Assembly: GCF_011045215.1 (NCBI RefSeq)
Contig: NZ_CP049202.1
Length of the DNA stretch: 64,000 nucleotides
Reading direction: 5' to 3' (one strand)
Source of the DNA: Escherichia coli
Lineage (GTDB): Bacteria > Pseudomonadota > Gammaproteobacteria > Enterobacterales > Enterobacteriaceae
Part shown: piece after piece, positions 1 through 64,000 of the stretch
How positions within the stretch are numbered: position 1 is the stretch's first letter
How the letters are laid out: the number at the start of each line of letters is the position of its first letter
Notes under the pieces: model-generated
Told to the model about the DNA's origin: nothing
Seen by the model: only the letters and a program-made list of their open reading frames with translations
Databases searched by the model: none
Made by a program: the position numbers and the translations under genes

Positions 1-208
1 TTTTTCCTGTCCCCTTTTACCTTTCCCGATACCAGCGGAATTCAGGATAAACGTTACTTTCTGATTATTTTTTATCTCTTTGTGTCAAAAGTCATTTCGG
101 ATATCCAGGATAATACCCCTCATTTAACTTAAGAATAAACATGTGTTACTATATCGCTGCGTAACTTTGTTTGAAGTTCATAATAAAAAATCAGGGGTGA
201 ACAGGATT

Positions 209-237
209 TCCTCCATCACGCGATGGAGGATTTTTTT
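209..237 (+). terminator. Hairpin plus T7 run; probable terminator of a + strand transcript entering from the left edge
   Basis: Perfect 9-bp stem 209-217/222-230 (tcctccatc/gatggagga), 4-nt loop, T-run 231-237. Confidence 0.45.
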
Positions 238-243
238 ACTGCT

Positions 244-804
244 CTATTTTTCTTCAAGTACAGCCCTGAGCTCTGCTTTTATCCGGTTCTGGCAACGGAT
301 TTTCTCCAGACGCGCTGCCGCATACGCTTCCTCCTCCTGAGAAATATGCTCCGTCACATACCCTTCCGTGTCATACCGGCAGGCACCGGCTTTCATCGCG
401 CCAAGATAGCTTTCTGAACGGGTGATGGCCTTCAGCGCCCTGCGCAGTTTTTTATGCGAGAGCGGGATATTCCGCTGCGCCACGTCTTCCAGTAACACGT
501 CCCGGATACCGCAGGCCAGAAGCCGGGGTGTGTCACCGTCAAATAATCCCGGCCACCAGGGCTTCAGGGTGTTCACAGCCTCATCCAGTGTGGGCAGGTT
601 CAGATAAATGGACAGCGCCTGTCTGGCCTGCGCTTTTTTTGCCGCCAGCTCTGCTTCCCGGGCCGCTTTCTCGGCCAGTTTCTGCTTTTTCACCTTCCAT
701 TTTGGTGGCGTGGTGACATTGATGATGGTTTTCCGGCTGCGGACAGGCGTCTCTCCTTCTGTTTTCCGCTTCAGTGTCAGTACCGGTCGTTTCTGCTCTG
801 TCAT
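244..804 (-). CDS. finO: FinO fertility-inhibition RNA chaperone, 186 aa, uninterrupted
   Basis: From the Met at 804 the product is [14 protein letters not shown]...[13 protein letters not shown], which matches FinO as recalled. It lies distal to traX as in F/R100. Confidence 0.9.
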
Positions 805-858
805 GCTGTGTTCTGCCTCTGACGAATCATCCTGTTGCGGCCAAAGATACCACACCCT

Positions 859-1605
859 TTACAGCGCCAGAACGCCCAGTACAACCAGATGACCAGCGTA
901 GAATACCGGGAAAAAATCCCCGGGCCAGAAACGGGGTAATGATTTCCCTGCACAGGACACCAGACCAACGGTCAGTACCGTCATCACAAGGCCGGCTACA
1001 GCCGCCGCATCACTGGCAGCAAGGTTCAGTGCCGGAATAACAACCAGCAGACATGCGACCAGCGCCAAGCGTTCCGCCCTGTCTTCCGCCCGGTACAATC
1101 GGTGACTGACCGCCAGCATCAGCAGCCCGGTAATACCGTAACTGGTGCCGGACAAAAGCAACCACACTGCCAGCAGCAACATGATTCCCACGGAACGCCA
1201 CCCACTGCGTATTTCACACCATGTCAGCACCTGTGCCGCAACTGCAAAGGCAAACAGGATATTCCCCTCATACCAGGGAAAGCCGGCCAGATAATATGCG
1301 AACTGGGCAATCACCGCCCATCCCCACAGCCGGTTAATGGTCACCTGCCGGATATGCGCATGACGGGACAGATTCAGCCCCCACACCAGGGCAAAAAGCG
1401 GAAAGGCTCCTCGACCGGCCAGAAACATCCACGTCTTATCCAGATGCAGAATGCGGTTTGCATGGTCCAGAACCATCAGCACCAGTGCCACCGTTTTGAT
1501 GATATCCCGCTGTCCGGGTGACCAGACCAGCAACGACTGCAACCAGGTATCGGTCCGGGCAGCCAGTGAATCATTACGTGTTGTGTTCGTGTTATCCGTT
1601 GTCAT
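859..1605 (-). CDS. traX: TraX, polytopic membrane protein (F-pilin acetylase family)
   Basis: 248-aa very hydrophobic ORF between finO and traI, as in F. Confidence 0.85.
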   Translation of the reverse strand: MTTDNTNTTRNDSLAARTDTWLQSLLVWSPGQRDIIKTVALVLMVLDHANRILHLDKTWMFLAGRGAFPLFALVWGLNLSRHAHIRQVTINRLWGWAVIAQFAYYLAGFPWYEGNILFAFAVAAQVLTWCEIRSGWRSVGIMLLLAVWLLLSGTSYGITGLLMLAVSHRLYRAEDRAERLALVACLLVVIPALNLAASDAAAVAGLVMTVLTVGLVSCAGKSLPRFWPGDFFPVFYAGHLVVLGVLAL

Positions 1606-1624
1606 CAGCGTTTATCTTCCTGTG

Positions 1625-4600
1625 TCAGTCTCCGCCCAGGGTTTTCTCTTTCTGCAGGTCACGAACCATATCCCGCTCCATCTGCTGCAGTCGCTCCTGC
1701 AGCAGATTTTCCCGGGCAACCTCCCGGACCGCTTCCCGCACCCGTTGTGGTTCACGCAGTACACTCTCCGGCAGCGCGGCTTCCCGTTCAGTTATGGCAG
1801 CCCGGTCACGCTCCTGCCCGGCAATCTCCCTGACAGCCTGCTCTGTTTTGCCATCCGGCAGGTCAGGTTTGTTCTCTGCCATTTTACGGACAATTTCATC
1901 TGCGCGACGTTCCGTTTCACGGCGGATGGCCTCTTCAGCCTGCCGCTGTGCCAGTACCTCTGCCGTGACCGGTTCGCCATTTCCGGCCCCCGGCTGGACG
2001 CTGTTGTCCGGAATATCTCCCCACACGCGACCACCGGTGATGGCACCGGGATTCCACGGGCGACCTTCACCGGCAATTCTCACCACCACACCGCTGTCAG
2101 GATTATCACGAGCAATCCGGACGCCATCCTGCATGTTATCAGCCAGCAGACTCTCTCCGTTACGGCTGCCCTGCAGGGCCACGAACTGCGCATCTCCGCT
2201 GCCTTTCACCCGGCCTTCACCGCTGAATCCCCGCAGCCCGTTTCCGTCATCCGTAGTCAGTGGGTTCAGCCAGATACCGGCGGACTTGCCGTTACGGTCA
2301 AAAGCCGGCAGTGCCACATACGGCTGCGGATATTTGCGCCCCGGTGCAATAAACCGTGCAGGACTGTCTCCCCCGGCAAGTCCCGCCTGACGGAGAACGG
2401 CACGCCCTGCCGCCACGTCCCGCAGTTCCCGTGCCGTACTGAACAGTCGCTCTGCATTCATGACCTCCCGGTCAGCTTTCGGCTCCAGCACATCGTGGGC
2501 AGTCCCTTTCTGTACGGCATTGTTGATGGCATCCGTCCAGCCCTGACGGTCATCAGTGTACACCTGCACATGCTGCTTCATACGCGACAGGGCAACGTAG
2601 GCTGACTCAAAGCCGGCCATCTGTTTCCGGCCACCTTCCGTGCCTTCAAGCGCGATGGCAAAGGTTTCACTCGCCCCCTGTGCACCGTGGGCAGTGATGG
2701 CATAGGCCAGGTCAATATGTTGTTCTGCCTGCTCCTGACCGGGGCGAATCACCCGGGTCTGCAGTCCGTCAGAAAGCGTGACACTGTCACCGGAAACCGC
2801 CGTCACCGTCCAGACGCTGTTGGCCACATAGCCGCGCTCCCGGTCACTCTTCGTGAAGCGCATCCGGTCACCGGTCCCCACCCGGATGGTGTCCGGGGTG
2901 TACAGTGTGACACCTTCAGCCACCGCCTCCCGGGGCGAAATCAGCCGCGTGTTACCTTCCGCATCCTGCAGGGTTATCAGCCCGTCACCCTTACTGATAC
3001 CGGCAATCCGGTGATACACATTATCCACCAGGACAAGTGCGTCCCGATGTGTCTCCCAGGTGGAGAGACGACGCAACTCCCCGTCGCGTATATTCGCTGT
3101 GTTCAGGACAGGCACCATGACCTGCTCTTTTCCCAGCTCACCGGCCTTTTCCCGTGCATCATGAATCATGCTGTTCAGTACGCGCCGGTCCTCATTCAGA
3201 TGCGTGACAATCAGCGTCTGCTCCCGTGCTTCCGGCGTCCTGCCGGTATAATCGCGGACAATGGCTTCATACAGTGTCATGGGAATATCCGGAAAAGCCT
3301 CACCTTTCAGCATCGCCTTCTGCTGCGCTTCTGCCAGTTTCGCTTCCTGGCTGTGACTGAACTCCGTCACGGAGTGCTCCGGTACCCATGCGCCCTCCTG
3401 ACGTGGCACCTGAGACGGTTTCACACTCTCAAGCCCGGACAGTGCCCTTTCCACATCCCGGTTAATCAGGCTGTATACCGCCTCCCGCAGCTCCGGCGTC
3501 TGACGCACAATCTCCTTCATGATGGCCACATCGGCAGCACTGCGCGTCTGCTGGAGACGGAAAGGCTGACCGGGCGCGATGGCCTGCAGCTGGTCCGTGT
3601 CACCACTGGCCACGGCACGACCACCACCGGCCGCAATCAGGGCGTATGCCCGTGCCATGTCGGTATTGCCCACCATTGAGCTCTCATCGAGCAGGAACAG
3701 CGTGTTGCTGAAATCCGGCGTTTCTCCGCTGCGCTGCTGCAGCTGCGTGTCATGCAGAAAGGACGCCAGTGTCTGTGCATCCACGCCAGCGCTGCGCATC
3801 TCCCCGACCGCACGGTGCGTGGGCCCCAGCCCCACGACACGGGGACGCTCACTCTCCGGCAGCATGTTCACGGCTGACATCACCGCCCGGAACTGTGTGG
3901 TCTTACCCACACCGGCATAACCCTGCACCACCGTGAAGCGGTCAGAGGTTTCCAGTATCATGCGGGTGGCGGCACGTTGCCCCGACGTCAGTTTCTCCAT
4001 AAGTTCGCCAGGTACTCTCTCCATCAGCGGCGTGACAGCCTCCTTACCTTCGAGAATATGGCGAATAATGCTTTTTTCAGCCTCATATGACGCACGGGAA
4101 ACCAGCAGGTCTGTGCCATAACCTTTTGCCACATCCACATGCAGTAAATCACCGCGTTTTATCTGTGCATCGATTTCCCGCCCCAGGTCAGCAAAACTGG
4201 TTCCTTCTGCAGCAAACGACTTTGCCTCTGTCAGCAGGTCCACATGGCTGAAGGCCAGGTTTTTACTTTCCACCACCGGAAGGGCCAGATGAATGGCCTG
4301 CTGTGCCGGCGTGTGAAGTGCGGACTTCTGATGACTGATAGCGGTTTCCAGCGATGTCTCACCGGCCCGCGCCTTTATCTGCTCAGAAACCACCGTAAAG
4401 GAGGGATGGCGGGCAAGTTTTTCCGCAGTACGGGTTTCATCCAGTGAGGAATACAGCCGGACATCACGACCGCTGCGGGCCAGACCGTTCAGGGTGGCGT
4501 TGTCCATTGCCATCTGTGTGACGGAGGCAAAAACCTTCGCACTGTCGCTGACGGAATGCCCGGGCGTTTCCACCCAGCCGTTCTCCAGCTTCAGTGCCGT

Positions 4601-6895
4601 GAACGGTGAATCAGCCACAGGCAGGGTGGCCGGTTCAGCCCGCCCCGGCACAACAACCGTCATCGCATCTTCACTGACGGATGCCACCTGCAGGCGGTCA
4701 CCGCCGGAGACGCGGAGTCCGGGGATTTGTCCCGTCACCCTCAGACGCTCGCCGTCTGCCACCGGCATTTTTTCCGGCCGGAACAGCGACCAGCTGCTGT
4801 CCAGAGAAGAAATACGCACCACCTGCGTTTCACCCTGCGCATCCCGCAGGGTCAGGCTGTGACTCTGCGCCGTCACCCGGTCTATCACATAGCGGTCATG
4901 ACTGCGTGTCTCCGGGTTCCACTGCTCCATCACCATCCCCGGGCGGTACATATCCCGCAGATAACGGCTCCGGCTGTCCAGCCAGACCGGTGACAGGGCG
5001 GTCATGGTTACTTCCGGGTGTCCGAGCACGCCCTGTGTTTTCAGCTCACTGCGAATGGCCTGTGTCAGTATGGCCTGTTCCCGTACCCCGCTGACCTGTG
5101 CCACGCTCTCTTCTCCGGCTTTCACGCTGGCCGCAAAATCTCCTGCCAGCCGGGCATAGCGGACATTACGGTCCGGTTCACTGATGATGGTGGCCGGTCG
5201 CTGTTCTCCCCCCAGCCAGCGATATGTGTTCACCCCGGCATCCTTCATGGCCATCAGCGCACTGCCTGTACCGGTTCGCTGCCCGCTGTCGGTTATCAGG
5301 ACCTGTACGTTATGACGTGCGGCACCGTCCAGCAGGGTTAACGTCTCTTTCAGGGAGAGTTTTTCGCCCTGGTCAACGATAACAGTACTGCCCGGCGTGA
5401 AGGCCATGCCTTCCAGCAACTGACGACGTCCGGTTATCAGCTCACCGGACAGCCGTTCATCCTGCTTCAGGTTCATCTGCGAGCGACGGTCAGCAGCGAT
5501 AATCTGCACTTCCCGCCCCTGCTCCCGGGCCATCATGACCAGTTCAGCCACCCGCTCACGCTGCCCGGCTGCACCGCCCTGCCCGGACACAATGGCCAGC
5601 GACGGACGGTCCTGTGCCAGAACACTGACCGCATCGCTGTAACCAGCCGTCCGGGGGACACTTTTCTCCGGATGTACGGTCACCCGGTTCTGTTTCATGA
5701 TGTCACGACTGAGTGCCCGGACGGACAGCTCATCGAGCACATGAATTCCTGATGTGAACAGCCCCTTCTCACGGTCGAGGGGGATGAGTTGCTCACGACT
5801 GATGGCCTCATCGATACCGGCGCGTGCCCGTTCAATCACACCATTTTCCGGCGGCAGTATACCGACCGTTCTGGCCAGCACGTCCGTATACGTGAACTGC
5901 ACTTTTCGTTCACTTAATCCGGCAATGGCCTGTGTCACCGCCTGCTGCACATCCGGCCCCTCCAGTGAAACAGCCCCGGGCGCCTGCGTGCGGGTCTCTG
6001 CCCGTTGCTCCGCCGCGTCACGATACGCCCGGATATCGAACCCGGTTTCCTTCAGTGTCTGCATCCACTCGGTCATTTTGATTTCAGGATCGACGTGCTG
6101 TTTGGATTTTCGCGTATCCAGTGCTGCCACATCCCGGGATTTCAGCGAGGCGTCTTCCCCGACGGCCTCCCTGATAGCCTGCGAACGACTGGAAAAGGCC
6201 TCCACCGGTACGCCCGGCATCTCCCACATCCCGTGCTTACCGACCACTTCGGTTTCATAGCCCAGCGCCTCAACCTGCTCTTTCAGCTTTTCCCGGTAGA
6301 GTCTGCCAAAGGCAATCTGATTAGCGTACACATTCTCAATGAACCCTGTTTTTCCCACTTTGTCACTGCTCAGTGTCTTCCACTCGCCGTTATGCTGTGT
6401 AACATTGGCCACCACCGCATGCGTGTGTAACTGTGGTTCCTGATCGCGACTGGTGTCGTGATTAAAAAGCGCCATCACCAGATTACCGGTCAGCACCGTT
6501 TCTGACTGTCCGTCCGTCATAACCCGTGTGGAGGCCAGCGCCTCCACCTGACGGACAGCAAAATCCACGGCCTGGTTATGTGCATCAATAAGACGTTTAT
6601 CACCGCCTAACATGGCCATCACGGAGACACTTTTGGGGGCGGAGAAGGTCAGGTCGTAGCCGGGACGATGCTTATTACTGCCATCCTGCATGCGGCTTAA
6701 ATCCGCTCCGTCCGGCAGCCTGCCCTCCAGAAGACGGGTAAAAACATCCTTATCGACACTGCCCTGCAGCCCCAGCTGTTCAGCCCCCCTGCCGGCCCAG
6801 CGTTCTCCCATGCTGCCCAGCACATAGTAATTATCCTTGTCGGTATAATAGTTACCGGCACTTCCGGCCGATCTGACCTGCGCGATACTCATCAT
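1625..6895 (-). CDS. traI: TraI relaxase/DNA helicase I, 1756 aa
   Basis: N-terminus [24 protein letters not shown], histidine triad region QLHTHAVVAN, P-loop GYAGVGKTT. Same length as F TraI. Confidence 0.97.
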   Translation of the reverse strand: MMSIAQVRSAGSAGNYYTDKDNYYVLGSMGERWAGRGAEQLGLQGSVDKDVFTRLLEGRLPDGADLSRMQDGSNKHRPGYDLTFSAPKSVSVMAMLGGDKRLIDAHNQAVDFAVRQVEALASTRVMTDGQSETVLTGNLVMALFNHDTSRDQEPQLHTHAVVANVTQHNGEWKTLSSDKVGKTGFIENVYANQIAFGRLYREKLKEQVEALGYETEVVGKHGMWEMPGVPVEAFSSRSQAIREAVGEDASLKSRDVAALDTRKSKQHVDPEIKMTEWMQTLKETGFDIRAYRDAAEQRAETRTQAPGAVSLEGPDVQQAVTQAIAGLSERKVQFTYTDVLARTVGILPPENGVIERARAGIDEAISREQLIPLDREKGLFTSGIHVLDELSVRALSRDIMKQNRVTVHPEKSVPRTAGYSDAVSVLAQDRPSLAIVSGQGGAAGQRERVAELVMMAREQGREVQIIAADRRSQMNLKQDERLSGELITGRRQLLEGMAFTPGSTVIVDQGEKLSLKETLTLLDGAARHNVQVLITDSGQRTGTGSALMAMKDAGVNTYRWLGGEQRPATIISEPDRNVRYARLAGDFAASVKAGEESVAQVSGVREQAILTQAIRSELKTQGVLGHPEVTMTALSPVWLDSRSRYLRDMYRPGMVMEQWNPETRSHDRYVIDRVTAQSHSLTLRDAQGETQVVRISSLDSSWSLFRPEKMPVADGERLRVTGQIPGLRVSGGDRLQVASVSEDAMTVVVPGRAEPATLPVADSPFTALKLENGWVETPGHSVSDSAKVFASVTQMAMDNATLNGLARSGRDVRLYSSLDETRTAEKLARHPSFTVVSEQIKARAGETSLETAISHQKSALHTPAQQAIHLALPVVESKNLAFSHVDLLTEAKSFAAEGTSFADLGREIDAQIKRGDLLHVDVAKGYGTDLLVSRASYEAEKSIIRHILEGKEAVTPLMERVPGELMEKLTSGQRAATRMILETSDRFTVVQGYAGVGKTTQFRAVMSAVNMLPESERPRVVGLGPTHRAVGEMRSAGVDAQTLASFLHDTQLQQRSGETPDFSNTLFLLDESSMVGNTDMARAYALIAAGGGRAVASGDTDQLQAIAPGQPFRLQQTRSAADVAIMKEIVRQTPELREAVYSLINRDVERALSGLESVKPSQVPRQEGAWVPEHSVTEFSHSQEAKLAEAQQKAMLKGEAFPDIPMTLYEAIVRDYTGRTPEAREQTLIVTHLNEDRRVLNSMIHDAREKAGELGKEQVMVPVLNTANIRDGELRRLSTWETHRDALVLVDNVYHRIAGISKGDGLITLQDAEGNTRLISPREAVAEGVTLYTPDTIRVGTGDRMRFTKSDRERGYVANSVWTVTAVSGDSVTLSDGLQTRVIRPGQEQAEQHIDLAYAITAHGAQGASETFAIALEGTEGGRKQMAGFESAYVALSRMKQHVQVYTDDRQGWTDAINNAVQKGTAHDVLEPKADREVMNAERLFSTARELRDVAAGRAVLRQAGLAGGDSPARFIAPGRKYPQPYVALPAFDRNGKSAGIWLNPLTTDDGNGLRGFSGEGRVKGSGDAQFVALQGSRNGESLLADNMQDGVRIARDNPDSGVVVRIAGEGRPWNPGAITGGRVWGDIPDNSVQPGAGNGEPVTAEVLAQRQAEEAIRRETERRADEIVRKMAENKPDLPDGKTEQAVREIAGQERDRAAITEREAALPESVLREPQRVREAVREVARENLLQERLQQMERDMVRDLQKEKTLGGD

Positions 6896-9048
6896 CAGAA
6901 ATCATCTCCCGGCTCAACATCCTCCCCGCGCTCCCGGTGCACATTAATGTTCACCTCTTCACGACGCTGCATCTGCTGCTGGATGTCCGGATGATTTTCC
7001 TGTTGCCATGCCTCATAAGCGGCCATATCCACTACTTCACCGGATTCACTGATCCCGGGTGGCAGTTGCTGTTCCATCTCTTCTTCCGGTTTCATTTTCA
7101 GCTCCTGCTCGATCCCCCCTGCCGGAACATTCACACCTGCATCTGACTTCTTATCATTGATGACAGAAGACACTGGCTGTTGTGGCTGTTCAGCCTGAAC
7201 CACGTCTTCTCCGGAAACAACCTCCGGGACATCCGGTTCGAAGAGGCTGGCCATCTGGCGACCTTCTGCTTCTCTTGCGGCAAGCACGGCACTCAGGCGA
7301 TTCTCCATTTCCGGATTGATTTCACGCGGAATAAACTCCGGAGCAACCTTCGGACGTTCCTGATATTTCAGTGAGAGTTTTACTGCCGGATACGGTCCGG
7401 GCAGGGTGACATAACAGGTCAGATCCGGCAGAGACTGAATGTCGGAATAACTGACCAGCGTCTGGCGCTCCATATCCTTACCGGTCGATACCCCGTCACG
7501 CACGGGATCAGCACCGTAGGAATACTGCTCGCTGGCTTTCAGGTGCTCTTTCTCACCAATTTCACCGGCAGCGAACTCTGCAATCTTATGGCTGGGAGAA
7601 CGGAAAAAGGCACGGGTGTTCATGACGTCAAACAGCGTGGCAGCCGCTTTCTCACCGTAGATATCTTCCAGCTGGGCATAGGACTGGATACCAAATACAT
7701 AGCAGCCACCAAACTTACGGGCTTCCGGCAGGATCTCCACCAGGTCCGGCAGTTTGTGTAACGTGGGTAACTCATCACAGAAAAACCACACACGACGGCT
7801 ACGGTTTTCTCCCATTGCCAGCAGACCACGAATGGCAATGGACAGCCACATGGAGATCACCGGCTTCAGGGAGGCATGGGTGTCGGCGTTCGACGAGATA
7901 AACAGCCAGCCGTTTTTCTGATCTTCCCGGACACCACGCATCCAGTCACGGATGGTGAAGGGCTCACCGTTATGCTCAATCCCCTGCAGGTAACGGATGG
8001 CTTTCACGTAGTTGGTCAGCACAGCACGGATGGAAATCGCCGTTTTCTCGATTTTCTCTTCCACCAGGTTGGCCGCCGGTGAATTACGCAGGAAGGTACG
8101 CAGTTTTTCGATTTTGATGGAAAGCAGTGTGTCCACCAGTTTGCTGTAACTGCGGTTGGGGTCATTACGCATCAGGTACGCCGCTTCCGCAAAAATGGTA
8201 CGTCCTGAACCCTGCCAGAACGGGTCCTCTTTTGTGCCCATCGGGATCAGCGTGTTCGCGGTATTATCAAAATCCGGCTGTGTCAGGCACTCCTTCCACA
8301 AATCCCAGGCGGCACAGCGGGCATCCAGCGGATTCAGGATTTTATCGATGGAGGGATCATAGTAACTTTTAACAAATTCCCCTGAACGGTCATAAATCAC
8401 CACCATATCTCCACGCTGACGGGCGTAGTTGGCCAGACGACGGATAACTTCCGACTTACCGGCCCCGACCGTGCCGTGCAGACAGAAGTTCTGGATTTCG
8501 GAATCCCGGATAATCGGCAGGTCGCCAATCCGTATATCGGAGTCCTTGCCGTCTTTTTTCAGCATCCGGGCAACGTCTTTCGGGTTCTCCGTCAGCTGAC
8601 GACCACCTGTGACTTCATTTTCGCTCTGTTGTTTACCCTGACGCCCCAGAATCCAGGAGACAACAAAGAAGGTAATCAGGCAAATAACCAGTGCCACAAC
8701 TGTGGCCAGAACGAATGCGGACCATAGCTGCTCTCCGCACCAGATCATATATTTATCATGCAGTACCTGAGCAGCATTCATCCGGAAGGTTTTGCCGTAA
8801 TACTGGATCTCATATACCGGCTGGGACCTGATTAAATCCCGCATGCCTTCCAGCGTGGTACACCACCAGTAAATACAGCCGTTCACAAACGTCTGCCAGC
8901 TTATTTTTACCCATAAAACCAGACCAACGAGTATCCAGAAAAAAATAAACAGGCAGTAAAGCATGATATTGGCGATCTGGCTGAACATGCGGATACGCAT
9001 GGACGCAATCTGACCGCCCTGGGTCATATCCTTTGCGTTAAAACTCAT
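6895..9048 (-). CDS. traD: TraD type IV coupling protein, 717 aa
   Basis: Two N-terminal TM segments, Walker A GTVGAGKS, acidic Q/E-rich C-terminal tail. Its stop overlaps the traI start (TGATG). Confidence 0.95.
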
Positions 9049-9098
9049 GATGAAACTCCGGGAAAATCTGGAACAGAGCAGAAAAGGATGATGTGGGA

Positions 9099-9836
9099 TT
9101 AATTCACAGAAACAGACCAGGTGTACCCTGTATGCCGGTGGTGATAACCGCCTGCAGTCCTGCCGGAAGAGACCTTCTTTGTAACAATGTCAGTCAGGCG
9201 CAATACTTCAGACCAGTCACTCCCATGCGGAAACTGGATCTGAATAAAAAGGCGTACCCGTTCACGATGATCCAGAACTGTGTCCGGTTCATAAAGCAGA
9301 CCACTATCAGGAGAAACACGGGACGTTTTATTGATGAGTTCGTATTTATCGGCATGAGACAGTGATGAAAGCGCCCAGGTAATATTTTCGCCCTGATGAC
9401 CATCAATACGACTGTTCCCCGGCGTCCAGGCAATTTCCTGCGCATTCGCCACGATGATCTGTCTCGATACTTCTGCCAGCTTTTTTGAAGTACAGAATAC
9501 CGGTGCCAGCACACACAGGGACAAAAAATTGCAGCTGACCGCTTCCGGTTTAACCGGACTGCTCCCGGATTTTTCAGGAAAAGATATTTTTGTCAGTATT
9601 TCAGTTAATTCCTTATGCCTGAGAGAGTTAATAAAGTGCATGACAAGCATCATGAGAAACAATATAACAATAAGCCCTCCGATAACCACTAAAAGGTCAG
9701 TATCAATATTATTGTTGTACAGATAGTCTTTAGTGGTCGCTGTATTATCCTGTATCACCGGGGGGTATTCAGTTACAGGCTTCTCAGTAAATTGATTATT
9801 CTCACCAACATATTCAGCGATATTGTCTGATGTCAT
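9099..9836 (-). CDS. Hypothetical single-pass membrane protein, 245 aa, cargo between traT and traD
   Basis: ATG at 9836 preceded by GGAGAAAG. One strong TM helix ([22 protein letters not shown]). No recognisable motif. Locally AT-rich. Confidence 0.6.
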
Positions 9837-10038
9837 AATGACTTTCTCCGGAAGCTTCCGGCTTCGCCGGCAACACTTCACGGTCGCACAAAGAATTTGC
9901 ACAACCGCTCAGTGTTTTCATATTTATTTCGGAAACGCCGGGGAGAAATAAAATTTATTTTATTTCTTTCCGGGGTTGGACAACGAGCAAAGCGAGGCGT
10001 CAGTCAGGAGGCCGGTCAGACCAGCCTCCTGAAGATAA

Positions 10039-10770
10039 TCAGAGAATATTTGCGATTGATTTGGCCAGCTGGTCTTCGAGAACAGGCTTCGCCTCTTCAA
10101 ATTTCAGGTTAACCTTGTTCGCACTGGAGACCACACGGGTCTGGTATTTATGCTGGTTACCTGTTTCAGTACTGGTCTGAATTTTCGCACCTGATGTGCC
10201 CTGACGCAGGGCGGCAACATTATCCGTTGTCACCGTTGCCTTAGTACGCTCTGCAATCTGCACATCCGTGATCATGGTATAGTTCACATCTTCCACCATC
10301 GCATCTGCAGCCATACCCACCAGACCGGCAGCAAGGCCCACACCGAGTGTGGCACCGGCAGAACTGGAATTATATCCGGTGATACCGGCACCTAACGCTG
10401 CACCAACTGCTGCGCCTTCATAACCACGGTTCAGCCATCCCTGAGACTCCCGCAGATCCATCTTATCGGCCTTCAGCACATTCGCCTGAATCCAGTAGTA
10501 GGCTTTATCCGGAGAAGTCACCACCTGATATCCTTTTGCTTTCACAGCATCAGCAATTTTGCCCTGCAGCCCACTCATGTCTTTATCAGACGTGTTTTTG
10601 ATCTGCAGAAATACCGTGCGTTCGCTGGCGGGTTCAAGCCAGATGGTCTCACTCATCTGAGTCTTCACCTCAAGGTTACGCTTCTTGATTGCTGTGCTCA
10701 TCGCACCACACCCTGAAAGGGCCAGAGTGGAACTGACCAGTGCAACCATCATTAGTTTTTTTGTTTTCAT
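10039..10770 (-). CDS. traT: TraT surface-exclusion/serum-resistance lipoprotein
   Basis: 243 aa, lipobox LALSGC. Sequence matches TraT as recalled. Confidence 0.95.
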
Positions 10771-10783
10771 CCAAAATATCCTT

Positions 10784-11293
10784 TTAACTAACAGATTCTT
10801 TTTTGAACAGACCTATTACTGAGACTATTGCAGAGAGATTATAACGATTTATATCTATAGTATAAATAAAGGAAAAAATTACAAACAGAGTTATCGATAA
10901 AAAACCAAATAAGAACGTATGGGCGAAGGAAACTATTGAAAAAACAATCACAAACAACAAGATATAAGTTTTGTTCTTATCATACATAAAAGATATAACT
11001 TTCGACTCATCTCTGAATTTTTTAGGGATAGCAAGATACAACATCATTCCATTAGTAATGGCAACAAAAAGGATAAACCCCATTACGCCACTAAAACATA
11101 TATCAAATCCGGCATCTCGGATATCAACTTTATCTGCCAGCAAACGGAGAAATGTCGGCCATAATAAAATCCATAAAAATACATACCCCCCTGGCTTTAT
11201 GACTTGTAATAATGGCGGAATATTAACACCCTCTACAGAGAGTACATCCTTTAGTTTCTGTGTCTCCGTTTTTATATCATAGTGAGTAATCAT
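10784..11293 (-). CDS. traS: TraS entry-exclusion inner-membrane protein
   Basis: 169-aa hydrophobic AT-rich ORF between traG and traT. Its start overlaps the traG stop. Confidence 0.7.
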
Positions 11294-14136
11294 AATGGTC
11301 CCTTCAGTTGATTCTTTTTCTCATCAATCATTTTTTTCACAGTCTCTTCTGATGGCTCAGGTATTATCTTTTGACTTTCTCGCTCTTCATTATATTTATT
11401 ATTCTGAGATAATGCTTCTGTTTTATGGTGATTTTGTAGTTCAGAATACTGTTTTCTTACAATATTTTCCTCGCCTCGGATGCTGTTCTGAGTATCTCCG
11501 ATATTACCTCGATATTCTGTGACCATATTATCAACCTGATGTTTTACATCATCACGGATATTACTGTCCTGCGTTCTTTGATCAATAATGGCCTGATGCC
11601 CCTGATGGTCAGCAATAATATCCTGGCTGCCACCACCCGAAGGTACGCTCTCCATTCCTTTACCAATATCGCCACGGGATTCACGCCAGGCATTATCAAC
11701 ACCAGGCTGTATCTGTTCCTGCACAAAAGACCAGGCCATCGCCCGACGGCGTTCTGCAATCTCCGGCGAACTGGTATTTGTCAGAATAGCTTCGGCATCC
11801 TGCGGTGCGTGTTTCATCACATACTGTGCAAACTGTTGCGACAAATCTTCACTCATCTGCCCACTCATGCTTTCAGTACGGGATGCCATTTCAGCATATT
11901 CATGGCTGCGGGTCATATTCGTCGTGTACTGGTCGTAACTCTGTTTCGCTGAGTTCAGGGCTGCAGACAGCTGGTCCACACGGGAATCGGCATTATTGTC
12001 AGTATGGCTGCCGGACTCACTGACTTTGCGACTGGTAAAGTAATCGCTGGCCTCTTTAAAGTCCTTACTGGCTTTAGCATCGATATCATGTCGAGCATCA
12101 TGGGTAGCCCTGCTGCCACTACTTGCAGAATGTGAATCATCATCCGTTCGATCAAGACTTCCCTTAAATCCGCCTCTGACACCAACTCCACCACCAACCC
12201 CAAGAATTTTAGGTTTAATCCCCCATTCAGCATGAGCATCTGCATATCCGCCATACGAGAACTTAGAACCTGTTGATGCCAGTTCCTGAGTCGCCTGCTC
12301 ATTACTGATATTATGCGCTTTCGCATAGCTTTCCACTGCACTGCGCATACGGCTGGCCATCATGGAGTCCTGTGCGCTCATCGTGCTGTCAGCGCCACCG
12401 GTGACAGAATCACTGCTCCCCCGGTTAGAACCAAACTGACTGAGCGTATTCCAGGCACTGGCAATACTGCTGCTGAACCCATGCAGGGCGCTTTCTGCTC
12501 TGTTCGATGCCTCCCGGGCCATTTCCTGTTGTGCCGCCGCAATCTGACGCGTTGCATTGATACCGACCGGTAAACGGGACATCGCTCCGCTTGCATCCAT
12601 AACCATATTACCGTCACGGGTCTGTGTGGCGGTTGCGCCACTGCCGGTCTGGTACATCATCTGACCAAACGACGTGGTGCTGTTGGTGCTCCAGCTGAAG
12701 CCGTTCACGTTTTCCGTCTGCATGTTGCCGTAGGAGTAATTACCGTCAACCACACTGCCTGCTGCACTGGCCGTCGGACTGATAGATGAAGAGGCGAAGT
12801 GGCTGTACACACTGGAAAAACCTGCGCCAAGGCCTTTTACCATCATCCATGACAACGGGGGTATCATGACAGATATATATCCGGCAGTGGACGCCAGGTC
12901 GGAGTATTTCAGCTGTATCTGAGAGAGTTCAGAGAGCACGACCGGTGCACCATTCTGCTTTGCATAGAATGTCATGGCACTGTTCAGAATGGCATACAGC
13001 AACGGCCAGGTCTGGAACCACATCAGGGCAAACACATAGCCCTTCAGTACAGACAGCGTTAACCTGTTGAAGACCGCCGCCAGTACCAGGAGCGGGAAGA
13101 TACCAATGGTAATGCCCACCAGAATGGTCTGCACCATCGGCAGGTTTCGCATCAGCACATGACCAATGGAGACATGTGCCAGACGCTGTTTCTCCATCGA
13201 CGAGGTCGTGGCCAGACTGACCAGGCTGGCGGTATCACCGTTACGGGCTGCATTACTGGTGATACCCTCTTTCAGGGCATTCATGGTGACGTTCTGGCGC
13301 ATAATATGGCTGGCAGACTGGCTGGAGCCGTAGAAATAACTGTAACTGTCACTCACCAGTTGCCTGAATAACAGGTCCGGGTCCGGTCTGCCGCCAAATA
13401 TCTGCTGGACATAATAATGCCAGGTCTTGCCTCCGGTATTCGTATCAAAATTCAGCTTATCCTTCAGTCCGACGGATGCGTCCTTACAGGACACAAACGG
13501 CTCTGAACTGTGCAGAAAACTGTAATTATTATTCGGCACCTGACGTAAAGGGCTGGGCTGAGAAAAGATTATGGTGTACGGGTCAGAGGAGGCCATCAGG
13601 TCTTCCAGCGTGTATTTGTGATTCAGGTAAATATCACCCAGCACGCAGTTCTGGACGTAGTCCTGAAACAGATTGATGATTTCCGGATTCCGGGACAGAA
13701 AATCGGTGCTTTTCACAATCAGGTTCGCCCCGAACAGCATGCCTGTCTTGCTGTAGGTGGCGCTGTCAGGCTGAGCGAACACCATCTCATAGCCGGCCAC
13801 CATTGCATGCCCGATACGGGTCGTCAGTGAAAGTGGCATCGCCAGTCCGACCGGCACATTATCCACCCGATGGACTTTGACCAGGTCACTGTTATCAATA
13901 ATCTGCACCGACGTGCGGACATTAACCAGCAGGCTGATAAGCACAAACACGGCCACCCAGCCCAGCAAATCCATCACGTTGTGCCGCTGTACCCATATCA
14001 CGGCCACCGCGAGAACAGACAATGTGAGCGCAATTTTTTCAATGGAATCCCACGTCCTGGTTCCCATAAAGGCGGCAATGGCGTTCAGGTTATTCCGCAA
14101 CCATTCACCACCGGCAATCACATAAACTTCATTCAC
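11290..14136 (-). CDS. traG: TraG (pilus assembly / mating-pair stabilisation), 948 aa
   Basis: Large ORF with an N-terminal polytopic membrane region. Positioned between traH and traS as in F. Confidence 0.9.
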   Translation of the reverse strand: MNEVYVIAGGEWLRNNLNAIAAFMGTRTWDSIEKIALTLSVLAVAVIWVQRHNVMDLLGWVAVFVLISLLVNVRTSVQIIDNSDLVKVHRVDNVPVGLAMPLSLTTRIGHAMVAGYEMVFAQPDSATYSKTGMLFGANLIVKSTDFLSRNPEIINLFQDYVQNCVLGDIYLNHKYTLEDLMASSDPYTIIFSQPSPLRQVPNNNYSFLHSSEPFVSCKDASVGLKDKLNFDTNTGGKTWHYYVQQIFGGRPDPDLLFRQLVSDSYSYFYGSSQSASHIMRQNVTMNALKEGITSNAARNGDTASLVSLATTSSMEKQRLAHVSIGHVLMRNLPMVQTILVGITIGIFPLLVLAAVFNRLTLSVLKGYVFALMWFQTWPLLYAILNSAMTFYAKQNGAPVVLSELSQIQLKYSDLASTAGYISVMIPPLSWMMVKGLGAGFSSVYSHFASSSISPTASAAGSVVDGNYSYGNMQTENVNGFSWSTNSTTSFGQMMYQTGSGATATQTRDGNMVMDASGAMSRLPVGINATRQIAAAQQEMAREASNRAESALHGFSSSIASAWNTLSQFGSNRGSSDSVTGGADSTMSAQDSMMASRMRSAVESYAKAHNISNEQATQELASTGSKFSYGGYADAHAEWGIKPKILGVGGGVGVRGGFKGSLDRTDDDSHSASSGSRATHDARHDIDAKASKDFKEASDYFTSRKVSESGSHTDNNADSRVDQLSAALNSAKQSYDQYTTNMTRSHEYAEMASRTESMSGQMSEDLSQQFAQYVMKHAPQDAEAILTNTSSPEIAERRRAMAWSFVQEQIQPGVDNAWRESRGDIGKGMESVPSGGGSQDIIADHQGHQAIIDQRTQDSNIRDDVKHQVDNMVTEYRGNIGDTQNSIRGEENIVRKQYSELQNHHKTEALSQNNKYNEERESQKIIPEPSEETVKKMIDEKKNQLKGPL

Positions 14137-15509
14137 AGCGTGCTCCCTCCGAAGTGATAGTTGTTCTGGTAACGACTGAGCATGCGGGCGGAAAGCTGCT
14201 GACGCATATAGCTCATCTGACGATCGACAACCAGCAGCGCATCCTGCTGTACCTGCACCTGTGACTGAAACGCCGCAATCTGCCGGGTGGCATCATTCAT
14301 GTTGTCGTTAATATGCTCGATAACCGCTTCGTCATAATTTCCCGTGGCCACCATCGCCCGGGCCTGCTGTATCAGCTCCTGAATGTACTGCAGCAGGATG
14401 TCGTAACCGATATAGTCCGTCAGCTGGTAAATCATGCTGTTGGAAACACCGAGCATCTGCGGGTCAACCAGGTATTTGAAGACGGGGATGGTGGTACTGG
14501 AAATAAAGCCTTTTTCCTTGTCATCCAGAGGTGTGTCACTGACCGCCTTGTTCTGAATGCTGGCCAGAAGTTTAGTAATCTGAGACTTCAGTGCATTATC
14601 CCGGCTGATGGTCACCGGTGTGTCAGCCACCACTTTCAGGCATTTATCAGAATCGTTGCAGTGATAAATTTTTGCTGTGCCGCCTTCCATCATGGCCCGG
14701 ATAATTGAGCGGTCAGTGGTTCTGGCCGACAGCGGTGTGATTTCGCCGTTGGGACCAAACACCAGTGAGCCGGTCAGCGTCATCACAAACTCTTTCAGCT
14801 CTTTGTTGCCGTCAAACATTCTGTTTTTGGAAAGCGCATTCCACATGATGTTGATGTTTTTGGTCACCCGCTCCTTATCCTTGTCGCCGGCTTTATCCCT
14901 GACGCTGTCAGATTTCCCGCCAACGGTACATCCCTGCCGGGAAGCCGCCCAGTCAGCAAAAATATTGCTCTCACCGGCAATGTCCTGACAGACTTTCTGC
15001 TGGGACACCTGCGTCCGGGGGAAAAGCCCGCCGATAATCCCCTGTGCAGCCTGGCAGGAACTGAGGTTCATACTGTTAATGTCGCTTGCCATTTTCTGCA
15101 GGAAGTCTTTTGCAGTTTTGATTTCCGGCACCGTTGTCTGCAGGGCAAGGTCAAAAAAGTAACCGGCAGCATTGCTCATAATCTGCTTAACAAAACGCTG
15201 CAACTGCTCACCATTGATGTAACTGAACGAACCGAGATAGGCGTCAATGCCGCCACATCCGGCATTGATATCCGGCAGCGTCATGGAAATCAGCTGAACA
15301 TTTTTGACCTGAGTACGGGCATACAGGGAGCCACCGTAAGCATAGCCGGCGGCCTGCCCCTGCCAGACGCCCGGCTGTGTGGTATTGGAAGCAAACCCCA
15401 GCTTGTTAAAGAACTGATTCATGTCGCTGTTCACATCCGCTGACGCTGCGGGTGTGACCGTCAGTAAAGCGGCACAAAGAACCAGAAGAGGTTTAATGCG
15501 TGGCATCAT
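14133..15509 (-). CDS. traH: TraH pilus-assembly protein, 458 aa
   Basis: Signal peptide MMPRIKPLLVLCAALLTVTPAASA. F synteny; ATGA overlap with traG. Confidence 0.9.
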   Translation of the reverse strand: MMPRIKPLLVLCAALLTVTPAASADVNSDMNQFFNKLGFASNTTQPGVWQGQAAGYAYGGSLYARTQVKNVQLISMTLPDINAGCGGIDAYLGSFSYINGEQLQRFVKQIMSNAAGYFFDLALQTTVPEIKTAKDFLQKMASDINSMNLSSCQAAQGIIGGLFPRTQVSQQKVCQDIAGESNIFADWAASRQGCTVGGKSDSVRDKAGDKDKERVTKNINIMWNALSKNRMFDGNKELKEFVMTLTGSLVFGPNGEITPLSARTTDRSIIRAMMEGGTAKIYHCNDSDKCLKVVADTPVTISRDNALKSQITKLLASIQNKAVSDTPLDDKEKGFISSTTIPVFKYLVDPQMLGVSNSMIYQLTDYIGYDILLQYIQELIQQARAMVATGNYDEAVIEHINDNMNDATRQIAAFQSQVQVQQDALLVVDRQMSYMRQQLSARMLSRYQNNYHFGGSTL

Positions 15510-15885
15510 TCTCGCCCTCCCTTAATTTGTTCTCCCGGCGCATACGGCGTTTCAGCAGGAATATCCGGACACCCCCGAATATTATTTCGCACAACGGCAA
15601 CAGAGAAGCCGCAGCAAGAAAACCAGCTGCAAGCGCATATAACATAATCGGAATGACATACATCAGGATGTTCCACATATAACGAAAATTATTTAATTCC
15701 GGGTCAGCTTTCCACGAATCAATACCGGCACTGAAAAAATCATGCATAACGTTCCTTACAATCAATCCGGCAACAAAGAAAACCACAAAAAGCCAGAAAT
15801 ATTTTTTTGCATTATCACAGCTGCGCTCAATACCCCGCTTAATTTTTCTGATTTTGAATTCCTGATTCTTTTTGTTTTCTTTCAT
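15493..15885 (-). CDS. trbF: TrbF-like small membrane protein
   Basis: Position upstream of traH. Start taken at MKENKKNQEF. Hydrophobic. Confidence 0.55.
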   Translation of the reverse strand: MKENKKNQEFKIRKIKRGIERSCDNAKKYFWLFVVFFVAGLIVRNVMHDFFSAGIDSWKADPELNNFRYMWNILMYVIPIMLYALAAGFLAAASLLPLCEIIFGGVRIFLLKRRMRRENKLREGENDATH

Positions 15886-16135
15886 TATAAGTTTCCTCTG
15901 ATATTTCTGATAATTCATTCAGACCGGTCATGCGGCTGTAATATATTTCAGACACCGAAATCCATCCCACAATTGCCCCCACAAAAAACACAACAGAAAC
16001 AGAAAAGGTAAGACACAGCGAAACGACAATTTCTACAGGGCTGGCGGGATAAAAAAGCCCCTGACGGATAAAGGGGATATTCAGGCTGACGATTATTCCT
16101 GTCGCGATGCCGGATATTCCGGCAATGAGTAACAT
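15839..16135 (-). CDS. trbJ: TrbJ-like small membrane protein
   Basis: Position between trbB and trbF. Start taken at MLLIAGISG. Confidence 0.5.
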   Translation of the reverse strand: MLLIAGISGIATGIIVSLNIPFIRQGLFYPASPVEIVVSLCLTFSVSVVFFVGAIVGWISVSEIYYSRMTGLNELSEISEETYNERKQKESGIQNQKN

Positions 16136-16142
16136 CACCTGC

Positions 16143-16688
16143 TTATTTCGCACCTTTTTTCCCTCCGTACATCTGCAGAACGGTATCCATCCGCGCCATA
16201 AAACCAGCGGCATCCGTTGCCCCCTGTAAAAGCGGTAATGCCTCAAGCGTGTTGACGTTGACCAGGAAGGTGGTCGGTGTGGCCACCGGGATATTCGGGA
16301 AGAAGGTCTGCATTACGTCAGGTGGTGCCGGTAATGCCTCCGGAAAAGCCGAATCCCCCTGACCATCCAGGGTGTAGGGAAAAACGGAAAAACCGTACTG
16401 TTGTGCCAGCTGTTTCAGCACCGGGTCAAACTGGTGACAGTAAGGGCAATGTCCCTGCATAAACAGCACCACCTTCCAGTCGGCCAGGTTAACCTGCCTG
16501 CCGTTGCTGAGGCGGAACCAGCGGGGAGCCGTTTTTTCTGTTCTGGCTGACGTACCTGCTGCTGGTTGTGCTGGCTGCGCGGCCATACCCTGCGGATTCC
16601 AGAGTCGTTCAATTTCATCCCGGGTGGAGGCCCGCACACCTGTGGCCATTATCAACAGAATGACCGGCAGTAATTTAGTGAGAGACAT
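16143..16688 (-). CDS. trbB: TrbB periplasmic thioredoxin-fold disulfide isomerase
   Basis: 181 aa, signal peptide, CPYC motif. F synteny. Confidence 0.85.
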   Translation of the reverse strand: MSLTKLLPVILLIMATGVRASTRDEIERLWNPQGMAAQPAQPAAGTSARTEKTAPRWFRLSNGRQVNLADWKVVLFMQGHCPYCHQFDPVLKQLAQQYGFSVFPYTLDGQGDSAFPEALPAPPDVMQTFFPNIPVATPTTFLVNVNTLEALPLLQGATDAAGFMARMDTVLQMYGGKKGAK

Positions 16689-16959
16689 GTCCGCCCTCCT
16701 GCTGCCCTTCCATCATGGCCTGTTGCCTGGCTTCCAGTGCCTCACGCTCTTCCCGGCTGACACGTGCAATCCATGCATCCAGCACCTGGTATGCGCCGAA
16801 CAACACAAGGATGGCCGCAATCAACTCCGCCAGAAAAAAAGCCATCCAGGGTTTGCTGTAAACAAGACGGGCGACGATATGAAACCAGACACCCAGGGAA
16901 AATACCCACATTCCCGTAATATCAAGCCGGGGTAAAGAGAATCTGCGTTTACCTATCAT
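16675..16959 (-). CDS. traQ: TraQ pilin chaperone, 94 aa
   Basis: Size and position as in F; one TM segment. Confidence 0.8.
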   Translation of the reverse strand: MIGKRRFSLPRLDITGMWVFSLGVWFHIVARLVYSKPWMAFFLAELIAAILVLFGAYQVLDAWIARVSREEREALEARQQAMMEGQQEGGHVSH

Positions 16960-17039
16960 GTTAAACTCCGGTTATTATTTACATGAGAGTATTTATGTCT
17001 GTAATATTCGCGTTTGTGTGATATTAATCAGAGGTACAA

Positions 17040-17354
17040 ATGGAAAAGCGATCTTTTAAAGAAAAACTGGAAATAATCAGAAACATAATAAGAGAGTCGT
17101 TACTGGGAAATGCGGCAATTATTGCGCTGATATATGCAGCATCACATTCATTACCGGTCAATGCCTTCCCTGACTATCTTGTAATAAGTTTATTAAGTAT
17201 CGCAGCAGGCATCGTTGTATTATGGTTATTTTCAATTATCTATATTTATTTTTGTGAGCTATTCAGAAGCCACTGGATTGCGGTATGGTTTATCATATGG
17301 TCTTCAGTAATCAACCTCATTATTTTGTATGGTTTTTATGACCGTTTTATATGA
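17040..17354 (+). CDS. artA: ArtA-like anti-tra-strand ORF, 104 aa
   Basis: 104-aa hydrophobic ORF on the opposite strand between traQ and trbA. F artA has the same size and placement. Confidence 0.55.
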   Translation: MEKRSFKEKLEIIRNIIRESLLGNAAIIALIYAASHSLPVNAFPDYLVISLLSIAAGIVVLWLFSIIYIYFCELFRSHWIAVWFIIWSSVINLIILYGFYDRFI

Positions 17355-17355
17355 C

Positions 17356-17703
17356 TTAGCCTGTCATAAGCCCCCTTATAAAAAACCACATCACTCCGGA
17401 CCATACCGATGACAACATAATACAGATAAATATTCTTCTGAACCTGTCGAAGCTCGTAACGTCCGGTAATGCGGCCGCAACTATTGAAACAACCATTGCT
17501 GCGCCCTGATTCATAATTGCACCACACAGAAACCAGAGACTGGCGGTAAGCACATATAAACACGCAATATTAATAACAAGGAAAACCAGTGAGCTCAGGA
17601 GAAACATTTTCCTGTCATTACGCTCAGAAAAGAAATAACCGGCAATAATGACAAATATTAACAGAACAACACCTGTAAACATTTTCAAATAATCTTCACT
17701 CAT
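17356..17703 (-). CDS. trbA: TrbA membrane protein, 115 aa
   Basis: Size and position as in F; hydrophobic. Confidence 0.65.
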   Translation of the reverse strand: MSEDYLKMFTGVVLLIFVIIAGYFFSERNDRKMFLLSSLVFLVINIACLYVLTASLWFLCGAIMNQGAAMVVSIVAAALPDVTSFDRFRRIFICIMLSSVWSGVMWFFIRGLMTG

Positions 17704-17718
17704 AAATCAAATCCGCGA

Positions 17719-18462
17719 TTAAAAATTGGGTTTAAAATCTTCAGAAACGTTCAGGAACTGTTTTGCCAGGTCGTCCTGCGAAATAAAGCCGTATGATAAC
17801 GGGCGAACACTGCCCTGTTTCGGGTCAACCAGCATCATGGCCGGGAAATATTTCACGCCGAGGCGCTGCGCCTGCCCCTGGTCAGTCCGGGAATCCGGCA
17901 ACAGCGGATTAATCACGCCATCCACGGAAACGGGAATAACACTCAGACCATACGTATCCCGGAAGCCATTAATGACCTGCGCCAGCTGCCCGTCGATAGG
18001 GTCCTGACCCCGGTAAAAAAACATGATGCCGTAATGCTCTGCCAGTCTGGCAATAGCCTGTCGCTGCTGCGCCTGGTCTGCCGCCAGCTGGTTCCGGACC
18101 GTGCCGTTGTAATGGCTGTACTGCAGGTTATAGTCCAGTTCGGGATGCGCCAGCATGGCCTTTCTGGCGCTCATGGTGAAAAGCCCGGCCTGCTGAGTCC
18201 AGTAATTCTGCAGCCGGAAATATTTCACAAAATTATCCACGCCGGGATACAGAATGGCTTCGTACAGCGCCCGCTTTGTTGCCGTCTGCAGCGCGGCCAG
18301 TTTCTGCATAATATCCGGCTCCTGACGGGGGGCTGCAGGTACAGGTTTATTTTCTTTTTCCTTTGGACTTATTTTCTCGTTATACCACTGCCAGCCTGCA
18401 TCTTTCCCTGACGCCGGAAAAATAAAGCAGCAGAGTAACAGTGGCAGTAATGCTTTATTCAT
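17719..18462 (-). CDS. traF: TraF thioredoxin-like pilus-assembly protein
   Basis: Start at MNKALLPLLLCCFIFPASG gives 247 aa, as in F. Confidence 0.88.
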   Translation of the reverse strand: MNKALLPLLLCCFIFPASGKDAGWQWYNEKISPKEKENKPVPAAPRQEPDIMQKLAALQTATKRALYEAILYPGVDNFVKYFRLQNYWTQQAGLFTMSARKAMLAHPELDYNLQYSHYNGTVRNQLAADQAQQRQAIARLAEHYGIMFFYRGQDPIDGQLAQVINGFRDTYGLSVIPVSVDGVINPLLPDSRTDQGQAQRLGVKYFPAMMLVDPKQGSVRPLSYGFISQDDLAKQFLNVSEDFKPNF

Positions 18463-18715
18463 CTTCATTCCTTTCATCATTTTTTCTTTCATCAGCTTTC
18501 TGCAGGCCAGTCAGGGCAGAAAAACAAAAATACAGAATAAACAGGAGCACACCGGAGTAAAGGATAACGAAAGCAGCGGCAAGCATCCCGTCTGCCGTGG
18601 TTTCTTTTACCGTATCCCACGACCAGATAATTACCGGGGAAATGACAATCGCTGTAATCAAAAGCCGGATAAGAAAATCAATAAAACGGTTCGACGTGAA
18701 TATGACTTTCATCAT
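18455..18715 (-). CDS. trbE: TrbE small membrane protein, 86 aa
   Basis: Size and position as in F. Confidence 0.7.
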   Translation of the reverse strand: MMKVIFTSNRFIDFLIRLLITAIVISPVIIWSWDTVKETTADGMLAAAFVILYSGVLLFILYFCFSALTGLQKADERKNDERNEDE

Positions 18716-18738
18716 TTTCCCCGGTTATTTTCCATACC

Positions 18739-20613
18739 TTACAGTCCTGCCTGTTTCAGCTGGTCAGCAATCTGCTCTTTCACTTTCTGCGTCAGAACAC
18801 CACTGTCCGGGATTTTCTGGTTATTCATCAGGTCTTCGTAGAAGTTAGTGAAATCCAGTCTGTCGAACTGAATTTTCTGCAGCTCATCAACCGTAATCCC
18901 CCGACAGTCAGGATGCTTCGCACTGCCAAAACTGATACGCAACTGACCGTTGCGCCCCTGCTGCTGGACTATCTGCGCCAGCTTCGAATCAAACTGACAG
19001 TAGCTGCGTTTTTTCTCCAGACAGACGCCCAGCACTTTCTTCGAACAGAACTCCCCGACGCTGACGGTCAGTTTGTTTGATTTTTCTTTAGCCAGGGCTT
19101 TTTCATCACTGCTGCATTTGGCCAGCCCGATATCCTGTCCCCAGCCGCTGTCCTTACAGCAGTTGCTGTATCCGGCTGCTGCCTTCTTACAAAATTTCGC
19201 CTGACCGGTGAAAGCACGGACATCCACCCCGTTCAGCGCCGCAATATCCTTACCTGCAGCGGCCAGTGCCGCCAGCTGAGAAACAGCTTCGGCAAAATCA
19301 TTACTCTGCCCGCTCTGAGCCTTATCGCATTCGCCATCGAGACAGAAGACGTCTCCCCCACAGAGCATCACTTTCCCGGATGTTTTTGACTCACAGGAGT
19401 ACGTGGCATATTCATGCAGACAGGCACCTTCTTCGGAGTAAAAGGCGCACTGGTGTGACACCAGGGTACAGGCTGGATTGTCGGTGTAGGTCTGACAGGT
19501 TCCCTTGTCTGCTGACTGTGTGACATACGTGTCCCGGTATGCCCAGCAGCTCTGGTACATGCTGTATGACTGACCGTCTTTCACCAGCGTCCTGTTCCCG
19601 CCAGCCTCCGTACATTCTGTTTTTGTCAGTTTCCCCAGCTCCTTGCTGAACGGGCAGCTTTCAGACCAGACAACATACGGGGTGTACGAGGCTTTTTTTA
19701 CCCTGACAACCAGACGCAGCTTCATTGCCGTATGACGTTTGAATTTTGTATTCCCGACCCGGACGGGGTGAGATGACGTAAAAGCCACACCGGCAGTCAG
19801 TGTTTTCTGTACTGGTGTAAATGAGGCATCTGCTGAGTATTTGGCATTCCAGCTCAGTGGGGTTCCCAGTACTGTAATTGTCATAGGTACACTCTTCTGC
19901 AGGTAAGTACGACTCCAGCTGTAATGCGCATCGACAATTTCACCGGTAACGGGAGAGGTAATGGAGACAACATACTGACCATTCACTTCACGTGCAGGTA
20001 GCTGACTCATTTCATACTCCAGCGTCCGGGTTTCCCATGTGGTACTCCCCTGCAGCTCCATACGGGCAGTTCGTGTGCAGTACTGCTCCACCTGTAAATC
20101 CCTCTCACAGGTATAATTCGTGTATTCACTCCGGCTAATCTCCTGCGCACTGCACTGCTGCCCGGTGTTTCCCACAATGCTGTCAGCCCGGTTCACCACA
20201 TCCCTGTCGGTCTGGATAAACGGTGCATCCGGTGAAAGAATGTCTTTCGGCTTGTTCATGAATGACTCTGTGATGGTTTTTCCGGTTTCACCGGTCGCCC
20301 ATTCCGTGGTGCCGTCATTTTTCAGGCCGCCATCCCCGCCGGCAGTCACGCCACCGTAATATTTTGTCTCGTCCGGATTCGCGTTATAGCCGGGGATACT
20401 CTCCTGTGGCTTAAAGCCCTGAATACTGCTGCTTCCCTGTCCTTTGATCTGGTGAGCAAAATCAGAGCCGGCCCGGTAATCACTGTTGCTGTCAGCAAAC
20501 ACAGAAAAGCTCAGGAAAAAAACAATTGCACAAAGATTGCACGGCTTTACGGAATAATTAAAATTCAGAGATCTGAAAAAGGTATTTATCTTTTCTTTCA
20601 TAACCTGAACCAT
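18739..20613 (-). CDS. traN: TraN outer-membrane mating-pair stabilisation protein, F-type mature region
   Basis: From DSNSDYRAGSDFAHQIKGQG onward it is Cys-rich and matches F TraN as recalled. The start is ambiguous (20613 or 20601). The signal peptide differs from the one I recall for F. Confidence 0.9.
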   Translation of the reverse strand: MVQVMKEKINTFFRSLNFNYSVKPCNLCAIVFFLSFSVFADSNSDYRAGSDFAHQIKGQGSSSIQGFKPQESIPGYNANPDETKYYGGVTAGGDGGLKNDGTTEWATGETGKTITESFMNKPKDILSPDAPFIQTDRDVVNRADSIVGNTGQQCSAQEISRSEYTNYTCERDLQVEQYCTRTARMELQGSTTWETRTLEYEMSQLPAREVNGQYVVSITSPVTGEIVDAHYSWSRTYLQKSVPMTITVLGTPLSWNAKYSADASFTPVQKTLTAGVAFTSSHPVRVGNTKFKRHTAMKLRLVVRVKKASYTPYVVWSESCPFSKELGKLTKTECTEAGGNRTLVKDGQSYSMYQSCWAYRDTYVTQSADKGTCQTYTDNPACTLVSHQCAFYSEEGACLHEYATYSCESKTSGKVMLCGGDVFCLDGECDKAQSGQSNDFAEAVSQLAALAAAGKDIAALNGVDVRAFTGQAKFCKKAAAGYSNCCKDSGWGQDIGLAKCSSDEKALAKEKSNKLTVSVGEFCSKKVLGVCLEKKRSYCQFDSKLAQIVQQQGRNGQLRISFGSAKHPDCRGITVDELQKIQFDRLDFTNFYEDLMNNQKIPDSGVLTQKVKEQIADQLKQAGL

Positions 20614-20626
20614 ACTGGAGAATGAA

Positions 20627-20848
20627 GTGATGTCATCTCAACTTCAGAACTGTGTTGATTGTGGTAAAGCATTAAGTCGAACAGCCACAACGTGCGGGAA
20701 TTGCAGCTCAACGGACCCTTTTGGAAAAAAACGGCGCAGTGATCGCTTTTACCAGTGGTTTGTAGGGCTGTTTATTACGGCTATTATTATTGCTGGCGGA
20801 TTATGGTACATGGGGCTTCTTGACGTACCGGGATTACTACTCAGATAA
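20627..20848 (+). CDS. Zinc-ribbon plus C-terminal TM protein, 73 aa, antisense to the tra operon
   Basis: CVDCG...CGNC motif. GGAG lies 8 nt before the ATG. Hydrophobic C-terminus FVGLFITAIIIAGGLWYMGLL. Confidence 0.5.
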   Translation: MMSSQLQNCVDCGKALSRTATTCGNCSSTDPFGKKRRSDRFYQWFVGLFITAIIIAGGLWYMGLLDVPGLLLR

Positions 20849-21217
20849 CGACTTCAGTAACGATATCAGTGTTCTGAAATCGGCACATAACGAGTGACGA
20901 CAATACCGGTTATACCAGTAATGAGGGGTGTCGGGCTGAAGCCTGAAACAGAGCTGAAACTCACTGTTAAAAGCCCCCTTCACCGACCATCCCCATGCCA
21001 GACGTGGTATTGCTGATTCAGCATCCTGCCGCAGTCGCTGCTCAAGAAGGGCAGCCATTTTTACCGGACAGGCAAAGGCAATATAAGGAGGCAGCTTTGT
21101 AACAGGGAAACCATGTCCCTGACAGGAAGCATATGTGCGGAAGCCGTGAATGTTCATCGCGGCCACCAGGGCACGGATCTCCGGATCAATCTGATAATAC
21201 CCGGCAGGTAAAGTCAT
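20837..21217 (-). CDS. Hypothetical protein, 126 aa, translationally coupled to trbC
   Basis: ATGA overlap with the trbC stop. Contains ASCQGHG; no recognised family. Confidence 0.55.
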   Translation of the reverse strand: MTLPAGYYQIDPEIRALVAAMNIHGFRTYASCQGHGFPVTKLPPYIAFACPVKMAALLEQRLRQDAESAIPRLAWGWSVKGAFNSEFQLCFRLQPDTPHYWYNRYCRHSLCADFRTLISLLKSLSE

Positions 21218-21852
21218 TTTTGTTTATCTCCCGGGTTATTCAGCAACGCCCGAGCCACCTGCCGGCAGTCCCCCGTGGCGGCCACTTTCTCCAGCGCCTG
21301 GCCGACCCGCAGGTTCCCCCGGATAATGTCGTATCCCTGACTGCAGAACACCACCAGTGCCGGTACACTGCGAATGCCGTACTGTGAAAACAGCGTCGGG
21401 TCGATCTGAACACCATCAGTCGCGCCGTCTTTCACCAGGGACAGCACGGCTTCAGCGGTGGTCTTCAGGTCATTGTTCACCATGCCCCGCAGTGTGGCGG
21501 GTATACCGTAGTGCCGGGTTTCGCCCAGCATCCGTTTCAGCCCCTCTTCGGGAATGGAAAACGACACAAAATACAGGGCACCCTGCCGGGGTTTCCCGTC
21601 CTGCGAAGCCTGCTGTTTACGAACCAGCTCATCCAGAAAATGGTTATCTGAACGCTGAAGGGGGTTTTCCAGCACCAGTTTCTCCGCCCAGGCCTTCAGC
21701 TGATGGTCAGGTTTTTCACGCAGTTGTCTGCTTAAATTTTCCTGCTGCTTCAGGAACTGGCGGTTTTCAGGAGTGTTCACATTTTCTGAGGCATGAACAG
21801 TGATATGCATCCCTGCAGTCAGGGCAAAAAGCGCAAATATTTTCCAGTTCAT
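21214..21852 (-). CDS. trbC: TrbC periplasmic pilus-assembly protein, 212 aa
   Basis: Start at MNWKIFALFALTAG. Size and position as in F. Confidence 0.85.
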   Translation of the reverse strand: MNWKIFALFALTAGMHITVHASENVNTPENRQFLKQQENLSRQLREKPDHQLKAWAEKLVLENPLQRSDNHFLDELVRKQQASQDGKPRQGALYFVSFSIPEEGLKRMLGETRHYGIPATLRGMVNNDLKTTAEAVLSLVKDGATDGVQIDPTLFSQYGIRSVPALVVFCSQGYDIIRGNLRVGQALEKVAATGDCRQVARALLNNPGDKQK

Positions 21853-21879
21853 GATATATCCTGATGGCATTATTACAAT

Positions 21880-22332
21880 TTAATTACCCGTAGGGTTTTC
21901 TCTCAGTTTTTCTGCCAGTTTTAAAAAAGCATCAAATTCTTTCTGATCTGCACATATTTTACTGGCTGTAACCGACACGGTTATTCCTGATATGTTATTG
22001 GCAGAGTCTTTAACATCATTATTATGGACGGAGACATTATCGGGACTGAAAATATAAACCTTTTCTCTGGGATAATCCCTGTCCACATCCTCCCGCCACT
22101 GAATCTGTTCTTTATCAAAACGGTGATACATTATTGAGGAAAACCGGCACAGCCAGTCGTCAATGCATGACAGCTTATCCAGTAATTGTTGCGAATGACG
22201 GACCTCACTGGCAAGCTGCCGGCACTCCATAATGCACCGTGACACACCACCATTTGCATTCACAAGCGCTTTCATTTCCAGCAGAACACCCATATCAAGT
22301 ATTCTGGAGCCATATTTTATATTATTACTCAT
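21880..22332 (-). CDS. Hypothetical soluble protein, 150 aa (cargo between traU and trbC)
   Basis: AT-rich ORF overlapping the upstream 116-aa ORF by 8 nt. No recognised motif. Confidence 0.5.
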   Translation of the reverse strand: MSNNIKYGSRILDMGVLLEMKALVNANGGVSRCIMECRQLASEVRHSQQLLDKLSCIDDWLCRFSSIMYHRFDKEQIQWREDVDRDYPREKVYIFSPDNVSVHNNDVKDSANNISGITVSVTASKICADQKEFDAFLKLAEKLRENPTGN

Positions 22333-22660
22333 TACATCCTCCTCTGTTTTTGTTTACACACTTACCTGGCATAAACGCATCAGAGCACAAATATTTAAAA
22401 AACACAGCAGCAAAAGCACACACAAATGCAGCTTTCAGATATAGCCGGACCAGAAACATTTTCCCTGACATATCTGACTGTTGCCATTCATAAATAACCT
22501 CACTGAGGACACTATCAGGAACAAAATAAAACAATATTGCAGGTGCCATTACCAGATTAAAAGGAAACCATTTTAATGGTTCATTTATCAGCCGGATAAG
22601 CACACAACCTGTTCTTTTTAAATTATGTGTGTATTTACTTTTTATCATCTCAATTTTCAT
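22325..22660 (-). CDS. Hypothetical two-TM membrane protein (about 111 aa)
   Basis: ORF 22325..22675. The ATG at 22660 has SD GAGAGGAA. Begins just after the traU stop. Confidence 0.5.
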   Translation of the reverse strand: MKIEMIKSKYTHNLKRTGCVLIRLINEPLKWFPFNLVMAPAILFYFVPDSVLSEVIYEWQQSDMSGKMFLVRLYLKAAFVCAFAAVFFKYLCSDAFMPGKCVNKNRGGCNE

Positions 22661-22688
22661 AGATATTCCTCTCATTTGTTAACTCGAT

Positions 22689-23681
22689 TTACAGGAAGAC
22701 ACAGTTACGTTTACGCCACATCAGGTAGCCGAAGTTTTTCTTTGTGTTGGGCGGATTTTTCCCGGTTTCCCAGCGGGTCACGCTGCGCCCGAACGGGTGG
22801 CACTGTCCGCTGTCCGGGTACATATTCACCATCTGGTAACGCCAGCGTTCTTTGGGCAGGATTGGGGACGGATATTCATTACAGACGGCGTTATTTTTCC
22901 CGATGGTTTCCATAATCATGCCCTGACGGTGCAGCTTGAACGCCATGCGTTCACTGACCAGCAGGGAGGACTGCAACGGACTGGACTCATTACTCACCCA
23001 GCCATTGAACGGGTACATGCTGCCCTGCGAGCCGGCACACCAGAACAGAACATCGAGAGGCATATTAAAGGCGCTGGCAATCGCATCTGCTGCACAGGCC
23101 CCCTGTGCTATCGGATTGGCAAAGATGACAGCTTCCGGATTGAGAATGGTGGTCAGGCTGCTGTCCGTCCAGGTGGGGTCAATTTCAGAAAGATAAGCGA
23201 TATCCAGGTCACCACCTTCCAGACAGCCCAGCGATGTGATGATGTTAAGCCAGTACGTCAGCGGGTATTTGTACCAGTGAACGTGATAGAACGCCCCGTT
23301 CACCTGCTTCTCATCCTTTTTCGCCGTTCCCTGTGCCGTTTTACCAAAAGCCGGCAGGCTGAAGCCCAGGTTCACCATGCATCCCGGTGACCGGGTGACG
23401 TCCGTCAGCGCCATCGGCTCCCAGTAACCAATGGCCAGCCCGATACGCCTGAACAGCGGCGGCGGTGCCGGACAAATCTGAATGGGCATCGACGGGTTCG
23501 CCGTGTCGGGGACCTTACCCTGACTGACTTTGATACTGCCCAGCGAGAGCGGGAAAATACAGCTCCAGCAGATATCCGTGATCGGGTTTACAAAACGCCC
23601 CTCACAGGCAGAATCCGCAGACGCCGCAGGGACATGACCGGCGAGAAGGAATAACATCAGCAGCCACAGGCTTCGCTTCAT
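22689..23681 (-). CDS. traU: TraU pilus-assembly protein, 330 aa
   Basis: Signal peptide, Cys-rich. Size and position as in F. Confidence 0.92.
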   Translation of the reverse strand: MKRSLWLLMLFLLAGHVPAASADSACEGRFVNPITDICWSCIFPLSLGSIKVSQGKVPDTANPSMPIQICPAPPPLFRRIGLAIGYWEPMALTDVTRSPGCMVNLGFSLPAFGKTAQGTAKKDEKQVNGAFYHVHWYKYPLTYWLNIITSLGCLEGGDLDIAYLSEIDPTWTDSSLTTILNPEAVIFANPIAQGACAADAIASAFNMPLDVLFWCAGSQGSMYPFNGWVSNESSPLQSSLLVSERMAFKLHRQGMIMETIGKNNAVCNEYPSPILPKERWRYQMVNMYPDSGQCHPFGRSVTRWETGKNPPNTKKNFGYLMWRKRNCVFL

Positions 23682-24310
23682 TTTCTGCCCTCCTCTGCCG
23701 GAATAAATTCCACCTTCAGGAAGCGATCGCCGGGAACGGCGCTCACCCGTGCCGGGACCTGATCAATGCCGAGGCGCTGGCAGAGCACACCGTTCTGGTC
23801 AAAGTAAACACGGCTGTCCAGAGACTTCTGCATCTCCGGGATACTGCCCTGCACGAGGATAATTTTGCTCTCCAGTGTGGGCGGCGTCTGGCGTTTCATC
23901 CAGGCCACCTGCGCCGGATCATCGCCATTGATGAAATACAGCGTCTGGTTAAAAGGAACATACTGCAGCGGATTCATCACTTCACCCTGACGGGCAAACA
24001 CCCGCCCTTCGTTATCCCGGATATCCGCAGCCAGTCTGACGGACGGGTCAAACAACCGGCTGCCGTATTTCTCCGTGCGTCCGATACCGGGCACGGCAGG
24101 GGGCCGCAGACTGTTGCGGATCACCCGCTCCTTAAAGGCATCCATTTTCCGGCCCATCTCACCGGACTGCTCCAGTGCCGTCAGGCGCTGCATGATCACC
24201 GTCAGCATGTCCGGCTCCTTTACCGGCCACAGATCGCCCCAGGTACCAAGATCGGCGGCGGCCACACTCTGCCCCCATATCAGCAGGGCAATCAGCCCCC
24301 GGCATCTCAT
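23678..24310 (-). CDS. traW: TraW pilus-assembly protein, 210 aa
   Basis: Start at MRCRGLIALLIWGQSVAA. ATGA overlaps with both trbI and traU. Confidence 0.88.
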   Translation of the reverse strand: MRCRGLIALLIWGQSVAAADLGTWGDLWPVKEPDMLTVIMQRLTALEQSGEMGRKMDAFKERVIRNSLRPPAVPGIGRTEKYGSRLFDPSVRLAADIRDNEGRVFARQGEVMNPLQYVPFNQTLYFINGDDPAQVAWMKRQTPPTLESKIILVQGSIPEMQKSLDSRVYFDQNGVLCQRLGIDQVPARVSAVPGDRFLKVEFIPAEEGRK

Positions 24311-24687
24311 GGTTCCGCCCTCATTCGCCGGGCAATATCCTGCTGGATTTCCCGGGTGATATCCGGTGCCCCCTGTACCACAGCAGGCGACACCAGAATG
24401 ACCGCGTGGTGTTTCTGCTGCCACGCCTGCAGGCTGGCTTCCAGTGCCGTGTTAAAACGCGCTGAAAGGGCTTTTGACTGCGCTTCTGACAGTTGTTTCT
24501 GACTGGCGCTGTCAAAAAACGCATCCACGGTCTGTTTCATGTTGAAGGCGACAGTCACCGGTGCGTTCAGTCTGACAATGCCGTAACTGACGACCGTATT
24601 TATTGCCAGTATCCCTGCCAGCGCCAGCCACCACGAATGTCGTGATACCTTCTTTCTTCGGTCTTTTAATTTCACATCAGTACTCAT
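24307..24687 (-). CDS. trbI: TrbI, 126 aa
   Basis: One TM segment. Located upstream of traW (toward traC), as in F. Confidence 0.8.
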   Translation of the reverse strand: MSTDVKLKDRRKKVSRHSWWLALAGILAINTVVSYGIVRLNAPVTVAFNMKQTVDAFFDSASQKQLSEAQSKALSARFNTALEASLQAWQQKHHAVILVSPAVVQGAPDITREIQQDIARRMRAEP

Positions 24688-24770
24688 AATAATGCCCCTG
24701 TTTTCTCTGTTTCCTCTTTGCGGTAATATGCTTCCCTGATTTTCAGGTAAGTTAAAAAGGTGCGTTTTAT

Positions 24771-25878
24771 ATGACGAAAAAAATCCTCTTATTTTCCCTG
24801 ATTTTTATTTTTAGTATCACCGGCACTTTTTCTCTTATGATAAACGGCAAACAGAAAAAAAGTGCAGATAAAATCATTCCCGCAATCAACGCTAAATATA
24901 ATAATAAATGGCTTACACACAGATTAATAAAAATGGACTATGATAATGGAACGGCTTTATCTGTTATTCAGAAAGCATGGAATAACACCGAATACTTCAT
25001 CCTCTCAGCCAGAAAAAAAATGCCAGTCAGCCACAACCACTCTTAATTTTCTTTACTGCACAAATGATTTGCTTGGCGAAATGTTTCCTTATAAGGAATC
25101 CAATATGGTCAGCCCGGCATATGCCAGTCAGTTCTCTGATTGCGATCTGAATGTCTATCTTCTCATTGACGCAGCAAAAGAATCTGGCAGGCAGATTGAG
25201 ATCATATTCGCCCCCTTCCACGCTTTTATTTCATATATTGATGATAATAATGCAAGAGCATACTGGGAAACAACCGCCAACCATAATAAAGGTTCTGTTG
25301 CGGATTTAAATGATAATCACTGGTATCAAAAAACATTCAATAAATTCTATTATGTTCCTCGTAGTGAAAATTACATAGAATCACTCTACTCTGTACTGAT
25401 TGCAAATAGTGTAGACTCATCACATAAAAAAGAAATATACAACAATCTTAAGCCGGAAATAAAAAAGACACCATTAGCCTATGATCTGTACTACAGCATG
25501 AAAAATGAAATCTCGTCTCAGGATGCCGAACAGATTAATCTTTTGTTAAGAGAAGACATTACCTCATCATATAAACAACTTCTTCTTACCGGATACTTCA
25601 TTAAAAACAACAATACAGAAGCAGCCCAAAAAATCATTGACAACATACGAGCAAAAAACTGTAAATCAGACTGCATTAGGTTTAAGAAAAAAGTGTACTG
25701 GTACTTTTTTCCATCATATCTGATCTCTCAATATGCATCGGAATTTGGCGTCACACTATCCCTTGAAGATATATATTATTATTACGCATTCAATATTATC
25801 ATTATTCTGTTTAGTTCCCTTTTATTTTTGCCTAAAAGCAGAGATAAGAACAAGAAAAGGCGTGAGAACAATAAATAA
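24771..25878 (+). pseudogene. Frameshifted gene for a secreted/membrane transglutaminase-like (papain-fold) plus TPR-like protein; about 368 aa if restored
   Basis: ORFs 24771..25046 and 24940..25878 join if the A8 tract at 25013-25020 were A7. N-terminal signal/TM and C-terminal TM are present. The segment SDCDLNVYLLIDAAKESGRQIEIIFAPFHAFISYIDD resembles transglut_core2 (SirB1-like) proteins. Confidence 0.5.
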
Positions 25879-26238
25879 CAGAGCAGGCACACCCCCATCC
25901 ATAAGGAAACTCAGGGGGAGACTGCAGGTTACAGGCACCATGATATAGCATCCCATCACGATCAAAGGGCGATGACGACACAGTTCTGTATATTCATATA
26001 ACCCGGTTCTGCCATATAAATCCCTGACAAGCAAAGACGGAGCAATCATAAACAAAACGCTTACAATGGCATAAATCATCAGCACATATTTTGTTTCTCT
26101 CAGAAATGGTTCCGGTGTATTTATTTCTGATTCAACAAAACGCTCATACCAGTACAGAAACAGGTCGCCACAGGCCACACTGTTAAGGATAAAAAATAAG
26201 ACAATATCAGATACCTTCTTTATATGACAAAATTTCAT
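25822..26238 (-). CDS. Hypothetical 4-TM membrane protein, 138 aa, immediately downstream of traC
   Basis: ATG at 26238 with SD AAGGGG. Its 3' end overlaps the convergent + strand ORF by 57 nt. Confidence 0.55.
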   Translation of the reverse strand: MKFCHIKKVSDIVLFFILNSVACGDLFLYWYERFVESEINTPEPFLRETKYVLMIYAIVSVLFMIAPSLLVRDLYGRTGLYEYTELCRHRPLIVMGCYIMVPVTCSLPLSFLMDGGVPALLFIVLTPFLVLISAFRQK

Positions 26239-26260
26239 ATATACCCCTTGTGACCAACCC

Positions 26261-28906
26261 TTAACCCCAGTTTCCTGACATTCGTTCGCCGGACATTTCA
26301 TGCTCTTTTAACCAGGCTTCCAGCGAAGCCATCTCCGGCCCTGACTTCTTCCACGCCAGCTGCCACACCGCCTCATGAATACTCAGGCCCTCTTTACGCT
26401 TCTGCTGCACAAACTCAAAATCCGGGCCGTCGGAGCTGTACATGGCACGGCTTAACGGGTCCACAAACAGACGGTGCCAGGAGGAATGGTTTTCCACCTG
26501 CAGCAGGAAGGAACTGAACCACTGGTCTTTAGCCGCACCAAACTTGCCAATCATGTCCCGCTGCAGTGGCAGGAACTGGTCCGGGAATAACTGGTTATAT
26601 TTCGCGAACTCCTTCGCACTCTGTTTGAGGATAATTTTGTAGGAGGAGTTACCCCATGCCGCACGGGCCGCACTGGAGGCCTTGTCAGAGTCAAAGTCGA
26701 CGATGTTCTGTGTGATGGTGATATAGGCACCGGTATGACGGCGACAGGTGCGGTAACCTTTTTGAATAAACTCACCGACTTTACGATTTTTGAAGTCCAG
26801 CAGACGCCAGCCTTCATCAATGACGTTCAGTTTTTTGAGAGTACGCGGCGTGCGGTACATCCTGTTCTCGATGTAGATAATCAGGGAGAACATCACCGCA
26901 ACCAGCAGGGACGGACGGTCTTCCAGTCCACCCAGCTCCAGCACCACCATTCTGGCATCATCCCGCAGGGACGGTTCATCAGAGTTAAAATACCGGCCGT
27001 AAGTGCCGCCAGCGGTATATTGATCCAGAAGGACAATCATTTCATCCAGACGGCTGCGGATGGTCGGAGACTCGACATACTGGTCGTTATCACGGGCGTT
27101 TTTCAGGAAATCCACCACATCATCGATGCGCGCCTTATTCTTTTTAGCCAGCCAGGAGGCCCTGACCGCCTGCAGCAGCAGACCTTCATGTACTTCATCC
27201 AGGTTACCGTTGGGGCTGGCCATCACCGACAACTGGTCACGGACACGCTCCGCTGACTGGTCAATATCAGTGATGTTCGCAAACGGGTTAAAACGCAGGG
27301 TTTCACCGTCCAGATATACGCCCCCCATGTTCTCACACAGGGACTTGTAGCCATCCCCCATGTCGAACACCACGGCAAAGCCCCCGGAGTCCAGCACGCT
27401 GCGGATAAGTGGCTGTATCAGTCCGGTTTTACCGGCCCCGGAGGTGCCACAGACCGCCATGTTGTAGTTGGTGTTATTCATCCCCTTAAAGAAGATATCG
27501 ATAAACGCCAGCTGGTTACGGTAGGTGGGCGCCAGCAGACCTGCCGGTGTCAGGGGATTATCCGCCACTAACGGCATCAGGTTGGCCACATTAAAACTCT
27601 CTGCCCGCTGTACCACTCCGGCCTCTTTCAGCTGTTTAAACAGCCCTTTCCCGGCCATAAAGGGCAGGCAGGTCAGGAAATTGCGCATGTGGTTAAAGCG
27701 CGGTGAAATCAGCTCAAAACCGTTTTTACGAAAGCTGTTCAGGATGTCCTGCTCCACTTCCAGTGCCGTTTCATTATTGTCCCTGCAGAAGGCTGTGATG
27801 TTGAGGAAGTAGGACACGACAGAAGACTGGCCGGAGCCCAGCCGCTGGCGCAGTTCCCCCCACTCCTTCGCCTCCTTTTCAACTGACGGAAACCATTTGG
27901 CATAGGAGGTCTTCGACTTTTTCTCCAGGTCCATGTACTTCAGGTTGGCTTCGCTGTGGGTTTTCACCTGGTCTTCCACCACCAGAGTCAACGTCAGGAT
28001 GAACGGGCAGGAAATGGACATTTCCGGGTTCAGCAGATTGCTGTAGTTGTCGGCCATGTTCCACAGGAAGGCGATTTCCGGGTTACGGGCCAGATGGAAA
28101 TTCAGGATGCGGGCCGTGCTGTTCCTGCCGTTCTCACGCAGGCCCAGCGTCAGGTAATCAGCCCGGACTTTCAGGTCAAAACTGTCCTCCACACACTGAT
28201 AATTCAGATCAGAATACGGATCCAGCTGACGTCTTTTCGGGTACAGAGAGTCCGGATTATGGTTAATCATCTCCCCGACAATCTCGATGAAAGCCTGTGC
28301 ATCCACTGTCTGTGTGGTGATTTTTGCGCCGTGAAAAGAGGCACGGATGATTTTCACCAGATTTTCCATTTCCAGAATGTCAGCCCGGCTTTTTTTCTTC
28401 GAGGGAGAACAGTACGAGATAAACACCCGGTAATGGCGCAGGGTCAGGGGCAGATTCATCCCCTCCGGCAGCGGGAACTGTGTCGCTGCCGCTTTCATAT
28501 AATAGGCACGGGTAATGGCGTTAAACCGTTCAGCCTGTTCACCTGACCAGGAGAACTCACGCAGCCCGTATTCAATCCTGTCACCAACCAGCTGACTGGA
28601 CATCAGATGGATACACAACGGAATACCGCGCGGCAGTTTGGTGCGCAGCATATGATCGAGAGCCTCCACAATGGACTCATTCGCACCATTGATGGGAATG
28701 GCTTCCAGCATAAAGCCCATCGTGGTGTCATTCATGAACAGGCCGGACTCCTGGTTGTAATCACGGTACGGCAGCAGACGGCTGAACTGCGGGAAGCTCA
28801 TCTCACCGAGGATCTGATTAGCCTGAGAGGATTCATCCGGTAATTTAAGCGCAGTCAGCAGTGAATTAACCGCCTGAGTGACGGTCTCAAGTGGGTTTTT
28901 ACTCAT
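26261..28906 (-). CDS. traC: TraC (VirB4-family) pilus-assembly ATPase, 881 aa
   Basis: Walker A GTSGAGKTG. Matches F TraC as recalled except for the last ~12 residues. Confidence 0.95.
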   Translation of the reverse strand: MSKNPLETVTQAVNSLLTALKLPDESSQANQILGEMSFPQFSRLLPYRDYNQESGLFMNDTTMGFMLEAIPINGANESIVEALDHMLRTKLPRGIPLCIHLMSSQLVGDRIEYGLREFSWSGEQAERFNAITRAYYMKAAATQFPLPEGMNLPLTLRHYRVFISYCSPSKKKSRADILEMENLVKIIRASFHGAKITTQTVDAQAFIEIVGEMINHNPDSLYPKRRQLDPYSDLNYQCVEDSFDLKVRADYLTLGLRENGRNSTARILNFHLARNPEIAFLWNMADNYSNLLNPEMSISCPFILTLTLVVEDQVKTHSEANLKYMDLEKKSKTSYAKWFPSVEKEAKEWGELRQRLGSGQSSVVSYFLNITAFCRDNNETALEVEQDILNSFRKNGFELISPRFNHMRNFLTCLPFMAGKGLFKQLKEAGVVQRAESFNVANLMPLVADNPLTPAGLLAPTYRNQLAFIDIFFKGMNNTNYNMAVCGTSGAGKTGLIQPLIRSVLDSGGFAVVFDMGDGYKSLCENMGGVYLDGETLRFNPFANITDIDQSAERVRDQLSVMASPNGNLDEVHEGLLLQAVRASWLAKKNKARIDDVVDFLKNARDNDQYVESPTIRSRLDEMIVLLDQYTAGGTYGRYFNSDEPSLRDDARMVVLELGGLEDRPSLLVAVMFSLIIYIENRMYRTPRTLKKLNVIDEGWRLLDFKNRKVGEFIQKGYRTCRRHTGAYITITQNIVDFDSDKASSAARAAWGNSSYKIILKQSAKEFAKYNQLFPDQFLPLQRDMIGKFGAAKDQWFSSFLLQVENHSSWHRLFVDPLSRAMYSSDGPDFEFVQQKRKEGLSIHEAVWQLAWKKSGPEMASLEAWLKEHEMSGERMSGNWG

Positions 28907-29032
28907 ATGAGTATTCCTTAGTGCGTTTAAAAAAGGAAAATATCAGTCTGTGGGCCGTGGATATATCACGCAGTGCCATTCTTAAAACCACAGCACAAAT
29001 AAGAGATGGAGGCTTTTAACAGGAAAACAGGA

Positions 29033-29395
29033 TTAACGTTCCTTTACTGAATGAGCATCATTTAATGCCTGAAGTTGTTTTTCGCGTATCTTATTGCGCT
29101 CGTTTTCTCTTACCCGTTTCACCTCTGCCATTTCGTTTCTTTCTCTACACGCTGATGCAAGCTCTTTTGCCTTACCAAGACTTAAAGGTTCAGGCTGATA
29201 ATCAGATGTGTCAGACTTAATAGCTTCCTTAAATGCTTCTGCTGCACAGGGGGTATCCTGTGTAATCTCTGTCAGTTGTTCTGGTGTTGCAGGTTGTTGC
29301 TCAAGGTAATCATTGTAAAAAAGACCACATATCAACATAGCCATAACACCAACAAATATAAAAGCCAGAACAGATTTTAAATATATCGACTTCAT
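29033..29395 (-). CDS. Hypothetical TM-anchored protein with a charged C-terminal region, 120 aa
   Basis: N-terminal TM. ATGA overlap with the upstream ORF. Confidence 0.5.
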   Translation of the reverse strand: MKSIYLKSVLAFIFVGVMAMLICGLFYNDYLEQQPATPEQLTEITQDTPCAAEAFKEAIKSDTSDYQPEPLSLGKAKELASACRERNEMAEVKRVRENERNKIREKQLQALNDAHSVKER

Positions 29396-29662
29396 TTCAT
29401 TTTAGCCTTATATAATTCCCATTGTCGGATATACTCCTCATACTGAGCCACTGGCACATTAACGATGACTCCGGCACACTCCAGTTTATTAACCGGTTCA
29501 GTAAATGCGCCTGTCGGTATATTCACTTCCAGAAATTTACAGTCATTTTTCCAGTATCTCCCGACATCCAGTTCATCCATCGTGAATGACTGACTGGCGA
29601 ACACAACAAGCGTAATAAAAGAAAAACATCCAGTAAGCACACTACAAACTAATATTTTTCAT
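29392..29662 (-). pseudogene. Small exported protein gene; the ATG at 29662 is out of frame with the body because of an A5 tract (a GTG at 29640 is a possible alternative start)
   Basis: The ATG overlaps the upstream ORF's stop (ATGA). With A4 instead of A5 (29655-29659) the product would start MKILVCSVLTGCFSFITLVVFASQSF. Confidence 0.4.
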
Positions 29663-29796
29663 CTGCTGATCTGCAGACTGAATTTTTCAGGGATAACAAA
29701 CATAGCCAGTAAGTTAACAACACAGATAACCACAAGAAAGAGACACAGGAATATAAACCAGTCGATATTATTTCCTTCGAAGTAGTAAGCTCTCAT
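29659..29796 (-). CDS. Small hydrophobic peptide, 45 aa
   Basis: MRAYYFEGNNIDWFIFLCLFLVVICVVNLLAMFVIPEKFSLQISR. ATGA coupling at both ends. Translated by hand; not in the ORF track. Confidence 0.4.
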   Translation of the reverse strand: MRAYYFEGNNIDWFIFLCLFLVVICVVNLLAMFVIPEKFSLQISR

Positions 29797-30011
29797 TGCC
29801 CACCACCATTCAGTGTTTCCATCACATTGTTCAAAGGTTCATTTGTTTTAACTTCAATACACTCCCCTGTATTTCCAAAGCCCCTGCCTCCATGCGCTTC
29901 GATTGTCCGAAGAACCTGCACGCATACGTCCGTATTTGGCATGGGAGTAACATTCCAGCTTCCGCCACCGTTAATATTTTTTATCAGCACAAGAAAAATA
30001 AAGGTATGCAT
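29793..30011 (-). CDS. Hypothetical small protein, 72 aa
   Basis: ORF in the coupled chain between traR and traC. Confidence 0.4.
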   Translation of the reverse strand: MHTFIFLVLIKNINGGGSWNVTPMPNTDVCVQVLRTIEAHGGRGFGNTGECIEVKTNEPLNNVMETLNGGGQ

Positions 30012-30089
30012 TCTTTATTACCTCCAGTTAAATATTAATCACTGAATATTCATTCAGTTAACTATGAGGTCAGAAACACCGCAGATTTT

Positions 30090-30563
30090 TCATTCGGATT
30101 TACTCTCTTCAGAAAACTGCCGGATGGTATCCTGTTCACGCTGACGAGTGGCAGACTCCTGCATTGCATCCACTTTCTCCTGCCAGAGACGCCGGATATC
30201 CTTTTCATCCCGACCAGTCAGTTTTTTACCGGACAGCAGACGGTTAAGCAGTTCCTGTCTCGCATCCGGTATGTCTTCAGTCAGACGCATAAGCTGAAGC
30301 AGGCTCTGACGGCTGAGGACCATGAGTGATTCTGGCAGGAGGGTGAAGAAGCAAATAAAACAGCATACCGCACCACTGCAGGCAAGGACCGCAAACAGGA
30401 TTTTCAGATATATACCATCAACGCCGAACGCAGCAATAACACAGGGAATCCATGCAATACACGCACAAAACGCCAGGATGTTATATATTCGGTTATGTCT
30501 GCGATATATCTGTTGATGTTCATCCAGAATAAAATCGATTTTTTCAGCTTCTGATTTATGCAT
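30090..30563 (-). CDS. Hypothetical two-TM protein with a helical C-terminal tail, 157 aa
   Basis: Start at MHKSEAEKIDF overlaps the traR 3' end. Hydrophobic core ILAFCACIAWIPCVIAAF...AVLACSGAVCCFICFF. Confidence 0.5.
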   Translation of the reverse strand: MHKSEAEKIDFILDEHQQIYRRHNRIYNILAFCACIAWIPCVIAAFGVDGIYLKILFAVLACSGAVCCFICFFTLLPESLMVLSRQSLLQLMRLTEDIPDARQELLNRLLSGKKLTGRDEKDIRRLWQEKVDAMQESATRQREQDTIRQFSEESKSE

Positions 30564-30777
30564 AGTGTTTCCTCTGCCTTTCCTGATACGCCTGACATTC
30601 AACACATAACGTCACACCGGGAAATATTTTCCGCCGGGCTTCCGGAACAGGATTTCCGCATGCTTCACAGAGATAAACAGGAATACCATGAACATTTATT
30701 TTCTGGCGTATCCGGTTTATTCCTGTCATGGTCAGTTGTTCTGTCACTGAATATGCTTCATCGGCTTCATCACTCAC
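30556..30777 (-). CDS. traR: TraR, DksA/TraR-type C4 zinc-finger protein, 73 aa
   Basis: CEAC...CVEC motif. Position after traV. Confidence 0.9.
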   Translation of the reverse strand: MSDEADEAYSVTEQLTMTGINRIRQKINVHGIPVYLCEACGNPVPEARRKIFPGVTLCVECQAYQERQRKHYA

Positions 30778-30911
30778 GGAATATTCCTCCCGACATGTTC
30801 TGACACGCTACCGCCCATCCCTTTTCACGCACAGGGCACTCGTTTTACAGGCAGATTTTGAATACAGAAAGCCCGCCGGCATTGCCGGCTGATATACAAC
30901 TTCAGGGCCAG

Positions 30912-31427
30912 TTAATTAATACGTGGTTTTCCCCACGCAGACGGTTTAATAACAAAAAACACACTGGATGGCTGATGATAAACATCCTGATTATCAATAT
31001 AAGGCGCTATCCATAATGCTGCCGTCTGCTCACCCGTTCTTAGCGGACGGGGAGGCGTTACCGGCACAACTGAACTGACCGGAACAACCGTTTTCACTTC
31101 CCGGGCAGCGGTAAACAGCGGGCGTGGCGCCAGCAGTTTCTGCTCCGGAAGTGCCGTCACCGCAGGTCTGCTGCCGGACGGAGTGGTCGCGGTGACGGTC
31201 TGCACCGGCATTGTCCGGAAGTTCCCTTCAGCCAGGCGCGGCAGTGATGCCGCAACCGGCTTTGCTTCTGAGGACTGCTCCAGTTTTTTGGCCTTATCAT
31301 TGGCCTGCTCCATCGTCATACAGGTATCGGATGTGGTGGCGTTACACTCAAATTCCGTACTGGTTCCGGCACAGCCGGAAAGTAATAAGGTCCCCAGCAG
31401 AGGAATAAATAAAGAAATCTGTTTCAT
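30912..31427 (-). CDS. traV: TraV outer-membrane lipoprotein, 171 aa
   Basis: Lipobox LLLSGC. Size and position as in F. Confidence 0.9.
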   Translation of the reverse strand: MKQISLFIPLLGTLLLSGCAGTSTEFECNATTSDTCMTMEQANDKAKKLEQSSEAKPVAASLPRLAEGNFRTMPVQTVTATTPSGSRPAVTALPEQKLLAPRPLFTAAREVKTVVPVSSVVPVTPPRPLRTGEQTAALWIAPYIDNQDVYHQPSSVFFVIKPSAWGKPRIN

Positions 31428-31675
31428 TGTCCCTCACCTTTCTCATCGCAGTTCACAAAATCATTCTTCAAATCCCTGACCGTACAGGTTTTTACAATGT
31501 CAGGATTTTCAAAAACCGTACTCCGTGATGATTTATAAACATATGCCACAATGCGTTTCCCACCCGCATCAGGTTCTGGTGCACTGACTTCACATAACGG
31601 AGGTGTTATTCCGGACTCATACAGCACCGGATAATTTATTTTTTTGACGCTGCCATCAGAAACCAGCTTATTCAT
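31424..31675 (-). CDS. trbG: TrbG, 83 aa
   Basis: Size and position as in F. Confidence 0.65.
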   Translation of the reverse strand: MNKLVSDGSVKKINYPVLYESGITPPLCEVSAPEPDAGGKRIVAYVYKSSRSTVFENPDIVKTCTVRDLKNDFVNCDEKGEGQ

Positions 31676-31988
31676 CGAAGGGGTCCTTATATTTCTGAAT
31701 AATTCTGTCGATTAGTTCTTTCACCGGAACAGATTTTCCGCCACCGGATTGTCCGGCAACCACAATATGCCCCGGAGAAGAAAATAAACTCATCGACATA
31801 CCCTTCTTCATCACACCGACAGCAGCCATATTAAAATTGTCCGGCAATGACTCAGAACCGAATTTCTCCGGTGCAGGAAGGACGATTCTTGTGGCGCAGT
31901 TACTGAGAACAGCATGAATAAAATCATCTGACACGGTTTTACCCGGCACAGAGAGGGCTGTAATAACATTAATATTACGCATGTTCAT
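31668..31988 (-). CDS. trbD: TrbD-like protein
   Basis: Position between traP and trbG. Start taken at MNMRNINVIT. Confidence 0.5.
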   Translation of the reverse strand: MNMRNINVITALSVPGKTVSDDFIHAVLSNCATRIVLPAPEKFGSESLPDNFNMAAVGVMKKGMSMSLFSSPGHIVVAGQSGGGKSVPVKELIDRIIQKYKDPFDE

Positions 31989-32565
31989 TTTTATCTCCGT
32001 TGTTTCTGATTGTTCTGTCATCAGGGAAATAAACATGGCATTCCCTGATTTTTCCCGGCAGGGAAGTGTCTTCTGCAAGAACTTCCTTCAGACGCTCATC
32101 TGCAGTTGCCACCCGGACACATTTCATTTTTCCGGGTCGCATCGGATATTTTCCGGAGATCACCGCCAGCGAGACATACATCAGTGCCAGCGTTGCCCAT
32201 AATGCGGTGAACAGTTGCATCAGAGACTAGTCAGTCTCCCTGGCATATTCTGCAGCATCCCCCCGGCGAAAACCGCACGTTACAGACGGAGGCATCGCTA
32301 AATCGGAACCAAAACTGTTCGAGCAGTATCGGACCGGATACAGCCCGGCTGGCGTTCTGCCCCTTACAAACTCGATCTCCTGAACCAGCAATTTCCCCGG
32401 TGTGGTGTTGTCCTTCCATAAAACAAACAGAGCCATCAGGGCCATTGTGGCCAGTGGCAGAATGACGGCGTATTTCAGACACCAGAACAGTCCTCGCAGA
32501 ACCCGGGCGACAACATACCGGGCGGCATGGCCCGCCTGACGGGACGACGTATTATTTGCCATCAT
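31975..32565 (-). pseudogene. traP: traP interrupted by an in-frame amber codon
   Basis: ORFs 32227..32565 and 31975..32220 are in the same frame, separated by TAG at 32227-32229 (...ARETD*SLMQLFTALW...). The total of 197 codons fits the 196-aa F TraP. Confidence 0.8.
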
Positions 32566-33979
32566 TGCCCCCTCCCTGACTGCCGGACATAAACTGCTGC
32601 GGATTCAGGTTGCCCAGTTGCTTCAGCATCTGGTCAGTATTAAAGCCGTTAAGATGACTTTCAGCTGATGGCGGAACAGGAACCGGACTTTCCGGATTGT
32701 CTTCTTCCGCTCTGCTCTGCGTGCGTTCCAGCGCCATCTCTTCCACGGTTTTCAGCTGGAAGCCGTCCTGGAACACCACGGTCACTTCGTTGCCCGCACC
32801 AATCGGTATCACCGGGTGATACTGTTCGGCACGTTTGATGTAGTAGTCACTTAGCGTCTGTGCGGCTTTCGATGCGCCGCCACCGATACCCATTTTAAGG
32901 ACATCGCCGACCCCGTAAGCAGCAGTGGCACCCAGCCCGACAGCCGGCTGGGAGGCGCGCTCCATTCCCTGACCGATACCGTCAACAAATCCCGCGCCCC
33001 ATGCCCAGCCGAGGATTTTGCCGTTACGCATCACCACTTCGCCCTTGATACCGTTTTTACCCCGGAAGCTGACATGCCCCTTAATCGGCATATCAATGGT
33101 TTTGCCGTCCTTCAGGCAGCTGATATTGCGGGTGCGTACAATGGCACGCTCACTGGACACATCCCCCCAGGCTTCCAGACCCACAAAACATCCCGTTGCG
33201 TCATACGTCTTGCTGTTCGGCATTTCCACCAGGCCGGTGATACGCAGCTGCATCGGCACCGTGGATTCATTACCGGTGACAGAGGCATTGGCATCAGCCC
33301 CTTCAATCAGCATGGCTTTCGCAAAACTTCCTGACGGAATGTACGGCAGTGATGGTCCCTGTTTTCCCTCATTACGGGTAAACACCTTACGCTGTATCCG
33401 GTTAGGTACCGGCACAGACTGGTACGTCACCTGTGGTGGTGGCGTGACACCATTCCCGGGATAAAACGCCGTCGGCGGTGGAACAGCAACGCTGCCCTGC
33501 GGCGGGAAGGATACGGGGGTGTTTCCTGGCTGTGGTTCGCCTTCCGGGCCGGGCGGTGAGGCAGGCATCTGCGGTACAGGCTCACCGGTCGCCGTGACGG
33601 GATTAGCACCCAGGGCTTTTACCTGCTCTGCCAGGGCGGCATTGTCCTGTCCCAGCTTTTCAATACGACGCTGGTCATCACCGCGCTGTTTGTTCAGAAC
33701 ATCCAGCTCACGACGGATTTCCTCATACTGCTTCTGCATCTGCGCTGCCGTCACCTGCATCTCGGTGGTGGCATGCTGACGCACCTTGTCATCAAAGGTC
33801 GTATCCACCACACCGGTCATATCCGGCACAGGCTCCTGTTCAGCCACGGTTTCACCGTTACCGGACATGTCCACATCAGACAGATACAGTGCCCCACCAA
33901 TCGCGGAGGCTGTACCGACAACCACAATCCCCAGCCACAGGTACTGCTTGCGTTTCACAATGGTATTGATACTGGCCAT
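32552..33979 (-). CDS. traB: TraB (VirB10-like), 475 aa
   Basis: N-terminal TM, coiled-coil, Pro-rich region. Size and position as in F. Confidence 0.92.
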   Translation of the reverse strand: MASINTIVKRKQYLWLGIVVVGTASAIGGALYLSDVDMSGNGETVAEQEPVPDMTGVVDTTFDDKVRQHATTEMQVTAAQMQKQYEEIRRELDVLNKQRGDDQRRIEKLGQDNAALAEQVKALGANPVTATGEPVPQMPASPPGPEGEPQPGNTPVSFPPQGSVAVPPPTAFYPGNGVTPPPQVTYQSVPVPNRIQRKVFTRNEGKQGPSLPYIPSGSFAKAMLIEGADANASVTGNESTVPMQLRITGLVEMPNSKTYDATGCFVGLEAWGDVSSERAIVRTRNISCLKDGKTIDMPIKGHVSFRGKNGIKGEVVMRNGKILGWAWGAGFVDGIGQGMERASQPAVGLGATAAYGVGDVLKMGIGGGASKAAQTLSDYYIKRAEQYHPVIPIGAGNEVTVVFQDGFQLKTVEEMALERTQSRAEEDNPESPVPVPPSAESHLNGFNTDQMLKQLGNLNPQQFMSGSQGGGNDGK

Positions 33980-34707
33980 CAGTTGCCCTCCCCGTCACGG
34001 ATGACATACACATCCATGCGCGCACCTGCCAGTAACTGGCTGGCAGGCTGGCTGAACATCACGGCACGGGTTCCCGGCTGCCAGAAGTCACTTTCCCGGA
34101 TATTCAGGGCAGACAGCGTTTTATTTTCCACGGCAAAGCGGACCATCTTCAGGTGATTCCCCGTCCATACGGCATCTGCCACTGAAGACAGCCCCGCCGG
34201 GGCCTGCAGGGTTTCCTTTGTCACCGGGACCTGATACCAGCCTGCGGGTAATTTTCCGCCACGGACGGCCTGGCTGATGGTCACAAGCAGGGATTCGTAA
34301 GGCGTGGACGTTTCCCACGCACCGGCTTCTTCTCCGGTTCCGCGCAGGTCACTGACCAGCTGAATGGTACGCCCCGCGCCTTCACGGGGAACGGCCTGAA
34401 TGGAAAGATTCAGACCACGTTCTGTTTCCAGAATGAACGTAAAGGGCTTTTTGTTGACGGTGGCAACCACCACACCGCCGGAGGCGGTCTGCTCATTATT
34501 GGTCAGGGCACCATCCAGACTGTTCACGGCGATAATCCGGTCACCGGGAACGGTAAACAGATTCGGGCTGGTATTGCTGATGGCAATACTGGCCTGACCA
34601 CCGTTCACCATTGGCACCACGGTGGGGGCCAGCGTACCGTTTGCGGCCATCACGCTGCAGGAAAAAAACAGGCTGCCGAATATTATTGCCGTATTATTTT
34701 TTCTCAT
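33979..34707 (-). CDS. traK: TraK (VirB9/secretin-like), 242 aa
   Basis: Signal peptide. Size and position as in F. Confidence 0.9.
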
Positions 34708-35260
34708 CGTCTGTTTCCCCGAAATTATCCAGCCAGGTCACCCCGTTTTCCCGCTTCAGAATAAGGATGTAATGTTTGATATCAGTGAAAGGTTTTGAAT
34801 CACCAATCCAGGTTTTAAGCACACCACGAATTTCCACACGGCCATACTGAGGCCAGACACGAACACTGGTCTGGAAAAAGGCTGAGTTCACGTTATCGTT
34901 TTTAATACGCTTCGCTTCTTCAGCCAGAATAACTTTCATCTGGTTCTGTGCGCCCGGACGGATATATTGCAGAAGCGCCTGATGTGAGGCATCGACGGTT
35001 TCTGATGAAACATTCAGGCGGAGGGCAATAAATGACAGCGCCATCTGCTGTAAATAAGAGGCATCTGCACTATTCTGCGACACGGCAAAGGGGGCATTAA
35101 ATGCCATTGGCGTCACGGCAGTGCGTTGCTCATTCTGAAGACGGTAGTTATTCACCCCCTGAATGACGTTAACAGAGAGGCTGAGAACAATAAGCACTGA
35201 CATAAATATAAAGGCGATGGCCATTACACGACTGGTACTTAAACGGGCACCGTGTTCCAT
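34694..35260 (-). CDS. traE: TraE, 188 aa
   Basis: N-terminal TM. Size and position as in F. Confidence 0.9.
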
Positions 35261-35281
35261 ATAACAATCCTGGTATCAGTT

Positions 35282-35593
35282 CTATTTAATCCACTGCCGG
35301 AAACACGAATCGGGAATATTATGAAAAATACCGCGCAGCAGGGCTGTTGGCATATACCAGTAAATCAGGTCACGTAACCAGGAACTGCCCCGCCCCTTTT
35401 TCAGTTTTTTAATCCCGAAATAAACCAGAACCGCTGCACCAATACCGAACAGATATTTCGATGTTGTGATACCCCAGCCAGTACAGATTGCTGCGGGTAT
35501 CAGTTCATCCAGTGGCAGGCCAAAGTAGCGGCTCTGGTTGGTCAGTGTTTCCGGGAAACGATATTTCTTAAGTTTATTCTCGTCTCCCGACAT
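35282..35593 (-). CDS. traL: TraL, 103 aa
   Basis: [30 protein letters not shown]. Position after traA. Confidence 0.88.
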
Positions 35594-35607
35594 CGTTTTA
35601 TTTCCTG

Positions 35608-35967
35608 TCAGAGGCCAACGACGGCCATACCCACAGCAATAAATACAGAAATGATGGCAAAACCGGCCAGGAACTTGACGTTTTTGGTCATCATGTACAT
35701 GACCGCACCGACCAGAACTTCAGCCAGAACAACCCATTTAACAACACTGGAGTCCTTACCGAAGGTCGCCTTAACCGTGGTGTTACCGCTTGCCATCAGG
35801 TCCTGGCCCTGTGCTGCCATTGCCAGCTGCGGGAAGAACATCATCAGAACAGCAGCCGGGATCACAGCGCGAACCAGGCGAAGCATATTCAGACGAGTGA
35901 ATTTAGAAAAAAACGACTTCTTTTTGACGGGCGCAGAAGCACCCTGAACACTTAAAACGGCGTCCAT
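35608..35967 (-). CDS. traA: TraA propilin, 119 aa
   Basis: Long leader ending FPQLAMA, followed by a mature hydrophobic F-type pilin. Confidence 0.95.
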
Positions 35968-36009
35968 ATGATTCCTCTGTTTAATATTGATAGTAAAAAA
36001 TAAAACTCT

Positions 36010-36225
36010 TTATATATCGTCTATGTCTTCAGCTTCCTCCTTTACTAAAGATGCATTATAAAAGTCGGGAAAACGATTGAGATGATCTTTTAGTCTAATG
36101 AACACCTCATTAGTTTTTGTTCTTCCGCTACGATCCCTGGCTGCTAAAAGTTTCTGATTAGTTGTCTCATCCAGTATTAATAAGACTTTGTTACCTGGTG
36201 CGGCTCTGGTTCTCCCTCTGCTCAC
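36010..36225 (-). CDS. traY: TraY ribbon-helix-helix oriT/PY accessory protein (GTG start)
   Basis: 71 aa with SD GGAGGGAAC before the GTG. Position between traJ and traA. Confidence 0.8.
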   Translation of the reverse strand: MSRGRTRAAPGNKVLLILDETTNQKLLAARDRSGRTKTNEVFIRLKDHLNRFPDFYNASLVKEEAEDIDDI

Positions 36226-36360
36226 GTTCCCTCCGCATAATTACTTGAGATAATAAAATATAATCATATAAATCATCTTTAATGAAAACAAAAATAGAGT
36301 AAATTATATTAACAAAAACGGGAACCAATGGTTCCCGCAAAATAACAAAAAGTTAACAGC

Positions 36361-37008
36361 TTATCTTCCCAATATTTCTTTTACTTTAGCATATAAAGGA
36401 AGTATCTTTTCCGTTCTAATCATTTCATCCAACCAGAGATCTCTAGAACTAAATCCATATCGTTTAAATAATTTCATGGTTTTCTTCTTTGATTTAGACA
36501 CAGTGATGTTCATCTTTGCTGATGAATAATGATGGCTAAACCCTATCAGATATGGCTCAATGCCTACATATTCATCAGAGGGTACAATTAATTCATTGGA
36601 GTATTTAGACACAACAAACGATGACAGATTATCATTTGCTACCCAAATAAACCTCCAGATGAAGAAATAGCCGCATGGTGTTATAACACTTTCTATGATC
36701 ACACTCCATAACGTATTATTAAGTAATATGTCATTATTACAATTTACACCATAAATAGAAGAGCATGATTCAATCTCTGCTCTGGATAACTGTAATTTAC
36801 ATTCCAACGTTAAACTATCAAACCATTCATCACATGAATTAAAGGACGATCTGATAAGTTTTTCAAAGCAGTTATTTTCCTTAATAAAAGAACCATCCTC
36901 GAAGCGGATACATACAGGATATTTTAAAAACGAAATAGCCTCTCCAAGACTATGAGGGAAATGCAATTGACTGATGAGTGCTCTTTCTCTACGATCCATC
37001 GCACACAT
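36361..37008 (-). CDS. traJ: TraJ transfer activator, 215 aa
   Basis: ATG at 37008 preceded by GGAGG. AT-rich. Position between traM and traY; FinP lies antisense at its 5' end. Confidence 0.8.
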
Positions 37009-37078
37009 AGGAACCTCCGTTAAGGATTCTATGGACAGTCGATGCAGGGAGTGGCTGCTCCCTGCATCGGCGATTTTC
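37003..37078 (+). ncRNA. finP: FinP antisense RNA (approximate ends)
   Basis: Antisense to the traJ RBS and start codon. Stem-loop I is about 37006-37033. Stem-loop II is a 14-bp stem, 37038-37051/37058-37071, followed by GAUUUU. Confidence 0.65.
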
Positions 37079-37198
37079 AGTTTCAATTTTTAACGTGGCA
37101 TTAACCACGTAATCAATATACTAATTATTCTGATTATTGTCATCAGTTCGAACCATAAAAAACTCTGATATTTGAACAAAGTCAAAATTTATTTCCCT

Positions 37199-37582
37199 TT
37201 ATTCATCATCATTTTTTGGAAAGAACCTTTCCATCTCAACCGACACCTTCTCTCTGATATCTTCAACCATATTGGCATATTCAAACTTCGGGTTTCCGGA
37301 AACATGAGGGCTAAGAGACTCAATACCTAAAATCTTTGCCACTGTTGACTGCGTTTTTACAACACATTCAAGAAGAAGTTTATTAAACTCTGCCTGATTA
37401 AATGCTGATTCTTTTCGTTCCATCTGCGCTTCATAAACTCGCAATCCTAACTCAAGCAACATAGAGGCAATACTTGAATAACTAACATCTTTCTCTTTTG
37501 CTCCCTCTGCTCGCCTCTGCACAGCAATAGCATTTATTTTTTCAGACACATGGTCATTAACATAAACCTGAATTTTGGCCAT
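37199..37582 (-). CDS. traM: TraM relaxosome accessory protein, 127 aa
   Basis: ...SMLLELGLRVYEAQMERKESAFNQAEFNKLLLECVVKTQ... matches TraM of F-like plasmids. Confidence 0.93.
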   Translation of the reverse strand: MAKIQVYVNDHVSEKINAIAVQRRAEGAKEKDVSYSSIASMLLELGLRVYEAQMERKESAFNQAEFNKLLLECVVKTQSTVAKILGIESLSPHVSGNPKFEYANMVEDIREKVSVEMERFFPKNDDE

Positions 37583-37960
37583 AACACACCTTATTTATCT
37601 TCCTAAACAAACAATATGTTTTCGTGCTCTCTATTCTTCACCTTACGACGAATCGCCATTAGATTCATCATACTAAAATTACGATTCACTATACGAATCA
37701 GCAATCATCAAATGACGAATCTAATATAGATTCACGCGCCAAGTAAATAGATGTTTTCAAAAAAATAGTCATTACTGAATCATTGACAATTCGTGATAGA
37801 TTCACTATCGAATCTATCACGAATCCCTGCAATATAATTCAAAATTATATAATATAAATACACTTCATTAATTACATGATTTAAAACACAAATCAGCAAA
37901 AACTTGTTTTTGCGTGGGGTGTGGTGCTTTTGGTGGTGAGAACCACCAACCTGTTGAGCC
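37583..37960 (+). other. oriT: oriT region; nic predicted between 37922 and 37923 on the + strand
   Basis: TTTGCGTGGGGTGT|GGTGCTTTTGGTGGTGAGAACCACCAACCTGTTGAG equals the F-type TraI nic/binding sequence as recalled. The AT-rich region carries gattc/gaatc repeat motifs. Confidence 0.85.
37793..37820. promoter_or_regulatory. Inverted repeat, candidate TraM binding site (sbm-like) / traM operator
   Basis: gtgatagattc-actatc-gaatctatcac. Related half-sites recur between 37650 and 37830. Confidence 0.5.
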
Positions 37961-38013
37961 TTTTTGTGGAGTGGGTTAAATTATTTACGGATAAAGTCAC
38001 CAGAGGTGGAAAA

Positions 38014-38523
38014 ATGAAAAAATGGATGTTAGCCATCTGCCTGATGTTTATAAATGAGATCTGCCATGCCAATGATTGCTTTGATCTTTCAGGCCGGGAT
38101 TACAAAATAGATCCTGATTTACTGAGAGCAATATCATGGAAAGAATCCCGTTACCGGGTTAATGCCATCGGTATTAATCCGGTAACGGGATATGGCAGCG
38201 GACTGATGCAGGTAGATTCCCAGCATTTTAACGAACTGGCCCGCTATGGAATTAATCCGGAACATCTGACAACAGATCCCTGCATGAACATTTATACCGG
38301 TGCTTATTATCTGGCAATAGCCTTTAAAAAATGGGGCGTCTCCTGGGAGGCCGTTGGTGCATACAATGCCGGATTCAGGAAGACCGAACGCCAGAACCAG
38401 AGACGTCTTGCCTACGCATCAGATGTTTACCGGATTTATACCGGGATAAAAAGCAGTAAAGGTATCCGGATTCCGGCCACGAAGAAATCACTTCCGGAAA
38501 TTAACAGCGTGCAGAACAATTAA
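38014..38523 (+). CDS. Lytic transglycosylase (F orf169 / R1 gene 19 family), 169 aa
   Basis: Signal peptide plus the SLT motif AISWKESRY...GLMQV...AYNAG. It is the first gene next to oriT. Confidence 0.88.
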
Positions 38524-38768
38524 TCTTACAGACATTGTCAGATACCGGTTATGCCGCAAAAGCGGCATGGAAGGCCACACACAAAAATATCATATGAGTG
38601 ACAATACTGACTGGCCGAAGCCCCGCGAAGCGGGAACCCATCTTATATATACCCGGTAACTGCGCAGCCTCCTGCCAGACCATTTTTCGCGGGCACAATA
38701 TTTACAGACAACCGGAAAGCCAGTTGATGAAATTGAGGTATATCAGACGACACAGCGATGCCGAAGAA

Positions 38769-38821
38769 TGATAATATAAGTAAAGCCCCGAAAATTTTTC
38801 GGGGCTTTACTTATATTATCA
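38769..38821. terminator. Perfect 26-bp inverted repeat (bidirectional terminator-like)
   Basis: tgataatataagtaaagccccgaaaa / t / ttttcggggctttacttatattatca. The right arm contains the natural stop of the DUF932 reading frame. Confidence 0.6.
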
Positions 38822-39640
38822 TGACTTCCACTTTCTGAACTGTTCGGCAATCACCCATAACGCCTTGTTGATTCTTATATCACCATCAATACCTGTAATG
38901 GCTCTTGTCCTAGTATTTTTCCCGGAGGCACTTTGCCCCGATCATCCACCTTTTATCATATTCTCCTGAACCCGCTGCCAGGTTGTCCAGAGATCGTTCT
39001 GTTTATCCTCCCAACGATGGGGAGTAATTATCTGTTCAGGCGTCACTGGCGTTTTATTTTCATCTTCATACCTGACCATCAGTGCAGCTCTGCTAAATAA
39101 ATGTTGCTCGTCACTGTTAAGATGAATTTCTTTCATCGCCTCCATATTATCAGTGACCTTATCAAAGATACCGAGTACTTCATACGCTCCCTCGATAACC
39201 TGCTCGACAATATCACCTTTATGTGGAACGCGGATTTCGCCAAAATTATTTCCGCACACCAGGCCATTTGTGCAGACAAAACGAAAAATTCCGGGGATCA
39301 TCTGATAACTGGATGAACCATCATGTGAATTAAGCAGGATAATTTCAGGAACTTCCTGCCCGTTAATATGCCCTTCCCTGCGAAGACGTAACATATGTTT
39401 ACTGTATTCGCGACGTCCCAAATCACGAACCCGACTCTGACAGGCAAAGAATGGCTGGAAACCTTCATCACGTAACTTATTGATGATATTGATTGTTGGA
39501 ATATACGTATAACGTTCACTCCGGGACTCATGTTTATCACCGGAAAATACCGAAGGCACGAACTGCATTAATTCATCATCCGTTAAAGGACGTTCACGGC
39601 GGATGGAATTATACCGACCAAAACGGGAAGCTAATCGCAT
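38819..39640 (-). pseudogene. DUF932 (YfjQ-like) gene with an in-frame opal codon
   Basis: MRLASRFGRYNSIRRERPLTDDELMQFVPSVF... resembles E. coli YfjQ. TGA at 38942-38944 is followed in frame by 40 conserved-looking codons (SGQSASGKNTRTRAITGIDGDIRINKALWVIAE...). Total 274 codons. Confidence 0.75.
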
Positions 39641-39758
39641 AACAGCTACTCCTTTATGAAAGAATAAATTTAATAAAAAATTTTTCCGCTTAATATCATC
39701 CCTCCTGGTCACCATTAACAAGATTGCAACAATCAGGAGGAATATTCATCACATCCAG

Positions 39759-40045
39759 TCAGCAGATCGCCCGGATATCGAGGCCGGCACGCTTAATCTG
39801 ACGCAGGAACTGTTTGAAGTGATCGGCTTCCGCAATGTTGATATGGCGGAACTGCGTATCCACACCCCGGCTGAGCGCGTAGCTATAGCTGAAGGCCATC
39901 TTTTCCGGGTGGCTTTTGCGATATTTTTTCAGCTCAGTCAGGCTGCTGAATTCTAGGACGTCCCACTCTTCCCCGGTGTTTTTTTCTTCCCGGCAACAAG
40001 AAGCGTGTACGACGCGGTGTTAACGTGGATATTTCGGGTACTCAT
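39759..40045 (-). pseudogene. Frameshifted small leading-region gene (95 aa if restored)
   Basis: MSTRNIHVNTASYTLLVAGKKK, then a frame change at the A7/T7 tract 39979-39985, then ...EEWDVLEFSSLTELKKYRKSHPEKMAFSYSYALSRGVDTQFRHINIAEADHFKQFLRQIKRAGLDIRAIC. Length 287 nt. Confidence 0.55.
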
Positions 40046-40066
40046 CCTGCTTTCTCCTCTCTCTGG

Positions 40067-40620
40067 TTTTCAGCCCCCATCATCTTTTGAGTTTCGGGAG
40101 CCGCGGTTTTGACGTTTTGCGGGGACCTGCCTTTTGTTCCCTCCGGTATTCACCATCATCTTTTTGAGAACCTTCGCCGCAAGGGGCATCACTGCCACGG
40201 CCGGAAACGACTGTCCGGGGGCAGACCGCAAAAGTTTTTGCCTGCTTCTGGGCAAAAACTTTTGCGGGATGTGCATTTCACCCCTGGACTGGCGGAGACG
40301 GTTGTGGCTGTATCAGCCCCCGGCGACAGGGGATTAAACAGGTGAATGGCACCGGACAGAACAACGGGCAGGGACCCGCCGCAGCGACGTGAAGCGCGGT
40401 TTGCGAAACGGCGTTGCCCCTTACATCCCGGCGGCCTTTTGCCGGGATGCCGGGAGCGCAGGCCACGGCGCGACAGAGGCGGCGCGACCGGAACGGTCGC
40501 TGCAAGCCCGGGGTTTCGCGTCAGGGATGGAAGCCCGCCAGGGCGGAGACAGCTTCGCTGGCTCCGTTCACGACAGCCCGCCCCGCCAGGGGGACGCCCG
40601 GAAAAGGCATAAGCAGGAGA
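40067..40620. repeat. Direct repeat copy A (~554 bp), GC-rich structured non-coding element
   Basis: Near-identical to 45462-46018. Spurious ORF peptides from the two copies differ by single residues. Confidence 0.9.
40121..40377 (-). promoter_or_regulatory. Frpo/ssi-like long imperfect hairpin in the T-strand (candidate ssDNA promoter, minus-sense output)
   Basis: Perfect 16-bp apical stem 40227-40242/40251-40266. The arms stay partly complementary for ~120 nt (ggtgaataccgga vs ggtgaatggcaccgga; gaacaaaaggcaggtcccc vs gaacaacgggcagggaccc). Confidence 0.6.
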
Positions 40621-40915
40621 ACAACAAAACAGACAATAATCAGGGCAGCAGTAATCAGAGTCAGAACAGGAGGAAAAAGAGAATAATCAAAGGGAAGGTG
40701 ATGTGATTTCTGACAGGTCATAAACAGAGAAGGCGGGGGAAAAGAACGGGCGCCGCAGGCGCACGTTCATCCCCGTTCCCGGAGGGAAACGGCCTTCCTG
40801 GCAGTCTGGTTGTTCATGCCCGTACAATGCCAGCAAGGAGAAAGGGGCCACCGGCGAACCAGCAGCCCCTTTATAAAGGCGCTTCAGTGCAGTCAGACCA
40901 GCATCAGCCCTGAAA

Positions 40916-40935
40916 AGGCGGGCCTGCGCCCGCCT
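40916..40935 (-). terminator. Hairpin plus U-run just 3' of hok
   Basis: aggcgggc-ctgc-gcccgcct with a flanking A4 on the + strand (U-run in minus sense). Confidence 0.5.
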
Positions 40936-40943
40936 CCAGGTTG

Positions 40944-41102
40944 CTACTTACCGGATTCGTAAGCCATGAAAGCCGCCACCTCCCTGTATCCGTCTCTGTA
41001 ACGAATCTCGCACAGCGATTTTCGTGTCAGATAAGTGAATATCAACAGTGTGAGACACACGATCAACACACACCAGACAAGAGAGCTGCGTGGTAGTTTC
41101 AT
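40944..41102 (-). CDS. hok: Hok membrane toxin, 52 aa
   Basis: [52 protein letters not shown] matches Hok as recalled. Confidence 0.95.
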
Positions 41103-41160
41103 GGCCTTCTTCTCCTTGCGCAAAGCGCGGTAAGAGGCTATCCTGATGTTGTCTAAGCAT
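40948..41160 (-). CDS. mok: Mok (modulator of killing) overlapping reading frame, 70 aa
   Basis: 70-aa ORF overlapping hok in another frame, as in hok/sok loci. Confidence 0.75.
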
Positions 41161-41206
41161 GCAGGGGCCTCGTGGGTTAATGAAAAATTAACTACGGGGC
41201 TTTTGT
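41148..41206 (+). ncRNA. sok: Sok antisense RNA (approximate)
   Basis: Promoter TTGCGC-17 nt-TATCCT at 41116-41144. Antisense to the mok start. Hairpin then TTTT at 41201-41204. Confidence 0.5.
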
Positions 41207-41376
41207 CCTTCTGCCACACAACACGGCAACAAACCACCTTCACGTCATGAGGCAGAAAGCCTCAAGCGCCGGGCACATCATAGCCCATATCCCTGCACGC
41301 TGACCACACTCACTTTTCCTGAAAATAATCCGCTCATTCAGGCTGTTTACGGGTAATCTGTGTGATTGTTGCCGCA

Positions 41377-42096
41377 TCACGCTGCCTCCCGGAGTTTGTT
41401 CGGCACCATCCACCGCTCCATCTCACGGACAGCGTGACCGGCCTCTCTTGCTGCAAGACTGGCTTCCGCAATAACCTGCCAGAACGGCATATCCTGCCAC
41501 TGCCAGCGTTCCATTCCGGACAGTGACGGAAAACGCTCGCCCCACTGCCAGAACAGGGTTTCCAGGTCATGCTCTGCCACCCGGTCACTCCAGCGTGCAT
41601 GCCAGCTTCCGACTGTTTCCGGCGAATGGAATGCCAGTTCGATTTCAGCCTGAGCGACCAGCTCCTGGTACGCACGGGCTTTCTGCTCTGCCTCCCGTGC
41701 CTGCTGGCGGCTGTACTTCTGCATGACCAGCGCGGATTTATGGCGACTGCGCTCCCTGACACGAAACCGCACCGACGGAAACAACCGCTCTGCTGCATCA
41801 CCGGGAAGGGGAAGGAGGCAGACCTCGCCCTGTATTTCAATCAGCACATCGATGACATACAGCCACTGAAGACGGTTGCCGTGCAGTTCTTCTGCGGTCA
41901 GGGACGGCATGAAAAATCGCAGGTCAGACAGCGATATCCTGCGGCTTCCGTTCAGACAGCGGAAAAACGCCCCCGCATACGGATATTCCGCCAGCGTGTT
42001 ACCCTGATGGCGGCGTTTTTCTGTCTCCGCCACCGCCCGCCATGCGGCCTGTTGCTCTGTGCTGAGCGGAACCAGTGCCTGTGAACGTACGCTCAT
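41377..42096 (-). CDS. psiA: PsiA, 239 aa
   Basis: Size and position downstream of psiB; start overlaps the psiB stop. Confidence 0.85.
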
Positions 42097-42530
42097 ACCT
42101 GACCTCCTTCCGCCATCAGGATATGGATGATGTCGTTAACGCTGTACCCTTGCGTATCCAGTGACGCCGCCAGTGCCAGTGAATGGCTGACGGCTTCCGG
42201 TGCAAACCGCCGCTGTACCTGAACCACCGCAAACGGCTCACCACCGGCATTCACCAGAACCAGCACCCAGACCTGAGAGACATCGCCCGGTGAACATAAC
42301 GCCAGGTGAAAACGTTCGTGGGCAGGCGTGAAACGGACCTGGACGGGGAAAAAGCCGCCAAACTCGCTGCCGTACTCGCCGTTCATCGTCCAGTTATCCG
42401 GCGCATCCAGCTCCCGCATCACGGCGTGAGTCAGCTCACGGCGTTCATCACTTCCGGCAGCCCGGATATCTTCATATTCCTGTGCGTTCATGGTCTGTAA
42501 TACATTCAGGGTCAGTTCAGTTTTCATCAC
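42093..42530 (-). CDS. psiB: PsiB plasmid SOS-inhibition protein, 145 aa
   Basis: [46 protein letters not shown]... matches PsiB as recalled. Confidence 0.9.
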
Positions 42531-42581
42531 GGTATCTCCCTTGCTGCCGCCCCGTCTCCGGCGGGGCGGTGTGGTTGTTCA

Positions 42582-44540
42582 TCAGGCGGCATCAGCCAGG
42601 TTATCGGTGCGTTCAGTGGCATCCGTCTGTGGGCGTGGTGCACACATCCAGCCAGGCACCCAGCGGTTGTCTTTCATGTGGAACTCTGCATGTTCAGCCG
42701 CATCGCCTTTCTTCATCTTCTCCGCGTCCCGTGCAGCACCGGACAGTCCTGCCTCATTCAGGGCTGCGATAATCTGCGGCTTTTTCAGGTGTCCGAAGAA
42801 GTTTGCTTTTGTCGGCTGCCACCAGTCGCGCATGTGAAAGCCGATGGCGCTTTCCAGCGAATCCAGCGGACTGCGTGACGTGTGACCATACTCACGGGTC
42901 TGAACACCGTGGATGCTGCACGCAGTGCAGAAACTGAGCAGGGACAACAGCACCTCCTGACTGAGTGACAGGAACGTCGCCATGTCCCGTGACCATCCCT
43001 CCGGTAACAGGGCCGCAAGACGGGCTTTTTCTGCCATCATCGCCATGAACGCGGCACCTTCCTTCCCTGACGGCGCATCGCTGGTCAGCGAATAATGTTT
43101 ACATTCCAGGCTGATTTGTGCTGGTTTACTGTACGCTCCGCTGCCAAACACATTCAGGCAGAGCGTCCATGCCAGCAGTGCCAGAGATTTGTCCGGTTGC
43201 TGCATGAGTGCTGTCTGGACTGCCAGCGTGCGTTCGGAAGACATTTTCGTCAGCAGTGGCAGACTGATTTCCTCCACTGATGCTTTCTCCTGCACCTGTT
43301 CCGTGCGGTCAGCGTCATCAGTCGCGTCATCTTCACTGCGCAACTGCACACCACGCTGGACACATACGTTTCCATAACGCCAGGACACCACCACGCCACT
43401 TCCGGCACGCATCTCCGGCGTCCACGCCCTGACCTTCGCCATGCAGTCAATCAGCTTCATTTCTGCTTCCAGCAGGTCGGATTCCTCACACTGATTTTCC
43501 AGCGCGTCGTAACGTGCCATCAGTTCGTTCAGGCGTTCTTCTTCCGCCTCCGTCAGCACAGCTTCCGGCTCCGGCAGACTGCGGTATGTTCCGGCATCCT
43601 CACGGCAGAAACCGACAGGCTCCATACGTCCAGCACACCATTCCCAGCCTTCGGCTTCCCGAAGGTGTTCAGCAACAGCCTGGAGTTTTTCCAGCAGGGC
43701 GGCATCGAGCGCCACGCAGTCCACATAGCCACCCTCGTTGTCGCTGAACAAATCGGTGCGCAGTTCATCTGGCGAGAAGGCATCAGCCCCCACGAAGCGG
43801 AATTTACTGTTCCCCGCCACCACCACTTCACTTTCGGTCACCAGACGACGAATGGTCTGTACTTCCGGTTTTCCGCCCCATCCCGACTGACAGGCAGCTT
43901 CAAACACCTGTACCTGACGTGCGGTGTCGTTCTCCAGCGCCAGCGCCTGACAGTGCTCTGTGGTGATGCGGTCTTCTGCCAGCGCATCGAGGATGACAGG
44001 CGCAAGGTCAGCCAGTTTCAGCATTCGCTGAACGTGGCGGGGTGAATAGCCCAGCAAATCACCGATTTGTGCAGGTGTTTTGCCTTCCTGCGCCATTGCG
44101 CGGAATCCGGCAATCTGTTCGGCAGGGTGCATATCCCGACGATGACCGTTTTCAGTCATTGATGCGGCAGTCGCCAGTTCCTGCGGAATGACCTTCACAC
44201 GGACAGGCCAGTCAGCCGGAATGATGCCACGCTCTGCCAGCATGTTGAGTGCTGCCAGTCGGCGACCACCTGCGGCGACACCGTGGCGGTCACCTGGCAG
44301 GGCATGAACAACCAGATTCTGTAACAGGCCGACACCTTTAATGGAGTCCGCCAGTTCGCTGACGGACTCCGCAGAATACGGCACCGTGCGCACATTCAGC
44401 GGTGACTTAATCAGTGAGGACAGCGGCACGCTCACTTCCTCCGTCTGCGCCAGCAGGGCAGACAGGGCAGTCTCCTGCTCTTTTGACGGTTTACGGCTGG
44501 ATTTACGCTCCGTTTTTGTCTTAGACTCTGTAACTGACAT
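42582..44540 (-). CDS. ParB/Srx-domain (ParB-like nuclease) leading-region protein, 652 aa
   Basis: The N-terminal region LNVRTVPY...GLLQNLVV...GGRRLAAL plus an HTH segment is typical of the ParB N-terminal domain. The long C-terminal extension is unrecognised. Confidence 0.75.
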   Translation of the reverse strand: MSVTESKTKTERKSSRKPSKEQETALSALLAQTEEVSVPLSSLIKSPLNVRTVPYSAESVSELADSIKGVGLLQNLVVHALPGDRHGVAAGGRRLAALNMLAERGIIPADWPVRVKVIPQELATAASMTENGHRRDMHPAEQIAGFRAMAQEGKTPAQIGDLLGYSPRHVQRMLKLADLAPVILDALAEDRITTEHCQALALENDTARQVQVFEAACQSGWGGKPEVQTIRRLVTESEVVVAGNSKFRFVGADAFSPDELRTDLFSDNEGGYVDCVALDAALLEKLQAVAEHLREAEGWEWCAGRMEPVGFCREDAGTYRSLPEPEAVLTEAEEERLNELMARYDALENQCEESDLLEAEMKLIDCMAKVRAWTPEMRAGSGVVVSWRYGNVCVQRGVQLRSEDDATDDADRTEQVQEKASVEEISLPLLTKMSSERTLAVQTALMQQPDKSLALLAWTLCLNVFGSGAYSKPAQISLECKHYSLTSDAPSGKEGAAFMAMMAEKARLAALLPEGWSRDMATFLSLSQEVLLSLLSFCTACSIHGVQTREYGHTSRSPLDSLESAIGFHMRDWWQPTKANFFGHLKKPQIIAALNEAGLSGAARDAEKMKKGDAAEHAEFHMKDNRWVPGWMCAPRPQTDATERTDNLADAA

Positions 44541-44603
44541 ATATTTCTCCTTTGACCGGGATGGTTGTATGTCTGCCGGACGCGTTCCCGTCCGGCACCT
44601 CTC

Positions 44604-45439
<836 letters not shown>

Positions 45440-45461
45440 GATGTGTCTCCTTCTGTTGATG

Positions 45462-46018
45462 TTTTCAGCCCCCATCATCTTTTGAGTTTCAGGAGCCGCG
45501 GTTTGACGTTTTGCGGGGACCTGCCTTTTGTTCCCTCCGGTATTCACCATCACCTTTTTGAGAACCTTCGCCGCAAGGGGCATCACTGCCACGGCCGGAA
45601 ACGACTGTCCGGGGGCAGACCGCAAAAGTTTTTGCCTGCTTCTGGGCAAAAACTTTTGCGGGATGTGCATTTCACCCCTGGACTGGCGGAGACGGTTGTG
45701 GCTGTATCAGCCCCCGGCGACAGGGGATTAAACAGGTGAATGGCACCGGACAGAACAACGGGCAGGGCCCCGCCGCAACGACGGAGAGCGCGTGCGCGAA
45801 ACGGCGTTGCCCCTTACATCCCGGCGGCCTTTTGTCGGGATGCCGGGAGCGCAGGCCACGGCGCGACAGAGGCGGCGCGACCGGAACGGTCGCTGCAAGC
45901 CAGGGTTTCGCGTCAGGGATAGAAGCCCGCCAGGGCGGAGACAGCTCCGCTGGCTCCGTTCACGACAGCCCGCCCCGCCCCGCCAGGGGGACGCCCGGAA
46001 AAGCCATAAACAGGAGAG
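45462..46018. repeat. Direct repeat copy B (~557 bp) immediately upstream of ssb
   Basis: Near-identical to 40067-40620. Confidence 0.9.
45515..45770 (-). promoter_or_regulatory. Frpo/ssi-like long hairpin, copy B (candidate ssDNA promoter for ssb-psiB-psiA)
   Basis: Apical perfect stem 45621-45636/45645-45660. The arms are as in copy A. Confidence 0.6.
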
Positions 46019-46022
46019 GAAC

Positions 46023-46075
46023 GGAAAGAAGAGGAAGAGGAAAAAGAAAAAGAAGAAGAAGAAGAAGAAGAAGAA
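46023..46075. repeat. 53-nt all-purine tract containing (AGA)8 microsatellite
   Basis: ggaaagaagaggaagaggaaaaagaaaaagaagaagaagaagaagaagaagaa. Confidence 0.9.
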
Positions 46076-46252
46076 CAATAACAAGCACGGTAACCACAGA
46101 AAAATAACATCAGAAAAAAACATTCCGGACACATCACAAACAGGAAGGGTAACGGGCGACGCGTCAGCGTGGCCCGCTTCCCTTCCGGCAGGCGTCAGCC
46201 TGCCAGGGGTTTTCGCGCGGGCTGACAGGCGGCCTCCACCGCCTGCCCTGTA

Positions 46253-46444
46253 TCACCTGTTTCTGCTGCCCTGAAGGATGTACTGACCGCCGAGGAATAC
46301 AGCCTGCTGATTCGCCACAAAATCGCAGATTTCATCAACAATCTGCGCCGTGGTGAGCGGTTTCTGCCCCATTTCACGACGTCGTGCATTAATCACAGCT
46401 TTGTAATTACGCAGAATTTCGCGGGTTTCCGTGCTGATATTCAT
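46253..46444 (-). CDS. Hypothetical small protein, 63 aa
   Basis: ATG overlaps the stop of the upstream 139-aa ORF. Confidence 0.5.
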   Translation of the reverse strand: MNISTETREILRNYKAVINARRREMGQKPLTTAQIVDEICDFVANQQAVFLGGQYILQGSRNR

Positions 46445-46863
46445 TACCCGTTCTCCCCGTCCAGCGCCTGACGCATCACCCGCATAATCTCACGTTCTTC
46501 CCTGACAAATGCGTCACCGTCGCCCCCGTTCTCGCTCCCGACAGCATGGAGGCGATAAATTTCACTACCAGCCATCACCATCACTTTTTCCAGCAGCACC
46601 GCAGGGACTGTTACAAGACGGTTTACGCGCTTTTCCTCCATCAGTTCATTGACAATATCGGAAACAACTCTGTCACATGCGCCATATACAAAAGCATCGT
46701 CCAGCCGCTGCATGACGGTTTCCAGCTCATCGTCTGTCAGACTCCAGTCCTGGGCTATGTGACGCACATCCCCACGGGTCAGCACCACGGCAAAAACGCA
46801 TTCACTGTCCGGCACGTCTGTATCCAGTACATCGCGAATGATTTCTTTAACAGTACAGTACAT
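46444..46863 (-). CDS. DUF1380-like leading-region protein, 139 aa
   Basis: Paralogous to 48567..49001 (shared MY.T, SLTD.E..TV, R.VTVPA.LL). SD GGAGACGAGAAC. Confidence 0.6.
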   Translation of the reverse strand: MYCTVKEIIRDVLDTDVPDSECVFAVVLTRGDVRHIAQDWSLTDDELETVMQRLDDAFVYGACDRVVSDIVNELMEEKRVNRLVTVPAVLLEKVMVMAGSEIYRLHAVGSENGGDGDAFVREEREIMRVMRQALDGENG

Positions 46864-46909
46864 GTTCTCGTCTCCTTTACAGGGGCGGCATTGCCGCCCC
46901 GTCCGTTAA

Positions 46910-47335
46910 TCAGTCCAGTGCCGCGTAAATCGCGTTGCATTCAGGGTGAAATTCGATGTGACGCCACAACTGCGCATCACGCATCCGGTAAAGCTGAGTC
47001 AGCCCCGCATCACCGCTGTCGTGGTACAGCCACAACTGACGGTTAATCACAAGGGAAGTCAGAATGACACCTGCGGCATCAGCACTCACAGTACGGTCAA
47101 ACCAGTTTGCACCGTTCACCATGTGGAAACGGTCGCCATCCGGCATCATGTAACCGCCACCGTCCGGCAGGCGGATGAAGTGCCAGAATCCGCCTTCATA
47201 TTCCGGCATCATTTTTTTCGCCAGCGCGTATACAGACGCTTCGGCATACAGAAAATCCTGGCCAAACAGGTAAGGCAGAAAAGACAGACGGTCGCACTCT
47301 TCAACGTTCAGAGTGACAGATTTCGCATATTGCAT
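46910..47335 (-). CDS. klcA: KlcA/ArdB-family antirestriction protein, 141 aa
   Basis: Size, leading-region location and overall sequence ([32 protein letters not shown]...) fit KlcA/ArdB as recalled. Confidence 0.75.
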
Positions 47336-47374
47336 GATGTTTTCCTCCGTTGTTCACATATTCCGCGACACCGG

Positions 47375-47606
47375 GCGGTGCCGTGCCTCCATAAAAGCCG
47401 GGCGATAAGGCGGGGATGCAGGGGCGCAAGGGAAGCCGCAGCCTGACGCACACGGCTGACGGGAGTTGGAGGGTGAGACCGCGAAATCTGAGCGGGTGAA
47501 CGACCGGAAAATCACGGCAGACGGGAAGAAAGGACCGGGTGACCGCAGCGGCAAAGCGTACCCTTGCATCCCTGCCAGCCCGGCTAAGATGGAGGCACGG
47601 CACAGC
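47375..47606 (-). promoter_or_regulatory. Long imperfect hairpin in the T-strand upstream of klcA (candidate ssDNA promoter/ssi)
   Basis: Arm 47375-47403 (gcggtgccgtgcctccataaaagccgggc) pairs with 47578-47606 (gcccggctaagatggaggcacggcacagc). The inner arms ggggatgcaggggcgcaaggg / cccttgcatccctgcc also pair. Confidence 0.55.
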
Positions 47607-47751
47607 CCGCACACGACGCTGAGGCCACATAACTGAAAAACCACAAGGCCATGCCCTGCATGGCCGGGTAAAGCGGAGCCGGCGGCGACTTCCTTTGTGC
47701 TCTGTCCGGGGACCGGCAGGAAAAAGGCGGGGATTTACCCCGCCAACGTCA

Positions 47752-48522
47752 TCATTTCCGGATTTTTGCCAGGGCATCCGCCATGCTGCGGATTTCGGCC
47801 CGGGCTTCCCGGACCACCTCCCGCAGAACACCACGGTCAAACCAGCGGCGGGGCGGTTCATCCGGTATACGCAGCACATCGCAGGCCAGCCCACTGGACA
47901 GGATATGCTCAATACAATCGCTGACCAGGTACATTTCCACCGACGAAAAACGTGCTCCCCGGTTCACGATGGCATCGAGCACCACGGGCAGGTTTTCGTC
48001 ATCTTCATCGAGCCAGCAGGGGTGATCGCTTTCCTTCACAACCAGACGAAAGCGGCGCGTCTGGCGGGTCAGCAACGTCTGACCGGTGGTGGTCAGCGCC
48101 GCCCGGATACGCCGCGCATCGTCTGCCACCTGGTAACAGATGCTTCGTATTGCATCGCGCACCGCCGCAAGTACAGCCCTGATTTCGTCTTCTGCCAGCC
48201 ACTCACCGGCATACGGGAAAGACACCTGCGTTCCGTCTGCCGGAAGTACCGGCAGCGACTGCCACTGACTGCCGGACAGAACAAGTTCCGCCCCGGTTCC
48301 GGTCAGTTTCTGAATGGCAGAGGCCAGGTGCGGCGGCAGTACGCCGCCGTGACGGTTGATAAGTAACGTCGCCAGCCGGGGCGTATCCAGCCGCACGTAA
48401 ATGCTGATCCAGCCCGGATGGTTCGGATTTCGCTGGTCAACATCCGTCTCTTCCGGCCAGCCCTGCGCCAGCAGCAGGTTACGGGCGTGGCGACAAATCA
48501 GTGCATTCAGCGTTTCGTTCAT
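47752..48522 (-). CDS. Hypothetical leading-region protein, 256 aa
   Basis: Good SD (GGGAGACC). No recognised motif. Confidence 0.6.
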
Positions 48523-48566
48523 GATTCATGGTCTCCCTGAATCGCCGCCCGCAGGCGGCGATAACA

Positions 48567-49001
48567 TCAGTCGTTTTCGCGTGTGTTGTTTTTCAGCAGG
48601 GCGCGGGCCTGATTAACCACCGCCAGTCGGCGGGTGACGCATTCCGGGACGACGAGGCCGTTATCACGGGCGGCCCACTCACGTTTCCACAGTGCCTGTT
48701 CAGCGGTCTGAATCAGGGACGCCAGCAGTTCAGCAGGGACGGTCACCTGGCGGTTTTCGCTCACGTTGCTGATAATCTCCATCACCGCGGCGGAAGAAAT
48801 ACCGGATTCAGTCCTCTGGTCTTCCGGGATGTCCTCCATGCGCGCCAGGACGGTCCTGATTTCATGATCGGTCAGAGAAATTTCCATACCGTCAGCCAGT
48901 GCCTGAATCTCTTCCGGAGACCAGATAACCAGCATCAGCGGCGTGTCTCCCGGATACTTTGCTGCCAGCTCCCGGCAGAGCGTTTCGCATGTTCCGTACA
49001 T
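48567..49001 (-). CDS. DUF1380-like leading-region protein, 144 aa
   Basis: Start MYGTCETL with SD AAGGAGACGAGA. Paralog of 46444..46863. Confidence 0.6.
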   Translation of the reverse strand: MYGTCETLCRELAAKYPGDTPLMLVIWSPEEIQALADGMEISLTDHEIRTVLARMEDIPEDQRTESGISSAAVMEIISNVSENRQVTVPAELLASLIQTAEQALWKREWAARDNGLVVPECVTRRLAVVNQARALLKNNTREND

Positions 49002-49014
49002 TCTCGTCTCCTTC

Positions 49015-49236
49015 TCAATCTTTAAAGCACGCATCCAGTTCCAGAATTTCGGTATATGCCTCCATCAGGAGGCGGTTTGCGCGAAACAACGTCTGACGCA
49101 CCAGACGTTCCGGCAGGGTGTCAGCATTAAAGCTGTACCGCCGCTCCATCTCATTCATGGTTGTACGCAGGTCGCACATGGCATTGGCCACCTCCGCCAC
49201 TTCGGCGCGAAGTTTTTCGTGTCCGGCATAGTTCAT
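49015..49236 (-). CDS. Hypothetical small helical protein, 73 aa
   Basis: ORF directly abutting the methyltransferase stop. Confidence 0.5.
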   Translation of the reverse strand: MNYAGHEKLRAEVAEVANAMCDLRTTMNEMERRYSFNADTLPERLVRQTLFRANRLLMEAYTEILELDACFKD

Positions 49237-49920
49237 TTACGCAGCCTCCGGCATAAACCAGTCATCATTCGCGGCCCCCTGCTGCATGGCCCGTTGCACG
49301 GCGGCAAGGCGTTGCTGCCCGGCACGGTGATACTGCTCAAGCAGCTCGATACCGATATACCGGCGTCCGGACTGGAGGGCGGCGACGCAGGTTGAGCCGC
49401 TGCCTGCAAACGGGTCCAGCACAATTGCGTTCGGGTGTGTGAAGCTCTCAATCAGCGGTTGCAGGCTGGTAACGGGCTTTTCCGTCGGGTGATGGCGATT
49501 GCCCGAATATTTCCAGCCCAGCACGTCCGGCGGCGGGTTTTGTGGCAGACGTGGACGGCCTTTTGCCAGGATGTAGGCGCATTCGTGGCGATAGCCCACA
49601 TATGCGGCCTTCGATGTGTAGTTTTTGGTGAAGACCAGGTGACCAACAACGCTGAATCCCGCATTTTTCCAGGCGGCAATAAAGCGATCGACGCGGTTCC
49701 AGCCATAGAAGCTCACCATTAACGCGTCTTTTTTCAGCACGCGGTACATCTCATTACAGGCCGGTTGCAGCCATTCATCGGTTTTATCTCCGGCGATGGT
49801 GCGCCCGGAACGGTCACGAAAACCGACGAGATATGGCGGGTCAGTTAATATGAAATCAATGGCGTTATCAGGGATACGCGTCATAACATCGATGCAGTTA
49901 CCAAGAACAAAACGGGACAT
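49237..49920 (-). CDS. Orphan DNA methyltransferase (DPPY N6-A/N4-C class), 227 aa
   Basis: Motif IV LTDPPYL near the N-terminus and motif I VLDPFAGSGST near the C-terminus. No adjacent endonuclease gene. Confidence 0.85.
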   Translation of the reverse strand: MSRFVLGNCIDVMTRIPDNAIDFILTDPPYLVGFRDRSGRTIAGDKTDEWLQPACNEMYRVLKKDALMVSFYGWNRVDRFIAAWKNAGFSVVGHLVFTKNYTSKAAYVGYRHECAYILAKGRPRLPQNPPPDVLGWKYSGNRHHPTEKPVTSLQPLIESFTHPNAIVLDPFAGSGSTCVAALQSGRRYIGIELLEQYHRAGQQRLAAVQRAMQQGAANDDWFMPEAA

Positions 49921-49980
49921 AATAACGCTCCTTCTCTTACAGAGGGCACCGGGAGGGCACCCCTGTGGTGCCCGTTCCCC

Positions 49981-50202
49981 GCTGCCTGTGGGCTGTTCAC
50001 CGCGTCCGGTAACGGGTCAGGCCGACCGTGGAATATCGCAGCCGTCGTCTTTTTGACGGCGAGAATATGCCGCGAAAGCGGCTTGAAGGGCGTTCATCAG
50101 AAAAGGGCGACAGGCTGGCGTACACTGTCACCGGTACCAGCCGGGAGCAGTAAAAGCGCCCGTCCCGTGCCCGCCGGACGCGGGACACTGACCACAGGCA
50201 GC
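49981..50202 (-). promoter_or_regulatory. Long imperfect hairpin in the T-strand upstream of the methyltransferase gene (candidate ssDNA promoter/ssi)
   Basis: gctgcctgtgggctgttcaccgcgtccgg (49981-50009) is complementary to ccggacgcgggacactgaccacaggcagc (50174-50202). Confidence 0.5.
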
Positions 50203-50271
50203 GTTCCTGCCGCGCCGCGTCAGCCGGCGCAGTAAAAAGAGGAGCACGGCGACATCCTTTGTCGGAAAAGA

Positions 50272-50293
50272 AACGGGCGGTTGCCCGCCCGTC
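50272..50293 (-). terminator. Rho-independent terminator after the DUF1281-like gene
   Basis: In minus sense: gacgggcgg-gcaa-ccgcccgt followed by TTCTTTTCC. Confidence 0.6.
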
Positions 50294-50304
50294 TCCGTCA
50301 TACT

Positions 50305-51231
50305 TCATCCGCCATAATGCGCCACATTGTCGACTATCCACGCAGGTCCGGTGACTTCCGGCAGCTCATCGTCATCTGTCGGGGAAGAGCATTCCAGTTC
50401 CCCCCACAGCACATCAACGAGCTCTCCGCGCTCATACAACTGCCAGCCACAGAAATTGCAGCCCTGTTCGGCGTACCAGTGCTCCAGCGTGCAGCCGAAA
50501 CGGCGGCTTAATTCTGCAACAACGTTGCTTTCCGGCTGACACCACGGCGTGTCGAAATCCACCTGAATGAAGTTGTCTCCCTGACGGCTGATATTCACCT
50601 CATACCTCACAGGCCACTTCACGCCATACTGTTCCGTATACCAGTGATACGCAGAAGGAACACCGTTCAGAACACCACCGTTAAAGCCATTCACTTCAAC
50701 ATCCAGGCGGGTGGGCAGAACCGTCAGCAGGTCAAACGGCATGGTTTTTTCCGGCAGTACATTGTCACACAGACGGTTCCACCACACCGATACATCCTCG
50801 TTACTCCAGAAGCCACACCAGTCACCTCTTTTGGCGGTGAAATGCACGGTGATGGTTTCTCTGACCTCATCCGGTAATCCTTCCCAGCGACGCTGGCCAG
50901 TACCACTCTGCAGCCAGAGTTCATGCAGCATCAGGCAGTTTTGCTCATCCAGCAGTACACCGTCCTGCAGGTATGTCAGCCAGCGGGTGAACGCGATATT
51001 CTCCGGCGATACAACACCACGTCCGGCAGCCGTCAGTCCGGGGCACGGTTCAAACTGCACATCTTCAGTGGTCTGCAGAAGTCCGGCACTTCCGGCCAGA
51101 AATAGCTGAATACCTTCATTTGTGGCGCGGCGATAAAGCGGTATGACTGCACCGCTGGCCAGTCGTTTAATCTCAGCGATCTGTGCCGGTTCACCAGAAA
51201 AATACATACGATTCGAGCACCAGTTTAGCAT
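50305..51231 (-). CDS. DUF1281-like leading-region protein, 308 aa
   Basis: Start MLNWCSNRMYFSGEP with SD GGAGAATTCCC. The family assignment is from memory of similar YubB/YfjI-type proteins. Confidence 0.55.
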   Translation of the reverse strand: MLNWCSNRMYFSGEPAQIAEIKRLASGAVIPLYRRATNEGIQLFLAGSAGLLQTTEDVQFEPCPGLTAAGRGVVSPENIAFTRWLTYLQDGVLLDEQNCLMLHELWLQSGTGQRRWEGLPDEVRETITVHFTAKRGDWCGFWSNEDVSVWWNRLCDNVLPEKTMPFDLLTVLPTRLDVEVNGFNGGVLNGVPSAYHWYTEQYGVKWPVRYEVNISRQGDNFIQVDFDTPWCQPESNVVAELSRRFGCTLEHWYAEQGCNFCGWQLYERGELVDVLWGELECSSPTDDDELPEVTGPAWIVDNVAHYGG

Positions 51232-51263
51232 GGGAATTCTCCTCTCACATGCGGCCTCCATCA

Positions 51264-51424
51264 GGCCGTGCCGCACCTGTAACCGGGCGACCGCATACGA
51301 ATGCAGGTGCGGCCCCGAAGCCGCAGCGCGTGGAGGAGGAACGACGAAACGTGACCGGGTGAGGAGGCCTGCGACAGCGACACACTTGCATCGGATGCAG
51401 CCCGGTTAACGTGCCGGCACGGCC
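51264..51424 (-). promoter_or_regulatory. Long imperfect hairpin in the T-strand upstream of the DUF1281-like gene (candidate ssDNA promoter/ssi)
   Basis: ggccgtgccgcacctgtaaccgggc (51264-51288) pairs with gcccggttaacgtgccggcacggcc (51400-51424). The inner pair is gcatacgaatgcaggtgcg / cacacttgcatcggatgc. Confidence 0.55.
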
Positions 51425-51554
51425 TGGGTAACCAGGTATTTTGTCCACAGAACCGTGCACAAAATGCTGTGGATAAGCTGGACACAACAGTCCACAGCAG
51501 GCATACAGCCACACTCTCAGAGAATTGAGCGTTTTTTAGTCACAATAATGACAT

Positions 51555-51603
51555 TTGACTGTGTGTGGATTCAGTTATTAGAATACTGTATATACATACA
51601 GCA
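51555..51603 (+). promoter_or_regulatory. imp promoter with LexA (SOS) box
   Basis: TTGACT (51555-51560), 18-nt spacer, TAGAAT (51579-51584). TACTGTATATACATACAGCA at 51584-51603 fits CTGT-N8-ACAG. Confidence 0.85.
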
Positions 51604-51624
51604 AAAGAAAAGGGAGATGAGAAC

Positions 51625-51873
51625 ATGATCCGCATTGAAATTCTTTTCGACCACCAGAGCACAAAAAACCTCAAATCAGGCACACTTCAGGCGCTACAGA
51701 ATGAAATCGAACAACGTCTGAAACCACACTACCCGGAAATCTGGCTACGTATAGACCAGGGCAGCGCCCCGTCTGTATCTGTCACTGGAGCCCGCAACGA
51801 CAAGGATAAAGAACGTATCCAGTCTCTGCTGGAAGAAATCTGGCAGGACGACAGCTGGCTGCCCGCAGCATGA
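51625..51873 (+). CDS. impC: ImpC (DinI-like) protein, 82 aa
   Basis: MIRIEILFDHQSTKNLKSGTLQALQNEIEQRL... is DinI-family. It is the first gene of a three-gene operon with UmuD/UmuC homologs. Confidence 0.85.
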   Translation: MIRIEILFDHQSTKNLKSGTLQALQNEIEQRLKPHYPEIWLRIDQGSAPSVSVTGARNDKDKERIQSLLEEIWQDDSWLPAA

Positions 51874-52307
51874 GTACCGTTTATCACCGTCCGGCTGACC
51901 CTTCAGGCGATGACAGTTACGTGCGACCGTTGTTTGCCGATCGTTGCCAGGCCGGTTTTCCTTCGCCTGCCACTGATTATGCTGAGCAGGAACTGGATCT
52001 GAACAGCTATTGCATCAGCAGACCTGCAGCCACCTTCTTTCTGCGCGCCAGCGGTGAATCGATGAACCAGTCTGGCGTGCAGAATGGTGATCTGCTGGTA
52101 GTGGACAGGGCCGAAAAACCACAACACGGGGACATCGTTATCGCTGAGATCGACGGTGAGTTCACCGTCAAACGACTGCTGTTGCGCCCACGCCCGGCAC
52201 TGGAGCCGGTTTCAGACAGCCCGGAGTTCCGCACACTGTATCCGGAAAACATCTGTATTTTTGGTATTGTCACTCACGTGATACACAGGACGCGGGAGTT
52301 ACGCTGA
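51870..52307 (+). CDS. impA: ImpA (UmuD-like), 145 aa
   Basis: LexA/UmuD-type S24 peptidase region (GESM...K). Overlaps impC and impB. Confidence 0.88.
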   Translation: MSTVYHRPADPSGDDSYVRPLFADRCQAGFPSPATDYAEQELDLNSYCISRPAATFFLRASGESMNQSGVQNGDLLVVDRAEKPQHGDIVIAEIDGEFTVKRLLLRPRPALEPVSDSPEFRTLYPENICIFGIVTHVIHRTRELR

Positions 52308-53577
52308 TGTTTGCACTGGCTGATATCAACAGTTTCTACGCCTCATGTGAAAAAGTTTTCCGCCCGAACCTTCGCAACGAACCGGTCATCGTACTCAGCA
52401 ATAACGATGGCTGTGTGATCGCGCGCAGCCCGGAGGCAAAAGCCCTTGGCATCAGAATGGGGCAGCTCTGGTTTCAGGTGAGACAAATGCGCCTGGAGAA
52501 GAAAATACATGTATTTTCCAGCAATTATGCGCTGTACCACAGCATGAGCCAACGGGTTATGGCTGTTCTGGAGTCGCTTTCTCCCGCAGTTGAGCCCTAC
52601 TCAATTGATGAAATGTTCATTGATTTGCGGGGGATAAATCATTGCATCTCTCCGGAGGTTTTTGGTCATCAGCTCAGGGAACAGGTAAAGAGCTGGACAG
52701 GACTCACCATGGGGGTGGGCATTGCGCCTACAAAAACGCTGGCTAAAAGTGCACAGTGGGCAACAAAGCAATGGCCACAGTTTTCCGGTGTGGTCGCGCT
52801 GACGGCAGAAAACCGTAATCGGAGCTTGAAGCTACTGGGGCTGCAGCCAGTTGGTGAGGTCTGGGGAGTAGGACGCAAACTGACGGAAAAGCTGAATGCG
52901 CTGGGTATTAACACAGCACTGCAACTGGCGCAGGCTAACACGGCATTCATCCGGAAAAACTTCAGCGTCATTCTTGAGCGTACGGTACGCGAACTCAACG
53001 GCGAGTCCAGCATATCCCTGGAAGAAGCACCACCGGCAAAACAGCAGATTGTCTGTAGTCGCAGTTTTGGTGAACGAATCACAGACAAAGATGCCATGCA
53101 CCAGGCTGTTGTTCAGTATGCAGAGCGGGCCGCAGAGAAACTACGTGGGGAGCGTCAGTATTGTCGGCAGGTGACGACATTTGTACGGACATCCCCCTTT
53201 GCAGTAAAAGAACCCTGTTACAGCAATGCCGCTGTGGAAAAGCTTTCATTGCCACACAGGACAGCCGGGACATTATTGCCGCCGCATGCAGAGCCTTAAA
53301 CCATGTCTGGCGTGAAGGGTACCGCTATATGAAGGCAGGAGTCATGCTGGCTGATTTCACACCATCGGGTATAGCGCAGCCGGGATTATTTGATGAAATC
53401 CAGCCCCGTAAAAACAGTGAAAAGTTAATGAAAACACTCGATGAACTGAACCAGTCGGGAAAAGGGAAAGTGTGGTTTGCGGGGCGAGGAACCGCCCCTG
53501 AATGGCAAATGAAACGGGAAATGCTATCGCCTTCGTATACAACACAATGGACTGAGATCCCCATTGCTTCATTCTGA
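52307..53577 (+). pseudogene. impB: impB (UmuC-like Y-family polymerase) with a single-nt frameshift
   Basis: MFALADINSFYASCEKVF.... The frame switches near 53252-53258, between AAVEKLSLP and TQDSRDIIAAA. 1271 nt, which is 1 nt short of 424 codons. Confidence 0.8.
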
Positions 53578-53581
53578 TATA

Positions 53582-53974
53582 TCAGAATAATTTTTTCATT
53601 TTAAGACGCACATCATTCATTGCCTCCTGCACCGAATCAGTAGCAGAAGGAGGCATTTTTTCAACAGATTGCGAAGCACCGAGTTCAGTCAACACAGCTC
53701 TGATATCGGCCTGAGAAGGCTTCCATCCAGTCGTCTGACTGAGTAAGGTTACAACCTGATCTGCTGAAAACTCCTCGCTCAAAATGGCTGTCAGCAATAC
53801 AGGCAGGCGAGGATCAAGTTGGTGTAACGCCATTCCAGAAATAAATGCATTCCGGAACAGCTCACCACGCTCAGAACGCGGAACGGACTCTATCGCTTCC
53901 AAAGTTTGAAAGTCTGCAGCTTTTTCCGGATGCAGATAAAGTGTGTATTTTTTCCTTTTCCGTTCATCGTCCAC
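53582..53974 (-). CDS. parR: ParR-like centromere-binding protein (GTG start), 130 aa
   Basis: Immediately downstream of the parM-like gene. SD AAAGAGGAG before GTG. The N-terminal KKYTLYLHPEK segment is RHH-like. Confidence 0.65.
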   Translation of the reverse strand: MDDERKRKKYTLYLHPEKAADFQTLEAIESVPRSERGELFRNAFISGMALHQLDPRLPVLLTAILSEEFSADQVVTLLSQTTGWKPSQADIRAVLTELGASQSVEKMPPSATDSVQEAMNDVRLKMKKLF

Positions 53975-53978
53975 AATA

Positions 53979-54950
53979 TTACTCCTCTTTGAAAGCCGCG
54001 ATAGCTTCAACCAGTGCTGTCTGTGGCGACTCCATCATCACTACTTTTTGCCCAAGATGGTGCCATGCCGTTTTTATCGAATCATAGATCAACGGGGCCC
54101 CACCACCGACAACATAAACACGATTCACATGATGGAAATCACCGAGCTCATTGACTACTTGCTCCCCCAAACTGGCAATAGCCCCCTCAATGGTATTAAG
54201 GACCAGATCAGTTTTTGTTTCGTCATTTATAACCTGCCGAACAAAGTCCGGGTCATTACGACGTTTAATCAATTCATCTGCAACGAGGAAACTGGTATCA
54301 CTGGATGCCATGCGCAATGCACTCATTGCAGCTTTCGTAACTGAAGACACACCAATGCCAGAATTACCATGAATGGCACTTACAGAGTCAAATTGACCAA
54401 CGATAACACCAACATCAAGCGTAGTGCCGCCAATATCAACTACCAGCGATTTTTCGAACTGACCAACTTTATCCACGACCAGACGAGAAAACACAGCTGG
54501 CAATGATTCAGGCATCACATCAACGTGTTCAATGGTGAAAACATCGCCTTTATTAAGACGAATCGGCCTCATTAAATTCTCAATTTTACGCTGAATGTTG
54601 AGTTCATTTTTTTGACACTCTTTCGTATAGAACTCACTGATAGGCAAAGTCACAGTCAATGATACAGGCTGAGGCGCTAATCCACTATTCAGTAAAGCGT
54701 GATGCACAGCTAACAGGTTAACATCCGTATATTGATACTCAATATGAGTCGTAAGAATAGATTGGTTGCTAACTTCATCATACGTGTATTTTTTACCATC
54801 CAGTTCATAGTTAAATGTCTGGCGAATTCCTAACCCGTCAACCTTCCATCCATGACGAAATGAGTTTTGCGACAACGACTTACAGATTTTTCCATTATCA
54901 TTCCATGCCAACTTGATTGTTGTTGAACCATCATCGCAGTATACGTTCAT
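53979..54950 (-). CDS. parM: ParM/StbA-family actin-like partition ATPase, 323 aa
   Basis: DDGSTTIKL..., VVDIGGTTLD and VYVVGGGA are actin-fold phosphate motifs aligned with R1 ParM as recalled. Confidence 0.85.
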   Translation of the reverse strand: MNVYCDDGSTTIKLAWNDNGKICKSLSQNSFRHGWKVDGLGIRQTFNYELDGKKYTYDEVSNQSILTTHIEYQYTDVNLLAVHHALLNSGLAPQPVSLTVTLPISEFYTKECQKNELNIQRKIENLMRPIRLNKGDVFTIEHVDVMPESLPAVFSRLVVDKVGQFEKSLVVDIGGTTLDVGVIVGQFDSVSAIHGNSGIGVSSVTKAAMSALRMASSDTSFLVADELIKRRNDPDFVRQVINDETKTDLVLNTIEGAIASLGEQVVNELGDFHHVNRVYVVGGGAPLIYDSIKTAWHHLGQKVVMMESPQTALVEAIAAFKEE

Positions 54951-55178
54951 CTATAGCCCCTTAAATACTCAATCTGAGTAAATCATTGTTTCTAGTTGCA
55001 AGGTAATACTCAATTTGAGCACTATCATAGTTATGAAATCACAAAACACAAGTATTATTTATTACATCACATAACGCACTTCATATTTCACACTTCATAA
55101 ATATGAACACATATTGACACCTCAGGTTACCGTGTCAAAATATCATCATACTTCACATATCACATTTATGAGGTTGCA
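54951..55178. promoter_or_regulatory. Shared divergent promoter/centromere region (parC1-like) with iterons
   Basis: tactcaatctgagta (54966-54980) and tactcaatttgagca repeats. Several acttca / tgaaatcaca motifs. Confidence 0.55.
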
Positions 55179-55823
55179 ATGATTACTGTAGTTGGTGGGA
55201 ACAAAGGTGGTTCAGGGAAAACTACCATTGCATCAAACCTGGCTATTGCTCTCGCAAATAAAGGAAGGGAAGTCTGCCTGTTAAACGGAGATCTACAACG
55301 AACAGCCGCAAAACATCATGCGGAACGAGAAGCTGCAGGACTGTTACCAGCAATAACCCTTGTTGAGAAATTTGATAACCTGACACAAACACTACAGGCT
55401 CTGAATGAAAAGTTCGATGATGTAATAGTGGATGTCGCAGGAAGAAACTCAAAGGAATTCATAACGAGTGGAGTTGTCGCACATCAAATAATTGCGCCAC
55501 TACAGTGTTCTCAACCAGATCTGGATACTCTTACAGAACTAGAACAACAGATAGACGCAATGCGTAACCTTAACCCGGAACTTAAGGTTTATTGTTTACA
55601 AAGTATGGCAACAACCAATCCGGTTTTGAGGGGAAATGAGAGAAAAGAATTCCTTGAATATCTTGAAGAATTCCCAACAATTCAAGTCCTTGATTCAGTT
55701 ATTTGTTTCAGAAAAGTCTATCGCGATTGCATGAGCAACGGCACCGGTGTAGTAGAAACGAACAATACAGCAGCCAAAGCAGAAATTGAACATTTAATGA
55801 ATGAGGTATTTGGCCCATGGTGA
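55179..55823 (+). CDS. parA: Small ParA-type (type Ib) partition ATPase, 214 aa
   Basis: Deviant Walker A GGNKGGSGKTT. Confidence 0.85.
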   Translation: MITVVGGNKGGSGKTTIASNLAIALANKGREVCLLNGDLQRTAAKHHAEREAAGLLPAITLVEKFDNLTQTLQALNEKFDDVIVDVAGRNSKEFITSGVVAHQIIAPLQCSQPDLDTLTELEQQIDAMRNLNPELKVYCLQSMATTNPVLRGNERKEFLEYLEEFPTIQVLDSVICFRKVYRDCMSNGTGVVETNNTAAKAEIEHLMNEVFGPW

Positions 55824-56092
55824 AGAAACCCAGCCAGCAAGCATTAAACAGAGCTGCAGTTACGGTAGAACAAGCAGAGGCTCTGGCTCAGCGCCTTGCG
55901 GATAAACCATACGGCGCGCCGGAAAAACCCGAACCAGAAAAACAATGTCGGACGACAATCTCTCTTGGTGAAAGCATGCTTGTCACAATAGAAGATCTGG
56001 CATTGAGGAATAAACGCAATGGTAAAGATCCAAAAAATGTAAGTGCCATCGTCAGAGTAGCCCTTGAGCAATACTTAAAAACACTAACGTAA
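55817..56092 (+). CDS. Small partition adaptor (ParB/ParG-like, RHH C-terminus), 91 aa
   Basis: Overlaps the parA stop. The C-terminal IVRVALEQYL segment is typical of an RHH fold. Confidence 0.6.
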   Translation: MVKKPSQQALNRAAVTVEQAEALAQRLADKPYGAPEKPEPEKQCRTTISLGESMLVTIEDLALRNKRNGKDPKNVSAIVRVALEQYLKTLT

Positions 56093-56229
56093 TAATCAAT
56101 AAGTTATTACTTATGAAATCACACTTGTGAATTCATACTTTTTAAGCACCCTTGCATACAAGAGATCACATATTGCAGTGGTCTCTTTTTTTACAGAATA
56201 AATCACAATTCATAATTATGATTTATGAA
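56093..56229. promoter_or_regulatory. Second iteron cluster (parC2-like)
   Basis: atgaaatcaca and aaatcacaattcataattatgatttatgaatt repeat the motifs seen at 55030-55170. Confidence 0.45.
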
Positions 56230-57039
56230 TTATGCGTGTCTGTTTTTCAGCATTGTGACCGCATCGGACTCAGGCATCGAAAACTGCACCCGGTGCCGTG
56301 CAGCCACATCCAGCGCAAACACCTTCGTGTAGACCTCCGTTGAGCTGATGGACTTATGCCCCATCAGGCTCTGCAGGACCTTCAGTGGTATACCGGCATA
56401 CAGCATGTGCATCGCATGGGAATGGCGGAACGTATGTGGCGTGACCGGGACAGAGAACGTCACACCGTCAGTAGCAGCGGCGGCAACCGCCTCCCCAATC
56501 CAGGTCCTGACCGTTCTGTCCGTCACTTCCCAGATCCGCACTTTCTCTGTCCTGCCTGTTCGTTTATTACGCCGTTCCAGAGGAATTTTCAGTGTTGCCA
56601 CCATCGTCTGCAGCTGACTGACGTACCAGGAGTCGGAGAGCGGAACCAGCCGGTGAGTCTGCTGTCCGGCAGGCGTTCTTCCTGCCGTCCTGGCGGCTTT
56701 TTCGGTCCGCTGCTTCAGAGTGGCCAGCTGCACAAACGGATACGGAGGCGCAAGCGAAAAATCCCCCCGCGTCAGCGCCAGTGCTTCATTAATGCGCGCA
56801 CCGGTGTTCCACAGTGTGGCCAGCAGCATCTTGCGGCGCAGATCCGGGACGTAATGGAGCAGGGCACTCACTTCCGGAGCCAGCAGATATTTCGGCAGTT
56901 CATCATGAACCATCGACATCTGGCGAAGTGCCAGAGCTGCCGGATAATCAATGACAACAGGAAGTTGTGGAGACTGTCCGGCAGAATACACTGCCGGTAC
57001 CCTGGCTGCAGACTGGCTGTGTATAACGGAGCCTGACAT
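56230..57039 (-). CDS. resD: ResD tyrosine recombinase (multimer resolution), 269 aa
   Basis: HTFRHSHAMHML and GHKSISSTEVYTKV catalytic motifs. Located directly downstream of ccdB as in F. Confidence 0.85.
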   Translation of the reverse strand: MSGSVIHSQSAARVPAVYSAGQSPQLPVVIDYPAALALRQMSMVHDELPKYLLAPEVSALLHYVPDLRRKMLLATLWNTGARINEALALTRGDFSLAPPYPFVQLATLKQRTEKAARTAGRTPAGQQTHRLVPLSDSWYVSQLQTMVATLKIPLERRNKRTGRTEKVRIWEVTDRTVRTWIGEAVAAAATDGVTFSVPVTPHTFRHSHAMHMLYAGIPLKVLQSLMGHKSISSTEVYTKVFALDVAARHRVQFSMPESDAVTMLKNRHA

Positions 57040-57565
<526 letters not shown>

Positions 57566-58118
57566 AGCACACCTCTTTTTGACATACTTCGGGTATGCAT
57601 ATAAGTATATATTATTATGATGCAAAAATCAGCGCGTAAATACACATACTGTTATCTTATTTTTAGTAAACCTTATTTATTTTACCTTGCGTTATGTTAA
57701 CCAATAAAAATCAAAATCTGACTTATAAAAACAAACCGTAATTATCGCATTCCCGTTTCTGTCAGATCCGACTTTCATGAATATCACAACTTTCCGGAAG
57801 TGTACCACGCTGAGAAAATCATCATATCACTGTTTTCCGCCCCTGCGCGGCGCATCACAGGTCAGGGAGATGACACAACATATAGTGTCATTAGCAGCTG
57901 AATTCAGAACTACATGTTGTGCTGATGGGAAGATGGCGCTGTGCGGCGGGAGAGGAAGATCCGTGACCAGGAGTTTTCGGATCTTCCTGAAGAAAAAGAA
58001 AGATTAATGCCTCTATGTCATCAATTAAAATAGATTACTGTCCAAAATGCATTAATGCTTTTTTTTGATTACAATATCTTGGCACTGTTGCATAAAAGAC
58101 AGAAATCACTCACGGCAC

Positions 58119-61100
58119 TCAGACGTGATTAAACATAGCTATGACAGGATCTGTCATCTCTGCATCCAGCTCCCAGAGATGGGTCATAATACTTTTAAGC
58201 GGATCATCTGCATCTTCCCGGCAGAACGTGCAGAACATCGTATCATCAGGATAACGGAACAGACGTAAACGGCCAAAAGATGAATTCCGTACCAGTAATG
58301 AGTAATTATCCTGACAGTCCGGAACGAAATATATTGTACAGTTGCCAATCATATATTGAAGAACATGTGGCTGATATCCCTTTTCTGGTTTACTTACTCT
58401 TTTTATGCCAAGTTCATTATGTTTATCAGTGCAATATTCAAGTTCGTATAATTTCCTGGAAAAACAATCACCATACACAATGAGAGTGCAATCTTCTTCT
58501 TTTTTCATAAAAATTTTTACTTTATGAAAAAGTTCATCCAGATTGCCTATATCCTCACTCAACTGACCGCGATTAATAAAGAGTTTCCGGTGAACTGTAT
58601 TAAGTATGTTGTCTGCAATTGTTGTTGAGGGAAAAAATGTCGGATCAATTGTGCGTCCAAGTTTCTTTGCCACACTTTCCTTATCAATGCCAATATTAAT
58701 CCATTGTTTTTCCCAGCGTTCTGAAATTCCAGTATCAGGTGTAAACTCAAACAGAGAAAGAAGATGATCTTTCTTAATATCATCAACAACATTCTGAGAG
58801 ATGTTCATATCAATTCTTCTGAAAAGATCGATGTCTGCTTCTGCCTTTATAATATCTGACTTAATACTTTCTTCAAAAGCGGATATGTACATGTCCAGCG
58901 TTCTGTTAAAGAATACAACTCGCGTAGCATACTCCTCCGATGTCTTCAGAAAGTTTTCTGCTACTTCTGTTGTGCTTTTTGTCAGAGATTTCAGCGTATA
59001 AACAATATTTTTTTTATCAGAAAATGAAAAAATCCCTTCACCGATTGCAGTAACCACTTTCTGGCTGATACGTTGTTCAGATACAGACAGCATTACCGCT
59101 ATATCAGCAAATGCAGGGTATAGTGTGTTTAAATCATCAACACTACTCATATAAATCCGCCCGGAAATAACCGGGCCTTTGTTGTTTCTGGTGAGCCTCT
59201 CCACCATATGAGACAAACGTGAAAACCAGTTACTGTGCTCGTCTGCATGGCAGAAAGTGAGACGTAATATAACATCAATAATATCAGTCTGACCTACTAT
59301 TGCCGAAGGTAGTGTATTATATGCACCAGTTGGGGCGACCAGTGAAGGAGACAGTAACCGTTTGATGACAGTGAGCAAATTGACATTTTTTTGTTGTCCC
59401 AGATACCTCACCATATAAGCTGACAGGAACAGGCGGAGATCAGTCATCACATTACGCATTGTCAGGGATAATGCGGCTTTTTCGTTATACGATGCCCCCC
59501 TCAATATGCAGGACTGACAGTTGTCTGAAACAGAGTGCAATAAAAAATCTGGCGTAAGAAAAAGGCTGTGCCACAGATATTCTTCGTGATAATGATTATG
59601 AAACTGCCCCTGATTAAGCCACAGCATAAACATATCAGTACTCAGATCAGTGGCATCAATATCATCAGATGTTATTGCCGTAATAAGCATTTCCATAGAG
59701 CGAAACAAATGTGATACAAGGGCCTCAGTATAGCCAGCAGTATCAACATTATTCTTAAACGTCAGACGCAACCACATATGCCAGCTTTCCCACTCGCCGA
59801 TAAAATGTTGCAGCATTGCAACATAACGTTGCTTCTGGTTCACTGATAACGCCTTGTTTCCAACATTCCAGTCAATCAGTATCTGCCAGATATCACACTG
59901 GGACTGAAGAGCCTGTTGCAACTCTCCGGTTCTGTCTTCTCCCCGATACCGGTAAAAAGACTGAGGAAGATGTATGATCTTTCGAAAATACGTAGATGTG
60001 GTATCCAGTGTTTTCACCACTTCTTCTGCAAGACGGTAGAAATCATTATGAAAAGACTGGCTTAAACTTTGTGGAAAAAATGAAATGGATACATCATCAA
60101 TATAATTTTTATCACCATACTGGAAACATCTTTTCAGTGTAATAAAGGTCGAAACAAGTCTGTCTGCAGCTTCCTCAAACGCCCCCAGATTTCGTTCATC
60201 CAGAGCATCATAAATTTCCCCATAAAAACCTCTGGTGAAATTTAAAAAATTTGTTTTTTCCCATTTGCTTCCACGGATAAAACAGAGCTTAAACAGCTTC
60301 TCCCAGATAGCATTATATCTGATACCGGTTGTAGCCAGAATAACCACTTCGCTGTTATGTATCCCCCACCCAGGTAAGACTCTGATTCTTGCAGGTCCCG
60401 TTCCGACAGGTTTTAATCTCCTGAGGAGAAACAATAATGGAAGTGTATAGATATCTCTCACACATTCATCCATTTTAAGTTTTAACTTCAGAAGATCAGA
60501 CTTTTCCTTCTCCGGAGAATCATAAACATCAACAGAGACATTCAGCCGTCCCATTTGGTTAATATATCTCCCAGGAAGAGCCAACCAGTTTTTTACCATT
60601 GCTGTTCTGATATGTTGCGCCACGACTTTTGAAATAAAATACTTAAGCATAATTCGATCACGCCGGCGATCATCCAGAACATTCAGGCTCTGAATAAAAA
60701 ACCAGATAGACAAACCAATATTCATGATCATCCAGATTATTGCCACTACAACAAGGCAAATATCAAGGTATTTATCCCCCCGGGCAGACAAAAGTTCACT
60801 CACCAGAATAAATGCAGCAAGGGAAAGACCGCTCAGACCTGCAAACATGTATCCTGAGTAAAGCTGATAGGCCGACTGGATATGCTCACGTGTCGATTTT
60901 TTCTGAAAAAGGACGCTGATCAGACCGACAACTAATGGAAATACAATACCAATGATGGTTAATTGTCCACCCAGCAGATCTGAGAGTCCATCTGGAAGCT
61001 TTTCAATCCCCTTAAAATACTGCCTGCCAAATGGAGCCAAGACCGGCCTCAGATACAAACCAGCAAGTACAATCATTATTGCACCAACCCAGAGAATCAA

Positions 61101-61250
61101 CATAGCCCGCCCATAGTATGTCGAGCACCAGGCCAGCAGGCGCTCAAAAACATTCCAGCGGTATTTTCGATATTCAGAATTCATACGTAAATTATGTCTG
61201 AGCTCACGATCAACAAGACTGTTCACGCTTTTAAACAGTTTACTCAACAT
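58119..61250 (-). CDS. Orphan 1043-aa protein: N-terminal 4-5 TM region plus ~850-aa unrecognised cytoplasmic region
   Basis: Single uninterrupted AT-rich ORF. TM helices lie within residues ~45-190. No P-loop or nuclease motif was seen. Cys pairs occur near the C-terminus. Confidence 0.7.
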   Translation of the reverse strand: MLSKLFKSVNSLVDRELRHNLRMNSEYRKYRWNVFERLLAWCSTYYGRAMLILWVGAIMIVLAGLYLRPVLAPFGRQYFKGIEKLPDGLSDLLGGQLTIIGIVFPLVVGLISVLFQKKSTREHIQSAYQLYSGYMFAGLSGLSLAAFILVSELLSARGDKYLDICLVVVAIIWMIMNIGLSIWFFIQSLNVLDDRRRDRIMLKYFISKVVAQHIRTAMVKNWLALPGRYINQMGRLNVSVDVYDSPEKEKSDLLKLKLKMDECVRDIYTLPLLFLLRRLKPVGTGPARIRVLPGWGIHNSEVVILATTGIRYNAIWEKLFKLCFIRGSKWEKTNFLNFTRGFYGEIYDALDERNLGAFEEAADRLVSTFITLKRCFQYGDKNYIDDVSISFFPQSLSQSFHNDFYRLAEEVVKTLDTTSTYFRKIIHLPQSFYRYRGEDRTGELQQALQSQCDIWQILIDWNVGNKALSVNQKQRYVAMLQHFIGEWESWHMWLRLTFKNNVDTAGYTEALVSHLFRSMEMLITAITSDDIDATDLSTDMFMLWLNQGQFHNHYHEEYLWHSLFLTPDFLLHSVSDNCQSCILRGASYNEKAALSLTMRNVMTDLRLFLSAYMVRYLGQQKNVNLLTVIKRLLSPSLVAPTGAYNTLPSAIVGQTDIIDVILRLTFCHADEHSNWFSRLSHMVERLTRNNKGPVISGRIYMSSVDDLNTLYPAFADIAVMLSVSEQRISQKVVTAIGEGIFSFSDKKNIVYTLKSLTKSTTEVAENFLKTSEEYATRVVFFNRTLDMYISAFEESIKSDIIKAEADIDLFRRIDMNISQNVVDDIKKDHLLSLFEFTPDTGISERWEKQWINIGIDKESVAKKLGRTIDPTFFPSTTIADNILNTVHRKLFINRGQLSEDIGNLDELFHKVKIFMKKEEDCTLIVYGDCFSRKLYELEYCTDKHNELGIKRVSKPEKGYQPHVLQYMIGNCTIYFVPDCQDNYSLLVRNSSFGRLRLFRYPDDTMFCTFCREDADDPLKSIMTHLWELDAEMTDPVIAMFNHV

Positions 61251-61608
61251 AAGTAACCTTCATAACCGGATTTATCCTCTGATTTCACTGCCAGAATGAT
61301 ACGTTGATTTACCTATTTTTATAACTGTGAATCAAGCTCAGCTCAGTTCCAGACTCCGACAAGCCAGACAGATATTGATTCCAGACTTTGTTATAAGATA
61401 TTGACTAGCTCACTCTTAAGAACTAATTTTAAAATTTTGTTGATAACATCTTTCAGCCTCTCTGGTTTTCTAGGCCCAAGCCAGCAACGTCAGCCCCCAC
61501 AGCTCCTAAGCTCCTATAGTTGGATTAATATGAGCGAAGCTGTCGAACTAGCGTTACCGGACGAAGAAGTTCTTCTGTTCAGGACCGCAAAGACATGGAA
61601 ACGATGTT

Positions 61609-63300
61609 AGGCTCTTATTGTGTTAACCACGAAATTAATCCAGCATCGTTGTCCGGCAACCTCTGTTCCAACTTTTCCCTGTCATGCTGGATCAGGTGTC
61701 TTAGCTGAGCCACTGTTACTGGTACTGTCCACCTCCACCGCATAACAGGCCGAAGCCACAACATTCATAGAAAATGTTGTTTTTTATCTCCCTTCTCGCC
61801 GCCTCTGTCAAAGCCAAGGGTCATGTACAGGCAATAAAGAACCTTTAGGGGAATGTCACGAACGGTGCAAAAATGGTTCTTCCGCAACTTGGGGGAAGGA
61901 AAGAAAAAGGATCTAAGCTGTTTTAAGTTATGGGTAACGCAATGCACTCTCTTAAGACACTTCTACAGTTACCTTGCAGATGGCAATGCAGTCGACAAAT
62001 AATTAGCTCTGACGGTATAACCCTCCATCTCCGCGGAAAACGCAAAACAGCACAATGCCCTGAATGCTTTAAGCGTAGCGATTCTGTTCATAGTTGTCGC
62101 CGGCTGGATACAGCATCTACCCTGTGCAGGCCAGACGCTATGGCTTGTATTTTCCGTCCGCCACTAGTACTGCCGTAACCCAGCTTGTTCACGTAAAATT
62201 TTTGCCGAGTCGCTTGCTCCCTTCGCCGGTTCACACCAGCAGTCTTCACTGGCATTACAAAATTTGCAACGTCAACTGGGATTAATAGCCGGAGGTGAGG
62301 CCGGAAAACGAGCAGCAACGGCAGTGGGTCTCCGTTGCAGTGCAGATACTCTTCTTCGCAGGGTTATCAATACCCCGGAGACGAGACTGTCAGGCGCGCT
62401 CCATGTCAGTATTAATGAGTGGAGGTGGCCATCGGGGCCACCGTTACGGTACGTTAATTGTCAATCTTGATACTCACCGTCCCCTCGCCCTGCTTCCCGG
62501 CCGTGAGCAGTGTACACTGGCCACCAGGTTCAGAAAATATCCGGAAATACAGGTTGTCTCGCGTGATCGTAGTGGAGTCTATGCGACAGCAGCATGTGAG
62601 GGTGCACCTCAGGCCAGGCAGGTGGCTGATCGATGGCATCTGCTAAATAATATTGACGATGCGCCTGAACGAATGATGTACAGACATATACCTCTGATAC
62701 TCTTGTTGCCCCAAAGAAATCACCTGAGCCATAACTGCCTGTGCCTGCAGCATCGCTCCGTTGTCCGGAATGCCTTAAACAGCAAACCAGCAAAAAACGG
62801 CATCAGCGTTGGACAAAGGTTATGGCCCTGCATAACAAGGGATGTAGTTTCAGGGAAATATCCCGTATTACAAGCCTGCCGCGTGTGACAGTCAGTCGCT
62901 GGGTGCGTTCAGGAACATTCCCTGAAATGTCAACCATGCCTCCAAAGCGAGGGCTTCTGGCCTCATTTAGAGAGTGGTTAAAAGAGCAACGAGAAAGTGG
63001 TAATTATAACGCCAGCCGGATATGGCGGCCCGGGGTTTACAGGCAGTGAAACCATCGTCAGGGATGCTGTTGCCAAATGGCGTAAAGGTTGGATCCAACC
63101 GGTTACTACTGCCGCCAGACTTCCTTCAGTGTCCTGAGTAAGCCGCTGGTTGATGCCCTAGAGAAGTATGTACAACTGGACCAGAGTAAAGCACACCTTG
63201 CTGTCACGGGTGACCGGCCAGATACATGAATCTGCAGATAGATATATCATCAGAGACACCCTTTTATTTCGCGAATAAGTGTCTGTAATAACGCCGATGC
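61609..63300 (+). mobile_element. Decayed ISL3-family insertion sequence (transposase broken into several frames)
   Basis: Candidate IR ggctcttattg at 61609. Fragments carry zf-ISL3-like CPEC...VHS..RR and the DDE region HRYGTLIVNLDTHRPLALLPGRE...VVSRDRSGVYA...QVADRWHLLNN. Confidence 0.6.
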
Positions 63301-63721
63301 CAACCAGTTCACAACTTTTCCATTGAAGCAGTCCACCACCTGTGATAACCAGACTTTGCCTGTAGTCTGTATACACAATCCCTGGCATTGAAACACGCAT
63401 ATGAGGTGTACTTCGGAATATGACCGTGCGCTCAGGAAGTACGGCAGATTCCGTCAAAAATTACCTGTAAAGACAGACTTCAGAAAAAACAGTGCTCGCC
63501 GCAGACCGGTGACCGGGCGAAGCCCGCGAACCGGCGAGGAAGCGCAATGGATCTGTAGTTACAGTGAGCAGGTACGCCCTGAAGCCTTCATAATCGGTAG
63601 TGTGTGTTGTTTTTCTGGAATGATTTATCCACATATCCGGAGGCCCGATCCAGTAAACAGATCCATGAATGATCAACAAAGGATCCATTAAAGATCCCCA
63701 TATCGCTGTCAACCTTGTCAC
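63300..63721 (-). mobile_element. Possible remnant of an rve/IS3-like transposase C-terminus
   Basis: Weak resemblance only (LLIIHGS..., YTDYRQSLVITGGG). Multiple frames. Confidence 0.25.
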
Positions 63722-64000
63722 TCATGGGCCGGGACCACGTTCACATAAGCGGTGGCATGTTATGGATAAACTGTAACAGGTTCATGATAAGCTGTATTCA
63801 GTAATGCATATACTGAAGTAAGTTAATGACATAAACTATGGTCAGTACGCCAGACTCAGTTGTTAAATACAGACTGCAGGTTTTTCTTCAGTCAGTTGAC
63901 GGGGTTCTGACACACGATTTTCTGTTTATTCTTTTACTGTCCACAGGCAGGAGGCTTTCTGGAAAACGAAAATTCAGACATCAAAAAACTGTTCGGCGAG

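Follow-up and report, generated by a model that had tools for sequence, protein, structure and literature searches.

Three long hairpins, termed here elements 1-3, lie at the end of the leading region of a conjugative plasmid, and it may be asked what they are and what they do when the plasmid enters a recipient cell. An earlier note had taken them for a second family of candidate single-stranded DNA (ssDNA) promoters. The analysis was carried out on a window of 64 kb, meaning the whole stretch of DNA presented. It was found that elements 1 and 2 are very probably ssDNA promoters of classes 2 and 3, respectively, and in this sense are essentially already known, and that element 3 is a short class 2 paralogue, a modest new member of that class.

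The window is an IncF plasmid. The F-type nic-site core in oriT was matched exactly, and this was the sole zero-mismatch match within the window. Since the nic site is on the + strand, this strand is the transferred (T) strand, and the leading region corresponds to 38-51.5 kb. Every leading-region gene is carried by the minus strand. Two class 1 ssDNA promoters, the repeats A and B of the earlier note, are direct repeats with 96-98% identity. The coordinates of the features are collected in Table 1.

Table 1. Features of the leading region, with positions in the 64-kb window.
Feature	Position	Strand	Basis or remark
FinP and traJ 5'UTR	37.0 kb		
F-type nic-site core GGGGTGT/GGTGCT in oriT	37916..37928	+	exact match
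Frpo1/ssp1a-type class 1 ssDNA promoter (repeat A)	40066..40625	+	96% identity to F Frpo region
ssb	44905-45444		
Frpo2/ssp1b-type class 1 ssDNA promoter (repeat B), 5' of ssb	45461..46022	+	
klcA/ardB-type antirestriction gene, downstream of element 1	46910..47335	-	annotated 'antirestriction protein'
Element 1, long class 2 ssDNA-promoter hairpin	47372..47609	+	inverted repeat, fold, identity to pESBL/F, family covariation
Element 1 arms	47372-47403 / 47578-47609		32 nt, 88% complementary
Element 1 promoter motif, 3' (non-template) arm	47564..47590	+	coordinates read; start site inferred
Two terminator-like hairpins	47647..47744 (47744-47726, 47665-47647)	-	
DNA methylase gene (M.EcoGIX homologue), downstream of element 2	49237..49920	-	annotation; pESBL gene, 91% nucleotide identity
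Element 2, class 3 ssDNA-promoter structure	49980..50203	+	inverted repeat, fold, identity, covariation
Element 2 arms	49980-50009 / 50174-50203		30 nt, 83% complementary
ORF overlapping element 2	49997..50341	-	RefSeq 'hypothetical protein' at 49997-50308
Element 2 proposed promoter	50083..50189	+	inference
DUF1281 gene, presumed target of element 3	50305..51231	-	annotation; 308-aa ORF
Element 3, short class 2 hairpin, distal edge of leading region	51262..51426	+	inverted repeat, fold, profile, pairing
Element 3 arms	51262-51288 / 51400-51426		27 nt, 81% complementary
Element 3 promoter motif	51386..51412	+	by homology with class 2

The existence of the three GC-rich hairpins was confirmed. 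When the region 47300-51500 was searched for inverted pairs no more than 400 nt apart, only four pairs were found, and three of these were elements 1-3. Their GC content was 64-68%, compared with 50% window-wide; their terminal arms, described earlier as nearly perfectly complementary, were 81-88% so. Folding of the + strand as ssDNA gave -73.2, -67.5 and -48.1 kcal/mol for elements 1, 2 and 3 (z = -7.55, -5.87 and -3.85, respectively), and in each case none of 200 shuffled sequences folded as well. In a DNA-fold scan of the entire 64 kb in 300-nt windows (n = 3186), the top four windows were those of the two Frpo copies, with repeat A the best, followed by element 2 (-88.4, third) and element 1 (-77.4, fourth); element 3 ranked sixth (-69.1), which misses the -75 kcal/mol cut-off of a published hairpin screen. 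The distance from the stem base to the next minus-strand ATG was 36 nt for element 1 (ATG at 47335), 59 nt for element 2 (49920) and 30 nt for element 3 (51231), in line with the 30-60 nt given in the earlier note. The corresponding ORFs begin 29, 40 and 26 nt past the nhmmer profile matches to the elements.

The grouping of the hairpins into a single second family was not upheld. Judged by their sequences, elements 1 and 3 form one family (class 2) and element 2 another (class 3), the two being mutually unrelated. The short strings reported to be common to elements 1 and 3 were recovered as GAAGCCGCAGC, located at 47416-47442 and 51301-51327 with 78% identity. That the elements are distinct from repeats A and B (Frpo) was borne out, as no sequence similarity was detectable.

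Element 1 shared 96% identity with the hairpin 5' of klcA in pESBL, 94% with that 5' of ardA, and 96% with the hairpin that precedes ardB/yfgB in F, which makes it orthologous to F ssp2 and to the klcA and ardA promoters of pESBL. Its 3' arm contains a -35 TTGCAT (47564-47569) and, after a 15-nt spacer, a -10 TAAGAT (47585-47590), of which TAAG lies opposite AAAA (47392-47395) in a 4x4 bubble. Transcription is predicted to start at ~47597 on the 3' arm, corresponding to template base ~47384. Across the family, CTTG-N18-TAnnnT is conserved with variable middle bases, and TTG together with TAnnnT is kept in 21 of 24 non-redundant members. Because the class 2 spacer is 15 nt on the non-template strand (19 nt on the template arm) and thus outside the usual 16-18 nt, such a promoter depends on the asymmetric internal loop. 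Just ahead of element 1, the two terminator-like hairpins close the upstream methylase transcription unit.

Element 2 matched the hairpin that precedes M.EcoGIX in pESBL at 95.7% identity and the corresponding F hairpin, which would be ssp3, at 97%; it can thus be regarded as the orthologue of the pESBL M.EcoGIX promoter. A three-way junction was predicted, with an outer stem P1, an invariant apex P2 and a side hairpin P3. The -35 appears to be split: TTGA (50083-50086, in P2) stacked on CC (50164-50165, in P1) would give TTGACC, an arrangement that requires coaxial stacking of P2 on P1. The proposed -10 is GACACT (50184-50189), separated from the split -35 by an 18-nt spacer; it falls where P1 is rich in mismatches, and its A50185 and T50189 are unpaired. 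The start would lie at ~50196 (template base ~49987). GGTCA and TTGA do not vary over the gamma- and beta-proteobacterial class 3 copies. Counted by hand, an nAnnnT hexamer follows after a spacer of 17 nt in 6/6 beta copies and of 18-19 nt in the enteric copies. T-12 is missing from the -10 proposed for class 3.

The pairing of both families was supported by compensatory changes among homologues; the lack of such changes, named in the earlier note as a ground for refutation, was not observed. The sequences compared share kinship, so that shuffle controls overstate significance and slid-partner controls are fairer. In class 2, 25 of 44 pairs showed such double changes versus 7-8 with slid partners, and 93.9% of cells were paired compared with 32-40% with slid partners, a level reached by 0/500 shuffles. 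Class 3 gave 10/69 pairs among enterics (slid-partner control, 0-5), with 96.9% of cells paired versus 33-44% in the control, and 23/41 pairs when the beta-proteobacterial copies were included. All full-length profile matches (~75 in total) were in gene-sense orientation; the only three opposite-strand matches were 48 nt each and lay within the palindromic stem. The family hairpins kept a distance of 17-48 nt to a Shine-Dalgarno-bearing start codon, apart from a single case at 105 nt, and class 2 and class 3 modules were found to replace each other ahead of the methylase, DUF1281, klcA and ardA genes.

The following mechanism is proposed. During mating, the + strand would enter the recipient with its 5' end first, beginning at the nick (~37.92 kb), and the elements would fold on themselves before complementary-strand synthesis, so that a long imperfect stem rebuilds a duplex -35/-10 promoter whose sense strand is the 3' arm and whose template is the 5' arm. 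Host sigma-70 RNA polymerase would initiate in the basal stem, leave the hairpin along the + strand and transcribe the minus-strand gene that comes next, that is, klcA/ardB antirestriction for element 1, the M.EcoGIX-type methylase for element 2 and DUF1281 for element 3. The mismatches are located exactly at the -10; therefore, the hairpin would offer an unpaired A-11, whereas the duplex form would read a non-promoter: TTTTAT instead of TAAGAT in element 1, TGAACA instead of GACACT in element 2 and TACAGG instead of TAACGT in element 3. Second-strand synthesis would then shut the genes off.

For pESBL, class 2 and class 3 ssDNA promoters were described by transconjugant RNA-seq and 5'RACE start sites (Wen et al. 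2025, PMC12672017), and six operons with promoter classes 1-3, conserved in F, were reported there. Class 2/3 orthologues were shown (2025-26) to turn on anti-defence genes as an F or IncI plasmid enters a new cell. Published experiments on orthologues with 94-97% identity thus demonstrate, for the types of elements 1 and 2, an early transcription that depends on ssDNA, together with its start sites, and the earlier promoter assignment stands for these two; the elements are expected to be active in the present plasmid as well, whereas promoter activity of element 3 is suggested by homology.

It is also conceivable, though rather doubtful, that the hairpins are chiefly replicative, either serving as ssi/primer-RNA sites or holding up second-strand synthesis as programmed roadblocks, a role that is compatible with promoter activity. 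In vitro, DNA synthesis is primed by Frpo transcripts, and the same appears to hold for ssp1 transcripts in vivo. In F, ssp2, the orthologue of element 1, is a mapped site at which second-strand synthesis stalls until UvrD unwinds it, and an ssp3 swap was also described (Fraikin et al. 2026 preprint, bioRxiv 10.64898/2026.01.09.698686). Moreover, the class 2 invariant blocks AAGCCGCAG and GACCGGGTGA sit outside the -35/-10 region, and promoter function leaves them unexplained. However, the gene-sense orientation, the fixed distance from Shine-Dalgarno-bearing start codons and the conservation of TTG and TAnnnT argue for promoters; ssp3 reportedly lacks roadblock activity, and the downstream genes were induced in the published RNA-seq, which indicates that the transcripts serve as mRNAs.

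Element 3 matched the class 2 profile with an nhmmer E of 6e-25, retained every family-invariant block and formed 41/44 family base pairs, with 11 compensatory changes relative to element 1 and no one-sided change. A -35 TTGCAT (51386-51391), a 15-nt spacer and a -10 TAACGT (51407-51412) keep the TTG-N18-TAnnnT pattern, and a start at ~51419 (template base ~51269) is predicted. On balance, element 3 probably acts as an ssDNA promoter, though this is held with limited confidence. It may instead be a class 2 copy that has decayed or is very weak and drives no meaningful early DUF1281 transcription, perhaps retained as a structural boundary, as a weak barrier to replication or for priming, which we consider possible but unlikely. 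Its orthologue in pESBL (98.7% identity) is absent from the six induced operons and promoters reported for that plasmid (Wen et al., PMC12672017), its fold is the weakest of the three in energy and z score and falls short of the screening cut-off, DUF1281 is truncated in F (168 aa), and metagenomic copies include TTACAT or TAACGG variants. Against decay, besides the intact pairing and invariant blocks, element 3 was 98-99% conserved compared with 94-96% for the adjacent CDS (1-3 changes per 165 nt versus 39-58 per ~928 nt; Fisher p 0.003-0.02) and was also significantly more conserved than flanking intergenic DNA. Short class 2 forms recur directly 5' of a methylase in Erwinia (L030) and in metagenomes. 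Finally, in other plasmids (L014, L017 and L023) a class 3 hairpin stands ahead of genes of the DUF1281 family, which implies that DUF1281 is normally served by such a promoter.

It is very improbable that the hairpins function in the RNA, whether as regulators in a 5'UTR, as attenuators or as terminators, with the transcripts coming from upstream duplex promoters. Any DNA palindrome folds in read-through RNA too, and terminator-like hairpins are nearby, but an mRNA would be the complement of the + strand, and the complement folded worse in 38/39 family members (24/24 class 2 and 14/15 class 3 sequences). In class 3, G.T cells numbered 72 versus 7 A.C cells. No duplex sigma-70 promoter was found on the minus strand over 4.3 kb (47300-51600), no Rfam family was matched even at E<=1, and the published start sites of the orthologues agreed with the hairpin-promoter predictions. 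Least probable of all is that element 2 is part of a coding gene with incidental palindromy: a 103-aa hypothetical protein is annotated there as a RefSeq CDS in pSTEC005, F and pESBL, within a 114-aa ORF in the window, but in diverged homologues (73-77% nucleotide identity) stops break all three frames, conserved peptide strings switch frame, the alignment contains 1-nt indels and conservation tracks base pairs, so that the ORF is probably no true gene and the earlier description of the hairpins as non-coding, contradicted for element 2 by annotation, agrees with the lack of a conserved frame.

Preferring the reading of the elements as ssDNA promoters, we compared them with known systems. Element 1 resembles pESBL class 2 and F ssp2 in identity, in hairpin and in the same klcA/ardB gene downstream. 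The class 2 promoter of F is named ssp2 or 'Frpo3' and was further characterised in PMC13478746; a candidate Frpo'4 was listed by Samuel et al. 2024. Element 3 has the entire structural core and promoter motif in common with class 2 promoters but lacks ~70 nt of the apical extension, shares only ~70% identity over the promoter arm, fronts a DUF1281 gene and has no entry in the promoter lists published so far. The closest relatives in the literature are two low-certainty candidates from an insect metagenome, Frpo*1 and Frpo*3; within the accessible papers on ssDNA promoters no description of element 3 was found, and it is apparently unreported. Element 2 precedes the same methylase as the pESBL class 3 promoter (M.EcoGIX) and differs from it in nothing substantive; an Frpo/ssi had been postulated upstream of ecoGIXM (PMC7736820). 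What is added here to class 3 is a three-way-junction consensus, a model with a split -35, the probably spurious nature of the overlapping CDS, and class-3-like hairpins in beta-proteobacteria (Achromobacter, Bordetella and Paraburkholderia).

Class 1 comprises Frpo/ssiD of F and ssi1-3 of ColIb-P9 (Masai & Arai 1997; Bates 1999; Couturier 2023, PMC9849209). Like elements 1-3, these are long imperfect hairpins on the transferred strand that rebuild -35/-10 and drive leading genes only while the DNA is single-stranded, but they have no detectable sequence similarity to the elements and are longer (~330-560 nt conserved) and more stable (-93 kcal/mol per 300 nt). Promoters that arise when ssDNA pairs with itself and that disappear in the duplex, as proposed for elements 1-3, also occur in phages, in unrelated sequence and context. 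At the minus-strand origins of M13/f1, sigma-70 RNA polymerase recognises a promoter-like hairpin on SSB-coated ssDNA, which in M13 yields a replication primer, and in phage N4 hairpin early promoters are used by a phage RNA polymerase.

Three long inverted repeats, here called elements 1, 2 and 3, were recovered by repeat finding at the positions proposed in the earlier note. The claims made there that they are GC-rich (64-68% GC vs 50% for the window) and lie close to start codons also held. The base of the stem is located 36, 59 and 30 nt from the next minus-strand ATG for elements 1, 2 and 3, respectively, and the distances for elements 1 (klcA/ardB) and 3 (DUF1281 gene), within the leading region, correspond to the position of class 2 (F ssp2 type) ssDNA promoters. 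When the elements were folded as ssDNA, z-scores of -7.55, -5.87 and -3.85 were obtained, and none of 200 shuffles was as good. A 300-nt DNA-fold scan over the whole window, modelled on a published screen, ranked element 2 third (-88.4 kcal/mol), element 1 fourth (-77.4 kcal/mol) and element 3 sixth (-69.1 kcal/mol). The first two ranks were occupied by repeats A and B of the earlier note, which are identified by sequence as Frpo1/Frpo2 (ssp1a/b), the class 1 ssDNA promoters of F (PMC9849209). The interpretation as hairpin promoters was right, and elements 1 and 2 match ssDNA promoters published in 2025-26.

The window is part of an IncF conjugative plasmid, and the 5-kb region around the elements has matches in at least 5000 enterobacterial plasmids at no less than 90% identity. 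The core of the F nic site occurs exactly once in the window, on the + strand. Therefore, the + strand is the transferred strand, and the 38-51.5 kb segment is the leading region, which enters the recipient first. All genes of the leading region are located on the minus strand and are thus templated by the entering strand. Outward from the nick, their order is DUF932, hok/sok, psiB, ParB-like, ssb, klcA/ardB, DNA methylase and DUF1281, and the block is bounded distally by the divergent impC-umuDC operon. Two side observations were made in this region. A perfect 27-nt palindrome with a 1-nt centre in its oriT-proximal part looks like a bidirectional terminator, and the segment between element 3 and impC contains three DnaA-box-like 9-mers, one of them perfect, and a LexA-box-like palindrome.

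Coordinates of the hairpins, their predicted parts and neighbouring features
Feature	Position	Strand	Remark
FinP and traJ 5'UTR	37.0 kb		Rfam
nic-site core GGGGTGT/GGTGCT	37916-37928	+	
27-nt palindrome	38768-38822		ATGATAATATAAGTAAAGCCCCGAAAA / TTTTCGGGGCTTTACTTATATTATCAT
sok	41.1 kb		Rfam
Repeats A and B	40066-40625 and 45461-46022		96-98% mutual identity
Element 1	47372-47609		
AAAA opposite the -10	47392-47395		element 1
AAGCCGCAG and GACCGGGTGA blocks	47432-47441 and 47533-47542		element 1
TAAG, first four predicted -10 bases	47585-47588		element 1
GC-rich hairpin with T-run	47647-47744	minus	transcriptionally upstream of element 1
Element 2	49980-50203		
'Hypothetical protein', ~103 aa	49997-50308	minus	RefSeq; entirely over element 2
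TTGA and CC of putative split -35	50083-50086 and 50164-50165		element 2
P3 loop TACACT	50121-50126		rejected as -10
Candidate -10 GACACT	50184-50189		element 2
GC-rich hairpin with T-run	~50262-50291	minus	transcriptionally upstream of element 2
Element 3	51262-51426		
AAGCCGCAG and GACCGGGTGA blocks	51317-51326 and 51353-51362		element 3
Predicted promoter TTGCAT-N15-TAACGT	51386-51412		3' arm of element 3
DnaA-box-like 9-mers	51440-51605		perfect copy TGTGGATAA near 51470
sigma-70 consensus match	51555-51584	+	
LexA-box-like palindrome TACTGTATATACATACAG	~51586-51603		follows the sigma-70 match
Class 2 before methylase	~5725-5980		loci L008, L010, L011, L013, L015, L019, L021, L024, L030, L031, L048
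Class-3-like hairpins, beta-proteobacteria	~230 nt upstream of methylase start (locus position 6001)		loci L033-L046

The earlier note had assigned the three elements to one second family. Sensitive blastn (word size 7) revealed no match between them and the Frpo copies of the window, F or pESBL-EA11, nor was homology to Frpo1/2 or ssi1-3, i.e., to class 1, found; in addition, local BLAST detected no similarity of element 2 to elements 1 and 3. Therefore, two extra families are present instead, one comprising elements 1 and 3 and the other represented by element 2. Rfam 15 gave no match at the gathering score in the region and none at E<=1 in 47300-51500. A mobile-element (MITE/REP-like) nature of the hairpins was rejected, as no flanking duplications were seen, the orientation to genes is fixed and an internal promoter motif is conserved.

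To obtain diverged homologues, contigs of species-representative genomes were scanned with the methylase protein, which yielded 47 loci with methylase identity of 60-100%; the plasmid BLAST matches listed were all at least 90% identical. Profile searches found approximately 50 copies of class 2, all in gene-sense orientation except three short 48-nt matches in the palindromic stem, and approximately 26 copies of class 3 (M.EcoGIX/ssp3 type), all in gene-sense orientation. The earlier note had proposed the lack of compensatory changes as the test of the hairpins, and this test, when run, clearly favoured structure. The class 2 consensus fold, built from 24 non-redundant sequences, has 44 pairs with compensatory changes in 25 of them; 93.9% of cells are paired vs 32-40% when the partners are slid by 1-3 columns, and the observed value was reached in none of 500 shuffles.

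The 3' arm of class 2 carries a near-invariant CTTG...-N15-TAnnnT motif. TTG and TAnnnT are kept in 21 of the 24 members, with TTGCAT, TTGTAT, TTGTCT or TTGACA as the -35 and TAAGAT, TAACGT, TACAGT, TAGAGT, TATAGT or others as the -10, and the spacer is non-canonical. In element 1, the predicted promoter is TTGCAT-N15-TAAGAT, located in the 3' arm and pointing at the downstream gene. The first four bases of its -10 (TAAG) lie opposite AAAA in a 4x4 bubble, so A-11 is exposed in the hairpin, and the duplex has TTTTAT instead. Several class 2 copies are altered at key promoter positions (L022:2707-2981, L008:8288-8555, L122 and L168); the changes among them are a -10 of CAGAGT, a 4-nt insertion at the -35, TTACAT and TAACGG. 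These copies may be natural down-mutants of use in testing the promoter model.

Two blocks, AAGCCGCAG and GACCGGGTGA, do not vary among the 24 members, long or short (alignment A2). They are located 20-60 nt upstream of the -35 and are therefore left unexplained by the promoter model; they may have a role in the roadblock, in SSB or RNA polymerase contacts, or in priming. The pattern AAGCCGCAG-N15-45-GACCGGGTGA was found at 120 metagenome loci, of which 24 were true class 2 according to nhmmer and the remainder were chance matches. Because the true loci were almost all near-identical copies of element 3, they added little covariation.

The class 3 consensus fold (15 enteric sequences) is a three-way junction of an outer stem (P1), an apex (P2) and a side hairpin (P3). 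It has 69 pairs, 10 of them compensatory and mostly in the outer stem, and 96.9% of cells are paired vs 33-44% with slid partners. P2 contains the invariant blocks GGTCA, GTGGAATA, TATGCCGCGAAAGC and TTGAAG. Hairpins with the invariant core of class 3 and a reduced P3 were also found upstream of methylase homologues (60-66% identity) in Achromobacter, Bordetella and Paraburkholderia, where the common core is GGTCA..GTGGAATA..TATGCCGCGAAAG..TTGAA. When these copies were added, the number of compensatory pairs rose to 23 of 41. Judging from this conservation, class 3 hairpins seem to extend far beyond the F/IncI1 plasmids from which they were first reported.

The best model of the class 3 promoter is a -35 split across the junction. 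If P2 were stacked on P1, the non-template strand would join TTGA and CC to form TTGACC. By hand counts on the sequences, TTGACC is separated from an nAnnnT hexamer by 17 nt in all six beta-proteobacterial copies read (GACTGT, GACGGT, GATTGT) and by 18-19 nt in enterics (GACACT in the window, CACACT in others); A-11 and T-7 of this candidate -10 are unpaired in the predicted fold. The TAnnnT of the P3 loop was considered as another -10 and rejected, since its distance from TTGAAG is 29-32 nt and those beta-proteobacterial copies that otherwise retain the core lack the loop entirely.

Element 2 was also considered as a protein-coding gene, in accordance with its RefSeq annotation (WP_032219116.1 in pSTEC005, WP_010892536.1 in F, WP_001310011.1 in pESBL-EA11), and this was rejected because homologues of 73-77% identity have stop codons in every frame, switch frame and differ by 1-nt indels. 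Diverged homologues do not share this reading frame. The CDS is therefore probably spurious despite its wide propagation, and GC-rich structured sequence is the likely source of the artefact, as the earlier note had suggested for the overlapping ORFs of these regions.

In both families, the transferred strand folds better than its complement (24 of 24 class 2 and 14 of 15 class 3 sequences), and class 3 contains 72 G.T cells vs 7 A.C cells. The DNA strand entering the recipient, and not an mRNA, is therefore the likely target of selection. The strand bias holds at the family level; for element 2 alone, the two strands are about equal (-70.3 vs -71.4 kcal/mol), and for element 3 alone, the margin is below 1 kcal/mol.

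The genes that follow the hairpins were compared. Class 2 precedes klcA/ardB, ardA, the methylase gene (eleven loci), the DUF1281 gene and two other ORFs, and class 3 precedes the methylase gene, the DUF1281 gene (three loci) and another ORF. Among Enterobacterales plasmids, the methylase gene follows a class 2 hairpin at the loci listed in the table and a class 3 hairpin at others (L012, L014, L016-L018, L023, L025-L028 and L041). Similarly, the DUF1281 gene follows a class 3 hairpin in L014, L017 and L023 and a short class 2 hairpin in the window. A start codon with a Shine-Dalgarno sequence follows 17-48 nt after the profile match ends, apart from one outlier at 105 nt. Judging from these gene contexts, class 2 and class 3 hairpins appear to behave as exchangeable promoter cassettes, the modules being exchanged among Enterobacterales plasmids. 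A consensus scan found no duplex sigma-70 promoter on the minus strand in 47300-51600; the sole match of the region was the impC promoter on the + strand. Terminator-like hairpins precede elements 1 and 2, the former called by a terminator scan and the latter read by eye; therefore, each ssDNA promoter seems to open its own transcription unit.

Element 3 is 165 nt long vs 238 nt for element 1 and is devoid of the apical extension. It matched the class 2 profile with an nhmmer E of 6e-25, but it was among the 7 sequences used to build this profile; independent support comes from the promoter arm, in which it is approximately 70% identical to element 1. Of the 44 family pairs, element 3 retains 41, with 11 double (compensatory) and no one-sided differences from element 1. 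Compared with pESBL-EA11, F and two other genomes, element 3 has 1-3 changes per 165 nt vs 39-58 changes per approximately 928 nt in the adjacent DUF1281 CDS (Fisher p 0.003-0.02). Its absence from published lists is plausibly explained by its fold, which is weaker than the threshold of -75 kcal/mol used in published hairpin mining. Against its activity, the pESBL-EA11 orthologue is outside the six induced operons/promoters (PMC12672017), no probable promoter was found upstream of 'the next cluster' in F (PMC13478746), and DUF1281 is truncated in F. On balance, the sequence evidence tips somewhat towards element 3 being an active ssDNA promoter. A broader reading, with slightly less than an even chance of being correct as a whole, is that element 3 is functional, that hairpins of classes 2 and 3 replace one another as cassettes before the methylase, DUF1281, klcA and ardA genes of Enterobacterales, and that the class 3 -35 across the three-way junction is old and shared with beta-proteobacteria. 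In that case, IncI1/IncF leading regions would have a seventh ssDNA promoter, so far unreported, in which the class 2 design is reduced to a minimum; it would drive DUF1281 and mark the distal end of the block transcribable from the entering strand.

Such hairpins enable expression of antirestriction proteins and the methylase within minutes of entry, before the DNA becomes double-stranded. This early ssDNA-stage expression is central to the ability of resistance plasmids to beat host defences and is established in the literature, and no new principle emerges from the window. The additions are the covariation-backed consensus for both families, the evidence for swappable modules, the minimal class 2 form overlooked by energy-threshold screens and the split -35 model for class 3, which reaches into beta-proteobacteria; as additions, element 3, the apparent exchange of cassettes, the putative split -35 and the relatives in beta-proteobacteria are incremental. 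As for databases, the mis-annotated 'hypothetical protein' over element 2 recurs in thousands of RefSeq plasmid records. Contigs filed as Veillonella, Streptomyces morookaense, Oscillospiraceae and Ferruginibacter bear this enterobacterial plasmid leading region (L005, L015, L029, L032, L047, L049 and L050; methylase identity 88-100%, and 92-100% in six of the seven) and almost certainly reflect contamination or mis-binning in public assemblies.

The elements were compared with published promoters by local BLAST against pESBL-EA11 (NC_018659.1) and F (NC_002483.1). Element 3 is 98.7% identical to the pESBL-EA11 sequence 5' of the DUF1281 gene and 98.2% identical to that of F; short relatives of it were given as the low-certainty Frpo*1 and Frpo*3 by Samuel et al. 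2024, who listed the element 1 homologue as candidate Frpo'4. Element 2 is 95.7% identical to the hairpin 5' of M.EcoGIX in pESBL-EA11 (L004 4462-4762) and 97.4% identical to its F counterpart (L002 7846-8147). Six ssDNA promoters were defined in early pESBL-EA11 transconjugants by RNA-seq and 5'RACE and were divided into class 1 (ssi1-3), class 2 (the klcA and ardA hairpins) and class 3 (the M.EcoGIX hairpin), classes 2 and 3 being conserved in F (Wen et al., PMC12672017). Because elements 1 and 2 are orthologous to these promoters, they are already known and experimentally characterised, and their discovery was published in 2025-26. The F copies were named ssp2 and ssp3 by Fraikin et al. (bioRxiv 10.64898/2026.01.09.698686), and ssp2 was found independently by a third group (PMC13478746). 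At F ssp2, complementary-strand synthesis stalls at the stem end until UvrD resolves it, which extends expression from ssDNA promoters and aids against type I restriction; this UvrD-relieved roadblock was demonstrated for F ssp2 alone (bioRxiv 10.64898/2026.01.09.698686). Element 1 shares the sequence of class 2, with 96% and 94% identity to the pESBL-EA11 hairpins 5' of klcA and ardA and 96% identity to F 5' of the ardB/yfgB gene, and for these orthologues, a start inside the hairpin, early (zygotic) induction and inactivity as duplex have been published (PMC12672017).

Follow-up and report, generated by a model that had tools for sequence, protein, structure and literature searches.

A mobile single-gene plasmid cassette of Escherichia coli encodes a membrane protein with a predicted capsid-like C-terminal domain and is a candidate phage defence determinant

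Introduction

Lit and PifA are abortive-infection genes that are both triggered by phage major capsid proteins (MCPs), and PifA acts at the membrane. Lit is carried by e14 and PifA by F, and the protein family described in this report shares these cargo slots with them, all of these being single proteins on mobile elements. The class of trigger that we propose for the family (head proteins) is also the same. However, our protein shows no homology to either and contains neither the zinc metallopeptidase domain of Lit nor the KAP-family P-loop NTPase domain of PifA, and its link to capsids lies in its own capsid-like predicted fold rather than in known capsid binding. CapRel(SJ46)-type proteins are likewise single polypeptides, in which a variable phage-recognition end is joined to a constant output end, and they respond to the capsid trigger that is proposed here. 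They are, in contrast, soluble toxin-antitoxin fusions with a pyrophosphokinase toxin and no homology to the present protein, whose constant end is a module of four transmembrane (TM) helices with no assigned activity.

Other defence systems resemble the family in only one aspect. RexB (of lambda RexAB) and KwaA (of Kiwa) have four TM helices each and likewise are multi-pass inner-membrane modules that serve as defence output or anchor. These are separate small proteins with a partner, in contrast to the single 1043-aa chain without a partner considered here, for which PADLOC and Pfam gave no match to RexB or KwaA. PrrC and RloC are nested in type I restriction-modification (R-M) operons with the order hsdM-hsdS-X-hsdR, an arrangement that we observe for our family in two genera, although PrrC and RloC are soluble proteins that combine an anticodon nuclease domain with an ABC-type ATPase domain, and our protein contains neither.

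The remaining points of comparison concern capsids themselves. Shells with the HK97 fold are built by tailed-phage MCPs, the herpesvirus MCP floor domain and encapsulins, none of which has sequence similarity to this protein. Unlike in those shells, the fold is found here as the C-terminal quarter of a 1043-aa membrane protein, behind four TM helices and a solenoid. SaPI Ccm and other satellite capsid homologs interfere with helper-phage head assembly. Ccm is free-standing and co-assembles small capsids for satellite packaging, whereas our protein is membrane-anchored, four times larger and devoid of accompanying satellite packaging genes. By analogy only, Fv1 and other mammalian Gag-derived restriction factors exemplify capsid-derived or capsid-shaped genes that block viruses by engaging the capsid; they belong to another domain of life, adopt another fold and have no evolutionary relation to our family, whose bacterial function is hypothetical.

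In the current study, we analysed one gene within a 64,000-nucleotide stretch of E. coli DNA (hereafter called the window). We arrive at an evenly balanced judgement that this gene would be a self-contained, horizontally mobile single-protein anti-phage determinant, of the abortive-infection or exclusion type, which would combine a capsid-like sensor or decoy with a membrane module and would represent an undescribed kind. It is a good candidate for a new phage defence because it is sited where mobile elements usually keep their anti-phage genes.

Results

A mobile cassette that carries one gene

The features of the locus are collected in Table 1. RefSeq labels the product simply as a 'hypothetical protein'. 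As the initial annotation had stated, this is the largest open reading frame (ORF) of the window outside the tra genes, and it ranks second overall behind a 1756-aa ORF of the tra region. It is also far more AT-rich than its surroundings, with a GC content of 0.402 (GC3 of 0.38) against 0.508 for the remaining window. The non-coding flanks, previously estimated at ~490 and ~360 bp, extend for 493 bp on the side of the ccdA ORF and for ~364 bp on the other side, where a small ORF follows, and the reported position between the ccdAB-resD module and decayed insertion sequence (IS) elements is accurate, with ccdA-ccdB-resD located downstream and a decayed ISL3 transposase gene located upstream.

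Comparison of the window by blastn with three other alleles (L044, L046 and L047) established the limits of a 3.26-kb cassette that is found moving between unrelated plasmid contexts, and in which the gene has no companions. The cassette includes 71-84 bp on the 5' side of the ATG codon and 51-59 bp on the 3' side of the stop codon, and homology to the F backbone begins at window position 58000. Neither terminal repeats nor target duplications were found at the cassette ends. The palindrome at the 3' edge possibly acts as a weak terminator, a reading that is tentative because the consensus terminator scan gave no call at this site. A promoter scan yielded fewer consensus sites than were obtained with shuffled sequence, and Rfam produced no match between window positions 57000 and 62500. 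At two other loci (L012 and L015), we considered a fim-like invertible promoter between a gene for a 200-aa tyrosine recombinase and the family member, and rejected it on finding no convincing flanking inverted repeats.

Table 1. Features of the cassette and of the encoded protein (window coordinates)
Feature	Position	Strand	Remarks
CDS	58119..61250	-	ATG start, 1043 aa + stop; WP_012775851.1
Shine-Dalgarno-like GAAGG	61257..61261	-	6 nt 5' of ATG; read from sequence
Mobile single-gene cassette	58060..61321	-	Segment common to alleles in unrelated plasmid contexts
Palindrome AAAAAGCATTAATGCATTTT	58044..58063	-	3' cassette edge
Residues 1-43, basic N-terminal helices (9 K+R)	61122..61250	-	Predicted cytoplasmic, positive-inside rule
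Residues 44-192, 4-TM module, best-conserved part	60675..61121	-	Hydropathy, invariant columns
Residues 193-333, basic juxtamembrane stalk helix (194-233) and alpha/beta domain (~240-330)	60252..60674	-	AF2 secondary structure
Residues 334-770, all-alpha solenoid	58941..60251	-	AF2 model
Residues 771-1043, HK97-fold (capsid-like) domain	58122..58940	-	Predicted fold

A widespread family under purifying selection

The gene had been regarded as an orphan, a description that no longer applies given that relatives were recovered as 101 matches in a word-indexed search and as 750 representative clusters in an exhaustive search. The clusters detected with the family profile derive mainly from Gammaproteobacteria. 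Their members are 1030-1150 aa long and almost all full-length, nearly all non-fragments among the 150 matches listed span the whole profile, and the complete architecture is retained across the 750 clusters down to ~22% identity.

The identical protein sequence is present on 333 contigs. Among 5426 complete E. coli genomes, 38 carry the gene, in every case on a plasmid, and it is full-length in only 20. Furthermore, PLSDB contains ~350 sequenced plasmids, IncF-type and related, that carry a paralog, among them IncF plasmids of Klebsiella and the multiresistance plasmid pIP1206. Copies of family members are often decayed and appear as fragments, split ORFs or genes interrupted by IS elements. 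Such a rare and patchy distribution, together with frequent decay, is typical for costly accessory defence genes. The family is absent from 50,697 phage records searched by tblastn. Among five alleles, dN/dS ranges from 0.19 to 0.28, and the ORF is real, intact and under purifying selection on every domain.

Searches of existing libraries did not place the protein in any described group. No significant match was obtained with Pfam, NCBIfam, PADLOC or PHROGs, no family of PADLOC-DB v2.0.0 was reached at E<=1, and Pfam returned nothing for eight distant family members. The whole-family profile yielded only chance-level matches to PDB sequences. Thus, homology to a validated defence protein was found neither in the library searches nor in the PDB profile searches, and we found no description of the family in the published literature when searching by accessions, by HK97 in combination with defence, and in the DefensePredictor paper.

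A conserved membrane module and a variable, probably cytoplasmic region

AlphaFold2 (AF2) models, with a pLDDT of 83 for the whole protein and 93 for the C-terminus, show four parts, namely the 4-TM module, a stalk helix with a small alpha/beta domain, an alpha-solenoid of ~430 aa and the capsid-like C-terminus. A sub-alignment of 69 sequences served for structure prediction. Where four to five TM helices had been suggested earlier, hydropathy predicts four (residues 44-75, 89-118, 132-156 and 158-189). The charge distribution fits a topology with both termini inside, and the two ends of the protein are therefore probably cytoplasmic, with the four helices anchoring the chain in the inner membrane. 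This topology would place the capsid-like domain in the cytoplasm, where heads assemble.

The strongest conservation is concentrated in the membrane. Mean pairwise column identity is 0.78 in TM2 and 0.68 in TM3, compared with 0.27-0.34 elsewhere, and invariant residues are found in TM2 and TM3 (Q96, T98, P105, G109, Q116, K118, S119, S132, G133, G138, S140 and G141) as well as in TM4 (W173, N177, F184 and F185). In eight of ten allele pairs, the TM2-TM3 segment shows a dN of 0 at a dS of 0.12-0.28, the synonymous divergence of the other two pairs being too low to judge. A profile made from residues 1-200 retrieved nothing beyond fragments of family members, so that the module was not found in a different architecture or fused to other sensors, and modularity lends no support to an effector role.

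The helical region of ~700 aa reported to follow the membrane helices is confirmed in part, in that the predicted solenoid is all-helical over residues 335-830, but it is preceded by a long helix (194-233) and by a small alpha/beta domain (~240-330). This stalk and alpha/beta region is poorly conserved, with a column identity of 0.27-0.32. Invariant residues are scattered through the solenoid (N382, W455, W461, E488, D539, W544, N600, D604, R663, G697 and R698), whose structural matches were only designed helical repeats and HEAT/PCI-type solenoids, all at low probability. The paired cysteines that had drawn attention to the C-terminal segment are present in this allele, but the family has no conserved cysteine cluster. 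Only C971 of the 16 cysteines is invariant across 54 sequences, and it is the sole invariant column of the C-terminal alignment. A zinc-binding or disulfide-bonded cysteine-cluster domain is rejected because the cysteines are not conserved. We agree with the earlier view that there is no defensible Walker A, nuclease or HEPN signature, as the conserved columns show no HEPN, nuclease or NTPase motif.

A predicted HK97 fold at the C-terminus

The initial annotation also held that the protein has no recognisable domains. This is correct with regard to sequence families, but an HK97 capsid fold is recognisable at the fold level. This fold, predicted with high confidence for the C-terminal domain, was obtained with two separate models and with each of two search programs, and the predicted model contains the spine helix, A-domain and P-domain that define the HK97 capsid/encapsulin superfamily. 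Its elements include a long helix (771-802), two further helices (875-892 and 904-915) and C-terminal beta strands, one of which is long (1019-1032). In the AF2 secondary structure, solenoid helices precede helix 771-802 and a beta hairpin (835-856) follows it, and no N-arm or E-loop is recognisable from this secondary structure.

The assignment has no counterpart in primary sequence. The structural alignments give 4-14% identity, and the Foldseek E-values are weak, the best being 2.9e-3 and all being above 1e-3. The C-terminal profile found nothing among PDB sequences at E<=10. The whole protein gave no Pfam match to Phage_capsid, Linocin_M18 or another capsid or encapsulin family, and when 16 C-terminal domains were searched at E<=10, no capsid family recurred and one stray match was obtained (SU10_MCP, E 0.02). 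Nor did our literature search uncover an HK97 fold joined to a membrane anchor.

This domain is among the most divergent parts of the family, with a column identity of 0.27 and a dN/dS of 0.27-0.40; for seven of ten allele pairs, dN/dS is higher here than in the solenoid. The overall pattern would suit a constant effector or anchor to which a rapidly evolving recognition end is attached.

Genomic contexts of family members

An all-against-all BLAST comparison of the four neighbours on each side at 28 loci identified no recurring partner gene, and Pfam and PADLOC scans of 111 neighbours likewise revealed no conserved partner. The initial annotation had noted no partner ORF for the window copy. 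Shell-system genes (portal, terminase, protease, scaffold or encapsulin cargo enzyme) were found in none of ~30 neighbourhoods, and in this respect the family again differs from the known HK97-fold shells, with no portal, protease, scaffold or cargo-enzyme genes nearby.

Several relatives are found in the company of defence genes. Relatives are embedded in the hsdM-hsdS-X-hsdR operons of Aliikangiella and Psychromonas, where the ORFs overlap or abut, and another occupies position X of a DISARM-like operon (helicase/DUF1998, SNF2, MmeI-type methyltransferase, X, PLD). One follows McrBC directly in a Salmonella integrative and conjugative element (ICE), one is the neighbour of a type I R-M system within an integrase island of Providencia, and one adjoins an AAA_15/21 ATPase gene in a P4-like element. 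Some relatives adjoin genes for KAP NTPases, one of which shares 39% identity with the 741-aa P-loop NTPase encoded beside pifC in F, which we take to be PifA. The neighbours of the IncF paralog include HsdR, an S-4TM effector and DUF3800. An E. coli chromosomal paralog lies between icd and intE, which is the slot of lit in the e14 element of K-12, and the window copy is located directly upstream of the promoter region of ccdA, in the slot that pifC-pifA occupies in F.

Recognisable defence genes occur within 10 kb at about 9-10 of ~30 non-redundant loci in this small, hand-curated sample, and three of these loci are operon-embedded. In E. coli, a known defence gene is located within 10 genes of 2% of all genes and of 17% of the defence genes already known (PMC13092281), a benchmark against which our count is only indicative because the definitions differ. 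Other members reside among ordinary metabolic or housekeeping genes, as in Kosakonia, Acinetobacter, Shewanella, Oceanisphaera and Psychrobacter, and PADLOC matched none of ten large uncharacterised neighbours. For the window copy, the ccdAB toxin-antitoxin pair is the only recognised defence neighbour.

Discussion

The suggestion that this gene is a single-gene defence or exclusion candidate is upheld in its outline, given that the gene stands alone, is rare and patchily distributed, and has relatives in defence slots and restriction operons. The specifics offered with it, concerning the cysteines, the domain content and the comparison with abortive-infection proteins, are wrong or incomplete. 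In particular, no homology backs the proposed likeness to the architecture of known membrane sensor/effector abortive-infection proteins.

Our most far-reaching reading, which we consider possible if doubtful, is that bacteria and their mobile elements have adopted the HK97 fold for the recognition end of an immune protein anchored in the membrane. Its look-alike domain would bind to, or become part of, phage heads during their assembly in the cytoplasm and would thereby trigger, or itself cause, the failure of infection. In the evenly balanced explanation given at the outset, the alpha-solenoid would hold the HK97-fold domain away from the membrane, and the domain would serve as a capsid look-alike. 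In this role, it might engage head-assembly components such as MCP capsomers, scaffold, prohead protease or portal by using the type of contact that capsid proteins make among themselves. Engagement might then be signalled via the solenoid to the conserved 4-TM module, such that the membrane would be compromised and the infection aborted, or head assembly might simply be trapped and poisoned at the membrane. This output step is a guess because no known catalytic or pore-forming motif is present.

Several other explanations merit consideration. It is somewhat unlikely that the protein is a defence or addiction-type membrane protein whose HK97-fold domain is only an assembly scaffold, with the trigger sensed elsewhere, for example in the small alpha/beta domain or in the solenoid. 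Pentamers and hexamers are the natural assemblies of capsid-fold proteins, and the domain would therefore gather five or six chains and thus 20-24 TM helices into a large gated pore or platform. The predicted fold itself is compatible with this arrangement, and the abundance of small residues and glycines in TM2 and TM3 would suit tight helix packing in an oligomer. With a column identity of 0.27 in each, the alpha/beta domain (236-333) matches the HK97-like domain in divergence and could equally be the variable sensor, while the invariant polar and aromatic residues of the solenoid could form a binding site. However, good conservation would be anticipated for a domain with a purely structural role in oligomerisation, and this domain ranks among the least conserved of the protein. 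We consider it decidedly unlikely that the capsid-fold call stems from a modelling artefact or from convergence on such an alpha/beta arrangement, and that the C-terminus is a novel domain unrelated to capsids. The missing sequence-level link to capsid families, the low identities and the Foldseek E-values described above all favour this explanation, as does the finding that the canonical E-loop and N-arm before the spine helix could not be identified from secondary structure, their place appearing to be taken by solenoid helices.

It is unlikely that the gene is non-defence cargo of mobile elements, with a function for the element or its host in, for example, conjugation-related surface or entry exclusion, stress tolerance, transport or colonisation, and that its proximity to R-M genes reflects the general clustering of accessory genes. 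Many copies are carried by conjugative plasmids and ICEs, where they adjoin type IV secretion system (T4SS) and relaxase genes, several chromosomal copies are without defence neighbours, and the database records of some relatives bear the names 'chromate transporter' or 'MFS transporter'. However, we rejected the transporter identity after finding no transporter family match in Pfam or NCBIfam. The best score, to SLAC1 (E 0.046), was 13 bits against a cut-off of 27.9, and four TM helices are too few for the transporters named. Moreover, loose co-location hardly accounts for the translationally coupled embedding in type I R-M and DISARM-like operons, and the occurrence of a paralog at a prophage end and on chromosomes in non-conjugative contexts argues against a role specific to conjugation. 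Finally, the many truncated, split or IS-interrupted copies could indicate that a structural gene of a virus or another element is decaying here, in which a capsid protein was accidentally fused to membrane sequences and is now functionless. This is very unlikely given the full-length architecture preserved throughout such a diverged family, the purifying selection on every domain, and the fact that no portal, terminase, protease or scaffold gene accompanies it in the neighbourhoods analysed.

Even if the mechanism that we favour is wrong, the family provides a well-defined and tractable 3.26-kb cassette with obvious targets for mutation. If the fold prediction holds, the family would represent a third use of the HK97 fold, after the capsids of viruses (together with those of gene-transfer agents and satellites) and encapsulin compartments, with the fold now serving as one terminal domain of a membrane protein. 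If the immune reading is true, cells would here be using the HK97 fold for the first time for something other than a shell or a compartment, and Fv1 and similar capsid-derived restriction factors would have a counterpart in bacteria. Such a protein would also offer a direct test of whether an immune sensor can evolve by imitating the shape of the viral component that it detects. Furthermore, if the defence role holds, the 750 clusters would constitute a widespread single-gene system that current defence catalogues have missed, and the presence of paralogs on IncF-type plasmids would be relevant for predicting the phage susceptibility of clinical strains.

A widespread family with a uniform architecture

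The initial annotation placed, sized and described the ORF correctly as an isolated, AT-rich gene, since its coordinates, size rank, GC content and neighbours all agree with that account. Only one ORF in the window is larger, and that one belongs to the tra region; the GC content of the gene is 0.40 (0.38 at third codon positions) compared with 0.51 for the rest of the window. The term 'orphan' does not hold, however. A word-indexed search yielded 101 relatives in three tiers of identity, namely alleles on E. coli plasmids (88-100%), proteins from many Enterobacterales (37-41%) and proteins from as far away as Pseudoalteromonas (23-29%), and the exact protein sequence is on record in 333 contigs. 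An exhaustive profile search returned 750 representative clusters, of which 304 reach E<=1e-30. Fragments aside, nearly all of the best 150 of these 750 hits have 1030-1150 residues and match the profile end to end. A one-genome-per-species scan adds Shewanella, Alteromonas, Acinetobacter, Psychrobacter, Vibrio and a Desulforhopalus. No Pfam domain was found on family members, which are annotated as hypothetical in every source apart from the occasional 'chromate transporter' or 'MFS transporter', names that find no support in any model.

Among five close alleles, whole-gene dN/dS is 0.19-0.28. Synonymous divergence differs sharply by segment within an allele pair, and therefore the alleles recombine. 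When the gene is compared with its counterpart in a near-identical plasmid (L045 3001-6132), for example, this value rises from 0.015 over residues 1-192 to 0.53 over residues 193-333, a jump that indicates recombination inside the gene. In 6 of 23 species-representative genomes the gene is broken into two or three ORFs and is apparently a pseudogene, and the protein collection also contains many short family fragments.

Features of the window, the encoded protein and the compared regions
Feature	Position	Strand, method or source
Family gene, ATG start, 1043 residues	window 58119-61250	minus
Ribosome-binding site, GAAGG	six bases 5' of ATG	minus
Cassette common to close alleles, 3.26 kb	window 58060-61321	
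ccdA, ccdB, resD-type integrase	downstream of family gene	same strand as gene
Decayed ISL3-family transposase (overlapping short ORFs, frameshifted, truncated)	window 61850-63100, upstream of family gene	annotation in near-identical plasmids L041, L045
ParA/MipZ-like ATPase (214 aa) and CopG-type ribbon-helix-helix gene (91 aa)	window 55179-56092, just past resD	
Cargo junction of F-type backbones, about 375 bp upstream of ccdA	window 56245-58000; L056 (plasmid F) 4446-8559	
N-terminal helices and four TM helices	start of protein	AlphaFold2
TM1, TM2, TM3, TM4	residues 44-75, 89-118, 132-156, 158-189	hydropathy
Long basic helix	residues 194-233	AlphaFold2
Small alpha/beta domain	residues about 240-330	AlphaFold2
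All-helical region (solenoid)	residues 335-830	AlphaFold2
C-terminal mixed alpha/beta domain	residues about 771-1043, by secondary structure	AlphaFold2
Close allele by Tn7-like module	L044 1-2440	
pIP1206 island	L016 1-13516	
K-12 icd-intE slot (e14)	L043, 1196209-1200806	
Alternative icd-intE slot content	L042 5001-8123	
Tyrosine recombinase, Pantoea stewartii and Pectobacterium brasiliense	L012, L015 9122-9724	
Recombinase relative, Pantoea sp. B65	L020 9140-9790	opposite strand to family gene
Split family genes	L022, L023, L032, L036, L039, L040; 10001-13200 each	

A conserved membrane module and a predicted capsid fold

Basic residues are concentrated ahead of TM1, between TM2 and TM3 and after TM4, a distribution that fits a topology in which both termini would be cytoplasmic. 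The full-length AlphaFold2 model has a mean pLDDT of 82.9 and a pTM of 0.68. Mean pairwise column identity is 0.78 in TM2, 0.68 in TM3 and 0.34 in the solenoid, and it is lowest, at 0.27, in the small alpha/beta domain and likewise in the C-terminal domain. Twelve positions in TM2/TM3 are invariant (Q96, T98, P105, G109, Q116, K118, S119, S132, G133, G138, S140 and G141), and this segment carries no non-synonymous change in 8 of 10 allele pairs at a synonymous divergence of 0.12-0.28. The paired C-terminal cysteines singled out earlier are not conserved, and C971 alone is invariant across the family.

The C-terminal domain, with a 32-residue helix, two more helices between strands and long C-terminal strands, matches capsid folds with figures of 10-11 for encapsulins, 10.6 for lambda gpE, 10.2 for 80alpha, 10.0 for HK97 gp5, 9.7 for SaPIbov5 Ccm and 9-10 for herpesvirus capsid floors. 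A Foldseek search with the full model gave no hits at E<=1e-3. At a probability of >=0.89, all matches except one designed helical repeat (7rdr) are capsid proteins (Bas63, phi29, T4 gp24 and gp23, lambda, HK97 and phiKZ), and the remaining matches, of lower probability, are generic solenoids or designed helical proteins. No PDB sequence matches at E<=10, and no capsid Pfam family recurs among the C-terminal domains scanned. The capsid-fold assignment therefore rests on predicted structure, because a sequence-level link is absent. In one distant member (alignment A7), the C-terminal domain weakly matches the Pfam family SU10_MCP, which comprises major capsid proteins of phages, with an E value of 0.02 that is not significant alone; this match is the sole sequence-level hint that may point toward the fold result.

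A solitary mobile gene

An all-against-all comparison of four neighbours per side at 28 loci revealed no recurrent partner gene, and Pfam and PADLOC scans of 111 neighbours likewise found none. The family gene always travels alone. Alleles at 90-97% nucleotide identity occupy unrelated plasmid settings: by ccdAB-resD, by a RelE/ParE pair near a Tn7-like element, adjoining RepFII repA or adjoining Tn3. The only DNA these alleles have in common is the cassette, whose ends are without terminal repeats. The allele by the Tn7-like module (TnsA, Mu-type transposase) also lies beside a CopG-RelE/ParE pair; three different toxin-antitoxin pairs (CopG-RelE/ParE, ccdAB and vapBC) adjoin family members on IncF plasmids. 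The ParA/MipZ-like and CopG-type genes past resD form a small partition or regulatory pair that is separate from the family-gene finding.

The window allele occurs in 38 of 5426 complete E. coli genomes, on plasmids every time, and is full-length in only 20 of the 38, the others being fragments beside IS elements or split ORFs. Its 39%-identical paralog is carried by about 350 plasmids, including pIP1206 and Klebsiella IncF plasmids, where it is flanked by vapBC and a DUF3800 gene. The pIP1206 island also holds HsdR, an 'S-4TM family putative pore-forming effector' with a partner gene and a 712-aa AAA ATPase, and the segment from this ATPase to DUF3800 is common to E. coli and Klebsiella plasmids (L016, L017). 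A tyrosine recombinase of 200 aa is encoded 277 bp upstream of the family gene in both Pantoea stewartii and Pectobacterium brasiliense (94% identical between the two), and a relative of it adjoins the gene in Pantoea sp. B65. This recombinase could mark a mobile two-gene unit or switch; a search for flanking inverted repeats gave no convincing ones.

Slots shared with lit and pif

The paralog on the E. coli chromosome, present in 11 of 5426 genomes, is flanked by icd and intE-xisE of an e14-type prophage. In K-12 this slot holds ymfD, ymfE and lit; the alternative content is the family paralog and a 156-aa unknown gene. The prophage end appears to harbour a defence slot with exchangeable content. 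In seawater E. coli MB06102 the plasmid allele coexists with the chromosomal paralog (NZ_JBRNIN010000002.1, NZ_CM129889.1), and thus the two are not mutually exclusive.

The window is homologous to the F backbone from resD across ccdA up to 58000, and the cassette starts ~60 bp further on. At this junction, plasmid F has pifC and a 741-aa P-loop NTPase, which we take to be PifA, where the window plasmid has the cassette. A Pantoea KAP NTPase adjoining a family member is 39% identical over 743 residues to this NTPase. According to the literature, both Lit and PifA abort infection in response to major capsid proteins of phages.

Function and rival explanations

The best-supported reading is that the gene is a mobile, single-protein anti-phage determinant. 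Three operon embeddings constitute the strongest context evidence: in Aliikangiella and Psychromonas the family gene separates hsdS from hsdR, the reading frames overlapping or abutting, and a very distant member inside a DISARM-like operon starts one base past the end of the methyltransferase gene. Other relatives lie directly after McrBC (Salmonella ICE), beside a type I R-M system in an integrase island (Providencia), beside KAP NTPases (Pantoea and Pectobacterium) or beside an AAA_15/21 ATPase (P4-like element), and further ones reside on T4SS plasmids and ICEs. By our own tally, about 9-10 of ~30 loci have recognisable defence genes within 10 kb; in E. coli, the published share of genes with a known defence gene no more than ten genes away is 2% overall and 17% among known defence genes (PMC13092281), a comparison that is only indicative given the differing definitions. 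Against a defence context, several copies have housekeeping neighbours only, and ten large unknown neighbours gave no PADLOC match. These loci would suit a rival reading, in which the gene is non-defence cargo; we consider a defence role rather probable.

That the gene is a decaying remnant is very unlikely, because the gene is under purifying selection and the family is uniform in architecture. As further rivals, the capsid-fold call might be an artefact, or the fold might serve only to oligomerise the protein.

The protein matches none of the catalogued defence systems, and it resembles capsid and encapsulin families in predicted fold alone, not in sequence or genomic context. Without homology, it is like Lit, PifA and CapRel in logic, Ccm as a capsid-fold protein encoded by a mobile element, PrrC and RloC in its nesting, and RexB and KwaA in its small membrane module. 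Our literature search, whose coverage was incomplete such that an earlier description is possible, found no account of the family or of a membrane-anchored HK97-fold protein. We rate the architecture as categorically new and offer its function as a hypothesis. The capsid-shaped domain, which evolves fast and is predicted to be cytoplasmic, would engage the assembly of phage heads, and the strongly conserved four-helix membrane module would supply output or anchoring. This complete mechanism is a tentative and rather unlikely proposal as it stands; a defence role with capsid-related action in some form, for which we judge the chances to be even, would best explain the family.
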